DNA from: an uncultured Acidobacteriota bacterium
GTDB taxonomy: Bacteria > Acidobacteriota > Blastocatellia > RBC074
Length of the DNA: 64,000 nt
Assembly: GCA_963796275.1 (NCBI GenBank)
Contig: CAWCKY010000001.1
Coordinates: forward strand, 736,001-800,000
Reading direction: 5' to 3'
The notes below the pieces were generated by a model. The model saw only the letters and a list, made by a program, of their open reading frames with translations. It searched no databases and was not told the DNA's origin. The position numbers and the translations under genes were made by a program. Numbering within the stretch: the stretch's first letter is position 1; each line of letters starts with the position of its first letter. Shown piece after piece: positions 1 through 64,000 of the stretch.

Positions 1-2
1 AC

Positions 3-377
3 ATCATCTCGCTTTGCGCGAACCTCCCGCTCGGAATGTGCCTCGACACCGCCCATTCATTTGTCGCCGGTTATGATTGGCGCGATGAGGGCGCCTCGAA
101 ACGCGCCATCACTCTGCTCGGCAAGACCGTCGGGTTCGATCGGGTCAGGGCCGTTCATTTCAATGACTCCAAAGCCCCTTTCGAGTCCAGGGTAGATCGC
201 CACTGGCATATCGGTGAAGGCGAGATTGGCAGCGAAGGCCTCGCACGGGTCATCAACCATCCCAAGCTACGCAATCTGCCCTTCATCCTGGAAACGCCGC
301 AAGACGATAAAATCGACGATCTCAAGAATCTGGCCGCCGCGCGTGCGTTGCTAAAAGATGGTTACTCGGCATGCTAG
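3..377 (+). CDS. nfo: Endonuclease IV (AP endonuclease family 2), 3' part, truncated by the window edge
   Basis: Motifs CLDTAH, HFNDSK..SRVDRH.HIGEG.IG and ILETP; the frame is open from the window start. Confidence 0.92.
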   Translation: MISLCANLPLGMCLDTAHSFVAGYDWRDEGASKRAITLLGKTVGFDRVRAVHFNDSKAPFESRVDRHWHIGEGEIGSEGLARVINHPKLRNLPFILETPQDDKIDDLKNLAAARALLKDGYSAC

Positions 378-479
378 CAGGTATTACGTGGTCGGTTGGT
401 ACCGGTAAATAGGCCCGCTCAACCGATCGCTTATTCGCCGCTGCCGCAAGTGTAAAAATTATCCGGCCCGAATTACATT

Positions 480-1205
480 ATGAAGCCGATTGCTACTTCA
501 TCCATCCTCGGCGTGACCACGGTTGATCCTGGTGAAGACATCGCTGAGAAACGGTTAAAAATCAAACATATCATCCAGAATCTGGAAGCGACCTACGGGA
601 TCCCATTCAATACTGACCCGAGTGATCCGCTCGATGAGCTGGTACTCACCATCCTTTCTCAATCGACGACCGATATCAATAGCCGGCGCGCTTTCGACGC
701 CCTCAAGAAGCGCTTTCGAGATTGGGACACTGTCAGACGCGCGCGACCGGCGAGCATAGCTCTCGCGATCAAATCCGGCGGTTTGGCCAACACTAAATCC
801 GTAGTGATAAAAAATGTGCTTAATCAGATATTGGCGCGCATCGGAAAACTGGACCTATCATTTTTACATCGAGCCCCGATCGATGAGGCGAGGGAGTTTC
901 TCTTATCGCTAAAAGGTATCGGCCCCAAGACGGCCGCGTGCGTCCTTTTGTTCTCCGGCAATCGCCCGGTCTTTCCGATGGATACTCACATCCTTCGTAT
1001 CACCAGACGGCTCGGACTTGTCCCCCAAAAAACCAGCGACCAGGCAGCCCATAAAATTATGGAGTCTCTAATACCCCCAAAGAAACATTATTCCCTCCAT
1101 ATCAACCTAATACGTCACGGACGTAAAATCTGCCGCCCCCGAGACCCTCAATGCGGGGACTGTTCATTGCAAGAACAATGTGAATTTAATCAATTACATC
1201 TGTGA
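480..1205 (+). CDS. nth: Endonuclease III / HhH-GPD DNA glycosylase with 4Fe-4S cluster
   Basis: LSQSTTD, HhH motif LLSLKGIGPKTA, PMDTH, C-terminal C-x6-C-x2-C-x5-C. Confidence 0.9.
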   Translation: MKPIATSSILGVTTVDPGEDIAEKRLKIKHIIQNLEATYGIPFNTDPSDPLDELVLTILSQSTTDINSRRAFDALKKRFRDWDTVRRARPASIALAIKSGGLANTKSVVIKNVLNQILARIGKLDLSFLHRAPIDEAREFLLSLKGIGPKTAACVLLFSGNRPVFPMDTHILRITRRLGLVPQKTSDQAAHKIMESLIPPKKHYSLHINLIRHGRKICRPRDPQCGDCSLQEQCEFNQLHL

Positions 1206-1461
1206 ATTTCACCTGCTATTCTAGAAATGAATTTAGCAAATATTGGGTAGTTGAATTTAATTTGATTGATTATATGTGACTTAAAGTAGATGGATAAAAA
1301 TGATTCATACTGTTTGATCGATTGTACCGTTTCCTATCATCTTTGATATGTGAAACAATGGGTGCGAGGGGTATGGAGCAACTGCCACAATCGATTTATC
1401 TCTGTTATAGCAATAGTTTAGCTATGCGAGTAGGGAAAAATACGGAGTCCGACCCCAGTAG

Positions 1462-1477
1462 TGGTACGGTCATTGCA
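1462..1477 (+). promoter_or_regulatory. Sigma-54 (-24/-12) promoter
   Basis: TGGTACGGTCATTGCA matches TGGYAC-N5-TTGCW, with an AT-rich region upstream (1205-1440). Confidence 0.7.
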
Positions 1478-1487
1478 CTTGGTATAT

Positions 1488-1655
1488 GCCGACAAGCAAT
1501 GCTTCAGCAGTTTAGGTACTCAAATACGGAAGATGTTGGGGGACATCTGCAACTGTCGCGAATGTGATCGTTGTGCCGTATAGAGATAGGATGGCTGCTC
1601 GACTCCGCATAGTTCTTGGGGGAGGCTATACGGAATTGAGCAGCCATTCTAGCAT
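1488..1655 (+). ncRNA. Candidate structured RNA (sRNA or 5' leader) with two TTGGGGGA hairpin loops
   Basis: Hairpin AGATGT-TGGGGG-ACATCT (1531-1548) inside a junction closed by ATACGG/CCGTAT (1524-1529/1576-1581); long hairpin 1587-1651; begins about 12 nt after the sigma-54 -12 GC. Confidence 0.5.
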
Positions 1656-1787
1656 TTCAGCCCACGTTTTCAGCGCAACCAATATTTCACGATCACTTAC
1701 ATATACGACTAATTTTTCGGCCAAGCCGGTAATTTTCCCATCTAAGGTTCTGTATATCTTAAAACCAACAGATGCTTGGAGGAGATA

Positions 1788-3560
1788 ATGGTGAGACGAT
1801 TAATGAAGTATTGCTCATTACTACTGGCTTTCAGTCTTTCCTCACCCCTGGGTCTCGCTCAGGAGATGAATCAAAAGAGCAAAAAGACGGTTGCCAAATC
1901 CAGTCTGAAGAATTTAACAGAAGAACAGAAGGCGGGTCACCTGATCGACCGCATCACATTTGGGCCTCGCCCCGGCGACCTTGAGCGGGTGATGAAGATC
2001 GGTTGGAAAAAATATCTGGAAGATCAGCTCAATCCCGATCGCATATCCGACAAGGTAGTCGAAGAGAAGTTAAAATCTCTAGATAGCGTTCATATGAGCA
2101 ATCGTGAATTGGCGCAGAACTACGTCCGGCCTCAAGTAGTTAGAAAAGCGCTCAAGTCGCGGGGAATGGATTTGCCCGGCAATGGTGGTGCAGCGGAAGC
2201 AAACGGGGCAAATGGGGTAACCGAGGCAACCCAGAATCCGCAGCAGATGGAAGCAGATGTCAGGGACAAACGCCGCGAGGCTATGAAGGTCCTGGCTGAG
2301 ATGGGATACAAGCCGCAACAACAGGTCGTACTGGAGTTGCAGCAGGCTAAGATACTGCGAGCGGTATACAGCGAGAGACAGCTTCAGTCGGTGATGACAG
2401 ATTTCTGGCTTAACCACTTCAACGTCTACATTCAAAAGGGGCCTGTTCGTATACTCGCGACGTCATATGAGCGGGACGTCATCAGTCCGCGCGTATTCGG
2501 CAAGTTCGAAGACCTGCTGCGCGCTACGGCTGAAAGCCCGGCTATGCTCTTTTACCTCGATAATTGGCTGAGCGCCATGCCGAATGCGAAGATGCAGGAG
2601 CGTAATCTTCGGCGGCAGGGTATGGTCAACAATAAAGGCAAAATTCCCAAACGAATTCGGAACGGGCTGAACGAGAACTATGCTCGCGAGATAATGGAAT
2701 TGCATACGCTAGGCGTGGACGGAGGATATACGCAGAAGGATGTGCAGGAAGTCGCGCGCTGTTTCACCGGCTGGACGCTCCGCACCCCGCGCGCTGGCGG
2801 CGAATTCTTCTTCAATCCGAATATCCACGATGATGGTGAGAAGGTAGTGCTGGGCCAGAAGATTCCGGCCGGAGGCGGCATGAAAGACGGAGAGGCCGTG
2901 ATCGAGCTGCTTGCGCATCATCCATCGACTGCTAAATTTATCTCGACCAAGCTTGCGCGCAAGTTCGTATCGGACAATCCGCCTCGCTCACTGGTCGACA
3001 TGATGGCGAAAACCTTCTTGAAGACGGATGGGGACATTCGCGAAGTATTGCGCGCGATGTTCAATTCACAGGAGTTCTGGGCGCCGGAGAACTATCGCAC
3101 CAAGATCAAAACCCCGTTTGAAATGACCGTCAGTGCTGTGCGGGTGCTGCACGGAGATACCAATGGGAATCAGCCTTTCCATCGCTGGATGAGACAGATG
3201 GGCGAGGGACTATTTTTAGCCCAGCCGCCCACCGGTTATCCGGACACTTCGGAGCATTGGGTCAATACCGGCGCTCTGCTAGAACGTATGAATTTCGCAC
3301 TGGCCTTGAGCGCCAATAAAATTCCGGGGACCCGCGTCGATCTGGCAGCCCTCGACGGGGGAGGCTCCACGGCGGGGTCTGCAGAAATCGTCGATCGTTA
3401 TGTTAAGCTTTTATTGAGAGGTGAAATATCGCCGCAATCGCGTGCAACGATCGATAAGGCGCTGAGCGAACAGAAGGTCGCTGTCGGCAATCAACCTGGG
3501 GTTGATGTCGCCCGAATAGCCGGTCTGATCCTCGGCTCACCCGAATTTCAAAGGCAGTGA
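1788..3560 (+). CDS. DUF1800 family protein with signal peptide
   Basis: HLIDRITFG, DFWLNHFNV, AMLFYLDN, NENYAREIMELHTLGV, GSPEFQRQ; GGAGGAG RBS before ATG 1788. Confidence 0.92.
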   Translation: MVRRLMKYCSLLLAFSLSSPLGLAQEMNQKSKKTVAKSSLKNLTEEQKAGHLIDRITFGPRPGDLERVMKIGWKKYLEDQLNPDRISDKVVEEKLKSLDSVHMSNRELAQNYVRPQVVRKALKSRGMDLPGNGGAAEANGANGVTEATQNPQQMEADVRDKRREAMKVLAEMGYKPQQQVVLELQQAKILRAVYSERQLQSVMTDFWLNHFNVYIQKGPVRILATSYERDVISPRVFGKFEDLLRATAESPAMLFYLDNWLSAMPNAKMQERNLRRQGMVNNKGKIPKRIRNGLNENYAREIMELHTLGVDGGYTQKDVQEVARCFTGWTLRTPRAGGEFFFNPNIHDDGEKVVLGQKIPAGGGMKDGEAVIELLAHHPSTAKFISTKLARKFVSDNPPRSLVDMMAKTFLKTDGDIREVLRAMFNSQEFWAPENYRTKIKTPFEMTVSAVRVLHGDTNGNQPFHRWMRQMGEGLFLAQPPTGYPDTSEHWVNTGALLERMNFALALSANKIPGTRVDLAALDGGGSTAGSAEIVDRYVKLLLRGEISPQSRATIDKALSEQKVAVGNQPGVDVARIAGLILGSPEFQRQ

Positions 3561-3577
3561 AAAGCAGGGGGGAAGTT

Positions 3578-4849
<1,272 letters not shown>

Positions 4850-4865
4850 GCGAATACTGAATAAG

Positions 4866-4920
4866 AAACAAAGGCAAAGGAGCAAAGGCAACCAATATCC
4901 TTTCCTCTTTTGCCTTTTTG
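4866..4920. repeat. Degenerate palindromic A-rich/T-rich repeat between convergent genes; possible bidirectional terminator
   Basis: AAAGGCAAAGGAGCAAAGG arm facing CCTTTCCTCTTTTGCCTTTT arm. Confidence 0.5.
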
Positions 4921-4925
4921 TATCT

Positions 4926-5906
4926 CTATAAACTGATATTCATTGCCTTCAGCAACCCTCGTCTGAACTCCAAAGCCCGTTGTTGACGATTCGCCGGATA
5001 TTTCTCGAGCGCCATTAGTATCTCCGCCTCGAGGACGATGTTTACCTTGGGATTCAGTGAGCGCAGTGAGGGTGGTCGTGAATTGAGCAGTTTCACTCCG
5101 AAATCGCCGATGTTCATTGCTGTGAACGGCGGCTGGCCTCCCAGCATCTCATATGCGATAACTCCGAGGCTGTAAATATCGGAACGCAAATCTACATCCT
5201 CTCCGCGAAACTGTTCCGGGCTGATATAGGTGGGCCGTGTCGGCATATGGCCCTTGCCCTGCAGTTTTGCCGTCATGCCCGGAACGAATGGTATTCCGGC
5301 TGCGATTTTGCTGACGCTGAAATCGACAATCTTGACGATCGGCATCGCCTGGTCAGTGGATGGAACGAGGATGATGCTTTCAGGTTTGAGGTCGCGATGA
5401 ACCAGGCCGCGCTCGTGTGCTGCGTGGAGCGCTTCGCAGACATTGGCGATTATTGCGATACCGTCTTTGACATCGAAAATGCGGGCTCGTTTCATCTCGC
5501 TGCGAAGTGAAGTCCCTTTTACATACTCGCTCACGACAAATGCGCTCGCATCGAATATCACTCCGAAATCATAAACGTCGCCGATTTGAGGGTGCTTGAA
5601 ATTGACCGCTATCTGCGCCTCGATGCGAAACCGGTCCTGAGCGCGCGGATCGGCCAGTGTGCTGGCGCGTATAATTTTTACGGCGACTTCCTTGCCGATT
5701 TTCATGTCGGTCGCAGCGAAGACTATCCCCATCGTTCCATGGCTGATGACCCGTTCTAGCCTGTAACGATGGTTGATTATGTAGGGAACCGTTTCGACGC
5801 TAATCAGTTCAACCAGACAATCGGCGCAGAACTGAACATTTGGAGGGTAACAGCGTTTGCACGAAACACACTCGGATACAATTTCAATCGGATCGTAAGC
5901 CGGCAT
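4926..5906 (-). CDS. Hanks-type Ser/Thr kinase-like protein with N-terminal zinc ribbon and degenerate catalytic motifs
   Basis: CVSC...CADC; VAVK; HRDLKPES; DFS; YISPEQ; SDIYSLG; AGGAGA RBS before ATG 5906. Confidence 0.85.
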   Translation of the reverse strand: MPAYDPIEIVSECVSCKRCYPPNVQFCADCLVELISVETVPYIINHRYRLERVISHGTMGIVFAATDMKIGKEVAVKIIRASTLADPRAQDRFRIEAQIAVNFKHPQIGDVYDFGVIFDASAFVVSEYVKGTSLRSEMKRARIFDVKDGIAIIANVCEALHAAHERGLVHRDLKPESIILVPSTDQAMPIVKIVDFSVSKIAAGIPFVPGMTAKLQGKGHMPTRPTYISPEQFRGEDVDLRSDIYSLGVIAYEMLGGQPPFTAMNIGDFGVKLLNSRPPSLRSLNPKVNIVLEAEILMALEKYPANRQQRALEFRRGLLKAMNISL

Positions 5907-6093
5907 TGCTCTCTCTCCTGAATTGGGGACCCCGCGGAGATTATCACAATTACCATACCACTGTGCAGGCTTGTGATGCCTTGCTGTCGAGGCTAGAATC
6001 ACGGCGATTTTAATCAGTAGTGCGAATCTGGATCAGCGGGCAACTCAATCGAGATCGCTTGCCACCGCATGAGTTACTGATTTAGCAAATAGT

Positions 6094-6116
6094 CCCATAA
6101 CCCATAACCCATAACC
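6094..6116 (+). repeat. Heptamer tandem repeat (CCCATAA)x3 just upstream of an RBS
   Basis: cccataa cccataa cccataa cc, read directly. Confidence 0.8.
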
Positions 6117-6127
6117 AGGAGAGATCA

Positions 6128-7003
6128 ATGACTGCTTGGACGAGGAGAGAATGGAATAAGCTTGCGCTCAGCTCGATGGCCGCTCTATTACTTCCAGTCG
6201 AAAGTCTGGCTGCGGATAAGCCCAATTCGATAGTCAAGGGTGTTCAGATAGGAGTTCAGAGCTACAGTTTTCGCGACCGCTCGCTCGATGAGGCGATCCA
6301 AGCGATGGTCGAAATCGGATTGAGCAGTTGCGAACTGTGGAGCGGTCACGTTGAACCCAAAGATTTGAAGCGCGAAGAGCGCCGCGACTGGCGATTATCG
6401 ACCCCAATCGGCGAATTCACAAAAATCGGAGAAAAGTTCAAGAATGCCGGTATAACTCTTTATGCTTACAACTACAGCTTCAAAGACGATTTCACCGACG
6501 AAGAGATCAAGCGCGGATTCGAAATAGCAAAAGCGATGGGCGCACGAGTGATCACCGCTTCTGCCAATGTCAATACCGCCAAGCGGATCGACGTTTACGC
6601 CAGGCAATTCAAGATGAAGGTCGGAATGCATAACCACTCAAATATAAAAGACAATGAATTCGCGACAGCCGAAGATTTCGCCAGAGCGATGGATGGCAAT
6701 TCCGAATATATTTGCATTAATCTCGATATCGGCCATTTCACAGCGGCAAATTTCGATGCCGTCGAGTATCTGCAAAAGCATCACTCCCGCATCGTCACAT
6801 TGCACATCAAGGACCGCAAGCGCGCCCAGGGCGATAACGTCCCCCTGGGCGAAGGCGATACACCGATTAAGCCGGTGCTCGAGTTATTGCAAAAGAACAA
6901 ATGGAAGATACCGGCCAACATCGAATATGAATACGGAGGCTCTGACACCGTGGCCGAGGTTAAAAAGTGTTTCGAGTTTTGTAAGCAAGCATTGGGAGCC
7001 TGA
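6128..7003 (+). CDS. Tat-exported sugar phosphate isomerase/epimerase (TIM barrel)
   Basis: TRREW Tat-like motif, GVQSYSFRD, HNH, LDIGH, HIKD, IEYE. Confidence 0.85.
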   Translation: MTAWTRREWNKLALSSMAALLLPVESLAADKPNSIVKGVQIGVQSYSFRDRSLDEAIQAMVEIGLSSCELWSGHVEPKDLKREERRDWRLSTPIGEFTKIGEKFKNAGITLYAYNYSFKDDFTDEEIKRGFEIAKAMGARVITASANVNTAKRIDVYARQFKMKVGMHNHSNIKDNEFATAEDFARAMDGNSEYICINLDIGHFTAANFDAVEYLQKHHSRIVTLHIKDRKRAQGDNVPLGEGDTPIKPVLELLQKNKWKIPANIEYEYGGSDTVAEVKKCFEFCKQALGA

Positions 7004-7108
7004 AGCTGGAATAGGGGGAAACAAGAAAGGCAAATATAGCAAGAATGATAAGAGAATGTTGGTAACCTTGGATCTCGAGGGCCTGTCAATACCCAATATT
7101 TTTCGGTT

Positions 7109-7189
7109 TGCGCCGGAGGCGCAGCGGGATATTAGCCGGTGGTTCCGCGCGCTTCACCACCGGCTATATCCACCGCCCTTACCAGGGCG
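7109..7189. repeat. Composite REP-like palindromic element
   Basis: TGCGCC-gga-GGCGCA, TAGCCGGTGGT/ACCACCGGCTA arms (7133-7143/7156-7166) and CGCCCT-tacc-AGGGCG, between convergent genes. Confidence 0.65.
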
Positions 7190-7385
7190 AAAAAGGATGA
7201 TCGCGAATCGCAAAAGATCTGGGTAATGACAATCTCTCGAGGGGAAGGGTTTCAGAATACTGTGTCCACAAAGTTTTTGATGGCGTGATAGTCTCAAAAT
7301 CTTTTTTGCCTTTTTTGTTTCTTTGCCTATCGCTAATCAAACCAGACGAGATCGGGACACCAATGTTCGTCGTTTCGGATTAGCA

Positions 7386-8336
7386 TCACGTGTTCTCGTT
7401 TTTCCCCTTCCTGTGCATCGCTGCTCTCGCATTTCGTTTCAGCCCCGCCAATTTCGCGCGCTTGATCGCGCTCTTGCGGAAGCGGGTGGAGAACTCTTCC
7501 TCTCTCATCTCGACGATTTCTTGAAGCCCCAGCGTCGGAAGGCCCGGACGCGGCATGAATCGCTCTTCCTCCGACATTTTGGAAAAGCGCGACCACGGGC
7601 AGACATCCTGGCAGATATCGCAGCCGAATACCCAATTCCCAAGGTTTGATTCGATAGTTTCGGGAAGGCTCTCTTCACGCAATTCGATAGTGCCGTAAGA
7701 GAGGCAACGCGTCGCGTCAAGCTGGTAGGGCTCAATGATGGCTTGCGTAGGACAAGCGTCAATACAAGCCCTGCATTTGCCGCAATGGTCGGCTTCCAAG
7801 TAATTGTCATAATCCAGTTCGAGTGACAGCAACAATTCGCCTAGGAACACCCAGGAACCGAACTCTTTAGTTATCAAATTTGTATGCTTGCCGATCCAAC
7901 CCATTCCGGCGCGCGCGGCCCACGCTTTGTCCATCATCGGCGAGGTGTCGACGCAGATTTTTCCCTCGACGTCAGGCCGTTCCTCTCGTATCCATGCGAG
8001 CAGGGCTTTCAATTTGTCACGCAGTACATCGTGATAATCGTCACCCCAGGCATAGCGCGAGATCTTTCCGGCCTCCGGTGAATCGAGGTGGGTCTCGGGC
8101 CGAAAGTAATTGAGCGCAACGCAGACGACCGATTTTGCGGATGGCATCAGCAGACGTGGATCGCTGCGTTGTTGAGGATTGCGTGCCATGTAGTCCATCT
8201 GCCCGTGGAACCCGCGTGCCAGCCATTCGCGCAGATTTTCGCCTTCCGCCGTTAAAGCGTCAGCCGGCACGATGCCTGCCTTATTGAAGCCCAGCGAATA
8301 GGCTTTTTGTTTTATTCCTTCTGAGTTCAATATCAA
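7386..8336 (-). CDS. queG: Epoxyqueuosine reductase
   Basis: ISRYAWGDDYH, GWIGKHT, GSWVFLGE, CGKCRACIDACPT, FGCDICQDVCPW. Confidence 0.95.
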   Translation of the reverse strand: MILNSEGIKQKAYSLGFNKAGIVPADALTAEGENLREWLARGFHGQMDYMARNPQQRSDPRLLMPSAKSVVCVALNYFRPETHLDSPEAGKISRYAWGDDYHDVLRDKLKALLAWIREERPDVEGKICVDTSPMMDKAWAARAGMGWIGKHTNLITKEFGSWVFLGELLLSLELDYDNYLEADHCGKCRACIDACPTQAIIEPYQLDATRCLSYGTIELREESLPETIESNLGNWVFGCDICQDVCPWSRFSKMSEEERFMPRPGLPTLGLQEIVEMREEEFSTRFRKSAIKRAKLAGLKRNARAAMHRKGKNENT

Positions 8337-8526
8337 TTACCAGGCGAATTACCTGTGACGATCTGTCGGGTAACCTGCTTTTCATCTCCGACATATCAAA
8401 TTTACTTTAATTCATAAACAGCCAAACTTTTTTGCCAGCTTCCATTTTACATCTCATCTATAGCAGCTTAACATCTCTCAGCCTTTTAACGGCCGCCGTC
8501 CCCACGAATAAAAAAAGGATAGAGAA

Positions 8527-11500
8527 ATGGCTATTGTTTTCCACCGTTCGTCCTCTGCGCGATTGCGCTATCAGATTGCCGTAATAATCGCCCTGCTTCT
8601 TTCACTGATGGGTGTTGACTACATCTCGTCGCCGCCAAAAGTGCAAGGATTGTCAACCGGCATTGTCATCAGCCAGGTCTACGGCGGCGGCGGTAATAGC
8701 GGCGCTACATTTACCCATGATTTCATTGAGTTATACAACCGCGGCGCCTCTCCCATTAATATCAATGGCTGGTCGGTCCAATATGCGTCGGCGGCGGGAA
8801 CTTCATGGCAGGTTACGCCGTTGACCGATGTCACCATCCAACCGGGGCAATATTATCTGATACAGCAGGCACAGGGAGTAGGCGGCGCTGTCGGCTTACC
8901 GGTGCCCGATGCAACTGGAACGATAGCTATGAGCGCGACAGCCGGGAAGGTTGCATTGGTCAACAATGCAACCGCGCTGAGCGGGAGCGGGTGTCCCTTC
9001 GGCAGCAGCGTCGTCGATTTCGCAGGATATGGCACAACCGCCATTTGCTTCGAGGGAAGTGGGCCGACCGCCGCTCTGACCAATACGACGGCGGCTATCA
9101 GAGGCGCGAACAGTTGCGCGGAGACTGACAATAATGATGTCGATTTCTCGACTGGATCTCCGACGCCGCGCAATACTGCTTCACCGGTCATACCTTGCGG
9201 AGGCTCGGCCAATCCGGTTGGAACAGGAGCGGCAAACCCGAACCCGGTTCTTCAAGCGAGTTCAACGCTTCTTACGGTTGCCGTGATATCCGGATTCAAT
9301 CCCCCGAGCACTGGAATCGCGGTCACCGGCGACCTCGCTACAATCGGAGGGTTGTCGATGCAGACATTCTTCGACGATGGGACGAACGGGGATGCAACAG
9401 CGGGCGACCTGTTGTTCTCGTTTCGCGCCACTGTCCAGGGCATTACTGCTCCCGGGTTGAAAGTTTTGCCTATAACCATCAGCGATGCGCAATCGCGGAC
9501 CGGTATGGCTTCGATTTCGCTTAGCGTTCAGGGGCCGGCGCAGGTAGTCATCAGCCAGGTTTATGGCGGCGGTGGTAATAGCGGCGCTACACTCACCAAT
9601 GATTTCATAGAGATATTCAACCGGGGCATGTCATCTGTCGATCTAACCGGCTGGTCGCTTCAATTCACTACGGCCACCGGAGCAGGCACTTGGCAGGTTA
9701 CCCCTCTCACCGGGATAATCGCGCCGGGTCAATATTATCTGGTGCAGGAAGCTGCGGGGGCGGGAGGAACGACGGGATTACCCGCACCGGATGCCATCGG
9801 AACGATACCCGTTGGCTCGACGGCCGGCAAGGTAGCTCTGGTCAACAGTACAACGGCCCTGACTGGCAGCGGGTGCCCGTTCAACGCGAGTGTTGTCGAT
9901 TTTATCGGATATGGCAGTACGAGTTGCTCCGAGAGTGGAAGCCCCGCGCCGGAGTTGACCAACACCACCGCTGCGCTGCGCGCGCGCCGAGGATGCCGCG
10001 ATACGAATAACAACCTGGTGGACTTTTCCTCAAGCATGCCTAATCCGCGAAATAGCGCATCCCCGGTTAACGATTGCTCGCTGGCTCCGCCCCTGTTCGC
10101 TATTCATGCGATACAAGGCGCAGGGGCGGGCAGCCCCTTGGCCGGCCAGGAGATAACGGCGACTGGAATCGTTACCGCGCGCAAGTCCAACGGCTTTTTT
10201 ATGCAAACGGCGGATGCTGAGGCTGACTCCAACCCCAATACATCACAAGGTATCTTCGTATTCACCTCGGGAACGCCGGCAGTCGCGGTTGGCGATTCCG
10301 TATCGGTTGTGGGAACCGCGACAGAATTCTTCAATCTGACCCAAATCAGCAGCTCAAACCTGGACGTGACGGTCATTTCGCGTATGAATGAACTGCCGCA
10401 GCCCATTATATTCACGACTTCTATATTGAACCCATCCGGGCCGCTCGATCAGATCGAGAGATTTGAGGGTATGCGAATTTCCGCTCCCTCGCTCGTCTCG
10501 ATCACGCCGACCAATGCTTTCGGAGAGATATTCACAGTGCTCAGCGGCGTCCCTCGTCCGTTGCGTGAGCCCGGCATCGATATATCACTTTCGCTGCCTG
10601 CCGGCTCCCCCTGTTGTATACCTCGGTTTGATGAAAACCCGCAGCGATTGATGGTCGATACCGAAGGGCAGATCGGGATGACGCCTCTCGTGGTAACTTC
10701 GGGCGTGACTTTGACAGGTGTCACGGGGCCGCTCGACTTCGCATTCGGCGATTACAAAGTATTGCCCGATGAGACGCCGATCGTCACAGCTAACCTCAGT
10801 GCCATTCCCGTGCCCATCCCCAGCAACAACGAATTCACGGTCGGTTCAACCAACCTGCTCAATTTCTTTTCAACCAATTCGAATTTTGCGCTCCGATTGA
10901 ATAAAGCCTCGCTCGCTATCCGCAATGTGATGCGTTCCCCCGACATCATAGGAGTCGAGGAGATAGGGGATATCGAGACCCTGACCGCCCTGGCGGACAA
11001 GATCAACGCCGATACGGTAGCGGCGGGCGGGATTGATCCTAATTACCGGGCATATTTGCTTGAAGGCGTTGATTTGTTCTCGGATGACATCGACGTCGGG
11101 TTCCTGGTTAAATCGACGAGGGTCGACGTCGTGAGTGTAATGCAGGAGGGCAAGGGCCTGACATTCACCGATCCGACGGAAGGTGATGAGGACACTCTGT
11201 TCGAGCGGCCGCCCTTGATTTTACGCGCAAACGTGAGATCACCCGGAGGTTCTCTTTTCCCGGTTACGGTGATCGTCAATCATATGCAATCTTTGATCGG
11301 TGTCGATGATCCGGTGGAAGGACCGCGGCAGCGGTTGAAGAGGAAGTTGCAGGCGGAGTTCACTGCAGACCTGGCACAGAGCCTGCAGGGCGAGAACCTC
11401 GTGCTGATCGGTGATTTCAATTCGTTCCAATTCAACGATGGTTATGTTGATGTGCTCGGTACGATCAAAGGGATGCCGGCGCCATCCGATCAGGTGTTGC

Positions 11501-12156
11501 TGGCAAGCCCCGACCTGGTCAATCCGAATCTCACCGTTCTAGTCGACACTATTCCTACAGCTCAACGTTATTCATTCATTTTCGCGGGACACTCTCAGAC
11601 CATCGACCACGTGCTGGTTGACAGCGGTATGCTCGGCCGAGTCAGCCGGTTTGCATACGCGCGTAATAACGTAGATTTCCCCGAGTCTTTGAGCATGGAT
11701 GGAACGCGGCCTGAGCGCGTGGCGGATCATGATATGCCGGTAGCCTATTTCACTCTTCCGCCTCCGTCGGCCGACTTGTCGGTCAGCGTAGTGGATTCTC
11801 CCGATCCGGTGGCGCCCCGCGAGATGCTGACCTACACGATCACCGTCACTAACAACGGACCGGACATAGCGAGGGAGGCGGTAGTGTTGAATACGCTGCC
11901 ACTGGGTACTAATTTCGTTTCGTGTACTGCAACTGGCGGGGGAGTATGCGGGGGCCTGGCGATTCTACGAACCGTGACCTTTCAATCATTGGGTATCGGT
12001 GCAACAGAGACCATAACGTTTACGGCGTCGGTAGGCAGCTCAATACCAAGCGGTTTTACTCTCAGAAATTTAGCCGCCGTCGGATCGCTTACTAAAGATT
12101 CTGATCTGCGCGATAACCTTGCAATAGAGACGACAACGGTCAATAAACGAAAATAA
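8527..12156 (+). CDS. Secreted ExeM/NucH-like nuclease: two lamin-tail domains, OB fold, EEP domain, DUF11
   Basis: Duplicated VISQVYGGGGNSGAT..DFIE domain; IHAIQG; GFFMQ; EEP motifs GVEE, GDFN, IDH, DHD; C-terminal ADLSV..DSPDPV..LTYTITVTNNGP. Confidence 0.88.
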   Translation: MAIVFHRSSSARLRYQIAVIIALLLSLMGVDYISSPPKVQGLSTGIVISQVYGGGGNSGATFTHDFIELYNRGASPININGWSVQYASAAGTSWQVTPLTDVTIQPGQYYLIQQAQGVGGAVGLPVPDATGTIAMSATAGKVALVNNATALSGSGCPFGSSVVDFAGYGTTAICFEGSGPTAALTNTTAAIRGANSCAETDNNDVDFSTGSPTPRNTASPVIPCGGSANPVGTGAANPNPVLQASSTLLTVAVISGFNPPSTGIAVTGDLATIGGLSMQTFFDDGTNGDATAGDLLFSFRATVQGITAPGLKVLPITISDAQSRTGMASISLSVQGPAQVVISQVYGGGGNSGATLTNDFIEIFNRGMSSVDLTGWSLQFTTATGAGTWQVTPLTGIIAPGQYYLVQEAAGAGGTTGLPAPDAIGTIPVGSTAGKVALVNSTTALTGSGCPFNASVVDFIGYGSTSCSESGSPAPELTNTTAALRARRGCRDTNNNLVDFSSSMPNPRNSASPVNDCSLAPPLFAIHAIQGAGAGSPLAGQEITATGIVTARKSNGFFMQTADAEADSNPNTSQGIFVFTSGTPAVAVGDSVSVVGTATEFFNLTQISSSNLDVTVISRMNELPQPIIFTTSILNPSGPLDQIERFEGMRISAPSLVSITPTNAFGEIFTVLSGVPRPLREPGIDISLSLPAGSPCCIPRFDENPQRLMVDTEGQIGMTPLVVTSGVTLTGVTGPLDFAFGDYKVLPDETPIVTANLSAIPVPIPSNNEFTVGSTNLLNFFSTNSNFALRLNKASLAIRNVMRSPDIIGVEEIGDIETLTALADKINADTVAAGGIDPNYRAYLLEGVDLFSDDIDVGFLVKSTRVDVVSVMQEGKGLTFTDPTEGDEDTLFERPPLILRANVRSPGGSLFPVTVIVNHMQSLIGVDDPVEGPRQRLKRKLQAEFTADLAQSLQGENLVLIGDFNSFQFNDGYVDVLGTIKGMPAPSDQVLLASPDLVNPNLTVLVDTIPTAQRYSFIFAGHSQTIDHVLVDSGMLGRVSRFAYARNNVDFPESLSMDGTRPERVADHDMPVAYFTLPPPSADLSVSVVDSPDPVAPREMLTYTITVTNNGPDIAREAVVLNTLPLGTNFVSCTATGGGVCGGLAILRTVTFQSLGIGATETITFTASVGSSIPSGFTLRNLAAVGSLTKDSDLRDNLAIETTTVNKRK

Positions 12157-12307
12157 TGCTACGTTCAACGGTATTGTTCGTCCTCCGGTGTGAAGATTTG
12201 CAGGTTTGAAGCCACTGCTGAATTGATGCCGTGGCTCGAGAATCGGTATTCCCAACAGGATTTTTGAAACTTTGTATTTAAAAAGACCTTAAGAAGCTGA
12301 AGCGAAG

Positions 12308-12377
12308 TCAGTACCGCGAGCGGTAGCGAGCGCGCCTTTATATTGAGGCGCCGGCTCGCTACCGCTCGCGGTACTGA
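12308..12377. repeat. REP-like perfect inverted repeat with 24-bp arms
   Basis: TCAGTACCGCGAGCGGTAGCGAGC (12308-12331) / GCTCGCTACCGCTCGCGGTACTGA (12354-12377), with inner GCGCCT/AGGCGC stem. Confidence 0.85.
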
Positions 12378-12458
12378 TCCAGCGATCCTTTTTGGCGGCA
12401 AATCGCCAACGCCTTTGTTTTCACCGGTTTCAAAAATCAGCTAAGGAGTACCCGAGAA

Positions 12459-13235
12459 TCAATCGTTCCGATATGAAATTCGCTCCAAAAAAAGCCCGGA
12501 AGGCGGTGCCGTAACCCGCGCCGGTTCGAATTTCGATTCAATTATCGGATTTTCTATCAGCCGGGCAAAATCATCTAACGTGACGCTCCCGCGACCGATT
12601 TCGACCAGTGATCCCACCAAACGCCTGACCATTTTCCATAAAAAATGTGATGCGGTGATCCGAAAGAGGATCAGATGCTCGTCGGTGATGAGTTCCGCCG
12701 ACTCGACTACGACAGTTGTAGATTGTTCTTCGCGTTTTGCATCCCGCTCGCTGAAAGCGGCGAAATCGTGCCGGCCGACGATTAAGTCACCAGCTTGCGC
12801 CATCGCTTTCACATTCAGCCGGTCCTTAATCCACCAGACATATTTTTTTCCAAAGGCCGTGCGCCTGGTTGAAATTTGGTAGAGATATGTGCGCGAGACG
12901 ACGTCGTGACGGGCATGAAACCGATCGGTGGTTGATTCGACATCCAGGACGTTGATGTCCGTGGCCAATCGATCATTGAGGGCGTGAAGAATTTCGGGTG
13001 GACGTGGAATCGTCTTCAGTCTTCCTCCGCGGGACGATAGTTTAAGGTGAGCAACCTGAGCGAGCGCATGAACGCCCGCGTCAGTTCTGCCTGCGCCGCC
13101 GATTTCAACCGATCTATCGAAATAATTTTCAGCGGCTTTACGCAGTTCGCCCGTGATCGTGCGCGCATTTATCTGTTCTTGCCAGCCGCTGTAGCGGGTG
13201 CCGTCGTATTCGAGAGTGAGTTTCCAATTTTGCAT
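12459..13235 (-). CDS. truA: tRNA pseudouridine(38-40) synthase
   Basis: LEYDGTRYSGWQ, GAGRTDAGVHALAQV, FHAR, FLWKMVR, TAPPSGLFL. Confidence 0.95.
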   Translation of the reverse strand: MQNWKLTLEYDGTRYSGWQEQINARTITGELRKAAENYFDRSVEIGGAGRTDAGVHALAQVAHLKLSSRGGRLKTIPRPPEILHALNDRLATDINVLDVESTTDRFHARHDVVSRTYLYQISTRRTAFGKKYVWWIKDRLNVKAMAQAGDLIVGRHDFAAFSERDAKREEQSTTVVVESAELITDEHLILFRITASHFLWKMVRRLVGSLVEIGRGSVTLDDFARLIENPIIESKFEPARVTAPPSGLFLERISYRND

Positions 13236-13254
13236 AGGTACTGAAGAACGCTTT

Positions 13255-13572
13255 TTACTCGATGGATACGACATCGCCCGGCTGAATAATCTTCAACGCA
13301 ACAATAGCTTGTGGAACCAGCGCTTTCAAAGTTTTGTATTTGTTGTTTTTCGCCCTGAGGATTAACAAAGCGATTTTCAGCGGACCGAGGTTTTGTTGAG
13401 ATGGAATACTTTTATCGACGGTAACAAATACGTCGTAAATTCCGGATGCGGCCTGTAGCAGCAAGCCATTCTTCAGCCCTTTCAGGCCGGCATCTTCTAC
13501 TGTGAAGACCTGGCAGTCCCTGAAATCCCGCCTGAGACGCCGTGGCATGCACTCGTCAAGTAGCAGGTTCAT
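13255..13572 (-). CDS. DUF5615 / PIN-like toxin
   Basis: MNLLLDECMP, GLKNG.LL, FVTVDK..QQN; overlaps the upstream DUF433 gene. Confidence 0.85.
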   Translation of the reverse strand: MNLLLDECMPRRLRRDFRDCQVFTVEDAGLKGLKNGLLLQAASGIYDVFVTVDKSIPSQQNLGPLKIALLILRAKNNKYKTLKALVPQAIVALKIIQPGDVVSIE

Positions 13573-13780
13573 ATTCTGCAAACAGGAGTTCTTTCATAAA
13601 TTCAATCAATCCAAGTGTTTGTTCTCTGCTTACAGTCGGGAAATCATCGATAAATGTTTCCACAGTTTCTCCACCTTCGATATAATCGAAGAAATTTTGT
13701 ATCGGTACACGTGTGCCGGTAAAGACCGGCGTCCCACCAAGTTTGTCGGTGTCAACTTCAATGATCTCTTCTGTTCTCAT
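13556..13780 (-). CDS. DUF433 antitoxin
   Basis: LGGTPVFTGTRVP...G..VETFIDDFPTV. Confidence 0.9.
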   Translation of the reverse strand: MRTEEIIEVDTDKLGGTPVFTGTRVPIQNFFDYIEGGETVETFIDDFPTVSREQTLGLIEFMKELLFAEYEPAT

Positions 13781-13834
13781 CTCGCACCACCTTGAAAAAA
13801 TGCAACCCGCAAAAGTTATCTAAAAGCATACACC

Positions 13835-15505
13835 TTAAACGTCCCATCCATCAATCTTCTTTCCAGGGTTCGTAGTCCGCTTGACCAAGACCGCATTTTC
13901 GCGCTCACGTTGGCCGACCGACTTTTCGTTGAAATAACCCTGCCATTCGCTCGGCGCATCGATCGTCTCACCGCCGTGTTTCGTGATTCGCTGTCGCACC
14001 GCACACAAAACCGGAGTGTTGACTGCCACGCCTGAAACTATCACCTGTCCCTTCGTCAAAGCAGGCAACTCGTCGAGCAGACGCCGGCCAGCGCCTTCGA
14101 CCGAGGATGCAATAGTTTGTTGATCGATCGGATTAACGATGCGCATGATGAATTGCGTCATACACTGCGACAGCACGTCTTGATCCAGTTTACCGGGACG
14201 TTGTGTGATCAATCCGATTCCGACGCCGAATTTACGGCCTTCCGACAAAATCTGTTTGAGGATGTCGGTCGAAACGACCTTTGTTCCGGCGGGCGCGTAG
14301 CGATGCGCTTCTTCCAGAAGCGCGAAGACGGGATAAGGCAGATACGATTCGTCATTCCCGTTTGCATTGCCGCGCACCGTCGCGATGCGCGCTTTGTTCG
14401 TACGGCGGAGCAGCGCCCCGACGATGACCTGCTGTTCGTTCTCGTCGATGTCCGAAAGCTGAAGCACTGTGCATTGCCCGGGCTTGAACAGGTCCTGCAA
14501 GGGAATGTGCTCGTGATCGGAGAAGCTCTTGCTCTGCTCGAAGCGACGGCGCAATCGCCATTCGAGCCCATCGATGGTGCTTACATTCCCACCGCCCTTG
14601 CCCTGTTCGTCTTCGTAACGCAAAGCGAGCACCTCGTTGAGCAAATCCGTAAAACCCCAGAGGCCGCGTTCATTGGCGCGCGTATTGATCAGGGCCCGGT
14701 AAGCCTGGCTCAAAAAGGTCCGCATCTTTTCGGTCATTTCGGGCAGAAGGTAAACGATATCGGCTTCTGTCAAAGTCGAAATTCGAACCTTGATCTTTTC
14801 ATGCGTATAGATTTTGACCTCGGGTTTGTAATCGCCGGCGGCAAATAGTCGATTTTTGTGGATTTCCTGGAGAGTACTGTATTCACCGTGTGGATCGACA
14901 ATCAGAACGGCCGCCCGGTTGTTGGGCATCATCAGCTCCTCGATAAGCACTCCTGCCGCATAGCTCTTGCCCGCTCCGGTGCTGGCCAAAATAGCAATGT
15001 GAGTCGAAACGAAGTCTTTGACCGAGAGCACCACGGGGACTTCATCGCGCTTGCGCGTGAGGAGACAGCCGATGTGCGCGCCGCCGTGCTCGCCTTTTTG
15101 CCGCGGAGATAGCATGCGCGCGAGCATCGCATTCGAGGCGAGAAAGACGGGTTGTCCCGGCATCGGCGGAATGCGCGGATTGACGAAGTCATTCAATCTC
15201 TCGCTGAAATAGCCGATCGTCTCGACCACGATTTCATATATTTCCGCACCTTCATCAGTCAAACCGATCAGGCTCGAAACAATTGACGGTGGCGTGTTCG
15301 GATCGGCGAGGAAACTGTCGGGCAGATTCCGGACCAGGCGTCGCTCGGTGATTGTGCCGACGATGCTCAGCTCGGTCTCACCGTCATTCGCCAAATAATA
15401 GACAAACTCACCGATACGCGTTTGCGTATTGTCGGTGGTGATAAAAGTGAATTCGTGAGGGTTTTCGCCGGGACCTTTTACCGTGCCGATGAGGATTTCT
15501 TGCAT
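13835..15505 (-). CDS. HerA-family ATPase (HAS barrel plus HerA/FtsK ATPase domain)
   Basis: N-terminal IGTVKG..FTF..IGEFV barrel; Walker A ASTGAGKS; DPHGEY; Walker B LEEAHRY; EGRKFG; TQRP; SQC. Confidence 0.88.
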   Translation of the reverse strand: MQEILIGTVKGPGENPHEFTFITTDNTQTRIGEFVYYLANDGETELSIVGTITERRLVRNLPDSFLADPNTPPSIVSSLIGLTDEGAEIYEIVVETIGYFSERLNDFVNPRIPPMPGQPVFLASNAMLARMLSPRQKGEHGGAHIGCLLTRKRDEVPVVLSVKDFVSTHIAILASTGAGKSYAAGVLIEELMMPNNRAAVLIVDPHGEYSTLQEIHKNRLFAAGDYKPEVKIYTHEKIKVRISTLTEADIVYLLPEMTEKMRTFLSQAYRALINTRANERGLWGFTDLLNEVLALRYEDEQGKGGGNVSTIDGLEWRLRRRFEQSKSFSDHEHIPLQDLFKPGQCTVLQLSDIDENEQQVIVGALLRRTNKARIATVRGNANGNDESYLPYPVFALLEEAHRYAPAGTKVVSTDILKQILSEGRKFGVGIGLITQRPGKLDQDVLSQCMTQFIMRIVNPIDQQTIASSVEGAGRRLLDELPALTKGQVIVSGVAVNTPVLCAVRQRITKHGGETIDAPSEWQGYFNEKSVGQRERENAVLVKRTTNPGKKIDGWDV

Positions 15506-15529
15506 ATTCGTGAAGACTCGATTTTTTGT

Positions 15530-15663
15530 TTACTGTTTCTTCTTTAGCCAGGCAATATCACTTTGATCCTTATCTCTTCCTGCCGCCAATGCGCCGACGA
15601 ACAATGTAATCAACTTGTTCGTCGTTTAAGAACGACAATGTCTTTGAAGTCTTGGTTCAACAT
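15530..15663 (-). pseudogene. Internally deleted, frameshifted nucleotidyltransferase-family relic
   Basis: With two frameshifts the minus strand reads MLNQDFKD/LSFLNDEQVDYIV/VGA-LAAGRDKDQSDIAWLKKKQ*, i.e. both termini of a small NTase without the core. Confidence 0.6.
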
Positions 15664-15849
15664 CTATCTTTTCCCTGAATGATCATACGTTGAGCGTCAG
15701 TTGCCACATCATACCGATGAGCCGCTGCGGAGACTTTCCTTTCAAATCGTTGCAATCATTCGATTCGCGCAAGGTTGTCTTTCTAACTAAGTTTTTTCCA
15801 TGCGAACAGACGTTTTGCATCTCTCTTGGAATGGGTAAGGATTAAGTTT

Positions 15850-17007
15850 TTAAATGATTGCCGGCAGGCTTTTCACCAATCGCGATTTCAAATCGACATA
15901 TCCCTGATCTCCTGCAATCAGATCGCGTAGCACTTCCCGTATACCACGATGCCGTTTGGCGAACTGAATCATCCGTTCAGTCAGAGGCGCGCCGGCAAAA
16001 CGGCCGCGATAGAAACGATGCTGCAACTCGGCCGCGCGCCGCAGCTCGTCGCCGAACTCCGCGCGCCATATTTCATCGAATTCTCCTACCTTACTTTTCA
16101 ATGCGCCAGCCAGCAGGTCGGCGGATTTGATCGCATAATAAATGCCTTCTCCGGTAAGCGGATCGACGAATCCTGCGGCATCACCGATCAGAGCCCACGC
16201 TTTGTCGGGACTGCCGGCTTTCAGAATATCCCAGGTCGAAACATCGAGCGCCGGAATCATCGCCGCATAAAAATGCGCGCGTGCGGTCGAATTTCCCGAA
16301 GCAATTTTGATCTCGCGGGCCAGCTCACAATCCTCTTTCTCGATGAAATCCAGGAGCTTTTCTTTCATGCGAGCGGGAGTTGTCTCTTGATAGCCGCTGG
16401 CAATGCCATAAGAGATATGATCTGTGCGGGGGAAGAGCCAGAGATAACCGCTGAATTCATCCAGATATTTGACGTCGACCCGGGAAATAGGGGGGCCGTT
16501 GTAAACGTTCCAGCCGAGTGCGTATGCGAAATCTTTCTGTCTGAAACGAACCCCCAAGCGGCGACGAATGACGCTGCTCGCGCCATCAGCTCCAACCAGG
16601 AAATCGGCCGCAAAATCGCCCCGGGCGGTTTCCAGCTGCCATTTGCCATGAGCGTAGTCTGTCTTTTCGACTCGGGTGCAATAGAGTTGCGCGCCGGCAT
16701 CGATGGCCCTCTCGCGCATCATCCGCGCCAGCTCTTTACGGGAATAGATCGCGAAATCGTGGCGCGGTGTGAGCGATATTTCCCGGTTCCGCGACGTGAT
16801 CAATCGCAACGATGAGATCAACTGTTTGGGGGCATCGCTGTTCTTAAGGTATGTAAATTCGCGCAGAGCTTTCGAAGTCACGCCTCCACCGCAGGGCTTC
16901 TCCCATGGTTCGCGGGCGTCGAAGAGTAAAACCTCAAATCCATTTATGCTGAGCTGATGCGCCAGATGTGATCCTGCAGGTCCCGCCCCGACAATTGCAA
17001 CTCTCAT
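15850..17007 (-). CDS. Geranylgeranyl reductase-family FAD-dependent oxidoreductase
   Basis: IVGAGPAGS, EKPCGGG, GADGASS, GYLWLFP, GDAAGFVDPLTGEGIYYA. Confidence 0.88.
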   Translation of the reverse strand: MRVAIVGAGPAGSHLAHQLSINGFEVLLFDAREPWEKPCGGGVTSKALREFTYLKNSDAPKQLISSLRLITSRNREISLTPRHDFAIYSRKELARMMRERAIDAGAQLYCTRVEKTDYAHGKWQLETARGDFAADFLVGADGASSVIRRRLGVRFRQKDFAYALGWNVYNGPPISRVDVKYLDEFSGYLWLFPRTDHISYGIASGYQETTPARMKEKLLDFIEKEDCELAREIKIASGNSTARAHFYAAMIPALDVSTWDILKAGSPDKAWALIGDAAGFVDPLTGEGIYYAIKSADLLAGALKSKVGEFDEIWRAEFGDELRRAAELQHRFYRGRFAGAPLTERMIQFAKRHRGIREVLRDLIAGDQGYVDLKSRLVKSLPAII

Positions 17008-17183
17008 TGTTGATCCTATTTATGGAATAGATGGATGAACGTACCATACTAAAGAACTGCAAACCATTCAATTGATCCCTATTCGATGGCGAATGAAATG
17101 TCGCGGGATTGACAGTATCTGATATGATGCTTAAATTGTTAGTTTCTTTTCGTGTGCCATTTTTTGACTTAGGGGTAAGAGAT

Positions 17184-18476
17184 ATGCTCGATCTTCATTA
17201 TGTACGTGAGAACTTCGACCACGTACGGGAAAAGCTGGCAACCCGGAATTTCGACCCCGGGTTGCTCGATGATTTCACCAGGCTCGACGCCGAGCGGCGA
17301 TCCTTTATTCGCGAACGGGATGAATTAAACGCCGCAAGCAATCGCCTCAGTAGGGATGTGGGCGCGTTGATGCGCGACGGCAAAAAGGACGAGGCGGAAT
17401 CGAAAAAAACTGAGTCGCGCAAGATAGCGGAGCAGGCGAAAGCGGCCGAGGGGAAAGTGCTCGAGTTCGATAACAAATTTCGCGATATTCTCATCAACCT
17501 CCCCAACCTGCCGCACGAATCGGTGCCCGTCGGTAAAGACGAATCTGCGAATGTGGAAGTGCGCCGTTGGGGCTCTCCGCGCGATTTCAAAGCGGAAGGG
17601 TTCGCGCCCAGAGATCACGTCGATCTCGGTGTCTCGCTCGGCATACTAGATCAGGAACGCGCAGCCAAAGTAACAGGAGCGCGGTTCGCCGTTCTGAGCG
17701 GGCTAGGAGCGAAGATGGAACGCGCATTGATCAGTTTCATGCTCGATCTGCATGCGGGAGAGCACGGTTATCGAGAGATGCTTCCGCCATTCATCGTTAA
17801 CTCCGATACGCTCTTTGGCACGGGGCAACTGCCGAAATTCGAGTCCGATCTCTTCAAATTGAACGATGAGCGAGGATTTTACCTCGTTCCGACGGCGGAA
17901 GTGCCGCTCACAAATCTGCATCGTGACGAGATATTGAGCGAAAAAGATCTGCCGATCAGCTACACGGCTTATACTCCCTGTTTTCGCTCGGAAGCGGGCA
18001 GCTACGGGCGCGATGTGCGCGGACTGATTCGCCAGCATCAATTCGACAAAGTCGAACTCGTAAAGATAACGCGTCCTGAAGAATCTTATGAAGCCTTGGA
18101 GCAGTTGACGCGCGATGCGGAGCGGGTCCTGCAAATCCTGGGTTTGCCGTATCGCACGATAACACTCGCGACCGGAGATATGGGCTTTTCAGCGGCGAAG
18201 ACGTACGACATAGAGGTCTGGCTGCCCAGCCAGGATACCTATCGCGAGATTTCGTCCTGTTCGAATTGTGAGGCATTCCAGGCGCGCCGCGCGCAGATCC
18301 GCTTCAAGCGCGATGGGAAATCGAAGACCGAGTTCGCTCACACGCTGAACGGGTCCGGCCTCGCGGTCGGAAGGACCTGGCTGGCTATCCTGGAAAACTT
18401 TCAACAGGCCGATGGTTCGGTGCGAGTGCCGGAGGCGCTGGTGCCATATCTGGGAGTGGATGTCATAAAGATGTGA
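17184..18476 (+). CDS. serS: Seryl-tRNA synthetase
   Basis: [52 protein letters not shown]. Confidence 0.97.
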
Positions 18477-18707
18477 TGGAACCGGTAAGACACGAGGTTT
18501 ACCGGGTAAATAAAGTCGTAGCTGAGCGAACAATGCGAGGATGCAGTTATTTCCGAACTGGTGACCCGCAGTCACGCCTTTATTCCGCCGAAGAGGGGAG
18601 TCCAGTCTACGCGCCTTCTTCGTTGCGAAGACCGGCTATTGCCATAGTCTATAAATAGATACTCAATTCTATCTACCTGTTCTTTGGAGTTGCTTGGGAG
18701 GCTAACG

Positions 18708-19078
18708 ATGCAAACGCTATGGCGAGACCTGCGCTTAGCCGCGCGCATGTTACGGAAGTACCCTGGCTTTTCGGCCGCAACAATTCTTACACTCGCACTC
18801 GGCATCGGCGCTAATAGTGCTATTTTCGCTTTGGTCGATGCTACCTTACTTCGTCCGCTTCCGTTCCGCGACCCAGACCGTCTTGTGATGCTCTGGGAGC
18901 AAACCGAGACGTCGCGTCGAGACAGAGTCGCGCCTCTCAATCTTATCGATTGGAACAAAAGGAACAGCACCTTCTATCTGTCACAATTTTAGTGATGGTT
19001 ACCGGTGTGGTATCGATTGCCGGTCCGGCCTGGCGTGCCATCAGAATCGATCCTGTGTCAGCATTACGTGAAGAGTAA
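18708..19078 (+). pseudogene. ADOP/MacB-type ABC permease relic: N- and C-termini fused by a large deletion
   Basis: [47 protein letters not shown], then in another frame [33 protein letters not shown]. Confidence 0.85.
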
Positions 19079-19172
19079 TCATATTACAGAAATTGTATAA
19101 CGTCGTAGCAGGGAAGAACTCCCTGGGCGAGATACTCCAGCACTCTCTCATTCTTAAACTTTGTCTTTTCCG

Positions 19173-20024
19173 TTATGTTCCTTCCAGAATCCTGCGGATG
19201 CGCGGCTCCAGTGCTGTCCGTATTTCCTGATCCTCCAACGCGTATTCGATCAAAGTCTTCAGGTAATTGATCGGGTCGCCGATGGTCAGCCATTCGCCGT
19301 CCCTCACGGGTTGAGCAACTACGCGTCCGCCGCGTCTCACGTACTCTCGCACTCCATCAGTCAGCCACAATTCGTTGGCTTTGCCGAGTGGGATTTCTCC
19401 CAGTATCTGTATCACCTCAGACGAAAGCAAAAACCGGCCGAACATGGCCATATTCGATTTAGCCTCTTCGCGCGCAGGTTTTTCGACGACATCTTTCATT
19501 TCATAACCTTCTTTGAACTCAACCATACCGTAACGCACGACGTCCTCCCAGGGGACTTCTTGGACGCCTGCAACCAGTGCATCTGTGCGATTGTGCGTTT
19601 CAATCAACTGCTTTGCGAATGATGTCCTCGATTTGATGATGTCGTCACCATAGGCGTAAATAAATCCCTGACCGGGCGGGATGTGCCGTCTCGCAACCAG
19701 CAGCGGCGTGCCGTTACCGTACGGGCCGCTTTGCCGGACGAAGATGACCTCCACGTTGGACATCCTATCAACGAACTCATCGAGCGATCTATACTTACCG
19801 CGCGGAGAGAGATCGGTTAAATTGTACTGTCGATGCAGCGGGTCGGCATTTTCACCGGTGACGATGATGATCCTTGTCAACCCGGCCTCGATGAATTCTT
19901 CGATTATCAGTTGGATCGCAGGTTTATTGATGATCGGCATCAATTCCTTGGGATAGCCCAGAGTAAGTGGAAGCATGCGAGTGCCTGATCCGGCAGCAGC
20001 GATCACGCCTGTTTCAATCTTCAT
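19173..20024 (-). CDS. galU: UTP-glucose-1-phosphate uridylyltransferase-like sugar nucleotidyltransferase
   Basis: AAAGSGTRMLP.T..PKELMP, YGDD, RYG, VVEKP, ELWLTD. Confidence 0.75.
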   Translation of the reverse strand: MKIETGVIAAAGSGTRMLPLTLGYPKELMPIINKPAIQLIIEEFIEAGLTRIIIVTGENADPLHRQYNLTDLSPRGKYRSLDEFVDRMSNVEVIFVRQSGPYGNGTPLLVARRHIPPGQGFIYAYGDDIIKSRTSFAKQLIETHNRTDALVAGVQEVPWEDVVRYGMVEFKEGYEMKDVVEKPAREEAKSNMAMFGRFLLSSEVIQILGEIPLGKANELWLTDGVREYVRRGGRVVAQPVRDGEWLTIGDPINYLKTLIEYALEDQEIRTALEPRIRRILEGT

Positions 20025-20039
20025 TTACTAATTCTCCAT

Positions 20040-22418
20040 TCACTTCTTTTTTCGCGTTTGCTTAGCAGGTGTGCTTACGCGGCGCTTTCTCATCTCGACC
20101 TGGGTCTCGGGTTCCGTGACGGTAACTCGGCGTTTTCTGGTGTGTAGATCAGATTGAGGATGAGGCGGAGGCGGTTCTTCAATCTCAATCGATAATTTAT
20201 TGCCCCGGTCCAATAAACTTTGCGGTTCAACCAATAATTTCGAGGGCATCGATAATTTCAGGTCAGAATCGACAACCGGTAATACGGCAGGTATTGGAGG
20301 AGGAGGGGTGCTTGGAAGAGGGCCGACATTCTTAGATGGATCGGCCTTCTTATCCAACGGTTTAATGCTGGCCAGGACTGCGGCGAGACCTGCGCCGGAT
20401 GTATCACCGCCTGATAGCCTTTCGTCCAGCCCATCGAGCGATCCATGAACCTTACGATAAATGCCTTCGATTACGGTCCGATCGACATCGATGCTCGATT
20501 TCGTCGAGGGCGGTTCGTATGCGGCGATGTATAAATCCAGAGCCTCACGCAGCTCTCCCTCGGCTTCACGGGCCAAAGCCAGATGCTTGATGGCTCGTTT
20601 ACTTTCAGGGAGGGACCCATAAGCCTTTACCGCTTCGCTCAGAACGCCGATCGCTTCCTGGTTTCGTTCGGATTTGAACAAAGCCCAGCCCTTCGCATCG
20701 AGAGCACGCCCGCGAAATATCATGAGGCGGCCTTCTCGGTCGTAATTCGGATAATCTCGCAACGAGCCTTCAAACTCCGTAGCCGCATCGGCCATACTGA
20801 TGGCGCGATCGGCAAGTTCGATCGCGGTGCCCGTCGCGATACCTGCATTGGCGAGTTGTTGCGCGATGTGGAGAGTGCGGAACGGGCGGCGCATCCTCTC
20901 CGATTCGATGAAATCTGTGGCGGCCCGGTCCAGCTCTAGAAGATAACTTCGCCTGATATTCAGATCGGTTTTGGCTCTACCGGGGCGAATCGGCGCCCTG
21001 GACTTCATCGCGCGAAGAGCGCTATTGAAACGCACCATAGATTCGATCATCTTGAACTGTTCCGCCGTGGTCGGCGGGTCGGCCAGAAAGATCGACGCTT
21101 GATGTTCGCGCGATAACAATTCCCTCAAACTCTCCGCCTGGATTTCCAATACTCCGCCCAACCTCGCCGTGAATTGTTTCTGAGTCGAATAACTGAATGC
21201 TTTGGCGAATTGATCCTGCGCGCCTTCAAAATCTTCGACCGCCAGATAGAGTTTTCCGATCGTGAAGAAAAGGGTCGGGAAACCGGCATATTGCCGTGCA
21301 GCCAGCAGGTTTCGTTCGGCATCGAAAAACTTGCCTTCAACGATATCCACTTCCGCCGCGGCTATGCGCGCCCAGGCGTAACGCGGTTCGATCCCGAGAG
21401 CGGCATCGGCGGCCGCTCTCGCCTGTTTCACCTTTCCCTGTTCGATGTAATAAAACGCCAGCTGGGTTTGCAGATAATTGTCCTTGGTGATCTCATCCGG
21501 CGCCCCGCGCAGCTTACTAACCTGATCAAGCGTAGCAGTTGCCTTTGACTCGTCGCCCTGCGCCAGATACGTCAAAGCCATCCCTTTGTATGACGGCAGG
21601 TGTTTTGGGTCTATTTCCAACTGTTTTTTGTAAAGATTGATGGCGTCGGAATATGCGCCGTGTGCGCGGTAGAGGTTAGCCAGATCGTAGTAGCACCTGT
21701 TGTCGTTCGGATCGATCTTGATCGCGTGTTGAATCTCGGCTATTGCGTCATCGAGGCGCAATCCGATGCGATAGGCAGCGCCCAGCAGGCGATGCAGCCC
21801 GGCCTCGCTGCTCAGTCGTACTGCGGTTTCGAGCGCTCTTATAGCATCGACCGGGGCTTCAATGGTCATATAGAATTCGCCCAGCCCTCCGAGACGCCGC
21901 GGGTCCTCGGCAAATCGTTTTTCCAGCTGGCGCGTCAGATCGATTGCTTCTATGCGATACCCGCGGACGGAGACGGCTTGCGGCATACGCATGATTGTCT
22001 CGATGAAAAATCGGTCGGAAACATTTCCCGGTATTGCATCAATAGCTTTGCGAAATCCGGCCACCGCTTTCTCGATGTTATTTTCGCGGAGTTGGACCTC
22101 TGCCAGCTGGGCGTATGTCCTCACGACGGCATCGCGAGCAGCCTGAATTTTTGCGGGCTCATTGCTCGATTGAATAAATTGTTGCAGGGCCTCGAGGCGC
22201 GCCGCCGGGTCTTCAATGGCCAGCGCCGCTTCGATTGTGCCGGGAGGAAGTGGTGTTGATTGCGGTTGCGCGGCTGCCGTTATACCTAACAGGATCAGGC
22301 TGAAAAATACGAAGAAGCAAGAAGGACAAAAAGATACGAAACGGAGCAACAGGGCAGAAACGGCAAATATCCCGCGATTTTTGCTCTTTTTGCCTGTTTT
22401 TGTCCTTTTTGCTTCCAT
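20040..22418 (-). CDS. Secreted TPR-repeat protein with Pro-rich basic tail
   Basis: Hydrophobic N-terminal segment ending AAA-Q; several TPR-like repeats (e.g. YYDLANLYRAHGAYSDAINLYKKQLEIDP). Confidence 0.8.
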   Translation of the reverse strand: MEAKRTKTGKKSKNRGIFAVSALLLRFVSFCPSCFFVFFSLILLGITAAAQPQSTPLPPGTIEAALAIEDPAARLEALQQFIQSSNEPAKIQAARDAVVRTYAQLAEVQLRENNIEKAVAGFRKAIDAIPGNVSDRFFIETIMRMPQAVSVRGYRIEAIDLTRQLEKRFAEDPRRLGGLGEFYMTIEAPVDAIRALETAVRLSSEAGLHRLLGAAYRIGLRLDDAIAEIQHAIKIDPNDNRCYYDLANLYRAHGAYSDAINLYKKQLEIDPKHLPSYKGMALTYLAQGDESKATATLDQVSKLRGAPDEITKDNYLQTQLAFYYIEQGKVKQARAAADAALGIEPRYAWARIAAAEVDIVEGKFFDAERNLLAARQYAGFPTLFFTIGKLYLAVEDFEGAQDQFAKAFSYSTQKQFTARLGGVLEIQAESLRELLSREHQASIFLADPPTTAEQFKMIESMVRFNSALRAMKSRAPIRPGRAKTDLNIRRSYLLELDRAATDFIESERMRRPFRTLHIAQQLANAGIATGTAIELADRAISMADAATEFEGSLRDYPNYDREGRLMIFRGRALDAKGWALFKSERNQEAIGVLSEAVKAYGSLPESKRAIKHLALAREAEGELREALDLYIAAYEPPSTKSSIDVDRTVIEGIYRKVHGSLDGLDERLSGGDTSGAGLAAVLASIKPLDKKADPSKNVGPLPSTPPPPIPAVLPVVDSDLKLSMPSKLLVEPQSLLDRGNKLSIEIEEPPPPHPQSDLHTRKRRVTVTEPETQVEMRKRRVSTPAKQTRKKK

Positions 22419-22421
22419 AAC

Positions 22422-23280
22422 TCAGAATGCCAGGTTTCTCAGATAATCGTGACTGATCTTAATACTATCGAACGGAAGATCCGGGACACCGGTCCTGTTC
22501 AACGATGTAATATTTTACCCCGGCGCTCTTGCTCTGCGCGAAAATATCTTTGAAATTGATGGTGCCGCGCCCTACTTCAGTGAAGGACTGGTTGGGCGTG
22601 TTATCCATGTCTTTGACGTGGAAGGCGATAACTCGTCCCGGATATTTTTTCATGTAAGCTAGGGCGTCCTGATTTCCTTTCTTGATCCAGTAAAGGTCCA
22701 ATTCTATCTTCACCAGGTTCTTGTCGGTTTCCGCCAGTAACACATCGAGCGGCACCTGGCCATCGATCGGAATGAATTCGAAATCGTGATTGTGATATCC
22801 AAATTCGATCCCGGCCTGCTTGCATGCAGCCGCGGCTTTGTTGAATGTCTCGGCATGGCGCTTGTAATCGTCAATGGTTTTACGGTCATCCGGATTGAGG
22901 TAGGGACAGACTATAAGTTTATGACCGATCACTTTTGCCGCATCGATAGAAGCATCAAGCTTCATGCGGAGATCTGCCAGCGAAACGTGAGCGGATGGCG
23001 CTTCCAGTCCGTGGCGAACGAGAATCTCCTTGACTTGTTGTGGGGTGCGATCGTAATAGCCTGCGAATTCTACCTGGTCGTAACCGATGGCTGCGATCTT
23101 TTGCAGCGATCCCTCGAAGTCTTTACCCATCTCGCTGCGAAGCGTGTAGAGCTGCACACCGATTTTCCCGAGTTTGGTGGTGGTGAAAGTGTTGAAATAA
23201 GGTGATTCGAAATGGGCCATTGCCAGTGCCCCAAGCGTGCCTTTGCCAGAGGTGTAGAGGAATGATCTACGGTTTATCAT
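22422..23280 (-). CDS. Tat-exported sugar phosphate isomerase/epimerase with an apparent frameshift near the C-terminus
   Basis: NRRSFL, GVQLYTLR, YHNHDFEF, ELDLYW, HVKD, EQD; the ORF stops at 22465, but removing 1 nt restores PFDSIKISHDYLRNLAF* ending at 22422. Confidence 0.8.
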
Positions 23281-23806
23281 ATTCGTTTCTCCGATGATTA
23301 GATTGATTGTTGGGTAATCGTATCTATATTATCCGATTGTTCTATCCATCTATACAAGTTATATCCAATTGTAAACTCGGAGCAGAACTGGCTGAGTCCA
23401 TAGATAATTTATCGGAGGAGGGATTTCTTTTACGGGCGCGCCTTAAGCAAAATTATAAGCTGATTGAGTTTAACCTGAATTTTTCACGCTGTTGATTCGA
23501 TTTCATCCAATCTCCTTCCTTCAAAGTATTTCCCGCTACTATTATTTTAATAAAAAATAAATCTTAAAGGATATTATCTATCCTGGCGAAGGGACAGATG
23601 CAAGGCATTTCGGGGTTTCTTTTGCCAGATTGTGGAGATCTTCAAAAAAGATATTCGTCATTGGTCAACTTTCGGTCAATCCTTTGTCATTTAAGCGAGG
23701 CGCAAAAGTCCTTTATGGGTGATTTCTGTGAAATGAAACCCCATGGTAAGAGGCAGCTGAGGCGAGTCAAATTTGAATAAAAATGTAGACGATTTTAACG
23801 TCGGAT

Positions 23807-26260
23807 TTACATTAGGTTCACCGGATCTACCTCAATCGTTATCATCCTCAAATCACGTCCCGCCTCCTTAAGATCCGACATTGCCGCATCCAGCGCCTCG
23901 CGCGCCTGCCGCCGGTACCGAGTTTTGATCAGTACCTGCAACCTATGTTCGCCTTTCAACCTCGCGATCGGCGCGGGCGCCGGGCCCAGAACTTTTAACA
24001 CCTTCTCGGTATCGGCTGCCCTGATCGATCCGGCCAGGTCGGAAGCCAGACTTGCCGCTTTGGCGAATTCCGTGTGTTTGACCAGGACATTTATCAAAGC
24101 CACGAATGGGGGATAGCGCATATTGCGGCGAAAATTGATTTCGTGCTCGTAAAATCCCTCGTAGTTCTGATCGCGCGCATACTCGAGCGCGTAATGCTCG
24201 GTGTAGTAACTTTGAATTATCACGCGGCCGGCCTTCTCTCCTCGCCCGGCTCGTCCGGCGACCTGGGTCAGCAATTGAAAAGTACGCTCAGCGGAGCGGA
24301 AATCAGGCATTCCCAGCCCCGCATCGACGGAGATAACGCAAACCAGGGTGACATTATGAAAGTCGTGCCCTTTCGCTATCATCTGGGTGCCGACCATAAG
24401 GTCTATGTCCCCGCTCGCAAATTCATTGAGCAGTTTTTCAAAGGTTCCGCGGCGGCGAGTCGTATCCCGATCCAGACGCGAGACGCGCAATTGCGGGAAC
24501 ATCTCTTTTAACAGGGTCTCGATCTGCTCAGTGCCTTCGCCCATATAGTAGATGAATGGTCCTTCGCAATCCGGGCAAGTGCGCGGCACGCGCTCCTGAT
24601 GGTTGCAGTAGTGGCAAATCAGACGCGCTTCGCTCTTGTGGTAGGTCAGCGTGACGTCGCAATTCGGACAGCGCGCCGTGTGTCCGCAGCTCCGGCAGAG
24701 CGTAAATGACGAAAAACCGCGGCGGTTGAGCAGGACGAGCGTCTGTTCCCTCCGCTCGTGGTTCTCCATGATTGCTTCTTTCATCTCGTCCGAGAAGACC
24801 TGCTGTTTGCCGTGCCGAGTGAAAACTTCGCGCTGGTCTACCACCTCGACGCGAGCCAGCCGGCGTCCGCCGAACCGTTCGTCAAGTCTGATATAGCGGT
24901 ATTTGTCGGTCTGAGCGTTGTGAAATGATTCCATCGAAGGAGTGGCGCTGCCCAGGATCACAACAGCCTGAGCGCGGCTCGCGCGCAGAATCGCCGTGTC
25001 GCGCCCGTGATAACGCGGAGACTCGTCCTGCCTGTATGAGGCTTCGTGCTCTTCATCTACGACTATCAGGCCGAGATTTTCCAACGGAGCGAAGATGGCA
25101 GACCGCGCACCGATGCAGACGCGCGCGTCGCCCTGCCGTATGCGGTTCCATTCGTCCAAGCGCTCACCGTCGGAAAGCGATGAGTGAAGAATTGCGACCG
25201 CATCTCCGAAGTTCGCGCGCAATCGGCGGGCGAACATAGGCGTCAGTGAAATCTCGGGAACCAGCATCAAAGAGCTCTTGCCTTTGTCGATCGCCGCCCG
25301 CATCGCCCGCAGATATATTTCGGTTTTGCCGCTGCCCGTTACGCCGTGCAGCAAAAACGCCGCGTATTCACGCTCATTGAGTTTTTCGACGATTTGATCG
25401 AGGGCGGATTGTTGTTTGGGGGTGAGCACTATGCCATCCCGGCTGGGTTGTCCCTTTAAATGCCCGAGCGGATTGCGCCGTACCTCGCGCGTGAAGACCT
25501 CGACGAAACCGCGTTTTTCAAGCGTGCGAATTACCGAGGGCGCGACATCCGCCATCTCCGCGAGCTGCGCGAATGCGATCGGTTCGGGCGAGTCGAACAG
25601 AATCTTTACGATCTTCTCCTGTTTTTCGTTGAGCGGCTTGCTGCCTTCGATCGGCGCACGCTCGATCAATCTGACGGCCTGCTGCCGCTTCGGTTTGACC
25701 TGCGCCGACAACATTTGGCGCGTCACCGTGACATACCCGGATCGTTCGAGTTCTCGGATCAGGGCCGTTGCGCGAGCTTTATCGAATTGTTTGCCCAGGG
25801 CGCTCGAAGTGATCATCCCTTCGTCTGCGATAGCTGCCAGCGCCTGCATTTTCGATGATTTCGATCGCTTCGCAGAGGAGAGCGCGTGCCGCCCCTCTTC
25901 AGTGACCGAGACGATCGTTTCAACCTCTGCGTTGATGCCTGCGGGCAGACACGATTTCATTACTTCACCCCACGGGGCATAGTAATAATCGGCGATCCAT
26001 TTCGTAAGATCCAGCAGTTCGGGCGTGACGAGCGGTACCGTGTCGAAAAGCTCCTCGACATCCTTGATCTCATGATCCTCCGGGTTCTGCCCCGCCACTT
26101 CGAGCGATTCAAAAACGTCGACGATATAGCCCGTAATCAATTGTTTTCCGAACGGAACGAGGACGCGACACCCGGGTTTGGCGCTCGCCCCGAAGCTTTC
26201 GGGCAGACGGTACGTGAAGGTCTGGTGAAGATTCAGTGGGATGGCGACTTCGGCAAACAT
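23807..26260 (-). CDS. priA: Primosomal protein N'
   Basis: [25 protein letters not shown], four CxxC pairs, [19 protein letters not shown]. Confidence 0.97.
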
Positions 26261-28312
26261 CTATTTAGCAACCTGATAAACGCGGTATCCCCCGTGATCG
26301 ATCGCGAGCGGATATCTTTGCGCAAAGTAATTCTCATCGGCGAAAAGTTGTGACCGTTCGACCGGGCCGATAACGACGTAGGCGACATTAAAGCGCGAGA
26401 GAAATTCAGAGGTCTCCAGTCCGCCGCGATATGCCGATAATACTTCGGCCTCTCGCTGCCTGTAATTGATCCCGTGCGTCCACAGATGGCCGGGATATCC
26501 CATAATCGATTGACGGCCAGATAATGCCGCGACCGAGTTGTGGATTGGCGCGTGCAGAATTACCGAGCGAGGCGGCGTCTTTTCGCGCAAGATTGAGGCC
26601 AATTCCAGCTCTTCCTTACCAAAGAGCCTGATATTTTCGGCAGGCGACAATGCGCGCACCACATCCAGCCCGCCCGCAAGCGTCAATGCTATGAATATCA
26701 GCGTGGCGGGCAAAACCGCGAATCGCCGCGTAAACAGATAAGACAGCATAATCGCGACCAGCGGGCATGAGGCGAGCGACCAGTAGATCAGCACTTTGAT
26801 GTTGTCCCACGGCCAGGGCGCCAGCGAGAGCACATTGGGGACGAGGAACCAGAGTAAAAATGGCAGATAAAAACGCTTCAGCCTCGGTTCGATAGATTTG
26901 TATGTCAACAATGCTGCGATTAATAATGCGAGAAATATCCCGGCATTAACGCTCCAAAAAGTGAGGAGGCTCGATTCTCCGGCCTCTTTCCACAATTCAA
27001 ATTTGAACAAGGAGTCTCTGACCGGCGTCCCTTTCAGCCACCACATCTGCGGAGCGGCGAGCGCAACAACCGGCGCATAGAATGCAATCCACTTCCGCGA
27101 GGGGAACAACAAAACCACGGGCAAGCTCGCGATCATCACGGCAAAAAAGCCGTGCGTGTGCAACATCGGTAAGATGCCTGCCAGAATACCTGCGGACAGG
27201 AGATAAGGTGACGGTGGGATTAAGCGATTGAGCGATGCGGTTATCAAACCTCCTTGTCCTTCTGTTCCTTTATCAACCTGACTTCTTTTCGCTCCATCGC
27301 CCCGCAACCCCGTCCAGCCATCGCCTTTCCCTTTGCTTTCCCCGACCGCCATCCACCAGAGCGTGATGATAATTGCGGCAATGGGCAATCCGAATAGCAT
27401 AGATCGCTGAGGAATCAGCAGTGTCGTGAAGACATTACCCCAACGCAGTGGGATTTTTCCTTCCGGAGAAGCCGACAATATCAGATCGGCGTTCATCGTA
27501 TACGTTTTCGGCAAGTGTCCGAAAAAACTGACTAAACCATATTTCAACTGATTCGGATCTTTCCAAAATGCGGCGAGATCGTGAAAGAAGTTGATGAAGC
27601 CGAGGCCGCCATTGAAGAGAAATACCGCCGGAGCGAGACGGGCCGCCAGTTTGTTGCCCGTTAGCCTCAGCGTCATCGAATCGATCAAACCGACCAGAGA
27701 GAGCGATAGCACGAAGTTTTCGATGAAAAATGCCGTGCGCCAATCGGCTCCGCAACGCATGAAGAAAGCAGTCAGAAAATCGACCAGGAAAGGATAAGTA
27801 AACTTCGTCCCCGCGAAGATTGGATTCTGAGGCGGCAGGTTCTCTCCGTATGCGAATGATGTGACGACGCTCAAATGAAATGGCAGATCGCCGTAGTTAT
27901 TTGCCGGCGCCGTGTGTATCCCGCCGGGATAGAGCATCAAAACTCGCCCGAAAAGCCATGCCAGCAAAACGGCCCACCCGGCATAATAGATGACACCCGT
28001 TTTTGACAAACCGATCGAATCTGATTCATCGCGGATACGCCTGGGCGAAATCAGTCGAAGTAGAATAATCAGGCCAATTACAAGAACTGAAGACGTCAGT
28101 ACGATCGTGGTTGTGTTCAATCCGATCGCAAGTGAAATGAGGAATGAGGTCCAGGTTAGTGCGGCTAACCCTATCACTGAGCCTGCGCAAAGGCGTGCAG
28201 TCAAAGTTATTCGATCGGTCACCTGAAAGGTCAACAAAATTCCGTTCGCAATGGCGATCAGCGTGATGATGATGACGATTATTGTACCCATCAGAATCTG
28301 TATATCGGTCAA
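26261..28312 (-). CDS. Polytopic membrane protein, possibly GT-C glycosyltransferase-like
   Basis: More than 10 hydrophobic segments; loop GDLPFHL..PP.NP.FAG..YPF; soluble C-terminal domain GYPGHLWTHG; abuts the priA start. Confidence 0.6.
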   Translation of the reverse strand: MTDIQILMGTIIVIIITLIAIANGILLTFQVTDRITLTARLCAGSVIGLAALTWTSFLISLAIGLNTTTIVLTSSVLVIGLIILLRLISPRRIRDESDSIGLSKTGVIYYAGWAVLLAWLFGRVLMLYPGGIHTAPANNYGDLPFHLSVVTSFAYGENLPPQNPIFAGTKFTYPFLVDFLTAFFMRCGADWRTAFFIENFVLSLSLVGLIDSMTLRLTGNKLAARLAPAVFLFNGGLGFINFFHDLAAFWKDPNQLKYGLVSFFGHLPKTYTMNADLILSASPEGKIPLRWGNVFTTLLIPQRSMLFGLPIAAIIITLWWMAVGESKGKGDGWTGLRGDGAKRSQVDKGTEGQGGLITASLNRLIPPSPYLLSAGILAGILPMLHTHGFFAVMIASLPVVLLFPSRKWIAFYAPVVALAAPQMWWLKGTPVRDSLFKFELWKEAGESSLLTFWSVNAGIFLALLIAALLTYKSIEPRLKRFYLPFLLWFLVPNVLSLAPWPWDNIKVLIYWSLASCPLVAIMLSYLFTRRFAVLPATLIFIALTLAGGLDVVRALSPAENIRLFGKEELELASILREKTPPRSVILHAPIHNSVAALSGRQSIMGYPGHLWTHGINYRQREAEVLSAYRGGLETSEFLSRFNVAYVVIGPVERSQLFADENYFAQRYPLAIDHGGYRVYQVAK

Positions 28313-28444
28313 GAGCAGATTTCACAAGTGCATATCCCTCATCCCCATCTTGACCACTCATACGCGCGGCTCTTATAGTTATCGAGAATTGTGTGATACC
28401 AGCGCAACATCGGTTTTTGAAAAGTAGTTAATGAAGGAGTAAAA

Positions 28445-29092
28445 GTGATCGATTCTCAGAATGATGTAATAAACCGAGCAACAGCAGGTTTCACGATCAG
28501 GAAAGAAGCCGAAGCAAATCTACCGACCGAATTTGGTCCTTTCCGAATCGTCGGATTTCGCAGTACGACCAGTGACGAAGAGTTCGTCGCATTGGTCAAA
28601 GGTGAAATCAAACCTGAAAATCCTATACTAGTTCGTATTCATTCACAGTGCCTGACAGGCGACGTATTTCACTCGTTGAAGTGCGACTGTGGGCCCCAGC
28701 TCGAACGGGCTATGGAGATGGTGCAGGAGGAGGGAAGCGGCATCATCGTATACCAGCAGCAGGAAGGTCGAGGCATAGGGATAGTCAATAAGATCCGCGC
28801 TTATGCCTTGCAGGATCAAGGCGCGGATACCATCGAGGCGAATCTACAGCTGGGGTTCGGCATCGATGAACGCGAATACAACCAATGTGCAGAGGTGATC
28901 AAGCTTCTGGGCGCGCGGCGATTGCGGCTGATGTCGAATAATCCCGATAAACTCCGCTCTCTCAGGGACGCCGGTCTCGAGGTCGTCGAGCGCGTCCCCC
29001 TGGAAGTCAAGGCGAAGGAACCTGCATTCAAATATCTGCTCACCAAGAAGGAGAAGATGGGGCATCTATTGCGATTGAACGGAATTTTTTAA
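28445..29092 (+). CDS. ribA: GTP cyclohydrolase II
   Basis: [45 protein letters not shown]. Confidence 0.95.
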
Positions 29093-29200
29093 ATGCGGGG
29101 GGATTCACCACGAAATCTCCAGAAGTACGAAAGATACAAAGATACTTTTCTTTATTATTTACTTGGTGTTTTTGTCCCGGTTTTGGGGATTACTCCGCAA

Positions 29201-29743
29201 TCAGTATTCTTGCAGCATCCGATAAACCATATGCACGGGCAATCCGACGACATTCGAATAACTGCCTTCTATGCATTCGACGAAACGGGATGCGTAGCCT
29301 TGAATGCCGTAAGCTCCAGCTTTGTCCATGGGCTCTCCCGTCGAGATATACCAATCGATTTCAGATTCGCTCATTTCTGTGAATTTGACGCGGGTGATCG
29401 AGACCTCGGACTGAATTTTACCTTCACGTAGCAGCGAGACGGCGGTCAAGACGTCATGCCATTTTCCGTTCAAAGCCTTGAGCATTCGCCGCGCATCTTC
29501 GGTGTTAACCGGTTTTCCTGCGATATCGCCATCTATAACAACAATTGTATCTGCGCCGAGCACCAACACGTCATTCCCGGCGACGGCCATGGCTTTCGCG
29601 CGCGATAAGCGCAGCACATAATCGAGCGGAGACTCGCCCGTCAGTACGGCCTCGTCAACGTCAGAGATTCGAACCGTAAATTCGATCCCGGCAGTGCGGA
29701 GCAGTTCGGCGCGGCGTGGAGAGCCGGAAGCAAGAATTAGCAT
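29201..29743 (-). CDS. maf: Maf nucleotide pyrophosphatase
   Basis: [31 protein letters not shown]. Confidence 0.95.
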
Positions 29744-29744
29744 T

Positions 29745-31139
29745 TTATTTAACGCGACTGGTTTTGCGTTTGATGAAATCCATCATCACATACTCACCCA
29801 GGCTGAGGCTGGTCGTGAAATATGCCTTTCCGTGCGCGATCTCGGTCATCGCCTTGACGAACTCTACCAGATAGTAATCGTCAGTCAGCATGAAAGTGTT
29901 GACGAGGATACCGGATCGCCGGCACTGGGCGGCCTCTGCCAGCGTCGCATCGACGATCATAGGATCGAGCCCCATCGAGTTTTTATATAACCTGCGGCCC
30001 GAACCGCTGTCGCTTCTTGCGCTTGAGCCCGATAAATTGTTGCGAAATGGATCGCCGTCGACGAACAATGCGGACGGTTTTCCATCAGTGATCATGATGA
30101 TTTGCCGCATGTCTTTGCGCTGCGACTGCAGGATGCGCCGCGCCAGCTTCAGGCCCTCGCAGGTGTTGGTGTGATACGGTCCGACCTGCACATTTGCCAG
30201 TTTCGCGAGCGGGACTTCCTCGGCTGAATCGTGGAAGAGAACCAGCCGCAGGCTGTCCCCCGGATACTGGGTTCGTATCAGATGCGATAGCGCCAGGGCC
30301 ACGCGCTTGGCCGGCGTGAACCGGTCCTCACCGTAAAGGATCATCGAGTGTGAGCAGTCGAGCATTACCACCGTTGCGCAGGACGATTGATACTCGGATT
30401 GATGGACCATGAGGTCGCGATAGTCTAAGTTGAGGGGAACTCCCAGACCTTCCCGGCCGATGGCGTTTAACAATGTTGCGGTGACATCGAGATTAAGCGT
30501 ATCGCCGAACTCATAATTCTTCGACGATTCGTAAGCCTCGACACCGGTCGCCAGATAATTAGTGTCGTGACGACCGAAAGAAGACTTTCCGAGGCTTCCC
30601 ATCAGGTTCTTGAGCGTCTTGTAGCCCAGAAAATCGATGCCCTTCTCCGTAATTTCAAACTTGATATTCGGCTTTTTGTAGTTTTCAGTCCGGCCCTTTT
30701 GCTGCTGCTCACGGGAACGCGCGCGGCGCGCTTCGCCGTCATTGTCGAACATCGATTCGATCTCGTCAGGGTCGCCCTGGATATTCAAGTAGCCTTCCTC
30801 GATCAATCGCCTGATCAACCGATCGATCAGCTCGTCGAGCCGTTCGTCGCGGGCATTTCCCTCTTCATCGAAGAGCTGGCTGCTCTGCTCTTCATCGAGC
30901 AGCCCGGAATTCCGCAGCGCCTCGCGAATCGCACGGCGCAGTGACTCGAGCGGGTCATCCGAATCGGAATCGTCGAATCGATCGTAATCCCAGTCCCGCG
31001 CCCACCGGCGATAGTGCTGTCGGAACTGATCCTCAAAGCCGCTCCGCAGCAGGTGATCGGTGAGGGCATCCATCAATTCTTCAAGGCTGATGTCATCCCA
31101 GCTCTGGCCGGTCCATTTTGAATATCTAGTGAAGCGCAT
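29745..31139 (-). CDS. VWA domain protein
   Basis: MIDAS motif [19 protein letters not shown]. Confidence 0.88.
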
Positions 31140-31140
31140 T

Positions 31141-31331
31141 TTAATTTTAAATTTAAGATTTTAAATTTAAGATTTTAAATTTTAACTCTTTTTCAATTTA
31201 CCAATCGTCCAAAACTTGCCTGCATGATGGTCGCTCGGCCGCCGTCTGGCTGTAACTCGCTTTGCCGTGCTCTCCGCTGCGCGCTTAATGTTAAATGTAA
31301 AATTTAAAATGTAAAATTTAAAATTTTAACT
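31141..31331. repeat. AT-rich heptamer-like arrays flanking a degenerate duplicate of the 3' end of the 31337-32827 gene
   Basis: TTTAAAT/TTAAGAT arrays at 31141-31187 and 31287-31331; 31175-31285 aligns to 31319-31442. Confidence 0.8.
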
Positions 31332-31336
31332 GCTTT

Positions 31337-32827
31337 TCAATTTACCTTGCCTCCGCTCCAATCGTCCAAAACCTGCCTGCGTGACGGTCGCTCTGGCGCT
31401 GCCTGGCTGTAACTCGCTTTGCCGCGCTCTTCGCTGCGCGCTACTTTCTTCTGGGCGTGCAGCCCTTCCAGAATCAGCTCACTCGCGGCGATAATGGTCG
31501 ATTTCGCCTCATCTTCCAGGCGGCCGCTCTTGACAGCTTCGAATAATCCTTTGATCTTGCCCAGTTCTTTGATTACATCGTCATCGCCGCTCGTTTCGCT
31601 CATTGTCAGCGTCCTGCCGTGATTGAAATAATCGAGCACCTGTCGGAAATCGATTCCGCTGTAACGTTCGGTGAAGACTTCGCTGCATGCCTTGCGGATC
31701 AGGTCGCGCGCTACCCGCTCGGCTCCCACCTGCTCGCCCTCATATTCGAGCTCGATCTTGCCCGTGATGGAAGGAATTGCGGCATAGATGTCGCTGATGC
31801 GCGGCGCGGCGTTCGGTTCGTTGTTATGCAGGCTGCGCCGCTCGGCATTCGACACCGCGCTCTCCATGACTGTGATGGGTAACCGCTGGCTGACGCCCGA
31901 GCGCTTGTCTATCCGTTTGTCATTGCGCGCGACGAAAGCAATCTGTTCGATCACCTCATTGATCAACGCGGGAATCTTGAACGATATACGCTCATAATAA
32001 GATCCATCGTAGTCCTTGTAGCGATTGGTCCACGATTCCTGTTTGGTGATTTTCATCCCTAAATCGAGAGAAGTCGGATAGTGCGTTTGGATCTCCGAAC
32101 CGATGCGGTCTTTAAGCGGCGTGATTATCTTGCCGCGGGCCGTATAATCTTCGGGGTTGGCGGTGAATACCAGCAGCACGTCCAGGGGCAGCCGCACCGG
32201 ATAACCTTTTATCTGCACGTCGCCTTCCTGCATGATGTTGAAAAGACCGACCTGAATCTTTCCGGCCAGATCAGGCAGTTCGTTGATTCCAAATATTCCG
32301 CGATTAGCGCGCGGCAACAATCCATAATGGATTGTCAGTTCGTCAGAGAGGAGGTGTCCCCCGCGTGCAGCCTTTATCGGGTCGAGGTCGCCGATCATGT
32401 CGGCGATGGTCACATCCGGGGTAGCCAGCTTTTCGACGTAACGTGATTCACGGTTGACCCACGCGATTGGAGCTTGATCGCCTTTTTCGGCGACTAGATG
32501 TTTCCCGAAGGCGCTGATGGGTTCGTATGGATTGTCGTTAAGTTCTGAGCCTTCCAGTGCGGGAATCTCATCATCGAGTAGATTCGTCAGCGCGCGCATG
32601 ATTCGGCTCTTCGCCTGTCCGCGCAGACCAAGCAGGATCATATTGTGCCGGGAGAGCAGCGCATTGACGATTTGCGGGATTACCGAATCTTCATATCCGA
32701 TTACTTTCGGGAAAAGCCCTTCTCCCTTTCTCAGTTTGGTAATCAGGTTATAACGGACTTCGTCTTTTACCGAGCGCCGGTGATAACCGGAACTTTTCAA
32801 CTCACCAAGTGTTCGTGGTTTAGCCAT
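31337..32827 (-). CDS. Mg-chelatase/MoxR-like AAA+ ATPase, partner of the VWA protein
   Basis: GLRGQAKS, GDLDPIK, ANRGIFGINELPDL, TANPEDYT.RG. Confidence 0.88.
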   Translation of the reverse strand: MAKPRTLGELKSSGYHRRSVKDEVRYNLITKLRKGEGLFPKVIGYEDSVIPQIVNALLSRHNMILLGLRGQAKSRIMRALTNLLDDEIPALEGSELNDNPYEPISAFGKHLVAEKGDQAPIAWVNRESRYVEKLATPDVTIADMIGDLDPIKAARGGHLLSDELTIHYGLLPRANRGIFGINELPDLAGKIQVGLFNIMQEGDVQIKGYPVRLPLDVLLVFTANPEDYTARGKIITPLKDRIGSEIQTHYPTSLDLGMKITKQESWTNRYKDYDGSYYERISFKIPALINEVIEQIAFVARNDKRIDKRSGVSQRLPITVMESAVSNAERRSLHNNEPNAAPRISDIYAAIPSITGKIELEYEGEQVGAERVARDLIRKACSEVFTERYSGIDFRQVLDYFNHGRTLTMSETSGDDDVIKELGKIKGLFEAVKSGRLEDEAKSTIIAASELILEGLHAQKKVARSEERGKASYSQAAPERPSRRQVLDDWSGGKVN

Positions 32828-32924
32828 GCCTTAAAAGACCTCAAATGATATTTTCGACGATTGAACTGAAATTGAGTACGGAAAGTCCACGGTTCAATTG
32901 AGATTTGATCTTAACCTTCGATAC

Positions 32925-32957
32925 AAAAAATGAAAAGGGCTGCAATTTTGCAGCCCT
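32925..32957 (-). terminator. Rho-independent terminator
   Basis: AGGGCTGCAA/TTGCAGCCCT stem followed by TTTCATTTTTT on the minus strand, downstream of 33000-33581. Confidence 0.75.
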
Positions 32958-32999
32958 GAAGGATTTCGTATGTTTTAGAGAAAGGTGTATTTAAGCTGA

Positions 33000-33581
33000 C
33001 TATTGATCACGATTCTTGATCAGGGTATAGAGCGCGCCGCCGCCGCCGCCGAGCAGAGCTCCGACACCCGCGCCTTTCCCGCCTCCGATCGCACCACCGA
33101 CGCCCGCGCCGACTGCGGCTGGAGCAGCAATCGTCAATACGGTGTTAAGGGTGGATCTCTTCCTGCGCTGAGCAGGCGCTGATCGATAAACTACTTCACG
33201 GTCACGCTGGATAACTCTGGTAGGTCGCGCAACGCTGGTCACCACTGTTTGCGGCTGGTTCACGCGGTTCTGATATCCATCGGTGTAACCTTCTTTATAC
33301 CCATCGTTGTATCCGGTGCGTTGGGTCGTGACAACCGACGTTGATTCGGAGGATAAGCCGGCGTTGTATCCGTCAGTGTAGCCTGTCTTGAAATCGCTAA
33401 GATAAAACTGCTGGTCATCTTTGGCTGCTGTCAGCGGCGATGGCGCTGGTTGGCTCAGTGCCGCCTTGTTCTCCTCGGCCGCGTTTGTCTTGGGTGTTTC
33501 AGACAATCGTCCAAAGGCGAAACCGCCCAGCAGTAAAGAGCTGGCTATGGTGATTCCGACGATCTTATTTGCCCTGGTCAT
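33000..33581 (-). CDS. Exported glycine-zipper protein with GY-repeat region
   Basis: N-terminal hydrophobic helix; GYxDGY repeats; C-terminal AAVGAGVGGAIGGGKGAGVGALLGGGGG. Confidence 0.7.
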   Translation of the reverse strand: MTRANKIVGITIASSLLLGGFAFGRLSETPKTNAAEENKAALSQPAPSPLTAAKDDQQFYLSDFKTGYTDGYNAGLSSESTSVVTTQRTGYNDGYKEGYTDGYQNRVNQPQTVVTSVARPTRVIQRDREVVYRSAPAQRRKRSTLNTVLTIAAPAAVGAGVGGAIGGGKGAGVGALLGGGGGALYTLIKNRDQ

Positions 33582-33696
33582 TTCTTATTTCCTCACTTTC
33601 CTACTTTGCTTTTCCTGCTTCAGGTGAATCTGGAATATCCCGATAATTCCGAGGGTGATTATACCAATTGATAACCGTATCAAAAGCAATTGCTAT

Positions 33697-33712
33697 GGCA
33701 AATGCAATGCCG
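33697..33712 (-). promoter_or_regulatory. Possible sigma-54 promoter for the glycine-zipper gene
   Basis: Minus strand CGGCATTGCATTTGCC (GG-N10-GC), about 115 bp upstream of the start. Confidence 0.45.
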
Positions 33713-33995
33713 TTAAAGATTAATTACCAATTAGCATGCAAGTTTCATTGTTTGCAGAAAATTCGAGATGAAATCGAGTTAAGGTTGAAGAATGCACGGC
33801 CCGACAATCTACGATATAGGGTAAGCAGCCGAGAAAAATGCACGAAACGGTTGAAATGATATGAAACCTTTTTTGTCGTAATCTCACCAACCTTGCGACA
33901 TACCATCATCGGTAAAACAAACGCGGACAGAATTCATTGCGGTATTGCGGCGCGGAAGGCGGTGAATTTTGTCCCAAATCGCGAGGAGAGAAGAA

Positions 33996-34826
33996 ATGTT
34001 TAAAAGTACCCGGATCGAATCACTGATATTGTTGATGGCGTTCACATGTCTGGTCACCCCATCTGCTTTCGCTCAACGGGAACGGCTTGAGCGCGATGCC
34101 AAAGAGCTAGCTTGCAATGAAAATGGGGGCAGGGGACGCCCGCAAAATTGTATTATCAAAGAACTGAATATCCCAGCCAGCGGCGGCGCCCTGACTGTCG
34201 ATGGGAAGAAAAACGGTGGCGTCTCCGTCAAAGGTTGGAATCGGGCCGAGATTTTCGTGCGAGCGAAAGTTCAAACCTGGGGCGAGACCGATGCAGAAGC
34301 ACAAGCTCTGACAGGACTGATTCACATCGAGACAGGCGGCGGGCGAATTCATGCTGAGGGCCCTGCGACGAGCAGTGAACGGGGCTGGTCGGTCAGTTTT
34401 GAAGTCTTCGTACCTCACAACTCAAATTTGAACATCAAAACCCATAATGGTGGGGTGGGTATCGCAGACGTACGCGGTCAGATTGAGTTTGACGCTCTCA
34501 ACGGCGGTGTCTCGTTGAGACGGCTTGCGGGAAGCGTCAAGGGGCATACGGTCAACGGTGGGCTTTCGATCGAATTGACAGGTAATCGCTGGGATGGTGA
34601 TGGGTTGAACGTCAAGACGACGAATGGCGGAGTGAGCATGACCATACCCGAGGACTATTCAGCGCGGCTCGAGACGAGTACAGTGAACGGCGGTCTGAAA
34701 ATAGATTTCCCGATTACGGTGCAGGGCAAAATCGACCGTGAAATTTCGACCGATCTGGGCTCGGGTGGCACGATGATTCGTGCGACGACGACCAATGGCG
34801 GAGTTACGATAAAGCGTAAAGCGTAA
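33996..34826 (+). CDS. DUF4097 / putative adhesin beta-strand repeat protein
   Basis: Signal peptide; repeated (T/V)NGG(V/L) motifs. Confidence 0.85.
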   Translation: MFKSTRIESLILLMAFTCLVTPSAFAQRERLERDAKELACNENGGRGRPQNCIIKELNIPASGGALTVDGKKNGGVSVKGWNRAEIFVRAKVQTWGETDAEAQALTGLIHIETGGGRIHAEGPATSSERGWSVSFEVFVPHNSNLNIKTHNGGVGIADVRGQIEFDALNGGVSLRRLAGSVKGHTVNGGLSIELTGNRWDGDGLNVKTTNGGVSMTIPEDYSARLETSTVNGGLKIDFPITVQGKIDREISTDLGSGGTMIRATTTNGGVTIKRKA

Positions 34827-34852
34827 TCCTTATCTACTTTAAAGAGCAAAGG

Positions 34853-34893
34853 AATGGGAGGAATTGTTATTGAACTTTCCCTCCCATTTTTTT
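34853..34893 (+). terminator. Probable terminator between convergent genes
   Basis: AATGGGAGG/CCTCCCATT stem followed by a T-tract. Confidence 0.55.
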
Positions 34894-34914
34894 ATCTTCT
34901 GAATTTCGCGAGGT

Positions 34915-35760
34915 TCAATTAATCTGTATTCCCGTTCCCGTATTTCGATGTGTCGAGAGACGGCGGATCGCGCGCTGTCGCATTTTCGGATTGGGGTCGT
35001 TTTTTGCGATAGACATCAGTTTGTCTGTCGCTTTGCGGTTCTCAGTGCGCGCGATTCCTCCAATGATCTCTTCCTTTACTGATTCGATGGTCGCGTTATC
35101 GTAAAGTTCTATCAAAACATCCAGGCTTTCCGTCGTTCTCACGCGCGCGAGGTTCGAGACCGCCGATCGCTGAAGTTCGGGGCTCGTCTCTTTTGTGGCA
35201 ATCTCTTTGAGCAGGGGAATAACGCGCGGATTATCGTGTACCGCAATCGCCCGCAGCGCGTTTTTGGGAAGGTCCTTGCCGTCTTTTTCGGCTCGCATAA
35301 CACTTTCCAGCATGGATATGCTCTGAGCCCCATCCACATTGCCGAGCCAGTAGATCGGGCGATCTTCGAACACGTACGGTTCGCTCATATTAAGTGTTTT
35401 GATGCTTTTGAATTTCGGCTCAGGGCCGGTCGCGTCCGTGAGCATGAAGACCGCGGCCTCTGCCGGATCATCGCGGCGCTCGAGCCTGATCCCATTATCG
35501 TAATAGATCATCCCGTTAAACGGCCCGTATGACACTCCTTCACGCGCCGGGAAGTGATAAGCGATCCAGAGAGTCTCGCCCCGGTCGGCATTCTTGAACT
35601 GTTTGAATGCGCGGTCAATCCTTTCATCCAAATTCCCACCGTCAACTTTGATAAAATCGGCTTTGGTGTACGTGCGCTTCGCCTGCTGCTGGCCAAATGT
35701 AATACACAGGAGGAGCATCGACCAGGAAATGATAAAAACTATGCGCAAATTGTAAGACAT
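34915..35760 (-). CDS. Secreted HEAT-repeat protein
   Basis: AGGAGG RBS, signal peptide, HEAT/PBS-like repeats (e.g. KLMSIAKNDPNPKMRQRAI). Confidence 0.8.
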   Translation of the reverse strand: MSYNLRIVFIISWSMLLLCITFGQQQAKRTYTKADFIKVDGGNLDERIDRAFKQFKNADRGETLWIAYHFPAREGVSYGPFNGMIYYDNGIRLERRDDPAEAAVFMLTDATGPEPKFKSIKTLNMSEPYVFEDRPIYWLGNVDGAQSISMLESVMRAEKDGKDLPKNALRAIAVHDNPRVIPLLKEIATKETSPELQRSAVSNLARVRTTESLDVLIELYDNATIESVKEEIIGGIARTENRKATDKLMSIAKNDPNPKMRQRAIRRLSTHRNTGTGIQIN

Positions 35761-35874
35761 AGGGGCCTCCTTCTTGACTGATCGAAGATTCAAAGAATCA
35801 AAAATTTTCAAAAAAAAACAAAAGACAAAATCATTGCTTTTTGCCTTTTGTTTTTTTATGTCGCGTTTGGTGAT

Positions 35875-38800
35875 TCAGTCCACCGGCTTGACCGGCTTAA
35901 CTTTCGTCGGCGCCTTCTGCGCAATGCTAATGGCCTTAGCACGTGCAGGTTTTGGTTGCGCCGTTCTAAATTTCTGATAATGCCCCTCGAGCGTGTTCAG
36001 CATCTGGCGACTAGCATCGATCTTCGGATGCGACTCACCAAGCTGCAAGCTCAGTGATTTGATCTGATTTCCGACCTGGATCACCTGATGGCGCAGTTGC
36101 TGCTCGATTAAACTTCGTTGCTCGATCGTTCTACCGAGCTCGATCTCGTTTTCGAGTTCTCTCAACCGTAATTCGATCTTGGGCAGCTCGAACTGCAATT
36201 TGTCGAGATTCTCTATCTGGAGCTTTTCCAGAAGCTCATTTATGCTCTCCTGATTCTCCAACATCATCTTCTGAGTTTTCTTCCGTATCTCCTTCGTCTT
36301 CTCCTGCAGCTTAGAATCTTTCTCCTCCAAAGATTTATTCTTCCAGACCTCTATCTCCATCGGAAATTCAAAATTGAACTCAGTGCCCCTGCGGCTTACC
36401 TTCGGCCGCGCCTTCTCGACGAACTCAAGATATAGGCGTTCATCGACGCCATATAGAGTCCGGATTGCGGCCTGGCGAATCGTGGGATCCGGATCGTTCT
36501 TCGCGATCAGAATCAATTTATCTATCGCTTTTCGGCTTTTGTTGGCTCCCAGGCTGCGGATGGCAGTGTGCTTCATCTTCGCATCCTGCAGGCCGTTGTA
36601 AATCTCGATCAGGTTATTTGCCCCGTCATCGCCTTTTACCGCGCTGAGATAACGGATCGCCTTGCCGCGCAACTCTTCGTTGGTCTCCGACTTCGCTATC
36701 TTCACCAGCTTCGCCGTAGCTTTGCCGTTATCGGCGTTGCGCCGTAGCAGGTAACCGATGATCTCACTTCTGATCTTCACATCGTTGATTCCATCGTAGA
36801 GGTCGATGAGCGCGTTAATTGCCGCATCGCTGCGCATCCGGTAAATGCCCTGGAGCGCTTCGGTGCGCACGGTGGCATCGGAATCGCGCTTGATGATATC
36901 GGTCAGTACCGCGAGCAGTTCGCTTTCGGGAATCGTCGGCTTCTTGTTTTTGTCATCCTGACCCCATGGTGAAATTATCATCGGCGCTCCGAAACTAAAG
37001 GCCTTTCTGGGAGCCGGAACAGGCGCTGGAACGGGATGAGGTGCAGGTTCCGGCCTGACAGCCTTTGCCGGAGGAGCAACCGGGGCAATCGGGGCTACCG
37101 GGGCAATGGGGGTAATCGGAGCTATCGGAGCACCCGGGACAGCCGGGGGAACTTGAGCAACCGGAGCAATTGGAGCGACTGGAGCACCAGGGGCAGCCGG
37201 GGGAACTTGAGCAACCGGAGCGACTGGAGCGACTGGAGCACCAGGGGCAGCCGGAGCAGCTGGGGGAACCGGATCTTGCAGTAGCCGCTCGTAATCCATA
37301 TCTGCTCGGGCTCCGGTGAGTATGCCGAATTGTAAATTTGGATGGGTTAGCATCGCCGGTACGGCTGCCACAGCCGGAATCGCGGGAGTCGCGAAGAGGT
37401 CTTCATCAAATTCCCAGACATCGACCTCGGGCGCAATCGGTGCCAGAGGCGGCAATTCTATCTGACCTATTGACTCCATTTGTTCAAGGACTCGAAGATC
37501 GACGCGCGGTGCTTGAGAGGTCGATGCCGGCGCAACAATTACCGTCTGCGGTTGAGCGGTCGTTGTCGCTTTCCCTTTCTCCCGTTCCGCGCGATCCTGA
37601 ATCAGGGGGACGGCGATTACCGGGGAGATCAGGCTGCACAGGCCACCCAGCGTCAAAGCCAGTCCGATGGCGTATACCATGGCCGGTTTCGAAACGGCAG
37701 TCGTTGCGTTGCGGTCACGATTGAGAATCATTTCTACCCTCCTTGAAATCACGTGTTTTCCGAAAATGATACCGGCGGCGGCAGCAAACGTTTTGCTTTC
37801 GCTCAACAACTCAACCAATTTGGTCAAACAACATGCATAACGGCGAGGCTCGCATGTTTTGACGGCCCAGTCGTCGCAAGCCAGCTCCCGCTCGATCATC
37901 AGCTGTTTTCCGATAAACCAGACCGCCGGATGAAAGAAGAAAAGCGCCTGTACGAGCCGCTGCATCAAATTGGTCAGATAATCCCAGCGTTTTATGTGCG
38001 CCAGTTCGTGGGCGATGACGCTCTCGTATTCAGCAATGGTGAAGTTATGCGCCAGATCGGGAGGTAACACTATCACCGGTCTAAACGATCCGATCGTCAT
38101 CGGCACCGAAACCAGACGCGAAGTGAACACGCGAACGCGCCTTCTGATTCCGAATATCTCGGCCAGGCGTTGCACTCGCACACGCTGCTCGGAAGGGACG
38201 AATCCGAAACGGCGGCGCAGCCGTAAGAGCGATAGATAGCTGCGCGCAATCCTTCCCATCATTAAGATACAGACAGCCAACCATACGCAGACGATCGCCA
38301 GGGGGAGATGCCCGCTGAATAAGCTGGCTTCCCAATACTGCATCCGCTTCCGGATCGGGCGCGCTTCCGCTCTTTGAGCAATTGCCGGCTGCGTTTCGGT
38401 AGCGGTAGCGGTTTTTGTCGATTCAGGAATTGTGGCGATCTTCGATGAATCTTCTATCTGATTGGTAGGATTGAAAACGGTCGCCCGATCGGTTCGTGCT
38501 CGCCAGGCGCCGGCCCGAGCTTGAACTATCGGTGAGGCCGCGAAAATCGTCTCCTCGATCAGCAATGGCCTGGCAGCCGGAGTAAACGTAGGTTCCGCCG
38601 CCAGCGACTCGCCGGACGGCGACTCCTTTATATCCGGTTTTTGCTCTTGTGTTATCGGATCTGTGCGTGAGAGCGGTGAGAGAAGGACGATCGCCGGCAG
38701 GGCCCCGATACTGAACAGACAGACGAGCCAGACTGCATGGCGAGTGGTCGCGCTGACCCGCTTGAGGAAACGCAACAGAAGCCAGACCAACGCAGTGATT

Positions 38801-38880
38801 ATCGCACCCTGCCATAAACTATTGAGCAATGCCTCGAGCAGCGGGCGCGAGAGCGAATCGAAAAAAAACATTTCACCCAT
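35875..38880 (-). CDS. BlaR1/M56 peptidase with Pro-rich linker and HEAT-repeat sensor domain
   Basis: NSLWQG; HELAHIKRWD; HPAVW; ERELACD; PAAP repeats; C-terminal HEAT repeats and coiled coil. Confidence 0.92.
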   Translation of the reverse strand: MGEMFFFDSLSRPLLEALLNSLWQGAIITALVWLLLRFLKRVSATTRHAVWLVCLFSIGALPAIVLLSPLSRTDPITQEQKPDIKESPSGESLAAEPTFTPAARPLLIEETIFAASPIVQARAGAWRARTDRATVFNPTNQIEDSSKIATIPESTKTATATETQPAIAQRAEARPIRKRMQYWEASLFSGHLPLAIVCVWLAVCILMMGRIARSYLSLLRLRRRFGFVPSEQRVRVQRLAEIFGIRRRVRVFTSRLVSVPMTIGSFRPVIVLPPDLAHNFTIAEYESVIAHELAHIKRWDYLTNLMQRLVQALFFFHPAVWFIGKQLMIERELACDDWAVKTCEPRRYACCLTKLVELLSESKTFAAAAGIIFGKHVISRRVEMILNRDRNATTAVSKPAMVYAIGLALTLGGLCSLISPVIAVPLIQDRAEREKGKATTTAQPQTVIVAPASTSQAPRVDLRVLEQMESIGQIELPPLAPIAPEVDVWEFDEDLFATPAIPAVAAVPAMLTHPNLQFGILTGARADMDYERLLQDPVPPAAPAAPGAPVAPVAPVAQVPPAAPGAPVAPIAPVAQVPPAVPGAPIAPITPIAPVAPIAPVAPPAKAVRPEPAPHPVPAPVPAPRKAFSFGAPMIISPWGQDDKNKKPTIPESELLAVLTDIIKRDSDATVRTEALQGIYRMRSDAAINALIDLYDGINDVKIRSEIIGYLLRRNADNGKATAKLVKIAKSETNEELRGKAIRYLSAVKGDDGANNLIEIYNGLQDAKMKHTAIRSLGANKSRKAIDKLILIAKNDPDPTIRQAAIRTLYGVDERLYLEFVEKARPKVSRRGTEFNFEFPMEIEVWKNKSLEEKDSKLQEKTKEIRKKTQKMMLENQESINELLEKLQIENLDKLQFELPKIELRLRELENEIELGRTIEQRSLIEQQLRHQVIQVGNQIKSLSLQLGESHPKIDASRQMLNTLEGHYQKFRTAQPKPARAKAISIAQKAPTKVKPVKPVD
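37015..37270 (-). repeat. Coding Pro/Ala-rich repeat (9-bp subunits, 54-bp period) in the M56 gene
   Basis: AGCCGGGGGAACTTGAGCAACCGGAGC occurs at both 37141 and 37195. Confidence 0.8.
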
Positions 38881-38905
38881 CTTCTCTCCTCTTTCACGGG
38901 GGTCG

Positions 38906-39280
38906 TCATTTCTCTTTTTCGATCATTTGTCTGAGTCGTTTGACTTCGTCGGGATCGACGTCTTCGGATTCCAGCAAGTTAACTACGAGCAACTCCGGCG
39001 AATTGTTGAAAAAACGTTTGAGCAAATACCCTATTACACTCCGCTGCGCCTGTTGTCGGTCCACCAGCGGGAGATAGACGAAGGCCCGCCCCTCCTTCTC
39101 GTGTGTGACATATCCTTTCTGCTCGAGGATCCGCATCATCGTCAGCACGGAACTATAGGCCAACCGCTCCTCCGGCAGTGCCTCCACAATATCCGAAACC
39201 GTACCCTTGCCTTTCTTCCAGAGCACTTCCATCAGTTCAAGTTCGACCTCTGTAAGTGTTGGTGATTTCCGGCGTGCCAA
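38906..39280 (-). CDS. BlaI/MecI/CopY family repressor
   Basis: LTEVELELMEVLW, AYSSVLTMMRILEQKGYV, GRAFVY; GGAGG RBS with TTG start. Confidence 0.93.
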   Translation of the reverse strand: MARRKSPTLTEVELELMEVLWKKGKGTVSDIVEALPEERLAYSSVLTMMRILEQKGYVTHEKEGRAFVYLPLVDRQQAQRSVIGYLLKRFFNNSPELLVVNLLESEDVDPDEVKRLRQMIEKEK

Positions 39281-39434
39281 ATTTTCACCTCCTCATCCGT
39301 AATGTTCCTCTGCTCAGATGCTCGCTCTTGATCGGAAATTGAAACCTTAAAACCGGAATCCCTTTCCATCTTTACAATTTGCCTCTGCATCTGAAGTCAA
39401 AATCTTTACCGGCAGGTCTGGACAACCCGCTGTA

Positions 39435-39514
39435 AATAGTTCGTTTACCTAACTATTAAATAATTCGTGCAAAGCCTAAACGATCGCCTGCGATCTGTCA
39501 ACTAAAAAATTAGT
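39435..39514. promoter_or_regulatory. Candidate BlaI-family operator palindromes
   Basis: AATAGTT-N9-AACTATT (39435-39457) and ACTAA-N4-TTAGT (39501-39514) upstream of the repressor gene. Confidence 0.4.
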
Positions 39515-39689
39515 AGTATATGGAAATAATACTGGAAGAAATTAACTCATTGCATTTCATCGAGTTTCTTGTGCAATGGTATAATAATTACTGCATTGGC
39601 TCCAGACGCAACGAATTAAGAAGCTACACTTAATGCGTGAGTAAATTCAAAAGCGGTTCAAAGTGAGAGTATTAGTGTAATGAGACGTG

Positions 39690-39705
39690 TGGTCTGCAAG
39701 TTGCC
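39690..39705 (+). promoter_or_regulatory. Possible sigma-54 promoter for the kinase/NtrC-like operon
   Basis: TGGTCTGCAAGTTGCC (GG-N10-GC with TTGC). Confidence 0.4.
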
Positions 39706-39843
39706 CACTCAAGCCCGATGAAGTGGCGGGGATGCAGCCATAACGTAAGTTCAGTGAACTCCCTGTTCCAACTATTTATCTTACCGGTTAAGGAACGCGA
39801 TTCGAGTCTGGAGAATGTATTGGAGAAGGTAAGGACGGCGTCG

Positions 39844-41682
39844 ATGACCACTCCCCTTGAGAAAAAGCTTTTTATTTATCTTGGTGTAATCCTTATCGTC
39901 CTGATCATTCAAGTCTCATTGGTATATCAGGGCGAGCGGAATCTTGATTCATCCACAGACCGGAGCATGTTGTCGGACCTGGCTGCCGCGGTTGCTGTCA
40001 TCGGCATCCTTGGGGCATCGGCACTACTGGTGCTGACCGCTGGGCGGACGCGGCGCGAGATAGCCCGGCAAGTGGAACGGGACGAGCAGCTGTATGAAAG
40101 CGAAGAGCGTTTCCGTCAGATCGCAGAAAATATCGATGCCGTCCTCTGGGTAAGAAACGTGCGAAGCGGCCGGCTCGAGTTCGTCAGCTCGGGGATCGAC
40201 CGGCTATGGGGAATCAGCCACGATACACTGACGAATAAACATGGATTCTGGTCCGCATATATTCACCCGGACGACCGCGCATTTATCAACGAGTCTGAAA
40301 CGGAGAAATTCTCCGACACGTTAGATCGGGAGTATCGGATCATCACGCCTGATGGAAGAATACGGTGGGTAAGGGATCGCGTTTTCCCGGTCAAAGACAA
40401 ATATGGTAGTGTGCAGCGTCTGGTCGGTTTAACCACCGATACGACGGATCGGAAACAGGCGGAAGAGCTCAAGGCTAACCTGCTGGCGCGTGAACAGGCT
40501 GCCCGTGCGCAGGCTGAGGCGGCCAATCAAACAAAAGACGAATTTTTGGCGATCGTCTCACACGAGCTGCGATCTCCACTCAATGCCATGCTCGGATGGG
40601 CCCGCGTGCTGCGTAACGGAGGCGTCGACGAGGAGACTCAGGACCACGCGGTCAAAGTGATCGAGCATAGCGCTGAGATGCAATCCAGATTGATCGAAGA
40701 CCTGATTGATTCGGCGCGCATCGCCAGCGGTCAACTTCGGATAGAATCCAGACCCGTCAACCTCAACCCCGTCATCCAATCAGCTGTCGACACCGTACAC
40801 CCCGCGGCTGAGAGTAAGGGTGTCGAGATCCAAACCGATCTCGACATGCAGGCGGGTATCATCACGGGCGATGCGGAGAGAATGCAGCAGATCATTTGGA
40901 ATGTGCTCTCAAATGCAGTGAAGTTCACTCCTAAGGGGGGGCGTGTGGAGGCAAAGTTGAGCCGGCAAGATCCTTGGGTGATGATGACCTTCAGAGACAC
41001 GGGCCGGGGGATCAAGGCTTCCGATATACCTTTCATATTCGACCGCTTTCGACAGGCGGACAGCCCGACAACGCGGCGCGCGGGCGGGCTGGGACTCGGT
41101 TTATCGCTGGTTAAGAATTTAGTCGAGCTGCACGGGGGCAGAATAACCGCCGAGAGCGCAGGCGAGGGCAAGGGAGCGACATTTACGATCAAGCTGCCGC
41201 TCCGCGCCGTCAGTGGAGCTGAGCCTCCCAAGCCCCTCGGTCTCATAGATGTCCCCGGGCGTTTGAGCTTTTTGCCGGTGCTCGATGGGCTCAGCATCCT
41301 TACGGTGGATGATGAATCACAGGCGCGCGAGCTGGTCGCGACGCTCCTATGCAAATACGGAGCTCTGGTGACTCCGGTCTCATCGTGCGCTGAAGCGATA
41401 GAGGTCTTGACCAGCAATCAAGAGAATTTCGATTTGATCGTTTCAGATATTGGTATGCCTGAAGAAAATGGATACACTTTGATACGCCGCATAAGAAAGT
41501 TGCCTGACCCGATTGGAAAAATTCCTGCGGTTGCATTGACTGCTTTTGGCCGTGTCGAAGATCGCATCAGCGCTTTGGAGGCGGGATTTCAGATGCACGT
41601 GCCAAAACCGGTCGAGCCGACCGAACTAATGATGGTCATCGCCAGTCTGACAGGGCGGTCAGTGAGGTTGCCGGTTGAATAA
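39844..41682 (+). CDS. Hybrid sensor histidine kinase (2 TM, PAS, HisKA, HATPase, REC)
   Basis: HPDD PAS motif, SHELRSPL, NAVKFT, DTGRGI, GLGLGL, SDIGMP. Confidence 0.93.
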   Translation: MTTPLEKKLFIYLGVILIVLIIQVSLVYQGERNLDSSTDRSMLSDLAAAVAVIGILGASALLVLTAGRTRREIARQVERDEQLYESEERFRQIAENIDAVLWVRNVRSGRLEFVSSGIDRLWGISHDTLTNKHGFWSAYIHPDDRAFINESETEKFSDTLDREYRIITPDGRIRWVRDRVFPVKDKYGSVQRLVGLTTDTTDRKQAEELKANLLAREQAARAQAEAANQTKDEFLAIVSHELRSPLNAMLGWARVLRNGGVDEETQDHAVKVIEHSAEMQSRLIEDLIDSARIASGQLRIESRPVNLNPVIQSAVDTVHPAAESKGVEIQTDLDMQAGIITGDAERMQQIIWNVLSNAVKFTPKGGRVEAKLSRQDPWVMMTFRDTGRGIKASDIPFIFDRFRQADSPTTRRAGGLGLGLSLVKNLVELHGGRITAESAGEGKGATFTIKLPLRAVSGAEPPKPLGLIDVPGRLSFLPVLDGLSILTVDDESQARELVATLLCKYGALVTPVSSCAEAIEVLTSNQENFDLIVSDIGMPEENGYTLIRRIRKLPDPIGKIPAVALTAFGRVEDRISALEAGFQMHVPKPVEPTELMMVIASLTGRSVRLPVE

Positions 41683-41736
41683 GATGCTCCTTGGTGGGAA
41701 GGATATCTCCAGCAAGCTGCCTCTTGGTTAGGGGAG

Positions 41737-43227
41737 ATGAATATGCCTAAATCGAGAATTCTGGTAATAGATGACGATATCAATGTCCTGGACCTGACGA
41801 GATTTCACCTCAGCAGGCACGGGACCGAGGCCACCACGGCCCAAAGCGGAGAAGATGCGCTCACATTGCTCTCTGAGAATCAGTACGATGTGGCGCTGAT
41901 AGACCTTAAACTGCCTGATATCGATGGGATTGATCTGGTCAGCCGCATCAAGGAGTTGTGGCCCGAGATCGAGATCATCGTGATTACCGGGTACAGCTCG
42001 GTGACCAAAGCCGTCGAAGCCACCAAGGCCGGCGCCTTTTATTTCGTCGAGAAACCTGTAAATTATGATGAATTATTGATCCTCATCGGCAAGGCGCTCG
42101 AACGTCGCGAGCAGACGACCGAGATCAAACAACTGCGCGGAAAACTGTCGGATAGAACCTCCTATTACAGTATCATCGGCAAGAGCAAGGCGATGCAGAA
42201 CATCTACGAGATCATCGACAGCGTCGCTCAGTCGGATGCGAACGTCCTGATAATGGGCGAATCGGGGACCGGTAAGGAGCTCGTCGCCAACGCCGTTCAC
42301 TACAAGAGCCTGCGGGGGAGGAAACCATTCGTCAAGATCAACTGCGCCGCTCTGCCTAAAGAATTGATTGAATCAGAGCTCTTCGGACATACCAAGGGAG
42401 CATTCACGGGCGCGGCCAAGGACAAGCAGGGATTGATCGGACAGGCGAACGGCGGCAGCCTTTTGATGGACGAGATCGGCGAGATGCCTTTGGGCCTGCA
42501 GCCGAAGCTGCTTCGCGTATTACAGGAGCGCGTCTATCTTCCACTGGGGAGCGATAAGCCGCAGGAGGTCGATTTCCGCCTGATCTGCGCCACCAACCTC
42601 AACCCGATCGAAGCAATCCGCAATGGTGCTTTGCGGGAAGACCTCTATTACCGGATTAATACCATCGAGATTCACGTGCCGCCCTTGCGCGAACGGGAAG
42701 AAGACGTGGAATACCTGGTCCAACATTTTATCCGCGTTTTCGCCGAGAAATATAATCGACCGATCCAGACGGCATCACAGGAGGCTTATGAGAAATTGTT
42801 CGCGTATAGCTGGCCCGGCAATGTCCGTGAATTACAGAATGTGGTCGAGCGCGCCGTCCTCATGACAAAAGGGACGACGATAGAGGGCAGTTCTTTGCCG
42901 CTCTCAAAAATCGTATTGAAGCCGGTCCAGGAGCAATCCAATTGGAGCCAATCGCACGGCTCAACTGCTGCCCCCTCGAACGGGCCTCAGCAGAAGGAAT
43001 TGGATTTCGACCAGCTATGCCGGCTGCTCGTCAGCCAGCTGACGCCTCCGGGCGTCGAAGGCGATTCTCAGAACATATTCGAAAAACTGGAAGGCGGCAT
43101 CGTTCAGGCAGCGCTTGAACGAACCAGAGGCAATAAGCAGGCGGCGGCCAATCTTCTCGGACTTTACCGGCCGCGTCTTTACAGCATCATCAAGAAACAC
43201 AACCTTTCTGATGCCGCTGGCACTTAA
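41737..43227 (+). CDS. Sigma-54-dependent NtrC-family response regulator
   Basis: REC domain, GESGTGKE, intact GAFTGA, WPGNVREL, Fis-type HTH. Confidence 0.95.
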   Translation: MNMPKSRILVIDDDINVLDLTRFHLSRHGTEATTAQSGEDALTLLSENQYDVALIDLKLPDIDGIDLVSRIKELWPEIEIIVITGYSSVTKAVEATKAGAFYFVEKPVNYDELLILIGKALERREQTTEIKQLRGKLSDRTSYYSIIGKSKAMQNIYEIIDSVAQSDANVLIMGESGTGKELVANAVHYKSLRGRKPFVKINCAALPKELIESELFGHTKGAFTGAAKDKQGLIGQANGGSLLMDEIGEMPLGLQPKLLRVLQERVYLPLGSDKPQEVDFRLICATNLNPIEAIRNGALREDLYYRINTIEIHVPPLREREEDVEYLVQHFIRVFAEKYNRPIQTASQEAYEKLFAYSWPGNVRELQNVVERAVLMTKGTTIEGSSLPLSKIVLKPVQEQSNWSQSHGSTAAPSNGPQQKELDFDQLCRLLVSQLTPPGVEGDSQNIFEKLEGGIVQAALERTRGNKQAAANLLGLYRPRLYSIIKKHNLSDAAGT

Positions 43228-43643
43228 TCGTAACCGAGCCAACTAAAGTTGATTGTGATCAAAAGATATTGAGCGGCCCCGGACGCCCCTTTATCTTTTG
43301 ATTGATGACAATATTCTTCACAAGTCCCCCGGAAGAATCGCTTGACCTCTGACGTACAATTGACCAGAGCGCGCGAGGCGCCGCGCGCCACCGGTGACCA
43401 ATTCATCTGCAATCTGTTGATGTAACTTACAATTGAGCCCCGTAGCGAGCATCGCACCGGCCCGGAGAGATCATAGATTACCGGGTAGCCCCGCATTCGC
43501 TGACTGTGTTAAGATATGTTGCTTTCATGAGACAAAAATTGGTGTCTAGATATTGGTGTCTATATAGTCGATATAAAGGTGTGGGAGCTCTTCAGCTCCC
43601 ACTCGTTTAAAGAGGAGCGCGTTAAAGAGGAGGAAGATCGTAG

Positions 43644-44772
43644 ATGCTGGATACATTTGCGTTATTAGAATTGCGCGAACGGAATGAGGAATTAAAGCGC
43701 CGCGTAGTCGAACTGAGGAGGTTTCTTTGACCCGGAAGCCAAGCGAGCCGAGCTGCGAAAGCTCGAAGAAGAGATAGCCAACCCCCATTTCTGGAACGAT
43801 CAAGAGAAAGCTCAGAAGATTTTACAACACCGCGCGCGGCTTGAGCGCGCCGTCGAGAAGGCCGAAAACCAGGCGCGGCTCGTGGATGATATCGAGGTGT
43901 TATTTGAATTCGCCGAAGCGGACGATGCCTCTGCTACTGAGTTGCTCGAATCGGTCGCGCGATTGACCGGAGAGGTCGAAGCGAGCGAAACGCAAATGCT
44001 GCTCGGCGGCGAAAATGATCAGCGCAACGCCATCGTCGCCATCAATGCGGGGGCCGGCGGCACCGATGCACAGGATTGGGCTGAGATGCTGCTGCGGATG
44101 TATCTGCGCTGGACTGAGAGGCGTGGCTTCAGGGTCGAGCTGATCGATACTCAACCCGGTGAAGAGGCCGGCATCAAATCCGCCACCTTTCGGGTCGAGG
44201 GAGAGTATGCTTACGGTCTGCTCTCGAGCGAAGTCGGGGTACATCGACTGGTGCGGCAATCGCCGTTCAATTCCGGCCAGAGCCGCGAGACAAGTTTCGC
44301 TTCTGTCTTCGTCACACCTGAAATAGACGAAGAGATCGAAGTCGATATCCTCGATAAAGACCTGCGGATCGATACGTATCGTTCGACCGGCGCAGGCGGA
44401 CAGCACATCAATACGACCGATTCTGCCGTGCGTATCACTCACGTCCCGACCGGAATCGTCGTCACTTGTCAGAATCAGCGTTCGCAGCATCAGAACCGTG
44501 AGGTCGCATTTAAGGTCTTACGGTCGCGGCTCTACGAACTCGAACTTGCCAAGAAGAGGGCTGAAACGGACCGGCTCGCCGAATCCAAGCGCGATATCTC
44601 TTTCGGCTCTCAGATACGCAACTACGTGCTACACCCATACCGCTTAGTCAAGGATGTGCGCACGAAACATGAAACGAGCGATGTTGACGCGGTGCTGGAC
44701 GGGGAGCTCGACGATTTCATCAAAGAATTTTTGATCTCGAAAAGAGGAGTTGCAGCGTATGGCAACCCGTAA
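43644..44772 (+). CDS. prfB: Peptide chain release factor 2 with programmed +1 frameshift
   Basis: ATG 43644; AGGAGG-TTT-CTT-TGA-C at 43716-43731; continues in the +1 frame (DPEAKR...) to the SPF and GGQ motifs. Confidence 0.97.
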
Positions 44773-47419
44773 ACCAGTAACATCCACCCCTGAGCGGCGC
44801 CGCAGCGCCTGGAATGACGGCCCCTGGAACGAGATTGCCGGAATTATCCTCATCGGGATAGGTTTGGTGGTCTTGATTGCGCTGCTGAGCTATACATCGA
44901 ACGATCCTTCCTGGAACACCACCGGGAAGAACCAGCCGGCGCACAACTTGATCGGGCCGGTCGGAGCGAACATCGCCGATATGCTTTTTCAGATGTTCGG
45001 TCTGGCCGCTCTTCTCGTTCCGTTCACCTTCGGTCTGGCGGGATTGTGGCAGTGGCAGGATGATCGCACTCAGCTCCATAAACCGAAAATACTCGGCATC
45101 ATTCTCATGATTATCTCGCTGACCGGCGCTTTGACGATGATCGGCTCGGATCGTCCGGACGATTATTATCTCGGTGGTTTTGTCGGGCGCTGGCTGCTAT
45201 ATGCGGATAAAATCGGATTATCCTACTTGCTCGGCCCGATGGGGGCGATCGTCGCCCTTCTCATCGCCTTTATCTCCGGCCTGGTCATCGCAACCGATTT
45301 TTCAATCATCGGAATAGTGATGCGCCGTGATCAGTACGACCGCGAACCGGGCATGTTCTCATTTCTCGGACAAAGGTTACGCAGTTGGCGACAGGAGCGA
45401 GACACTATTCGCGGGCAGAAAGAGACGGCTGACCAGCTCAAGGAAAAGCTGCAACAACGCCGGCGTATGCCTGTGATTGCGCGGCCGCCCGGGAACCAGA
45501 AAGATGAGATCAAGATCAAGACTATACCTTCTGCCGGGTCGAAAGGCGCGACGCGGGTGCGCGCGCAAGAACAGCAGTTACGGAACACGACCGAATATGA
45601 TGAAAATATAGCGGAAGACTTAACTCCCGCATTGTCCTCGCCATATGAAGACGACATCCCTCCGGCCGCACCTCCGAAGGTGAAAGCGACTCCAGCGAAC
45701 GGTTCAACTGCGCGTACGCAAGCGCGAATCGAGCGAAGGCCGGTTGAACCGGAACTCGACGATTCATACCTGGATGGCGATCTGCCGGCTGACGACACCG
45801 GTGACGTCCAATCGGCAGCGGCGGCGCGCACGGTTGACGAGATGATGGCGACCGCTTCCGTCAAACGAGCGGATACCAAGATGGATGAGCCGGAGAAGGT
45901 CTCGAAGGTCAAGAAGGTTGCCACAGTGATCACGCGGTTGGTGACGGATTACAAACTGCCTTCGACCGAGATGCTGACGCCGCCATCGCCACGTTCCGAG
46001 ATGGAAGAGACGGAACTCTTGGACCGCGCCCGTCAGCTGGCCGAGAAATGTGCGGAGTTCAACGTCTCGGGGCAGGTTAAACAGATCAGCCCTGGCCCGG
46101 TCGTGACGACCTTCGAGTTCAAGCCAGATCCGGGAGTTAAATACAGCCGCGTCACGAGCCTCGTCGACGACCTCTGCCTCGCGCTTCGAGCCGAATCCAT
46201 TCGCATCGATCGCATTCCCGGGAAATCTACGGTCGGCATCGAGGTCCCGAACTCGCAGCGTGAAACCATCCGATTGCGCGAGGTGATCGAATCGAAGAAG
46301 TTCCGCGAATCGGGATCGAAGCTCACGATCGCGCTGGGCAAAACCATCGATGGATCGAACTACGTGGCCGATCTGTCCAAGATGCCGCATCTATTGATCG
46401 CGGGCGCGACCGGCGCGGGCAAATCGGTCATGCTCAATGCGATTCTCATCTCGCTCCTGTACAAGGCGAATCCCAACGACGTTAAAATGATACTGGTCGA
46501 CCCGAAGCGCCTGGAGCTCGGACTTTATGTCGACATCCCGCATTTGCTGACCCCTATCGTCACCGATCCGAAGCGCGCCAGCTACGCGCTCAAATGGGCG
46601 GTCTCAGAGATGGAGACGCGCTATAAACATCTGGCCGCATTCGGCGTGCGCAATATTGAGCAATACAACAATGACGTCTGCGGGACGGTAGACCGTAAGA
46701 TGGCGGACGAGAGCGGCGAGTTACCGTCGCCCCTGCCTTACATCGTGGTGATCATCGACGAGCTCTCGGACCTCATGATGGTCTCGGCTCGTGACGTCGA
46801 AGAGAGCATCACGCGGCTCGCTCAAATGGCGCGTGCGGTCGGCATTCACCTCGTCCTTGCAACACAGCGTCCCTCGGTCGACGTCATCACGGGTCTGATC
46901 AAGGCCAACTTCCCGTCGCGTATTTCGTTCCGCGTTTCATCAAAGGTCGATTCGCGCACAATCATCGATACGAATGGGGCCGAAGCATTGCTCGGCTCGG
47001 GAGATATGCTCTTCCTTCCGCCCGGCACCTCACGCCTGGTGCGCGTGCACGGCGCATATATCGATGAAAAAGAGGTCAAGCGTATCGGCGATTTCGTGCG
47101 CTCGCAAGGCAAGCCCGCATACGATGATAAGGTCGTCATGAGCGAAAAAGAGGCGGATGGTGGGGAAGGAAGCGAGCTCGCAAAAGACGAGAAATATGAT
47201 GATGCCGTGCGAATCGTAGTCCAGAGCGGGAAAGCCTCGACCTCGCTCCTGCAGCGCCACCTGCGAATCGGCTATGGCCGCGCGGCTTCAATGATAGATA
47301 TGATGTACCGCGAGGGCATCGTCGGCCCTGAGGATGGGAGCAAGCCGCGGCAGGTTTTGGTTAAAGCGGATTTTCTTGAACGTCTCAATCAAATTCGTGA
47401 AGAAGAGAATATCAGATGA
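44759..47419 (+). CDS. ftsK: DNA translocase FtsK
   Basis: N-terminal TM segments, GPVVT, GATGAGKS, IDELSDLMM, ATQRPS, gamma domain LQRHLRIGYGRA. Confidence 0.96.
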   Translation: MATRKPVTSTPERRRSAWNDGPWNEIAGIILIGIGLVVLIALLSYTSNDPSWNTTGKNQPAHNLIGPVGANIADMLFQMFGLAALLVPFTFGLAGLWQWQDDRTQLHKPKILGIILMIISLTGALTMIGSDRPDDYYLGGFVGRWLLYADKIGLSYLLGPMGAIVALLIAFISGLVIATDFSIIGIVMRRDQYDREPGMFSFLGQRLRSWRQERDTIRGQKETADQLKEKLQQRRRMPVIARPPGNQKDEIKIKTIPSAGSKGATRVRAQEQQLRNTTEYDENIAEDLTPALSSPYEDDIPPAAPPKVKATPANGSTARTQARIERRPVEPELDDSYLDGDLPADDTGDVQSAAAARTVDEMMATASVKRADTKMDEPEKVSKVKKVATVITRLVTDYKLPSTEMLTPPSPRSEMEETELLDRARQLAEKCAEFNVSGQVKQISPGPVVTTFEFKPDPGVKYSRVTSLVDDLCLALRAESIRIDRIPGKSTVGIEVPNSQRETIRLREVIESKKFRESGSKLTIALGKTIDGSNYVADLSKMPHLLIAGATGAGKSVMLNAILISLLYKANPNDVKMILVDPKRLELGLYVDIPHLLTPIVTDPKRASYALKWAVSEMETRYKHLAAFGVRNIEQYNNDVCGTVDRKMADESGELPSPLPYIVVIIDELSDLMMVSARDVEESITRLAQMARAVGIHLVLATQRPSVDVITGLIKANFPSRISFRVSSKVDSRTIIDTNGAEALLGSGDMLFLPPGTSRLVRVHGAYIDEKEVKRIGDFVRSQGKPAYDDKVVMSEKEADGGEGSELAKDEKYDDAVRIVVQSGKASTSLLQRHLRIGYGRAASMIDMMYREGIVGPEDGSKPRQVLVKADFLERLNQIREEENIR

Positions 47420-48051
47420 AGCTCCAACTGGCACTGGACACTCCAGACCTGGCTCATGAGCTTGAATTGGCCGGGAAAGTTGCGGCCCATGTCGATCTGA
47501 TCGAGGCCGGGACTCCATTGTTGATTCGCGAAGGTATCAGGGCCGTGCGCGAGTTACGGCGGCGTCATCGCGGTCGCCCGATCGTCGCGGATATCAAGGT
47601 AATCGATGCCGGTGAGCCGATTGCGGAATTGGCGTTCGCGGCCGGAGCCAATGTCGTCACAGTGCTCGGATGCGCCACAGATGAGGTTATCGAGAGAGTG
47701 GTACGCTCGGCTAAACGATATGACGGCCATGTCATGGCTGACAGTCTAAGCGTCGAGAATATCACGGAGAGGGCTCAACAATTGAGTCAGTTGGGCGTCG
47801 ATTCGCTCTGCATCAACAGGCGCGGGATAAAAAAAGTCAGAAATCGCGAGGAAAGAATCAGCCAGATCGGAGAATTGATCGAAGGGATCGAACTCCCGAT
47901 CTACCTGGCCGGCGGCATCGACATCACGGAACTGACGCTCCTCCGCGACCTTCCTCTCGCAGGCGTAATCATCGGAGCAGCTATAGCAGAAGCAGCATCT
48001 CCGCTCGATGCGGCAAAGAAGATGCGAGCAGTACTGGATTGGAAGAGATGA
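47416..48051 (+). CDS. OMP decarboxylase/HUMPS-family protein (hexulose-6-phosphate synthase-like)
   Basis: MKLQLALD, IEAGTPL, ADIKVIDAG, AGGI; ATGA overlap with ftsK. Confidence 0.8.
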   Translation: MKLQLALDTPDLAHELELAGKVAAHVDLIEAGTPLLIREGIRAVRELRRRHRGRPIVADIKVIDAGEPIAELAFAAGANVVTVLGCATDEVIERVVRSAKRYDGHVMADSLSVENITERAQQLSQLGVDSLCINRRGIKKVRNREERISQIGELIEGIELPIYLAGGIDITELTLLRDLPLAGVIIGAAIAEAASPLDAAKKMRAVLDWKR

Positions 48052-48321
48052 GCCGTATCTGAAGAAATACAAAAAAGGCGTATACACGTAAGAACCTGTA
48101 GATATGGGGTTTTTTCGTTTATTCCGCTGAAATAGTTTATTTCAACTTACGATTTACAAACTTCGTATGATTATAGAGTTACTAGAGACAAAGAGCTGAT
48201 GTTATATCTATCTTAAATCTTCAGATGTACAAATCAAGTTGAGTAAGATATTTTTCAACGCTGTAGTGAGAAGGTATACTTTTCTTCTTATAACAGAGTT
48301 CAGTTTGATAGGTAATTATAT

Positions 48322-48939
48322 ATGTTTCGCTTGTTGCCTAGGGAAGAGAAGTACTTCGATCTTTTCAATCGCGTCGCACAGCAGCTTAATATCTGCGCAC
48401 AGCTGCAGCAGAAATTGTTCGATGATTTCGATAATCGCGTCGAGTATGCGAATCAGATCAAAGATATCGAGCACATATGCGATGAGCTCACTCATGACAT
48501 AGTTAAACGCCTCAACAAAACCTTCATCACGCCTATTGATCGGGAAGACATTCACGCTCTGGCGACTGGATTGGATGACGTGGTCGACGCCATTGAATAT
48601 ACGGCGCGGCGCGTCGTTTTGTATCATCTGGAAGAACCTACCGAGCACACGCGCAAGATGAGCGACGTCCTGGTTCGGCTGGCACTCAAGCTGGAAGACG
48701 CGGTCAACGCGCTCGAACATGATGGCCAGCGAGTGCTTCAGATTTGCACGGTAATTCACACGCTCGAGGAAGAGGGCGACACTTACCACCACGATGCCGT
48801 CGACAAGCTCTTCGCCCATGAACGAGACCCGATAACCATCCTCAAAACAAAAGAGATTTACGAAAAGTTGGAACGCACGATCGATAAATGCGAAGACGTT
48901 GCCAACGTCCTCGAGACCATCGTGCTTAAGAATGCATAG
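48322..48939 (+). CDS. DUF47 phosphate transport regulator
   Basis: EHICD, LNKTFITPIDREDI, LEEEGD; upstream of PiT. Confidence 0.9.
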   Translation: MFRLLPREEKYFDLFNRVAQQLNICAQLQQKLFDDFDNRVEYANQIKDIEHICDELTHDIVKRLNKTFITPIDREDIHALATGLDDVVDAIEYTARRVVLYHLEEPTEHTRKMSDVLVRLALKLEDAVNALEHDGQRVLQICTVIHTLEEEGDTYHHDAVDKLFAHERDPITILKTKEIYEKLERTIDKCEDVANVLETIVLKNA

Positions 48940-48941
48940 TT

Positions 48942-49952
48942 ATGTCTACGACGTTTGCGCTTGTTTCGCTGATCATCGTCGTCGCTCTGATCTTCGATTA
49001 CACCAATGGGTTTCATGACGCCGCCAACTCGATAGCGACCGTGGTATCGACCAGAGTGCTGACGCCGGGCCGGGCAGTAATGATGGCGGCCTTCTTCAAT
49101 TTCGTCGCAGCCTTCACATTCGGAACGGGAGTGGCGAAAACCGTCGGTAAGGGTTTGGTTGACCTCAATCTGGTCAACGAATGGGTGATCTTGGCCGGGG
49201 TGCTGGGCGCGATCGCCTGGAACATCATCACGTGGTACCTCGGCTTGCCGACCAGTTCGTCTCATGCGCTGGTCGGAGGTTACGCCGGGGCGGCAGTGGT
49301 GAAATCAGGGTTCGCCGCCCTCGTCTGGACTAAATGGCCGGATGGATGGGCCGGGACGCTTTCATTCATGATCCTCTCTCCGATCATCGGGCTTATTCTC
49401 GGGACTAGTCTTATGGTCGCGGTCGCCTGGACCTTCCGCAATTTTGCGCCATCGAGAGTGGACCGGCTCTTCCGCATCCTGCAATTGATGTCAGCATCGG
49501 TCTATAGCCTCGCACACGGGCTCAATGACGCTCAGAAGACGATGGGGATCATGTTCGCCGCGCTGGTTACCGGTAATTTCCTCGGTCAAACGGCAGAGAT
49601 CCCGATCTGGGTCATCCTCTCGGCGCACGCCGCAATCGCGCTCGGCACGCTTTCAGGCGGTTGGAGGATCGTCAAAACAATGGGAACGAAGATAACGAAG
49701 CTCAAGCCCGTCGGCGGATTCTGTGCAGAGACTGGCGGCGCTATTTCGATACTTATGGTCTCAGCTCTGGGGATTCCAGTGTCGACCACGCAGACAATCA
49801 CCGGGGCCATCATCGGTGTGGGGTCGACTTCGAGATTATCCGCCGTGAGGTGGGGGGTTGCGGGGCGAGTGCTCTGGGCATGGGTCCTTACTATCCCTAT
49901 GTCTGCTCTTATCTCGGCAATTATTTACGGCATTATCTCGATTTTCATGTAA
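48942..49952 (+). CDS. pit: Inorganic phosphate transporter (PiT family)
   Basis: NGFHDAANSIAT, GLPTSSSHA, HGLNDAQKTMG, PVSTT. Confidence 0.93.
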   Translation: MSTTFALVSLIIVVALIFDYTNGFHDAANSIATVVSTRVLTPGRAVMMAAFFNFVAAFTFGTGVAKTVGKGLVDLNLVNEWVILAGVLGAIAWNIITWYLGLPTSSSHALVGGYAGAAVVKSGFAALVWTKWPDGWAGTLSFMILSPIIGLILGTSLMVAVAWTFRNFAPSRVDRLFRILQLMSASVYSLAHGLNDAQKTMGIMFAALVTGNFLGQTAEIPIWVILSAHAAIALGTLSGGWRIVKTMGTKITKLKPVGGFCAETGGAISILMVSALGIPVSTTQTITGAIIGVGSTSRLSAVRWGVAGRVLWAWVLTIPMSALISAIIYGIISIFM

Positions 49953-50080
49953 AGCGTGCGGCGCCTGCCGATGGCTAAAACCGCGACCGCGGGGCGCTCA
50001 ACGGCGGCGCCGAATCGAGTCTCTCAAACTCACTATACATTTTCCTTCAGCACGCAAACATACTTCAGGATTTTTAACGC

Positions 50081-52651
50081 TCACTGTTTTTCCACTACCG
50101 GTTCATTGGGATAAAGTATTTGATAGGCGGCGTAATAGTTCATTACTTTGAAAACGTAATCCTTCGTCTGCTTCTTCAACACTTCGATCACAAAGCGATC
50201 GATATCCTGACTCCCCGAACGCGCCCGCCATCGCCGCACTGAATCCTCGCTGCCGTTATAAGCCGCAGCGGCTGCCTGCGGCGAGCCGAATTCATCGAGA
50301 AGGTTTTTCAGATACTGGGAACCGAAAAGTATTGCGACATCGGGATCATAGAGATCGTTCTGTTCGAAATCGTTGAGCTTAAGCTGCTCGGCGATCTGGT
50401 TCGCCGTCGAACTTATGAACTGCATCATACCTCGTGCGGCCGCATAACTTTTGACACCCGGTTCGTAACGGCTCTCCTGCCTCACGATAGAGAGCACGAA
50501 CCGCGGATCGACGCCGCGCCCCTGTGCCTGCCGGGCGAGGCTATGACGGTATGGGTATGGGTAAAAGACCTCTGCCCAATCGCGGGGCAATAATTCGAGT
50601 CGGTAGTCCGCCGGCAGTGAATTCAAGATCGGCTCTGAATATTCGATGGTTTTATTCGCGCAATTCCCCCGAGCACATAGGAGCGCGAGCGACGGCCTGG
50701 GCGGTTGGGTCTGAGCGAGTTCCGAGGCTCCTTCGTCATAGAGACCGAGAAAGAGCAATTCTGCGGCGATCGTCTGATGGCTGTTCCCATTCGCAGGAGC
50801 TGTCCCCGCATCTAGCGGGAAAGCCCTTCCGGCATTCGTTATTGTGATATTCTGTAACTGATATCCGCGCAGCTCGCCATATGCTGCACGCAAAACTTTC
50901 AGCATCTCTTCGCGCGCCTTGTCGTTGAGGTCTAGCCTCAGGGCCTGGTGGGCGGCATTTTTTGCGGCGGCAGGGTCGCCGTTCGCATGCGCAATGCGCG
51001 CGTCAGCCAGAAACCGGTCGCGACGCTTATTGACCATGTTTCTGGCCCGCGTATCAAAGGTCAGCTTCCGCAACCGCTCGGTTGCGCGCCGGCTGTAATA
51101 TCCGGCAGCACCGTTTCCCCGGTTAGCTCCGTCGCGCACTTCAACGAGCGAGAGATATTCGGTGATCGCCCCGTCCATTTGCCCGAGCTTTTCCAGGCAG
51201 TAACCGCGCATAAACGTGACTTCAGACGCACTGGTCGATGCGGTGAGTCCTCGCGCATTGAGGTTCTTCGAACGAAGCGCGGTGAAATCGGCGAGGGCCG
51301 ACGCAAAATTTTCCTGCGCCAATCGGATATTCGCCTGTTTGAAGAGAGCCGTGACGCTAAAAAACTGGGCCTGGAGGTTCGTTTGGGCACGGGCCGCCCA
51401 CTTCAGCGCATCCGCCGGACGACCCGCCGACCGCAGAGTGTCGATCGCGTTGAGATACGCATAACCCACAAAATCGCTTTTGGGGTAGGCTTTTAGAAAT
51501 TCCTCGTATCGCGCGATTGCGCGGTCCGCATCATTGAGATACTGATAACAGTGACCGATGTAATAGAAACCTTCTTCGCCTTCATCCGTCTGGGGCAACT
51601 CTTGATGGACCTGGCGGTACCATTTGATGGCATCGATGTACTGGTAATCGAGGAAATAACCGCGGCCAAGCTGAAACAGAATCTCCGCGCGCCCGGCGCT
51701 GGCGGGAAAGTCCCTGGCGAGAACCAGCCAGTGATTGCGCGCTTCGGAGAATTGGCGATTGAATTGGTAGACGCGGGCTCGGCGCAATCGCTCGGCTTCG
51801 GTAAGGACAATCATCGGCTGCCCGGGCTGCCCCGATTGCCCCGTTTGATTGTTCAGCCGGTCGAGCCCCCTGACTGCCCTGAGCGAGGCATCATCCAATG
51901 AGCCGTTCGATAGTACCGCTTCGAATGAGAGGCGCGCAGGGGCGGCTTGACCGAGCGCAAGCTGAGCATCGCCGATCATCGCCGTCGCATCGCGGCGAGG
52001 ACCGCCCAACAAGCGTAGGGTATCGATAGCCGCACGGTAGTTCGCTGTTTTAAAGTAACTCTCGCTCAATCGTTCGATGGCCCGTTCCCGCAGCAAATGA
52101 TCGCTGAATTGCGAGATGAATTTCTGAAGCAGCTGCTGTTCTTCAGGGGGATGGCTCGTCGCGCGCTCGATCTCAGCCTGATGCCAGAGCGCATATCCGC
52201 TAAGAGGCGAGTTGCGCGAGATAACATTCTTGAACATTGAACTCGCTTCAGCATTCGCTTCTCGCCATTTCAACAGACGCGCGAGGAGATAATCATAATT
52301 ATTACGGGCAAATGCGTCTCCGGAAAGGCTCATCATCCTGCCGAGAATTTGTTCGGCGGCACGATAGTCGCCACGATCCATGACAGCCATTAAGAGTTTA
52401 TGCTGCTGGGGAGATATTTGAGTCTTTGTTGTGGATACGGGAATTGAAAGGAAGACGAAACAGAAGATAAAAATTAAGGATCTGTACTGAGAGCGAGTAT
52501 TCGCCGCGGCAGAGCATAAATCGCGGATGTTTAGTAGCAGTGGGATAAATATATTCTCAATAATTATCTCGCCGCGTCTCCTCCGCGGTCTCTGCTTCTC
52601 CTCGGTCAATCGACATTTATCGACTCGCTCATTCCGAACGGATTCGCGCAT
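50081..52651 (-). CDS. Soluble lytic transglycosylase with TPR repeats (start uncertain)
   Basis: TPR-rich body; SLT motifs RQESR, ARGMMQF, AAYNG. Confidence 0.88.
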   Translation of the reverse strand: MRESVRNERVDKCRLTEEKQRPRRRRGEIIIENIFIPLLLNIRDLCSAAANTRSQYRSLIFIFCFVFLSIPVSTTKTQISPQQHKLLMAVMDRGDYRAAEQILGRMMSLSGDAFARNNYDYLLARLLKWREANAEASSMFKNVISRNSPLSGYALWHQAEIERATSHPPEEQQLLQKFISQFSDHLLRERAIERLSESYFKTANYRAAIDTLRLLGGPRRDATAMIGDAQLALGQAAPARLSFEAVLSNGSLDDASLRAVRGLDRLNNQTGQSGQPGQPMIVLTEAERLRRARVYQFNRQFSEARNHWLVLARDFPASAGRAEILFQLGRGYFLDYQYIDAIKWYRQVHQELPQTDEGEEGFYYIGHCYQYLNDADRAIARYEEFLKAYPKSDFVGYAYLNAIDTLRSAGRPADALKWAARAQTNLQAQFFSVTALFKQANIRLAQENFASALADFTALRSKNLNARGLTASTSASEVTFMRGYCLEKLGQMDGAITEYLSLVEVRDGANRGNGAAGYYSRRATERLRKLTFDTRARNMVNKRRDRFLADARIAHANGDPAAAKNAAHQALRLDLNDKAREEMLKVLRAAYGELRGYQLQNITITNAGRAFPLDAGTAPANGNSHQTIAAELLFLGLYDEGASELAQTQPPRPSLALLCARGNCANKTIEYSEPILNSLPADYRLELLPRDWAEVFYPYPYRHSLARQAQGRGVDPRFVLSIVRQESRYEPGVKSYAAARGMMQFISSTANQIAEQLKLNDFEQNDLYDPDVAILFGSQYLKNLLDEFGSPQAAAAAYNGSEDSVRRWRARSGSQDIDRFVIEVLKKQTKDYVFKVMNYYAAYQILYPNEPVVEKQ

Positions 52652-52747
52652 ATCCTTATTTTTACCTCAACTTGTCGCTCTCAACCTTTTTGTCTACACT
52701 ATGGTTTCGCGTACACGTGCCCAAATTTCAACATAACGCTGTATCTT

Positions 52748-54340
52748 ATGTCTAATCGAAAGCGATTCTTTTTTATATCAATCATAACTGTCTTTGCGGT
52801 CGCGGGCGTCATCATCAATCTTCCGTACAGCTTAAACGATGTTTTTGCGCGGACTCAGACGCCACAGCCGAAGGATCGGTCGAGGAAGGACCGCGAAGCA
52901 TTGGCCAAGACTCCGGCGCCTTCCGGGACCCTGAAAGATCGCCTCGATAAGGATGACGGATATGGGATCGCAGTATTCATATCTTCATCTATCCACGGCA
53001 GTCTCGAGGTCTGCGGCTGCCCGATTCACCCGCTCGGCGGCGTGGCGCGTCGCGTTGGATACATCGATGCCTTTCGCAAGCGGAGCCCCCAGGCGGCGAT
53101 CATTCAGGTCGACGCGGGTTATATCTTCAGCGATGACGCCAACCCTGCAGCAGACGGCCTGCGAGAAGACGCGCGGCTAATGAACGAATGGATCGTCCGT
53201 GCAAACGAATTGATGAACCTCGACATAGTTAATTTATCCTATCGCGATCTGCCATATGCGAGCTCATTATTGGCGCCGGACGCAAAACTCAAACCGATAA
53301 AGTCTACGCTCATCTCGGCTAATATCAAACCGGCTGACGAGATGCGCATCGCCCCGAAGCCATACGTAATAAAGGTAGTTATGGGTGAGCGATTGCGTAA
53401 GCCGATCCGTATCGCTTTCATCGGCTTGAGCGACATTGCGCCCGACAAACACAAAGAAGCAGTCACCAAGAGCGGTTTCTTGATTGAAGACCCGCTGCCT
53501 GCTGCAAAAGCCGCGCTCGCCGAAGTCCGCGACAAAGCCGATGTGACGGTAATCGTGGGTTTTCTTTCAATGCCGACTGTCAACAAACTGGCTCGGCAGA
53601 ATGAAGACCTCGACCTGATCATCGCGACTGACGAACGCGGGCTGGTGCTGGATCCGAAACAGGTTAACAATGCGTTGATCGTTTACTCAGCAAAAGAGAC
53701 CAAGCATCTGGCCGAATTGCGTTTTTACACGGACGCCGAAGGCCTGATCGATCGTTTCACGGCGCGTTACATCGAGCTGGACGAAATCATCCCCGACGAC
53801 CCGCAGATGGCCGCTGTTACGAAAGAAGCGCGCAAGGAGATCGACATGGCGCAGATGCGTGTGGCAGAAGCAGAGGCCAAAGCACTGCTGGCGAAGGACC
53901 CGGCATCTCCATATGTGCTCTCCGAGACTTGCGGGAAATGCCATATCACCGAGTACGCCGTTTGGCAGAACACGCTTCACTCGCATGCCTTTGCGGCACT
54001 GGAGACCAAAAACCGCACCTTCGATGCCGCATGTGTGGGCTGTCATTCGCTCGGTTTTCAGAAGGACGGTTTTGTCAACATTAAGGCGACACCGCAATTC
54101 GCGAATGTCCATTGCGAATCATGCCACGGCCCCGGACTCGAGCACTCAGCTCAGCCGGCGGCGGGAAATTACAAAACGCCGCCGAAAACCGACAGCTGTC
54201 TGATATGCCACGACCGTGAAAACAGTCCGGATTTTGATTTCAATAAATACTGGGCCGTCATCGCCCATACCAATTCATTGAAGCCGCCGCCCGTGGTCCC
54301 CGAGAGCGGTAAGAAGAAGACCCGGAGAAGGCGAAAATGA
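52748..54340 (+). CDS. 5'-nucleotidase/metallophosphoesterase-like domain fused to a tetraheme cytochrome c (c554-like) domain
   Basis: HGSLEVCGC..GGVARR, VDAG, SANI, AFIGLS; four CxxCH motifs (CGKCH, CVGCH, CESCH, CLICH). Confidence 0.8.
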   Translation: MSNRKRFFFISIITVFAVAGVIINLPYSLNDVFARTQTPQPKDRSRKDREALAKTPAPSGTLKDRLDKDDGYGIAVFISSSIHGSLEVCGCPIHPLGGVARRVGYIDAFRKRSPQAAIIQVDAGYIFSDDANPAADGLREDARLMNEWIVRANELMNLDIVNLSYRDLPYASSLLAPDAKLKPIKSTLISANIKPADEMRIAPKPYVIKVVMGERLRKPIRIAFIGLSDIAPDKHKEAVTKSGFLIEDPLPAAKAALAEVRDKADVTVIVGFLSMPTVNKLARQNEDLDLIIATDERGLVLDPKQVNNALIVYSAKETKHLAELRFYTDAEGLIDRFTARYIELDEIIPDDPQMAAVTKEARKEIDMAQMRVAEAEAKALLAKDPASPYVLSETCGKCHITEYAVWQNTLHSHAFAALETKNRTFDAACVGCHSLGFQKDGFVNIKATPQFANVHCESCHGPGLEHSAQPAAGNYKTPPKTDSCLICHDRENSPDFDFNKYWAVIAHTNSLKPPPVVPESGKKKTRRRRK

Positions 54341-54452
54341 TGGGATATAGAGTTTCAGTTTCAGATATGCAAGGCTTCAGATTCTGATAGACACTTCTCA
54401 GGTTCCCGGGCGAGGGCGATCGGATAACCTTCGGTTCTCGAGTATCGTCGAT

Positions 54453-54914
54453 ATGAACAGTCTCCTCAAAATGCTGCCATCGATCGTGCGCCTTTTAGGC
54501 GATAACGAAGAGACGCGGGAGCAGGCGGTCTTTGCCTCCTGGCGGGCGGCAGCCGGTGAGGGAGTGGCAAATGTCTGCGCACCATTCAGACTCTACCGCA
54601 AGCAGCTGATAGTTGCCGTCCTTGATCAGACCTGGAAGAAACAGATGGAGAAGATCAGCGGCGAGTATCTCTTCAAGATCAATTCGACGCTCGGAGCGCC
54701 GATGGTGACATTTATAGAATTCCGTATCGATCGAAATCACGTGGTGCGATCGCGTAAACGAAAAAAGAAATCTTTCGAGTTCCAGCATACGGACGAGATT
54801 GAAGAAGAGTTGAGATCGTCGGCCGCCTGCATCCGTGATGATGTGCTGCGCGAGAAATTTTTACGCGCGGCAGCCAAATATTTGGAGCGGAATGAAATGG
54901 CAAACGGGAATTGA
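54453..54914 (+). CDS. DUF721/DciA family protein
   Basis: W..AAG..VA, L.VAV.D.TW..QM, KIN..LG; size fits. Confidence 0.7.
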
Positions 54915-54970
54915 GTAATTTTCCCGTATTCAAATTACCTATTTCATTAAAGTCGATTCACGCAGGTTTT

Positions 54971-55273
54971 ATGCCGATTACACAAATCGAAGTCGATAAA
55001 ATAGCGGGACTCGCCAACCTCGAACTGACGGCGGAAGAGAAGGCCACGCTCGCGAGGCAACTAGCGGCAATAGTTGAATATATCGATCAGCTCAACGAGC
55101 TTGACACGTCAACGGTCAAACCGTGGCAACCGCAGAGTACGGGAGAGATGAGCGCTTCGTATACCACTCGTGATGACGTCGTCGAACCCTGCCTCGGCCA
55201 GAAGAAAGCTATGGAACAGGCGCCTGATCAGGATGACGGAAATTTCCTCGTGCCGAGAGTCATCGGAGGTTAG
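54971..55273 (+). CDS. gatC: Asp/Glu-tRNA amidotransferase subunit C
   Basis: [25 protein letters not shown]; directly upstream of gatA. Confidence 0.92.
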
Positions 55274-55278
55274 TAGAA

Positions 55279-56694
55279 TTGACGGTAGAAGAAATATTTA
55301 AGCTCTACATTACGGGTCAGGCGAAACCTAGCGAGGTCTGCCGCGATGCGCTCGACCGCATCGAAAAAGATAACGACCGGCTCAACGCTTATGTCACTTT
55401 CGACCGAGAAGGCGCACTGCAGCGCGCTGAGGCGCTGGATGCCGGCATTCAAAATGCCGTCAAACAAAATCCTCTAGCGGGTATTCCCGTTGCCATCAAG
55501 GACAATATTTGCACGGAAGGGATCCGCACAACCTGCGCATCACGGATTCTCGCGAACTATGTCCCTCCATACACGGCGACTGCGGTCAAAAAACTTGAGG
55601 ATGCCGGCGCAATCGTCGTAGCAAAGACGAACCTGGATGAATTCGCGATGGGCGGATCGACCGAAAATTCCGCATTCGGCCCGGTGAAAAACCCATGGAA
55701 TGAAGAGTATGTGCCGGGTGGTAGTTCCGGCGGTTCAGCCGTCGCGGTCGCTGCAGGGCATGTACCGGTGTCGCTCGGCTCCGATACGGGCGGTTCTATT
55801 CGACAGCCCGCCTCCTTCTGCGGTGTGGTGGGTTTGAAACCGACATACGGGCGCGTCTCGCGTTACGGCCTCGTCGCATTCGCCTCATCGCTCGATCAGA
55901 TCGGCCCGTTTGCCAATAACGTGCGAGATGCTGCGCGCATGCTGCAGGTCATAGCCGGTCACGACCGCCGCGATTCGACTTCGGGGAACACGGCGGTTCC
56001 CGATTACCTGCGGGCCTTGAGCGGCGACATCAAAGGTTTGCGTCTCGGTGTGCCGCCTGAATGTTTCGGCGAAGGCGTAGACGAGGAGGTGCGAGAGAAA
56101 GTTGAAGCCGCCATCCGCAGGCTCGAAGAGCGGGGAGCGAAGATCGTCGAAGTACACCTTCCACATATGAAGTATGTGATAGCAGTCTATTACATCATCG
56201 CCACGGCCGAGGCGTCGTCGAACCTCGCACGATACGACGGTGTTCGCTACGGGTTTCGCGCTGAAGAAGCGCGCACGCTTTCGGAGATGTACCGCCGTAC
56301 CCGCAACCAAGGTTTCGGCCCGGAGATCAAACGCCGGATTATGCTCGGCACTTTCGCATTGTCCTCAGGCTATTACGATGCTTATTATGAAAAAGCGCAG
56401 CGCGTTCGCCAAATGTTGGTGAATGATTTCGCCGAGGCTTTCAGAAAGTGCGACATAATCGCTACCCCGACCGCTCCGACGCCGCCGTTCAAGATCGGCG
56501 AGAAATCCGATGATCCCTTGGCGATGTATCTATGCGACATATTCACGGTGACGATCAACCTGGCGGGAGTGCCGGCGATCAGCGTTCCCTGCGGTCAATC
56601 GAGAATGAAATTGCCGATCGGGCTACAATTGATCGGCAATCATTTTGACGAGCCGCGGGTGCTTAATACTGCTTACGCTTACGAGCGCGAGTGA
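55279..56694 (+). CDS. gatA: Asp/Glu-tRNA amidotransferase subunit A
   Basis: [39 protein letters not shown]. Confidence 0.96.
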
Positions 56695-56737
56695 AGGGAT
56701 TTACGAGAGAATGAGTGTAGGCGGGGAGGAATGATGA

Positions 56738-57025
56738 TTACGAAGACAGCTCTCGTCCGCTTCTCTCCCCGTCTGCCCGTCTCACTTTCTTCTTATCAGG
56801 CAGCCAATCGCCGGTGAACAATTCGATCGTATTTTTAAACAGGCCGACAACAGGTGTAGCATCGAGTGCAGTGTTCACCAGCCCGCGGGCAACACCTTTC
56901 TTCTTGATCTCATATCCGATCAATCCTACGGCTACCGCCGTGCCGATCAACGGCACCGATTTCGCGGCCCTCATTGCTATGCGGTATCCGCCCGCACGGA
57001 TGATGCGCCTCAGAATCCCTGCCAT
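56738..57025 (-). CDS. Small hypothetical membrane-associated protein
   Basis: GGAGGAGG RBS; amphipathic KSVPLIGTAVAVG and DATPVVG segments. Confidence 0.65.
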   Translation of the reverse strand: MAGILRRIIRAGGYRIAMRAAKSVPLIGTAVAVGLIGYEIKKKGVARGLVNTALDATPVVGLFKNTIELFTGDWLPDKKKVRRADGERSGRELSS

Positions 57026-57081
57026 TTATTCCTCCTCCCGGTTCAAATTCTATCGCAAAACAAAGATAATGATATCAACAT

Positions 57082-58470
<1,389 letters not shown>

Positions 58471-58479
<9 letters not shown>

Positions 58480-58557
58480 TGGATAATTGATAATTGATAA
58501 TTCGTATCTGCTGTGGCGACGACCTATTCAAACTATCAATTATCAATTATCAATTAT
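58471..58557. repeat. Inverted heptamer arrays (GATAATT)n / (AATTATC)n between convergent genes
   Basis: ggataattgataattgataatt ... atcaattatcaattatcaattat. Confidence 0.85.
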
Positions 58558-58562
58558 ATTTG

Positions 58563-60230
58563 TTATCTCATTTTGAGCACGATGAGGGTAATGTCATCGC
58601 CCTGAGGCAAGCCGCGCGTGAAACCCAGCAGTTCATCCAAGATGCGATTTTTTATCTCTTCCGCGCTCAGTGCGACGCTTTTTCTGACCAGCTCTTCCAG
58701 CTTCTCGTCTCCGAACATTTCGTTGTTTGAATTCACTGCTTCGGTCACGCCATCGGTATAGATCACAACGACATCGCCGCTCCTGATCACCGTCTCGCGC
58801 TCTTGATACTGGGCGAAATCGAATGCTCCCAGAACAACCGACTTTGTCGTCAGCAGTTCGGTCCCGCCACCGGCCCGAGCCAGTATCGGGGGGTTGTGAC
58901 CGGCATTGATATAGGTGAAATGGCCGTCACGATCGAGGATGGCGCAGAAGAGGGTGATGAAGTTATTACTCGCAGAACGCTGCACCAGGACCGTGTTGAG
59001 ATTTGTAATAACGCCGGTGAGCGGTAGGTGGCTCGCGAACTGAGCCTGCAATGCGCCCTGCGCCATGGCTGCGAGAAGTGCGGCGGCTATGCCTTTGCCC
59101 GAGACGTCGCCGAGCACGAAGACGGCTCTCCCGTCTTTTAGCGGGACCAGATCATAAAAGTCACCGCCGACATATCGCGAAGGGATGCTTTGCGATGCGA
59201 CTTCAAAGTGTTCCTGCTGCCGTAAAGCGGCCGGCGAGAGAGCTACCTGAACCTGACGCGCCGTCGACAATTCGAGCTCGAGATTCTTTTTCTCCTGCTC
59301 TTCGTGCATAAGGCGCACGCTCTCGAGCGATTTGGTGGCTTCGAAGGCGAGCGATTCGAGCAATCGCAGCGATGTCTCAGTCAACGACGCGCCGTTCACA
59401 TAGCTGTCGACATAGAGAACCCCTATTACGTCGCGTTTGAGCACGGCCGTCGCATCCATATTCTCACTCATCTGAAAACGCCGCAGGGGAATGCAGGCGA
59501 TCGAGCGAAGCTCGAGCATGCGGACGCTCTCGCTCGCTGGCTGCGGAGCCGTATCCAGCGTCTCGGAAACTGTAACGCTGCGGTTCTGTTTGAATGCTTC
59601 CTCGACCACCGACCGGCTCATCGCGAAGTCGTTGCCGACCAGCCAGTTCCTTTTATGGTCGCGCGCGACCTTGAATTCCAAATCGCCGTTATCATTGCGG
59701 AGCATGAGGAATCCGCGTCCAGCCCGTGTAATCTCGATTGCTGCGTCGACGATCAGGCATAGCACGTCGTCGGGAGTGAGCGAAAATTTGAATGCTTGAT
59801 TGACCTCGATGAAACGCGCGAGTTTCTGCAGCTCTTCATTGGCTGATGCCGCCCGCAAACGCTCCTCGGTCGAGGGCGATAAGGTCAACTGCGGGCTGCT
59901 GTCGAATATCGCCGAAGCGTTCTCGATCGAGTAGTCGAGGAAGAATATCTTCTGATCTTCATCTCCTCCGATGCGAATCCGATCCTGATGTTGCAGCGCT
60001 ACCCGCTCGACCGGCTGATCATTGACGAACGATCCGCGCTTACTCCCGATATCGACCAGATAATATACGTTCCCGTCATAAACGATCTCCGCGTGTTGAC
60101 GCGAGACGGTGTCGGAGAGAAGCTGGAGATCATTCTCCGCCTTGCGCCCGATGGTGAATACCGGTTTATTCAACGGCAGGAACCGCGTGACGCCGAATCG
60201 ATTGACGATTTTCAGTTGCGCCTGCTTCAT
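58563..60230 (-). CDS. FHA-GAF-PP2C (SpoIIE/RsbU) phosphatase
   Basis: FHA motifs IGR, VSRQHA, GSFVN; GAF region; PP2C motifs VGGDFYD, GDVSGKG, NAGH, YTDG, DDIT. Confidence 0.93.
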
Positions 60231-60254
60231 CTGGCTCGGTTTAAGTTAATAACT

Positions 60255-60590
60255 TTAAAATGATGAGATTGCTTTCTTTTCATCCTCGAATGTTTCGAGG
60301 ACAGAGAATAGCCCGGTGATGATTAGCAACTGCCTGGCCATCCTCGACGGTTTGAGCACTTTCAGACTGCCATCAGCCGCCCTGAGACTGGTGAAGGATT
60401 TGATCATCGCGCCGATGCCGGAACTGTCGATGACAGGCACCTCGGCTAAGTTCAAAAGTAGATGCTTGCGCTCTTCCGCAATCAGATGGCTTACTGTGTC
60501 TCGCAGGGTTTCCTCGCTTTTACCGATCGTCAGATTCCCGCTCAGATCAAGTATCGTTACATCGCCTTTATTTCGTATTTGGATATCCAT
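60255..60590 (-). CDS. STAS anti-sigma-factor antagonist
   Basis: 111 aa; IDSSGIG phosphoacceptor motif. Confidence 0.92.
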   Translation of the reverse strand: MDIQIRNKGDVTILDLSGNLTIGKSEETLRDTVSHLIAEERKHLLLNLAEVPVIDSSGIGAMIKSFTSLRAADGSLKVLKPSRMARQLLIITGLFSVLETFEDEKKAISSF

Positions 60591-60619
60591 CTAAGCACCT
60601 TTGATTATAACTCAATAGC

Positions 60620-61549
60620 TTAAGCGACGATTATATAGGTGTTCCTTCCCCCGACCACATCCGAAAAGTCCTTATTGTAAGTTGTGGAAATGCGCCGGAA
60701 CTGTTTTATAACATTGCCGATCTCGGCGGTCGTTATAAATCCGTCCTCGGTATGCGCGATGGCCCATTGGGGGATGTATTTGGCGTTGTCCAAAAAGTTT
60801 CCGACCAACTCCAGGTATTTCTCTTTCGACATCACATCATCGCCGAGTTTTCCGCGTTGATTTGCGATCAGCGCATCCCAGTCGTCATAGGTGCCGCGCA
60901 CCCACGTCTCACGCCAGCCGACTACTCCGCGGCGAAGCGAGGAGAGCCCTTCCGGGCGCGGGAAGCGTACGAACAACAATTCGCCGGTGGCTCCTCGGAT
61001 GAAATCGTGCGCCTCTCGATTGACACTGTAGTTGGCCTGTCCATTGTCGATGACATCACGCTGCCTGCGCCACAGGTTGATGAAGACCTCCGAGAGCGGT
61101 CGCCGCAAATCCGCTGTCTCTGGCCCGAATGAGAAGACATAGTCCGCCGTCTTGAGCGCATGCATTATCGCCAGCCCGCGGCAGTATTCGTTTTCAACCT
61201 GCTGTATATTGAGCCAGACATTATCGAACCAGACGGCATCTATCTCGCTCATCGCCCGGCCAAGAGCCAGATTGTGCAGCCGCCGTCGCGGAACATAAGC
61301 CTCGCTCAGGACCAGCGAGATGTCTTCTTCTTTCAATAATTCTTTCTGGTTTTCCACGATCGCGCGCGAAATCCACCACGCCCATTGGCAGATATCATTG
61401 GTTAATATCTGCTTGCCCCAAAATTTGAGATACCATTCCAGATCCGGCTCGCCAGCGAATGGAATTACGATTGAATTAAACTTGAGACGGCGCAATACGC
61501 TCAGCTCGAAGCCGAGCCAGCGCCGATTTGAATTGGATGTTGTGAACAT
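60620..61549 (-). CDS. DNA adenine methyltransferase (D12/FokI-like) homolog with degenerate catalytic motifs
   Basis: IPFAG..L...[17 protein letters not shown]...N.EA.DFI; ELLFVRFPR where DLLYLDPPY is expected. Confidence 0.6.
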
Positions 61550-61567
61550 AGGTGTTGGTGGTATCTC

Positions 61568-61659
61568 GTAGTCGGTAGTCGGTATCCGGTTGCCGGTTCA
61601 CGGCTCACATCCTCTACATGTAGCGAGATGTGAGCCGACAACCGATGACCGGTACACCG
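61568..61659. repeat. Intergenic palindrome with heptamer-like flanks
   Basis: CGGCTCACATC/GATGTGAGCCG arms (61601-61611/61627-61637), flanked by GTAGTCG-type and CCGACAA-type repeats. Confidence 0.7.
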
Positions 61660-61673
61660 CCTGCCTCATACTG

Positions 61674-62813
61674 TTATTGTTTCTGCTTCTCCCGCTCAGG
61701 CGGTTCGGTGGCCGGAACTCCTAGCTCTTCGATCACGTAATGAACTTCGGGTACTGGCGATTCAGCCCAGTTGTTCGTATTGCTTTCTTCGAATACCAGC
61801 GGGTCCGGAGCCGCGGATGATAATTCCACCCTCTCTTCAACGGCTATCGCCGGAGGCTCGACCATTAAGACCGGTTCCTGCTCATCTATAAGCAGAATGT
61901 GATCCTGTGCATCGACCGTCAATTCGACAATCTGAGGCTCTGCTTGTGCGGGTACCGGAATGTTTTCGAGGATGTCGGGTTCAGGGGGATATTCGGCGGC
62001 GACAATCGCCGGTTGCATGACGACCGGCATATCTTTCGGCGCTCTTTCAATTTCGGCGGCGACAATCGCCGGTTTCATGACGACCGGCACATCTTTCGGC
62101 GCTCTTTCAATTTCAGCGGCGACAATCGCCGGTTTCATGACGACCGGCACATCTTTCGGCACTCTTTCAATTTCAGCGGCGACAATCGCCGGTTGCATGA
62201 CCTCCTGCAATCCCCTCTCTTTGACAAGCAGCGCCACCAGTTTTTTGGCTACCTGCGGATCGAATTCGATTCCGGCAAGATCGGCGATCACTTGTTCGGC
62301 TTCCAGCGGATCAAAACGCCGTCGATGCGGGCGTTTCGAGACGAGCGCGCAATAGCTGTCCACCGCGCGTAATATTCTCGCGCCGAGCGGAATCGTCTCG
62401 CCGGCGAGGCCATCGGGATAACCCAGGCCATTCCACCATTCGTGATGCCAGCGGATCAGGAGCTGGACCTGTCTCGCGAGCTTCAGTTCGCTCGCGGCCT
62501 GTTCGCCCAGGATAGGATGCCGCCACAGGTCGAGCGTCTCCTCCCAGGTCAAATCATCCGGGCGCAGCAGATAGTTGCGCTTCATCACTCGTTCCCCGAC
62601 ATCGTGCAGGAGCGCGGCATATTTGAGCGCCGTGAGATCTGTGCCGTGTAATCCCATGAGCGATCCCAGGCGCTCCGATAGACGCGCGATCGTCACCGAG
62701 TGCGGCTCGCTGTAGCCTTCTATGCGATCTATCTCGACGGCAATTTTGAGCAGGCGGTCGCCGAGCGGCCGCTCCGCCTCGCTCAGCTTCAGGATCGCCG
62801 GTTGTGTTTGCAT
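61674..62813 (-). CDS. HD-GYP domain protein with acidic repetitive tail
   Basis: [37 protein letters not shown]. Confidence 0.9.
61992..62201 (-). repeat. 60-bp coding tandem repeat, about 3.5 copies
   Basis: Near-identical units encoding [20 protein letters not shown]. Confidence 0.92.
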
Positions 62814-63083
62814 GAATGACTCTCCCTTGAAAATAGACTGGACTTACCGATTTTTGCCGATAAATCCGTAGCCGGATTTTCATTGCTTACCAGTTCGTTC
62901 CGGATGACATGAACGAACCTTCATATTAAATAACCGTCCTTTTTAGGCGTATCGAGGGGAAAAATCAAGCGATTGCGGTTTCGTGAATGCCGGTTTCGAC
63001 GGATTCATTATCGCCAAGTTTCACTTTTACCAATATACATCAGGCGCACGGCTCTGGACAGGCAATCCCATGAATGGTCGGCC

Positions 63084-63152
63084 ACAATTGGCATACAATT
63101 GGCCGTTTACACCTGTCCGATTCGTAATAAAATGGCCCGGTTTGAGGGGCCA
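63084..63152 (+). promoter_or_regulatory. Candidate MocR operator: direct plus inverted repeats
   Basis: ACAATTGGC twice with 11-bp period (63084, 63095) and TGGCCC-N8-GGGCCA (63133-63152). Confidence 0.5.
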
Positions 63153-63170
63153 ATATGAAAGCGAGGCGAA

Positions 63171-64000
63171 ATGATATTCGCGCTGAATCGTGATAGTCAC
63201 ATCCCATTATACAATCAAATTGCGATACAGGTGCGGGAGATGATCAGCCGCGGCGCGCTCAAGGTGGGAGACCGTTTGCCAGCCAATCGCGAGCTGGCGA
63301 AATCTCTCGGCGTCAACCGCAGCACGGTGACCACAGCTTATGATGAGTTGACGGCGGATGGGTTGATTACATCGCGCGTCGGCAGCGGGACGTTTGTCAG
63401 CGCCCTCCCGCCCGCGCGCGCAACTATCGCTGAGGAGGCGCGCCGGCGGCCTTCGCCGATGCCGTGGAGCGCTCTTCTGGCCGATCAAAAGCGCGACGAA
63501 TGGCTGAGCGGAATGATCAGGACCTCGGCGGGGAAGGATGCGGTCTCGCTGGCCTATGCGCTACCTGCTCCCGAGTTATTTCCGGTCGATGATTTCCGCC
63601 GTTCCGTGGATCGCGTGCTGCGGCGTGAGGCGCGCAGCTTCCTTCAACTCGGCACGAGCGACGGGTATCCGCCTTTGCAGCAATTTCTTGCCGCACATAT
63701 GAGGCGCGCCGGCATGTCGCTCGAGCCGGGCGAAATTTTGATCACAAACGGGTGCCAGCAATCGCTAGATCTGATCAGGCAGATTCTGGTGCGGCCGGGC
63801 GAGGAAGTTGTCTTGGAGAATCCGACTTATCCGGGAGCGATCAGCGTATTTTGTGGCCACCAATCGAAATACATCAGCGTCCCGGTCGGCGCCGCGGGAC
63901 TCGATCTCGATATGCTGGAAGATGTGCTCAGACAGCGGCGTCCCAAACTGATTTATCTCGTGCCGAGCTTTCATAATCCAACGGGAATCACGATGGACCT
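63171..64000 (+). CDS. MocR/GabR-family regulator (GntR HTH plus PLP aminotransferase domain), truncated by the window end
   Basis: Not in the ORF track because it has no stop; reads MIFALNRDSHIPLYNQI..GDRLPANRELAKSLGVNRSTVTTAYDEL, ITNGCQQSL, ENPTY, PSFHNPTG. Confidence 0.93.
   Translation, partial: MIFALNRDSHIPLYNQIAIQVREMISRGALKVGDRLPANRELAKSLGVNRSTVTTAYDELTADGLITSRVGSGTFVSALPPARATIAEEARRRPSPMPWSALLADQKRDEWLSGMIRTSAGKDAVSLAYALPAPELFPVDDFRRSVDRVLRREARSFLQLGTSDGYPPLQQFLAAHMRRAGMSLEPGEILITNGCQQSLDLIRQILVRPGEEVVLENPTYPGAISVFCGHQSKYISVPVGAAGLDLDMLEDVLRQRRPKLIYLVPSFHNPTGITMD

What the first reader, a model, noticed from the sequence alone, without database searches (positions are those of the whole stretch)
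1462..1655. Sigma-54 promoter followed by a structured RNA with repeated UUGGGGGA loops (candidate novel sRNA)
Seen: a consensus -24/-12 site (TGGTACGGTCATTGCA) lies about 310 bp upstream of the DUF1800 gene, in a ~580-bp gap with no credible ORF. Downstream is a three-way junction: ATACGG/CCGTAT closes hairpin AGATGT-TGGGGG-ACATCT and a GCAAC..GTTGT arm. A 65-nt hairpin follows (1587-1651; 16-bp basal stem with G-U pairs). Both main hairpins carry TTGGGGGA at the apex, and TACGGA recurs at 1441, 1525 and 1629. Known: CsrB/RsmY-type RNAs titrate proteins through repeated loop motifs, and some sRNAs are sigma-54 dependent. Inference: this is a protein-sponge or C-rich-target sRNA, or a long regulatory leader for the DUF1800/DUF1501 operon.
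Basis: partly seen in the sequence, partly recalled or inferred. Interest (0 to 1): 0.72.

Follow-up and report, generated by a model that had tools for sequence, protein, structure and literature searches.

The report
Sigma-54-driven small RNA of Blastocatellia
This is a previously undescribed regulatory RNA gene of about 165 nucleotides, with its own sigma-54 promoter and terminator, conserved across one family of soil Acidobacteria and present three times in this genome; what it regulates is still unknown.

Summary
Window 1462-1477 is a -24/-12 (sigma-54) element. It is followed by a folded RNA (about 1488-1660, + strand) with four parts:
- an invariant 29-nt 5' single strand;
- a three-way junction whose hairpin carries the loop UUGGGGGA;
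- the linker AGAGAUAGG;
- a 65-nt hairpin with the apex UUCUUGGGGGAGG and a U-rich tail.

The genome holds 3 copies, each with the promoter. A covariance model finds the RNA in 70 of 87 genomes of one Blastocatellia family. It finds none in 112 genomes of 9 other families of the class, and none in 149 genomes elsewhere in the phylum. Among 57 unique copies, 56 keep the -24/-12 element at a fixed distance. In 54 distinct sequences, 24 of 39 base pairs show compensatory changes. Conserved upstream dyads and an IHF-like site complete a classical enhancer-dependent promoter. Rfam 15 has no match.

The main copy always lies between an HhH-GPD gene and a DUF1800-DUF1501 operon. That operon keeps its own promoter-like element in genomes that lack the RNA, and three copies lie elsewhere. 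An independent small RNA is therefore more likely than a leader. CsrA was not found, Hfq is present, and no target was found. Verdict: a new sigma-54-dependent small RNA family whose mechanism is inferred, not shown.

The parts
1291..1307 (+). Upstream dyad 1 (TGGATAAAAATGATTCA; family consensus about TGAAC-N7-GTTCA). Candidate binding site for the enhancer-binding protein, centred about -189 from the predicted start.
   Evidence: Conserved by position in an upstream alignment of 55 copies. A regex written after seeing the data matches 26 of 56 copies; shuffles average 0.3. A profile of dyads 1+2 ranks the three RNA loci among the top four hits in the genome. Binding is inferred.
1323..1339 (+). 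Upstream dyad 2 (TGTACCGTTTCCTATCA; consensus TGTAnCrTTTnnnnTCA), 32 bp centre to centre from dyad 1.
   Evidence: A regex written after seeing the data matches 29 of 56 copies; shuffles average 0.1. Present in all three paralogues. Binding is inferred.
1396..1420 (+). T-rich tract plus CAATAGTTTA, an IHF-like site (CAA-N4-TTA) between the dyads and the promoter.
   Evidence: CAA-N4-TTA is present in 36 of 56 copies, 25 of them at exactly -74 from the conserved RNA block; shuffles average 1.2. Four HU/IHF-family genes are in the genome. The IHF consensus is recalled; binding was not tested.
1462..1477 (+). -24/-12 (sigma-54) promoter element TGGTACGGTCATTGCA.
   Evidence: TGG[CT]A[CT]-N5-[TC]TG[CT] is present at a fixed distance in 56 of 57 unique copies; the 57th has only 11 nt of upstream sequence before its contig ends. 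rpoN is present.
1488..1488 (+). Predicted transcription start, 12 nt after the C of the -12 GC.
   Evidence: Inferred from the promoter rule (recalled). Family-wide conservation begins 2 nt later, at 1490. Not mapped experimentally.
1490..1518 (+). Invariant 5' single strand CGACAAGCAAUGCUUCAGCAGUUUAGGUA, the candidate seed.
   Evidence: Nearly invariant in the 19-row and the 57-copy sets. No covarying pairing partner was found.
1519..1585 (+). Three-way junction. P1 (CUC/GAG plus AUACGG/CCGUAU) encloses hairpin P1a (1531-1548, loop UUGGGGGA at 1536-1543) and the optional arm P1b (1549-1574).
   Evidence: Fold. In 54 sequences, 4 of 5 P1 pairs and 3 of 6 P1a pairs show changes on both sides. 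P1b is missing in 9 of 19 aligned rows.
1581..1590 (+). Conserved linker (U)AGAGAUAGG. Its GAG (1583-1585) closes P1 in the fold, and its last bases start P2.
1587..1651 (+). Long hairpin P2 with the invariant apex UUCUUGGGGGAGG (TTGGGGGA at 1616-1623). Probable intrinsic terminator stem.
   Evidence: Fold. In 54 sequences, 17 of 28 pairs show changes on both sides and 95.8% of cells are paired. The many G-U pairs fit the + strand only. The reverse-strand model score is 37.6 bits against 172.7 for this copy.
1652..1665 (+). 3' tail, U-rich in most relatives but weak in this copy (GCAUUUCAG).
   Evidence: 47 of 54 copies have at least 4 U in the 9 nt after the stem, and 41 of 54 have at least 5. 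The window copy has 3.
1712..1745 (+). Not part of the RNA: a conserved promoter-like element of the DUF1800 operon (T-rich tract, CCAA at 1721-1724, 16-nt spacer, TCTAA at 1741-1745).
   Evidence: Fixed 16-nt spacing across genera. Kept upstream of DUF1800 in G018 and G010, which lack the RNA.
1788..4849 (+). Neighbouring DUF1800 (1788-3560) and DUF1501 (3557-4849) genes, the conserved downstream neighbours.
   Evidence: Pfam E-values 6e-145 and 3.2e-39. Synteny in 45 of 57 unique copies.

Best explanation
Window 1291-1665 is a self-contained gene for a small regulatory RNA of about 165 nt. I propose the following sequence of events.
1. An as yet unidentified enhancer-binding protein binds two dyads about 190 and 157 bp upstream.
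2. An IHF-like bend brings it to sigma-54 RNA polymerase at the -24/-12 element.
3. Transcription starts near 1488 and ends at the long hairpin P2 with its U-rich tail.
4. The RNA acts in trans, most likely as an Hfq-assisted base-pairing RNA. Its invariant 5' single strand (1490-1518) and its two invariant G-rich loops would be the contact surfaces.

The three copies in this genome, and the 1-5 copies in relatives, would give dosage or redundancy, as with the Qrr RNAs.

Shown here: the conservation, the promoter architecture, the secondary structure, the strand, the copy number and the taxonomic range. Inferred: the transcription start, termination, dependence on sigma-54, action in trans, and the roles of Hfq and the seed.
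For: Copies and range:
- There are three copies in the genome, 100, 91 and 85% identical. All include the promoter and about 190 bp of upstream sequence.
- The model finds the RNA in 70 of 87 genomes and 13 of 17 genera of the family.
- It finds none in 112 genomes of 9 other families of the class and none in 149 other genomes of the phylum.
- An exact-pattern scan of 185,579 species' genomes gave 44 stretches. Thirty-three are labelled Acidobacteria/Acidobacteriota, Blastocatellia or Blastocatellales; the other 11 carry Heliomicrobium or Heliobacteriaceae labels.

Promoter:
- BLAST matches in relatives begin at query position 25-33, at or just upstream of the -24 element at position 33, in 11 of 16 non-own forward-strand rows.
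- 56 of 57 unique copies keep TGG[CT]A[CT]-N5-[TC]TG[CT] at -25 to -27 from the conserved block, while the spacer between them varies.
- The upstream dyads and the IHF-like site are conserved by position.
- A profile of the dyads ranks the three RNA loci among the top four hits in 9.46 Mb. The fourth hit has no -24/-12 element.
- rpoN, 49 matches to the sigma-54 activator domain and 4 HU/IHF genes are present.
- No sigma-70-like promoter was found on the + strand of 1150-1900.

Structure:
- In 19 sequences, 95.5% of cells pair and 21 of 39 pairs change on both sides; slid controls give 1-7, and 0 of 500 shuffles reach the observed value.
- In 54 distinct sequences, 94.8% of cells pair and 24 of 39 pairs change on both sides; slid controls give 3-10.
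- The folds have z-scores of -5.5 and -7.1.

Independence from the operon:
- 47 of 54 copies have a U-rich tail.
- The C6 copy lies between a divergent SpoIIE-type gene and a convergent GH2 gene. The C7 copy and G050:C5 have no DUF1800 gene downstream.
- Tandem arrays exist in which each unit has its own promoter.
- The DUF1800 operon has its own conserved element, CCAA-N16-TCTAA, which is kept in two genomes without the RNA.

Hfq is present. Four RNA-library runs of one study each hold a contig of a relative's copy.
Against: - No transcript end has been mapped. The RNA-library data are assembled contigs from one study. They are less than 90% alike to the window, may contain DNA, and run 53-78 nt past the hairpin.
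- No target was found. Duplex energies of the 5' strand against 10,047 predicted start regions show no excess over 4 shuffled queries.
- The complement of the loop is not enriched at gene starts.
- The best exact complement in the genome, 15 nt long, is not conserved.
- The DUF1800 5' region shows no complementarity beyond shuffles in 34 genomes.
- The tight synteny with DUF1800-DUF1501 (45 of 57 copies) and the weak U-tail of the window copy (3 U in 9 nt) leave room for read-through and a role in cis.
- The regexes for the upstream elements were written after seeing the data, and related sequences inflate the contrast with shuffles.
Confidence: 0.5

Rival explanations
1. Decoy RNA. The two invariant G-rich loops (three in some relatives) resemble Shine-Dalgarno sequences. 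They would act as decoys that bind a protein recognising ribosome-binding sites, or the 3' end of 16S rRNA. The logic is that of CsrB, without CsrA.
For: - UUGGGGGA is invariant at both apices: the apical pairs show 0-4 departures in 54 sequences.
- Three genomes of genus g2 (G003, G058, G055) carry an extra P2-type hairpin directly after the RNA, so the loop-bearing module can be duplicated.
- The P2 apex contains GGAGG. Its predicted duplex with this genome's 16S 3' end is -10.9 kcal/mol, close to the -11.4 of the DUF1800 ribosome-binding site.
- The hunts for base-pairing targets were negative.
Against: - No CsrA gene was found, and no other candidate binding protein is known.
- Two loops are few for a sponge.
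- The most conserved part, the 29-nt 5' strand, is not explained by this model.
- The 16S duplex is no stronger than an ordinary ribosome-binding site.
Confidence: 0.2
2. Leader or attenuator acting in cis. The sigma-54 promoter really serves DUF1800-DUF1501. The RNA would be its 5' leader, and P2 a regulated terminator whose read-through sets operon expression.
For: - A DUF1800-like ORF lies on the same strand shortly downstream (nearest ORF boundary -122 to +292 bp for single or last-in-array copies; up to 1,104 bp for upstream members of tandem arrays) in 45 of 57 unique copies. It is followed by DUF1501.
- Genus g8 lacks the RNA in 0 of 9 genomes, and no DUF1800 homologue was found in the 2 of its genomes searched.
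- The U-tail of the window copy is weak.
- The RNA-library contigs continue 53-78 nt past P2.
Against: - The operon has its own conserved promoter-like element downstream of P2, kept in G018 and G010, which have no RNA.
- Three copies with at least 1.4 kb of downstream sequence have no DUF1800 gene, yet keep the promoter, the dyads and the structure.
- In tandem arrays every unit has its own promoter and U-tail.
- The hairpin apex is invariant, which is unusual for a mere expression platform.
- No conserved alternative (antiterminator) pairing was seen. The similarity of AUACGGA in P1 and P2 is lost in the short variants (judged by eye).
Confidence: 0.15
3. Repeated palindromic element or remnant of a mobile element, with a chance promoter-like motif.
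For: The strict -24/-12 pattern occurs genome-wide at about the chance level: 40 matches against about 36 that I calculate by hand. The fold is also stable on the - strand.
Against: - There are only 3 copies in 9.46 Mb.
- Synteny is conserved in 13 genera.
- The promoter is kept in 56 of 57 copies.
- Covariation includes G-U pairs specific to the + strand.
- No terminal repeats or transposase were seen among the conserved neighbours.
Confidence: 0.02

Closest known systems
Qrr1-5 quorum-regulatory small RNAs of Vibrio (LuxO plus sigma-54 dependent, Hfq dependent)
   Same: - The promoter is of the sigma-54 type with upstream activator sites.
- There are 1-5 paralogous copies per genome.
- A long invariant single-stranded stretch is shared by all copies.
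- There is a terminal hairpin with a U-tail.
- The upstream site appears devoted to the RNA genes: a profile of the dyads finds essentially only the three RNA loci.

That LuxO and sigma-54 drive five Qrr RNAs is stated in the abstract of bioRxiv 10.1101/2021.07.01.450815, which I saw only in the listing. The other Qrr properties are recalled.
   Different: - There is no sequence or structure match; no Rfam family scored above noise.
- The phylum differs.
- The RNA is longer (about 150-180 nt).
- It has a three-way junction and two G-rich loops.
- The activator, the signal and the targets are unknown.
CsrB/RsmY/RsmZ sponges of CsrA
   Same: A short motif is repeated in hairpin loops. It includes GGA, within GGGGGA.
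   Different: - No CsrA gene was found in this genome.
- There are only 2 loops (3 in some relatives).
- There is no Rfam match.
- The promoter is of the sigma-54 type, not the GacA type (the latter is recalled).
GlmY/GlmZ and CrcZ/CrcY (small RNAs with sigma-54 promoters that act as protein decoys)
   Same: They have enhancer-dependent sigma-54 promoters with IHF-type architecture, and paralogous or tandem copies. These properties are recalled, not tested here.
   Different: There is no Rfam match. The A-rich Hfq/Crc motifs of CrcZ are absent. A RapZ-type partner was not examined.
6C RNA of Actinobacteria (two hairpins with C-rich loops)
   Same: Two hairpins carry the same homopolymer-rich loop motif, which is the most conserved structural feature. 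This is recalled.
   Different: The loops here are G-rich rather than C-rich, so any pairing partner would be C/U-rich. The taxon and promoter type differ, and there is no Rfam match.

Membership tests
Sigma-54 (RpoN) enhancer-dependent promoter | GG and GC doublets with the canonical spacing (TGGCAC-N5-TTGCW) | tested here: met
   TGGTACGGTCATTGCA lies at 1462-1477, with one departure from the consensus (C to T). The consensus itself is recalled.
Sigma-54 (RpoN) enhancer-dependent promoter | The element is conserved at a fixed distance from the transcribed conserved block in homologues | tested here: met
   56 of 57 unique copies. The 57th has only 11 nt of upstream sequence before the contig ends.
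Sigma-54 (RpoN) enhancer-dependent promoter | Upstream activator sites at least 100 bp away, and a DNA-bending site between them and the promoter | tested here: inconclusive
   Two 17-bp dyads (centres about -189 and -157) and CAA-N4-TTA at about -74 are conserved by position and are specific to the RNA loci. Protein binding cannot be tested here, and the regexes were written after seeing the data.
Sigma-54 (RpoN) enhancer-dependent promoter | rpoN and enhancer-binding proteins are encoded in the genome | tested here: met
   One Sigma54_DBD match at 198 bits. 49 Sigma54_activat matches.
Sigma-54 (RpoN) enhancer-dependent promoter | Mapped start about 12 nt after the GC, and loss of the transcript without RpoN | not testable with these tools
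   Only assembled contigs of RNA libraries were available.
Intrinsic (Rho-independent) terminator | A stable stem-loop directly followed by a run of U | tested here: met
   47 of 54 copies have at least 4 U in the 9 nt after P2. The window copy is weak, with 3 of 9, and the simple scan did not list P2. The scan's printed rules count at most 20 pairs, need a loop of 3-8 and need at least 5 T in 8; I did not establish which rule P2 failed.
Hfq-dependent base-pairing small RNA (Qrr-like) | An Hfq gene is present, and the RNA has a conserved single-stranded seed and a terminator with a U-tail | tested here: met
   Hfq scores 89.9 bits. The invariant 5' strand is seen, and the tails.
Hfq-dependent base-pairing small RNA (Qrr-like) | Complementary target sites at translation start regions | tested here: inconclusive
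   There was no excess over shuffles and no conserved site. The methods were crude: they took no account of accessibility, the gene starts were my own predictions, and only one genome was scanned.
Qrr (Rfam family) | A match to the family's covariance model | tested here: not met
   cmscan of 1100-1900 up to E = 10 lists only noise, and no Qrr hit.
CsrB/RsmY/RsmZ-type sponge | A CsrA/RsmA protein is encoded in the genome | tested here: not met
   PF02599 gave 0 matches in a genome that is 94.7% complete; the positive controls were found.
CsrB/RsmY/RsmZ-type sponge | Many GGA-containing loops, and a match to an Rfam model | tested here: not met
   There are two loops (three in G003, G058 and G055) and no Rfam match.
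Leader or riboswitch acting in cis | Always upstream of the same gene, which depends on it for transcription | tested here: not met
   45 of 57 copies precede DUF1800. However, 3 copies with ample flanking sequence do not. The operon also keeps its own promoter-like element in genomes without the RNA.
Leader or riboswitch acting in cis | A conserved alternative pairing that competes with the terminator | tested here: inconclusive
   Alignment A2 was inspected by eye only. The candidate pairings (P1 strand with the P2 5' arm; CAGCAG with GGCUGCU) do not covary.
REP-type or high-copy repeat | Many dispersed copies without a promoter | tested here: not met
   There are 3 copies in 9.46 Mb, all with the promoter.

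The most novel reading that the evidence does not exclude
A dedicated circuit of the LuxO-Qrr type in Acidobacteria. One of the roughly 45 enhancer-binding proteins would have as its only direct targets the 1-5 copies of this RNA. The RNA would convert a still unknown environmental or population signal into a post-transcriptional programme. It might act through Shine-Dalgarno-mimicking G-rich loops that work as decoys, a mechanism independent of CsrA, rather than through classical seed pairing.
Probability: 0.2. Interest if true: 0.8.

Novelty: new member of a known kind. Interest (0 to 1): 0.62.

Why it matters
Acidobacteria are among the most abundant soil bacteria, yet I found no printed description of a regulatory RNA in Blastocatellia. 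The searches were 'Blastocatellia' with 'non-coding RNA', which gave 0 papers, and 'Acidobacteria' with 'small RNA' and 'sigma-54', which gave 1 unrelated paper. These genomes carry very large sets of sigma-54 activators, 49 domain matches here, whose targets are mostly unknown.

This RNA offers three things:
- a well-defined family supported by covariation and ready for Rfam;
- a promoter with recognisable activator sites that can be used to fish out its regulator;
- a test case for whether multicopy, enhancer-driven small RNAs such as Qrr arose independently outside the Proteobacteria.

It also flags the widespread but uncharacterised DUF1800-DUF1501 pair as a possible functional partner.

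Tried and rejected
- **Rfam.** cmscan of 1100-1900 up to E = 10 gave only microRNA and snoRNA noise. Five homologous loci gave nothing at gathering thresholds.
- **Small protein.** The AUG at 1499 gives MLQQFR-stop in most relatives. It is not kept as an ORF in G000 or G003, and its codons show no synonymous change. The AUG at 1591 opens 65 codons here but stops after 3 codons in the C6 copy and in G013. Rejected.
- **Exact complements of the RNA in the genome.** The 12-mer scan gave 232 hits, which I judge near chance (my own estimate was made only for the 5' region: about 20 hits against about 22 expected). The longest complement (15 nt, C1:75302) lies in a stretch without a downstream ORF and is not conserved in 40 relatives. 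Rejected.
- **Duplex scan of the 5' strand against start regions.** It covered 10,047 predicted start regions. The best energy was -29.9 kcal/mol, against -30.9 to -32.2 for 4 shuffled queries. No signal. A first, larger run timed out.
- **Complement of the loop (TCCCCCAA and variants) at gene starts.** 21 sense and 14 antisense occurrences against 14.1 expected. No signal.
- **Complement words of the seed inside the DUF1800-DUF1501 operon.** Seven-letter words recur in 8-9 of 11 genomes, but at orthologous coding positions. The one site after the stop codon is absent from G000. I read this as shared ancestry, not a target.
- **RNA segments against the DUF1800 5' region in 34 genomes.** Mean z-scores were -0.18, 0.42 and 0.09.
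- **Regulon of the upstream dyads.** A profile search found no further convincing site. Weak hits near two activator genes looked like noise; one of these lies next to a gene whose N-terminus I read by eye as glutamine synthetase (not scanned against any family library).
- **Activator among the conserved neighbours.** None. The neighbours are HhH-GPD, an AP endonuclease, a BON-domain protein, DUF1800, DUF1501, an SDR and a dienelactone hydrolase.
- **Sequencing runs.** The search returned only small-share holders (0.08 of words). On laying X3-X6, no contig covered 1300-1497 or anything beyond the unlike tails. This lack of cover upstream of 1488 is no evidence for a start site, because the invariant 5' block would break assembly graphs in any case. 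The 1015-nt contig of X5 joins unlike sequence at 1514 and may be chimeric.
- **Supplementary files of papers.** These were not consulted.
Full report
**1. The observation**

TGGTACGGTCATTGCA lies at 1462-1477. It is the only match to TGGYAC-N5-TTGCW in the window, against 0.08 expected. It sits in a 582-bp gap between an HhH-GPD gene (480-1205) and a DUF1800 gene (1788-3560), which is followed by DUF1501 (3557-4849).

Folded as RNA, 1488-1660 on the + strand gives -69.7 kcal/mol (z -5.5). The structure has these parts:
- CUC/GAG plus AUACGG/CCGUAU close a three-way junction.
- Inside it are hairpin 1531-1548 (loop UUGGGGGA) and arm 1549-1574.
- The 65-nt hairpin 1587-1651 follows, with UUGGGGGA again at its apex.

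The - strand also folds (-58.2 kcal/mol), but less well.

Taken singly, the motifs are not beyond chance. TTGGGGGA occurs 4 times against 1.45 expected in the window. The strict promoter pattern occurs 40 times in the genome, against about 36 that I calculate by hand from equal base frequencies. The case therefore rests on conservation.

**2. Copies and relatives**

The genome (9.46 Mb, 7 contigs) holds three copies: this one, C6:1783050 (91% identical) and C7:896106 (85%). Their similarity starts about 190 bp upstream of the promoter and ends about 10-25 nt after the long hairpin.

BLAST found homologues in 13 of 24 further genomes of the same family and in 0 of 16 genomes of other families of the class. 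In 11 of the 16 non-own forward-strand rows the match begins at query position 25-33, at or just upstream of the -24 element at position 33.

I built covariance model R1 from 19 sequences. Its results were:
- Family: 70 of 87 genomes, 13 of 17 genera, and 46 of 55 high-quality genomes, with 1-5 copies each, often in tandem.
- Rest of the class: 0 of 112 genomes in 9 other families.
- Rest of the phylum: 0 of 149 genomes outside the family.

These are samples searched with one model, so the right wording is 'not found in those searched'.

An exact-pattern scan of one genome for each of 185,579 species gave 44 stretches. Thirty-three carry Acidobacteria/Acidobacteriota, Blastocatellia or Blastocatellales labels. 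The other 11 records carry Heliomicrobium or Heliobacteriaceae labels, but at least one of them is a contig that the genome handles place in the same family. Rfam 15 has no match.

**3. Promoter**

Among 57 unique copies, 56 have TGG[CT]A[CT]-N5-[TC]TG[CT] 25-27 nt before the conserved RNA block. One divergent copy has it at -18 by my anchor. The 57th copy has only 11 nt of upstream sequence before its contig ends. The GG and TTGC are fixed, while the spacer and the 10-12 nt between the element and the block vary. That is the pattern expected of a promoter.

By the usual rule (recalled), the start falls at about 1488. Conservation begins at 1490.

Three further elements upstream are conserved by position:
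- dyad 1, about TGAAC-N7-GTTCA (window 1291-1307);
- dyad 2, TGTAnCrTTTnnnnTCA (window 1323-1339), 32 bp from dyad 1;
- CAA-N4-TTA preceded by a T-rich tract (window 1396-1420). It is present in 36 of 56 copies, 25 of them at exactly -74.

The regexes were written after seeing the data. Related sequences also exaggerate the contrast with shuffles.

A profile of the two dyads ranks the three RNA loci among the top four hits in the genome, and the fourth hit has no -24/-12 element. The genome encodes RpoN, 49 matches to the sigma-54 activator domain and four HU/IHF-type proteins. No sigma-70-like promoter was found on the + strand. Together this is the classical architecture of an enhancer-dependent promoter. 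Binding and dependence on RpoN remain inferred.

**4. Structure and strand**

| Alignment | Cells paired | Pairs changed on both sides | Slid controls | Shuffles reaching observed value |
|---|---|---|---|---|
| A2, 19 rows | 95.5% | 21 of 39 | 1-7 | 0 of 500 |
| A4, 54 distinct sequences, fitted to the model, without the unpublished genome | 94.8% | 24 of 39 | 3-10 | 0 of 500 |

P2 carries most of the covariation (17 of 28 pairs). P1 has 4 of 5 pairs changed on both sides, and P1a has 3 of 6.

The apical pairs never vary. The apices may therefore be open loops: (G)UUGGGGGA(C) and UUCUUGGGGGAGG.

Many positions are G-U pairs, which would be A-C mismatches on the other strand. Reverse-strand model scores are 30-42 bits, against 130-180. 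The RNA is therefore read on the + strand.

Two features of the RNA are modular:
- Arm P1b is missing in 9 of 19 aligned rows. A short form without it folds with z -7.1.
- Three genomes of genus g2 (G003, G058, G055) have a second P2-type hairpin directly after the first.

The most conserved part is the 29-nt 5' strand CGACAAGCAAUGCUUCAGCAGUUUAGGUA, for which I found no pairing partner within the RNA.

**5. The 3' end**

After P2, 47 of 54 copies have at least 4 U in 9 nt, and 41 have at least 5. Two of the U-poor cases are the g2 genomes L025 (G003) and L064, where the extra hairpin carries the U-run instead. The window copy has a weak tail (GCAUUUCAG).

**6. Context: leader or independent gene**

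In 45 of 57 unique copies a DUF1800-like ORF lies shortly downstream on the same strand, followed by DUF1501. The nearest ORF boundary is -122 to +292 bp from single copies and from the last copy of an array, and up to 1,104 bp from upstream members of tandem arrays. An HhH-GPD gene lies 212-463 bp upstream of single copies and of the first copy of an array. Of the other 12 copies, 9 are limited by the ends of loci or contigs, or are upstream members of tandem arrays. Three have at least 1.4 kb of downstream sequence and no DUF1800 gene: the C6 and C7 copies here, and G050:C5.

This synteny revives the leader idea, but four observations argue for a separate gene.
- Between P2 and DUF1800 lies another conserved element: a T-rich tract, CCAA, exactly 16 nt, then TCTAA (window 1712-1745). 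It has the two-block, fixed-spacing look of a promoter. It is also present upstream of DUF1800 in G018 and G010, which lack the RNA and have a different upstream neighbour.
- The dispersed copies keep the dyads, promoter, structure and tail, but have unrelated neighbours: SpoIIE-type and GH2 genes around C6, and Laminin_G_3 and epoxide hydrolase genes around C7.
- In tandem arrays each unit has its own promoter.
- No conserved competing pairing was seen. This was judged by eye on A2.

Read-through from the sigma-54 promoter into the operon remains possible, especially for the window copy. Genus g8 lacks the RNA in 0 of 9 genomes, and no DUF1800 homologue was found in the 2 of its genomes searched. 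That is compatible with a functional link.

**7. Mechanism**

CsrA was not found in a genome that is 94.7% complete, and the positive controls were found. A CsrB-type sponge in the strict sense is therefore unlikely. Hfq is present.

All my target searches were negative or explained by shared ancestry. They were crude, so they do not exclude pairing.

The loops resemble Shine-Dalgarno sequences. The P2 apex contains GGAGG, and its predicted duplex with this genome's 16S 3' end is -10.9 kcal/mol. That is similar to the -11.4 of the DUF1800 ribosome-binding site.

I therefore commit to a trans-acting regulatory RNA, most likely Hfq-assisted and pairing through the 5' strand, at about 0.5. A decoy role for the loops gets about 0.2, and a purely cis role about 0.15.

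**8. Expression**

The run search returned only small-share holders. When laid, four RNA-library runs of one study each held one contig less than 90% alike to the window. Each covered about 1498-1530 to 1650 and then continued for 53-78 nt of unlike sequence. This shows that a relative's copy is present in RNA libraries. It does not prove transcription, and it says nothing about the ends.

**9. Comparison and novelty**

The RNA works most like the Qrr RNAs, but it matches no Rfam model and lies in another phylum. The shared features are:
- a sigma-54 promoter with activator sites;
- several paralogues;
- a long invariant strand;
- a terminator;
- an upstream site apparently devoted to the RNA genes.

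The LuxO, sigma-54 and Qrr facts come from an abstract seen in the listing. The other Qrr properties are recalled, as are the properties of GlmY/Z, CrcZ and 6C RNA.

I found nothing in print on small RNAs of Blastocatellia or on regulation of DUF1800-DUF1501. For those papers I saw listings and abstracts only.

I file the RNA as a new member of a known kind, namely enhancer-dependent small RNAs.

**10. Caveats**

- G004 is unpublished. It contributes one row to A2 and R1 and one of the 57 copies, and it is counted. No claim depends on it.
- Related sequences are not independent.
- Gene starts in the target scans are my own rough predictions.
- Supplementary files of papers were not consulted.

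Noticed in passing
window 1712-1745 (also L111 about 3225-3262 on the - strand; L112 about 1366-1395): There is a conserved promoter-like element upstream of DUF1800: a T-rich tract, CCAA, exactly 16 nt, TCTAA, and then GTCA about 8 nt later. It is kept in genomes with and without the RNA. The bare pattern is rare in this genome (19 matches, with no preference for that spacing), so it may belong to a small regulon, for instance that of an ECF-type sigma factor. The resemblance to ECF promoters is recalled.
   Followed up: partly
L025 1280-1348 (-), L064 5952-6021 (+), G055:C870:1881-1951: In three genomes of genus g2 a second copy of the P2 hairpin alone, with the UUGGGGGAGG apex, follows the full RNA directly. 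In these cases the first hairpin lacks the U-tail and the second carries it, so the RNA there probably has three G-rich loops.
   Followed up: partly
L065, L067, L072, L076, L078, L081, L082, L091, L095, L098: Several public metagenome-assembled contigs that carry this RNA are labelled Heliomicrobium or Heliobacteriaceae in their records. At least one of them (L078) appears to be the same contig as one that the genome handles place in the window's own Blastocatellia family (G101:C663; same length and match coordinates). The labels look like an error in name mapping.
   Followed up: no
G000 genome-wide; one case in the window at about 42172-42675: There are 49 matches to the sigma-54 activator domain in a 9.46-Mb genome, a very large set of enhancer-binding proteins. 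Yet the strict -24/-12 pattern occurs only about as often as chance predicts (40 observed; about 36 by my own hand calculation). Most sigma-54 promoters here must therefore deviate from the strict pattern.
   Followed up: no
G013:C309:21575-22853; G048:C354:2341-3546; G049:C305 and C183: Tandem arrays of 2-3 full units (promoter plus RNA) repeat with a period of about 565-730 bp, upstream of DUF1800. Copy number varies between 1 and 5 among genomes of the family.
   Followed up: partly
window 1786-1790: In this copy only, an unconserved 65-codon frame that starts at the AUG at 1591 inside P2 ends in TAATG, overlapping the DUF1800 start codon. The frame is closed after 3 codons in the C6 copy and in G013, so it is probably meaningless.
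   Followed up: yes
run X5, contig laid at window 1514-1650: A 1015-nt contig from an RNA library, with depth 244, joins the relative's RNA at the position equivalent to 1514 to 796 nt of unrelated sequence. It is either a chimeric assembly or a different arrangement in that organism.
   Followed up: no
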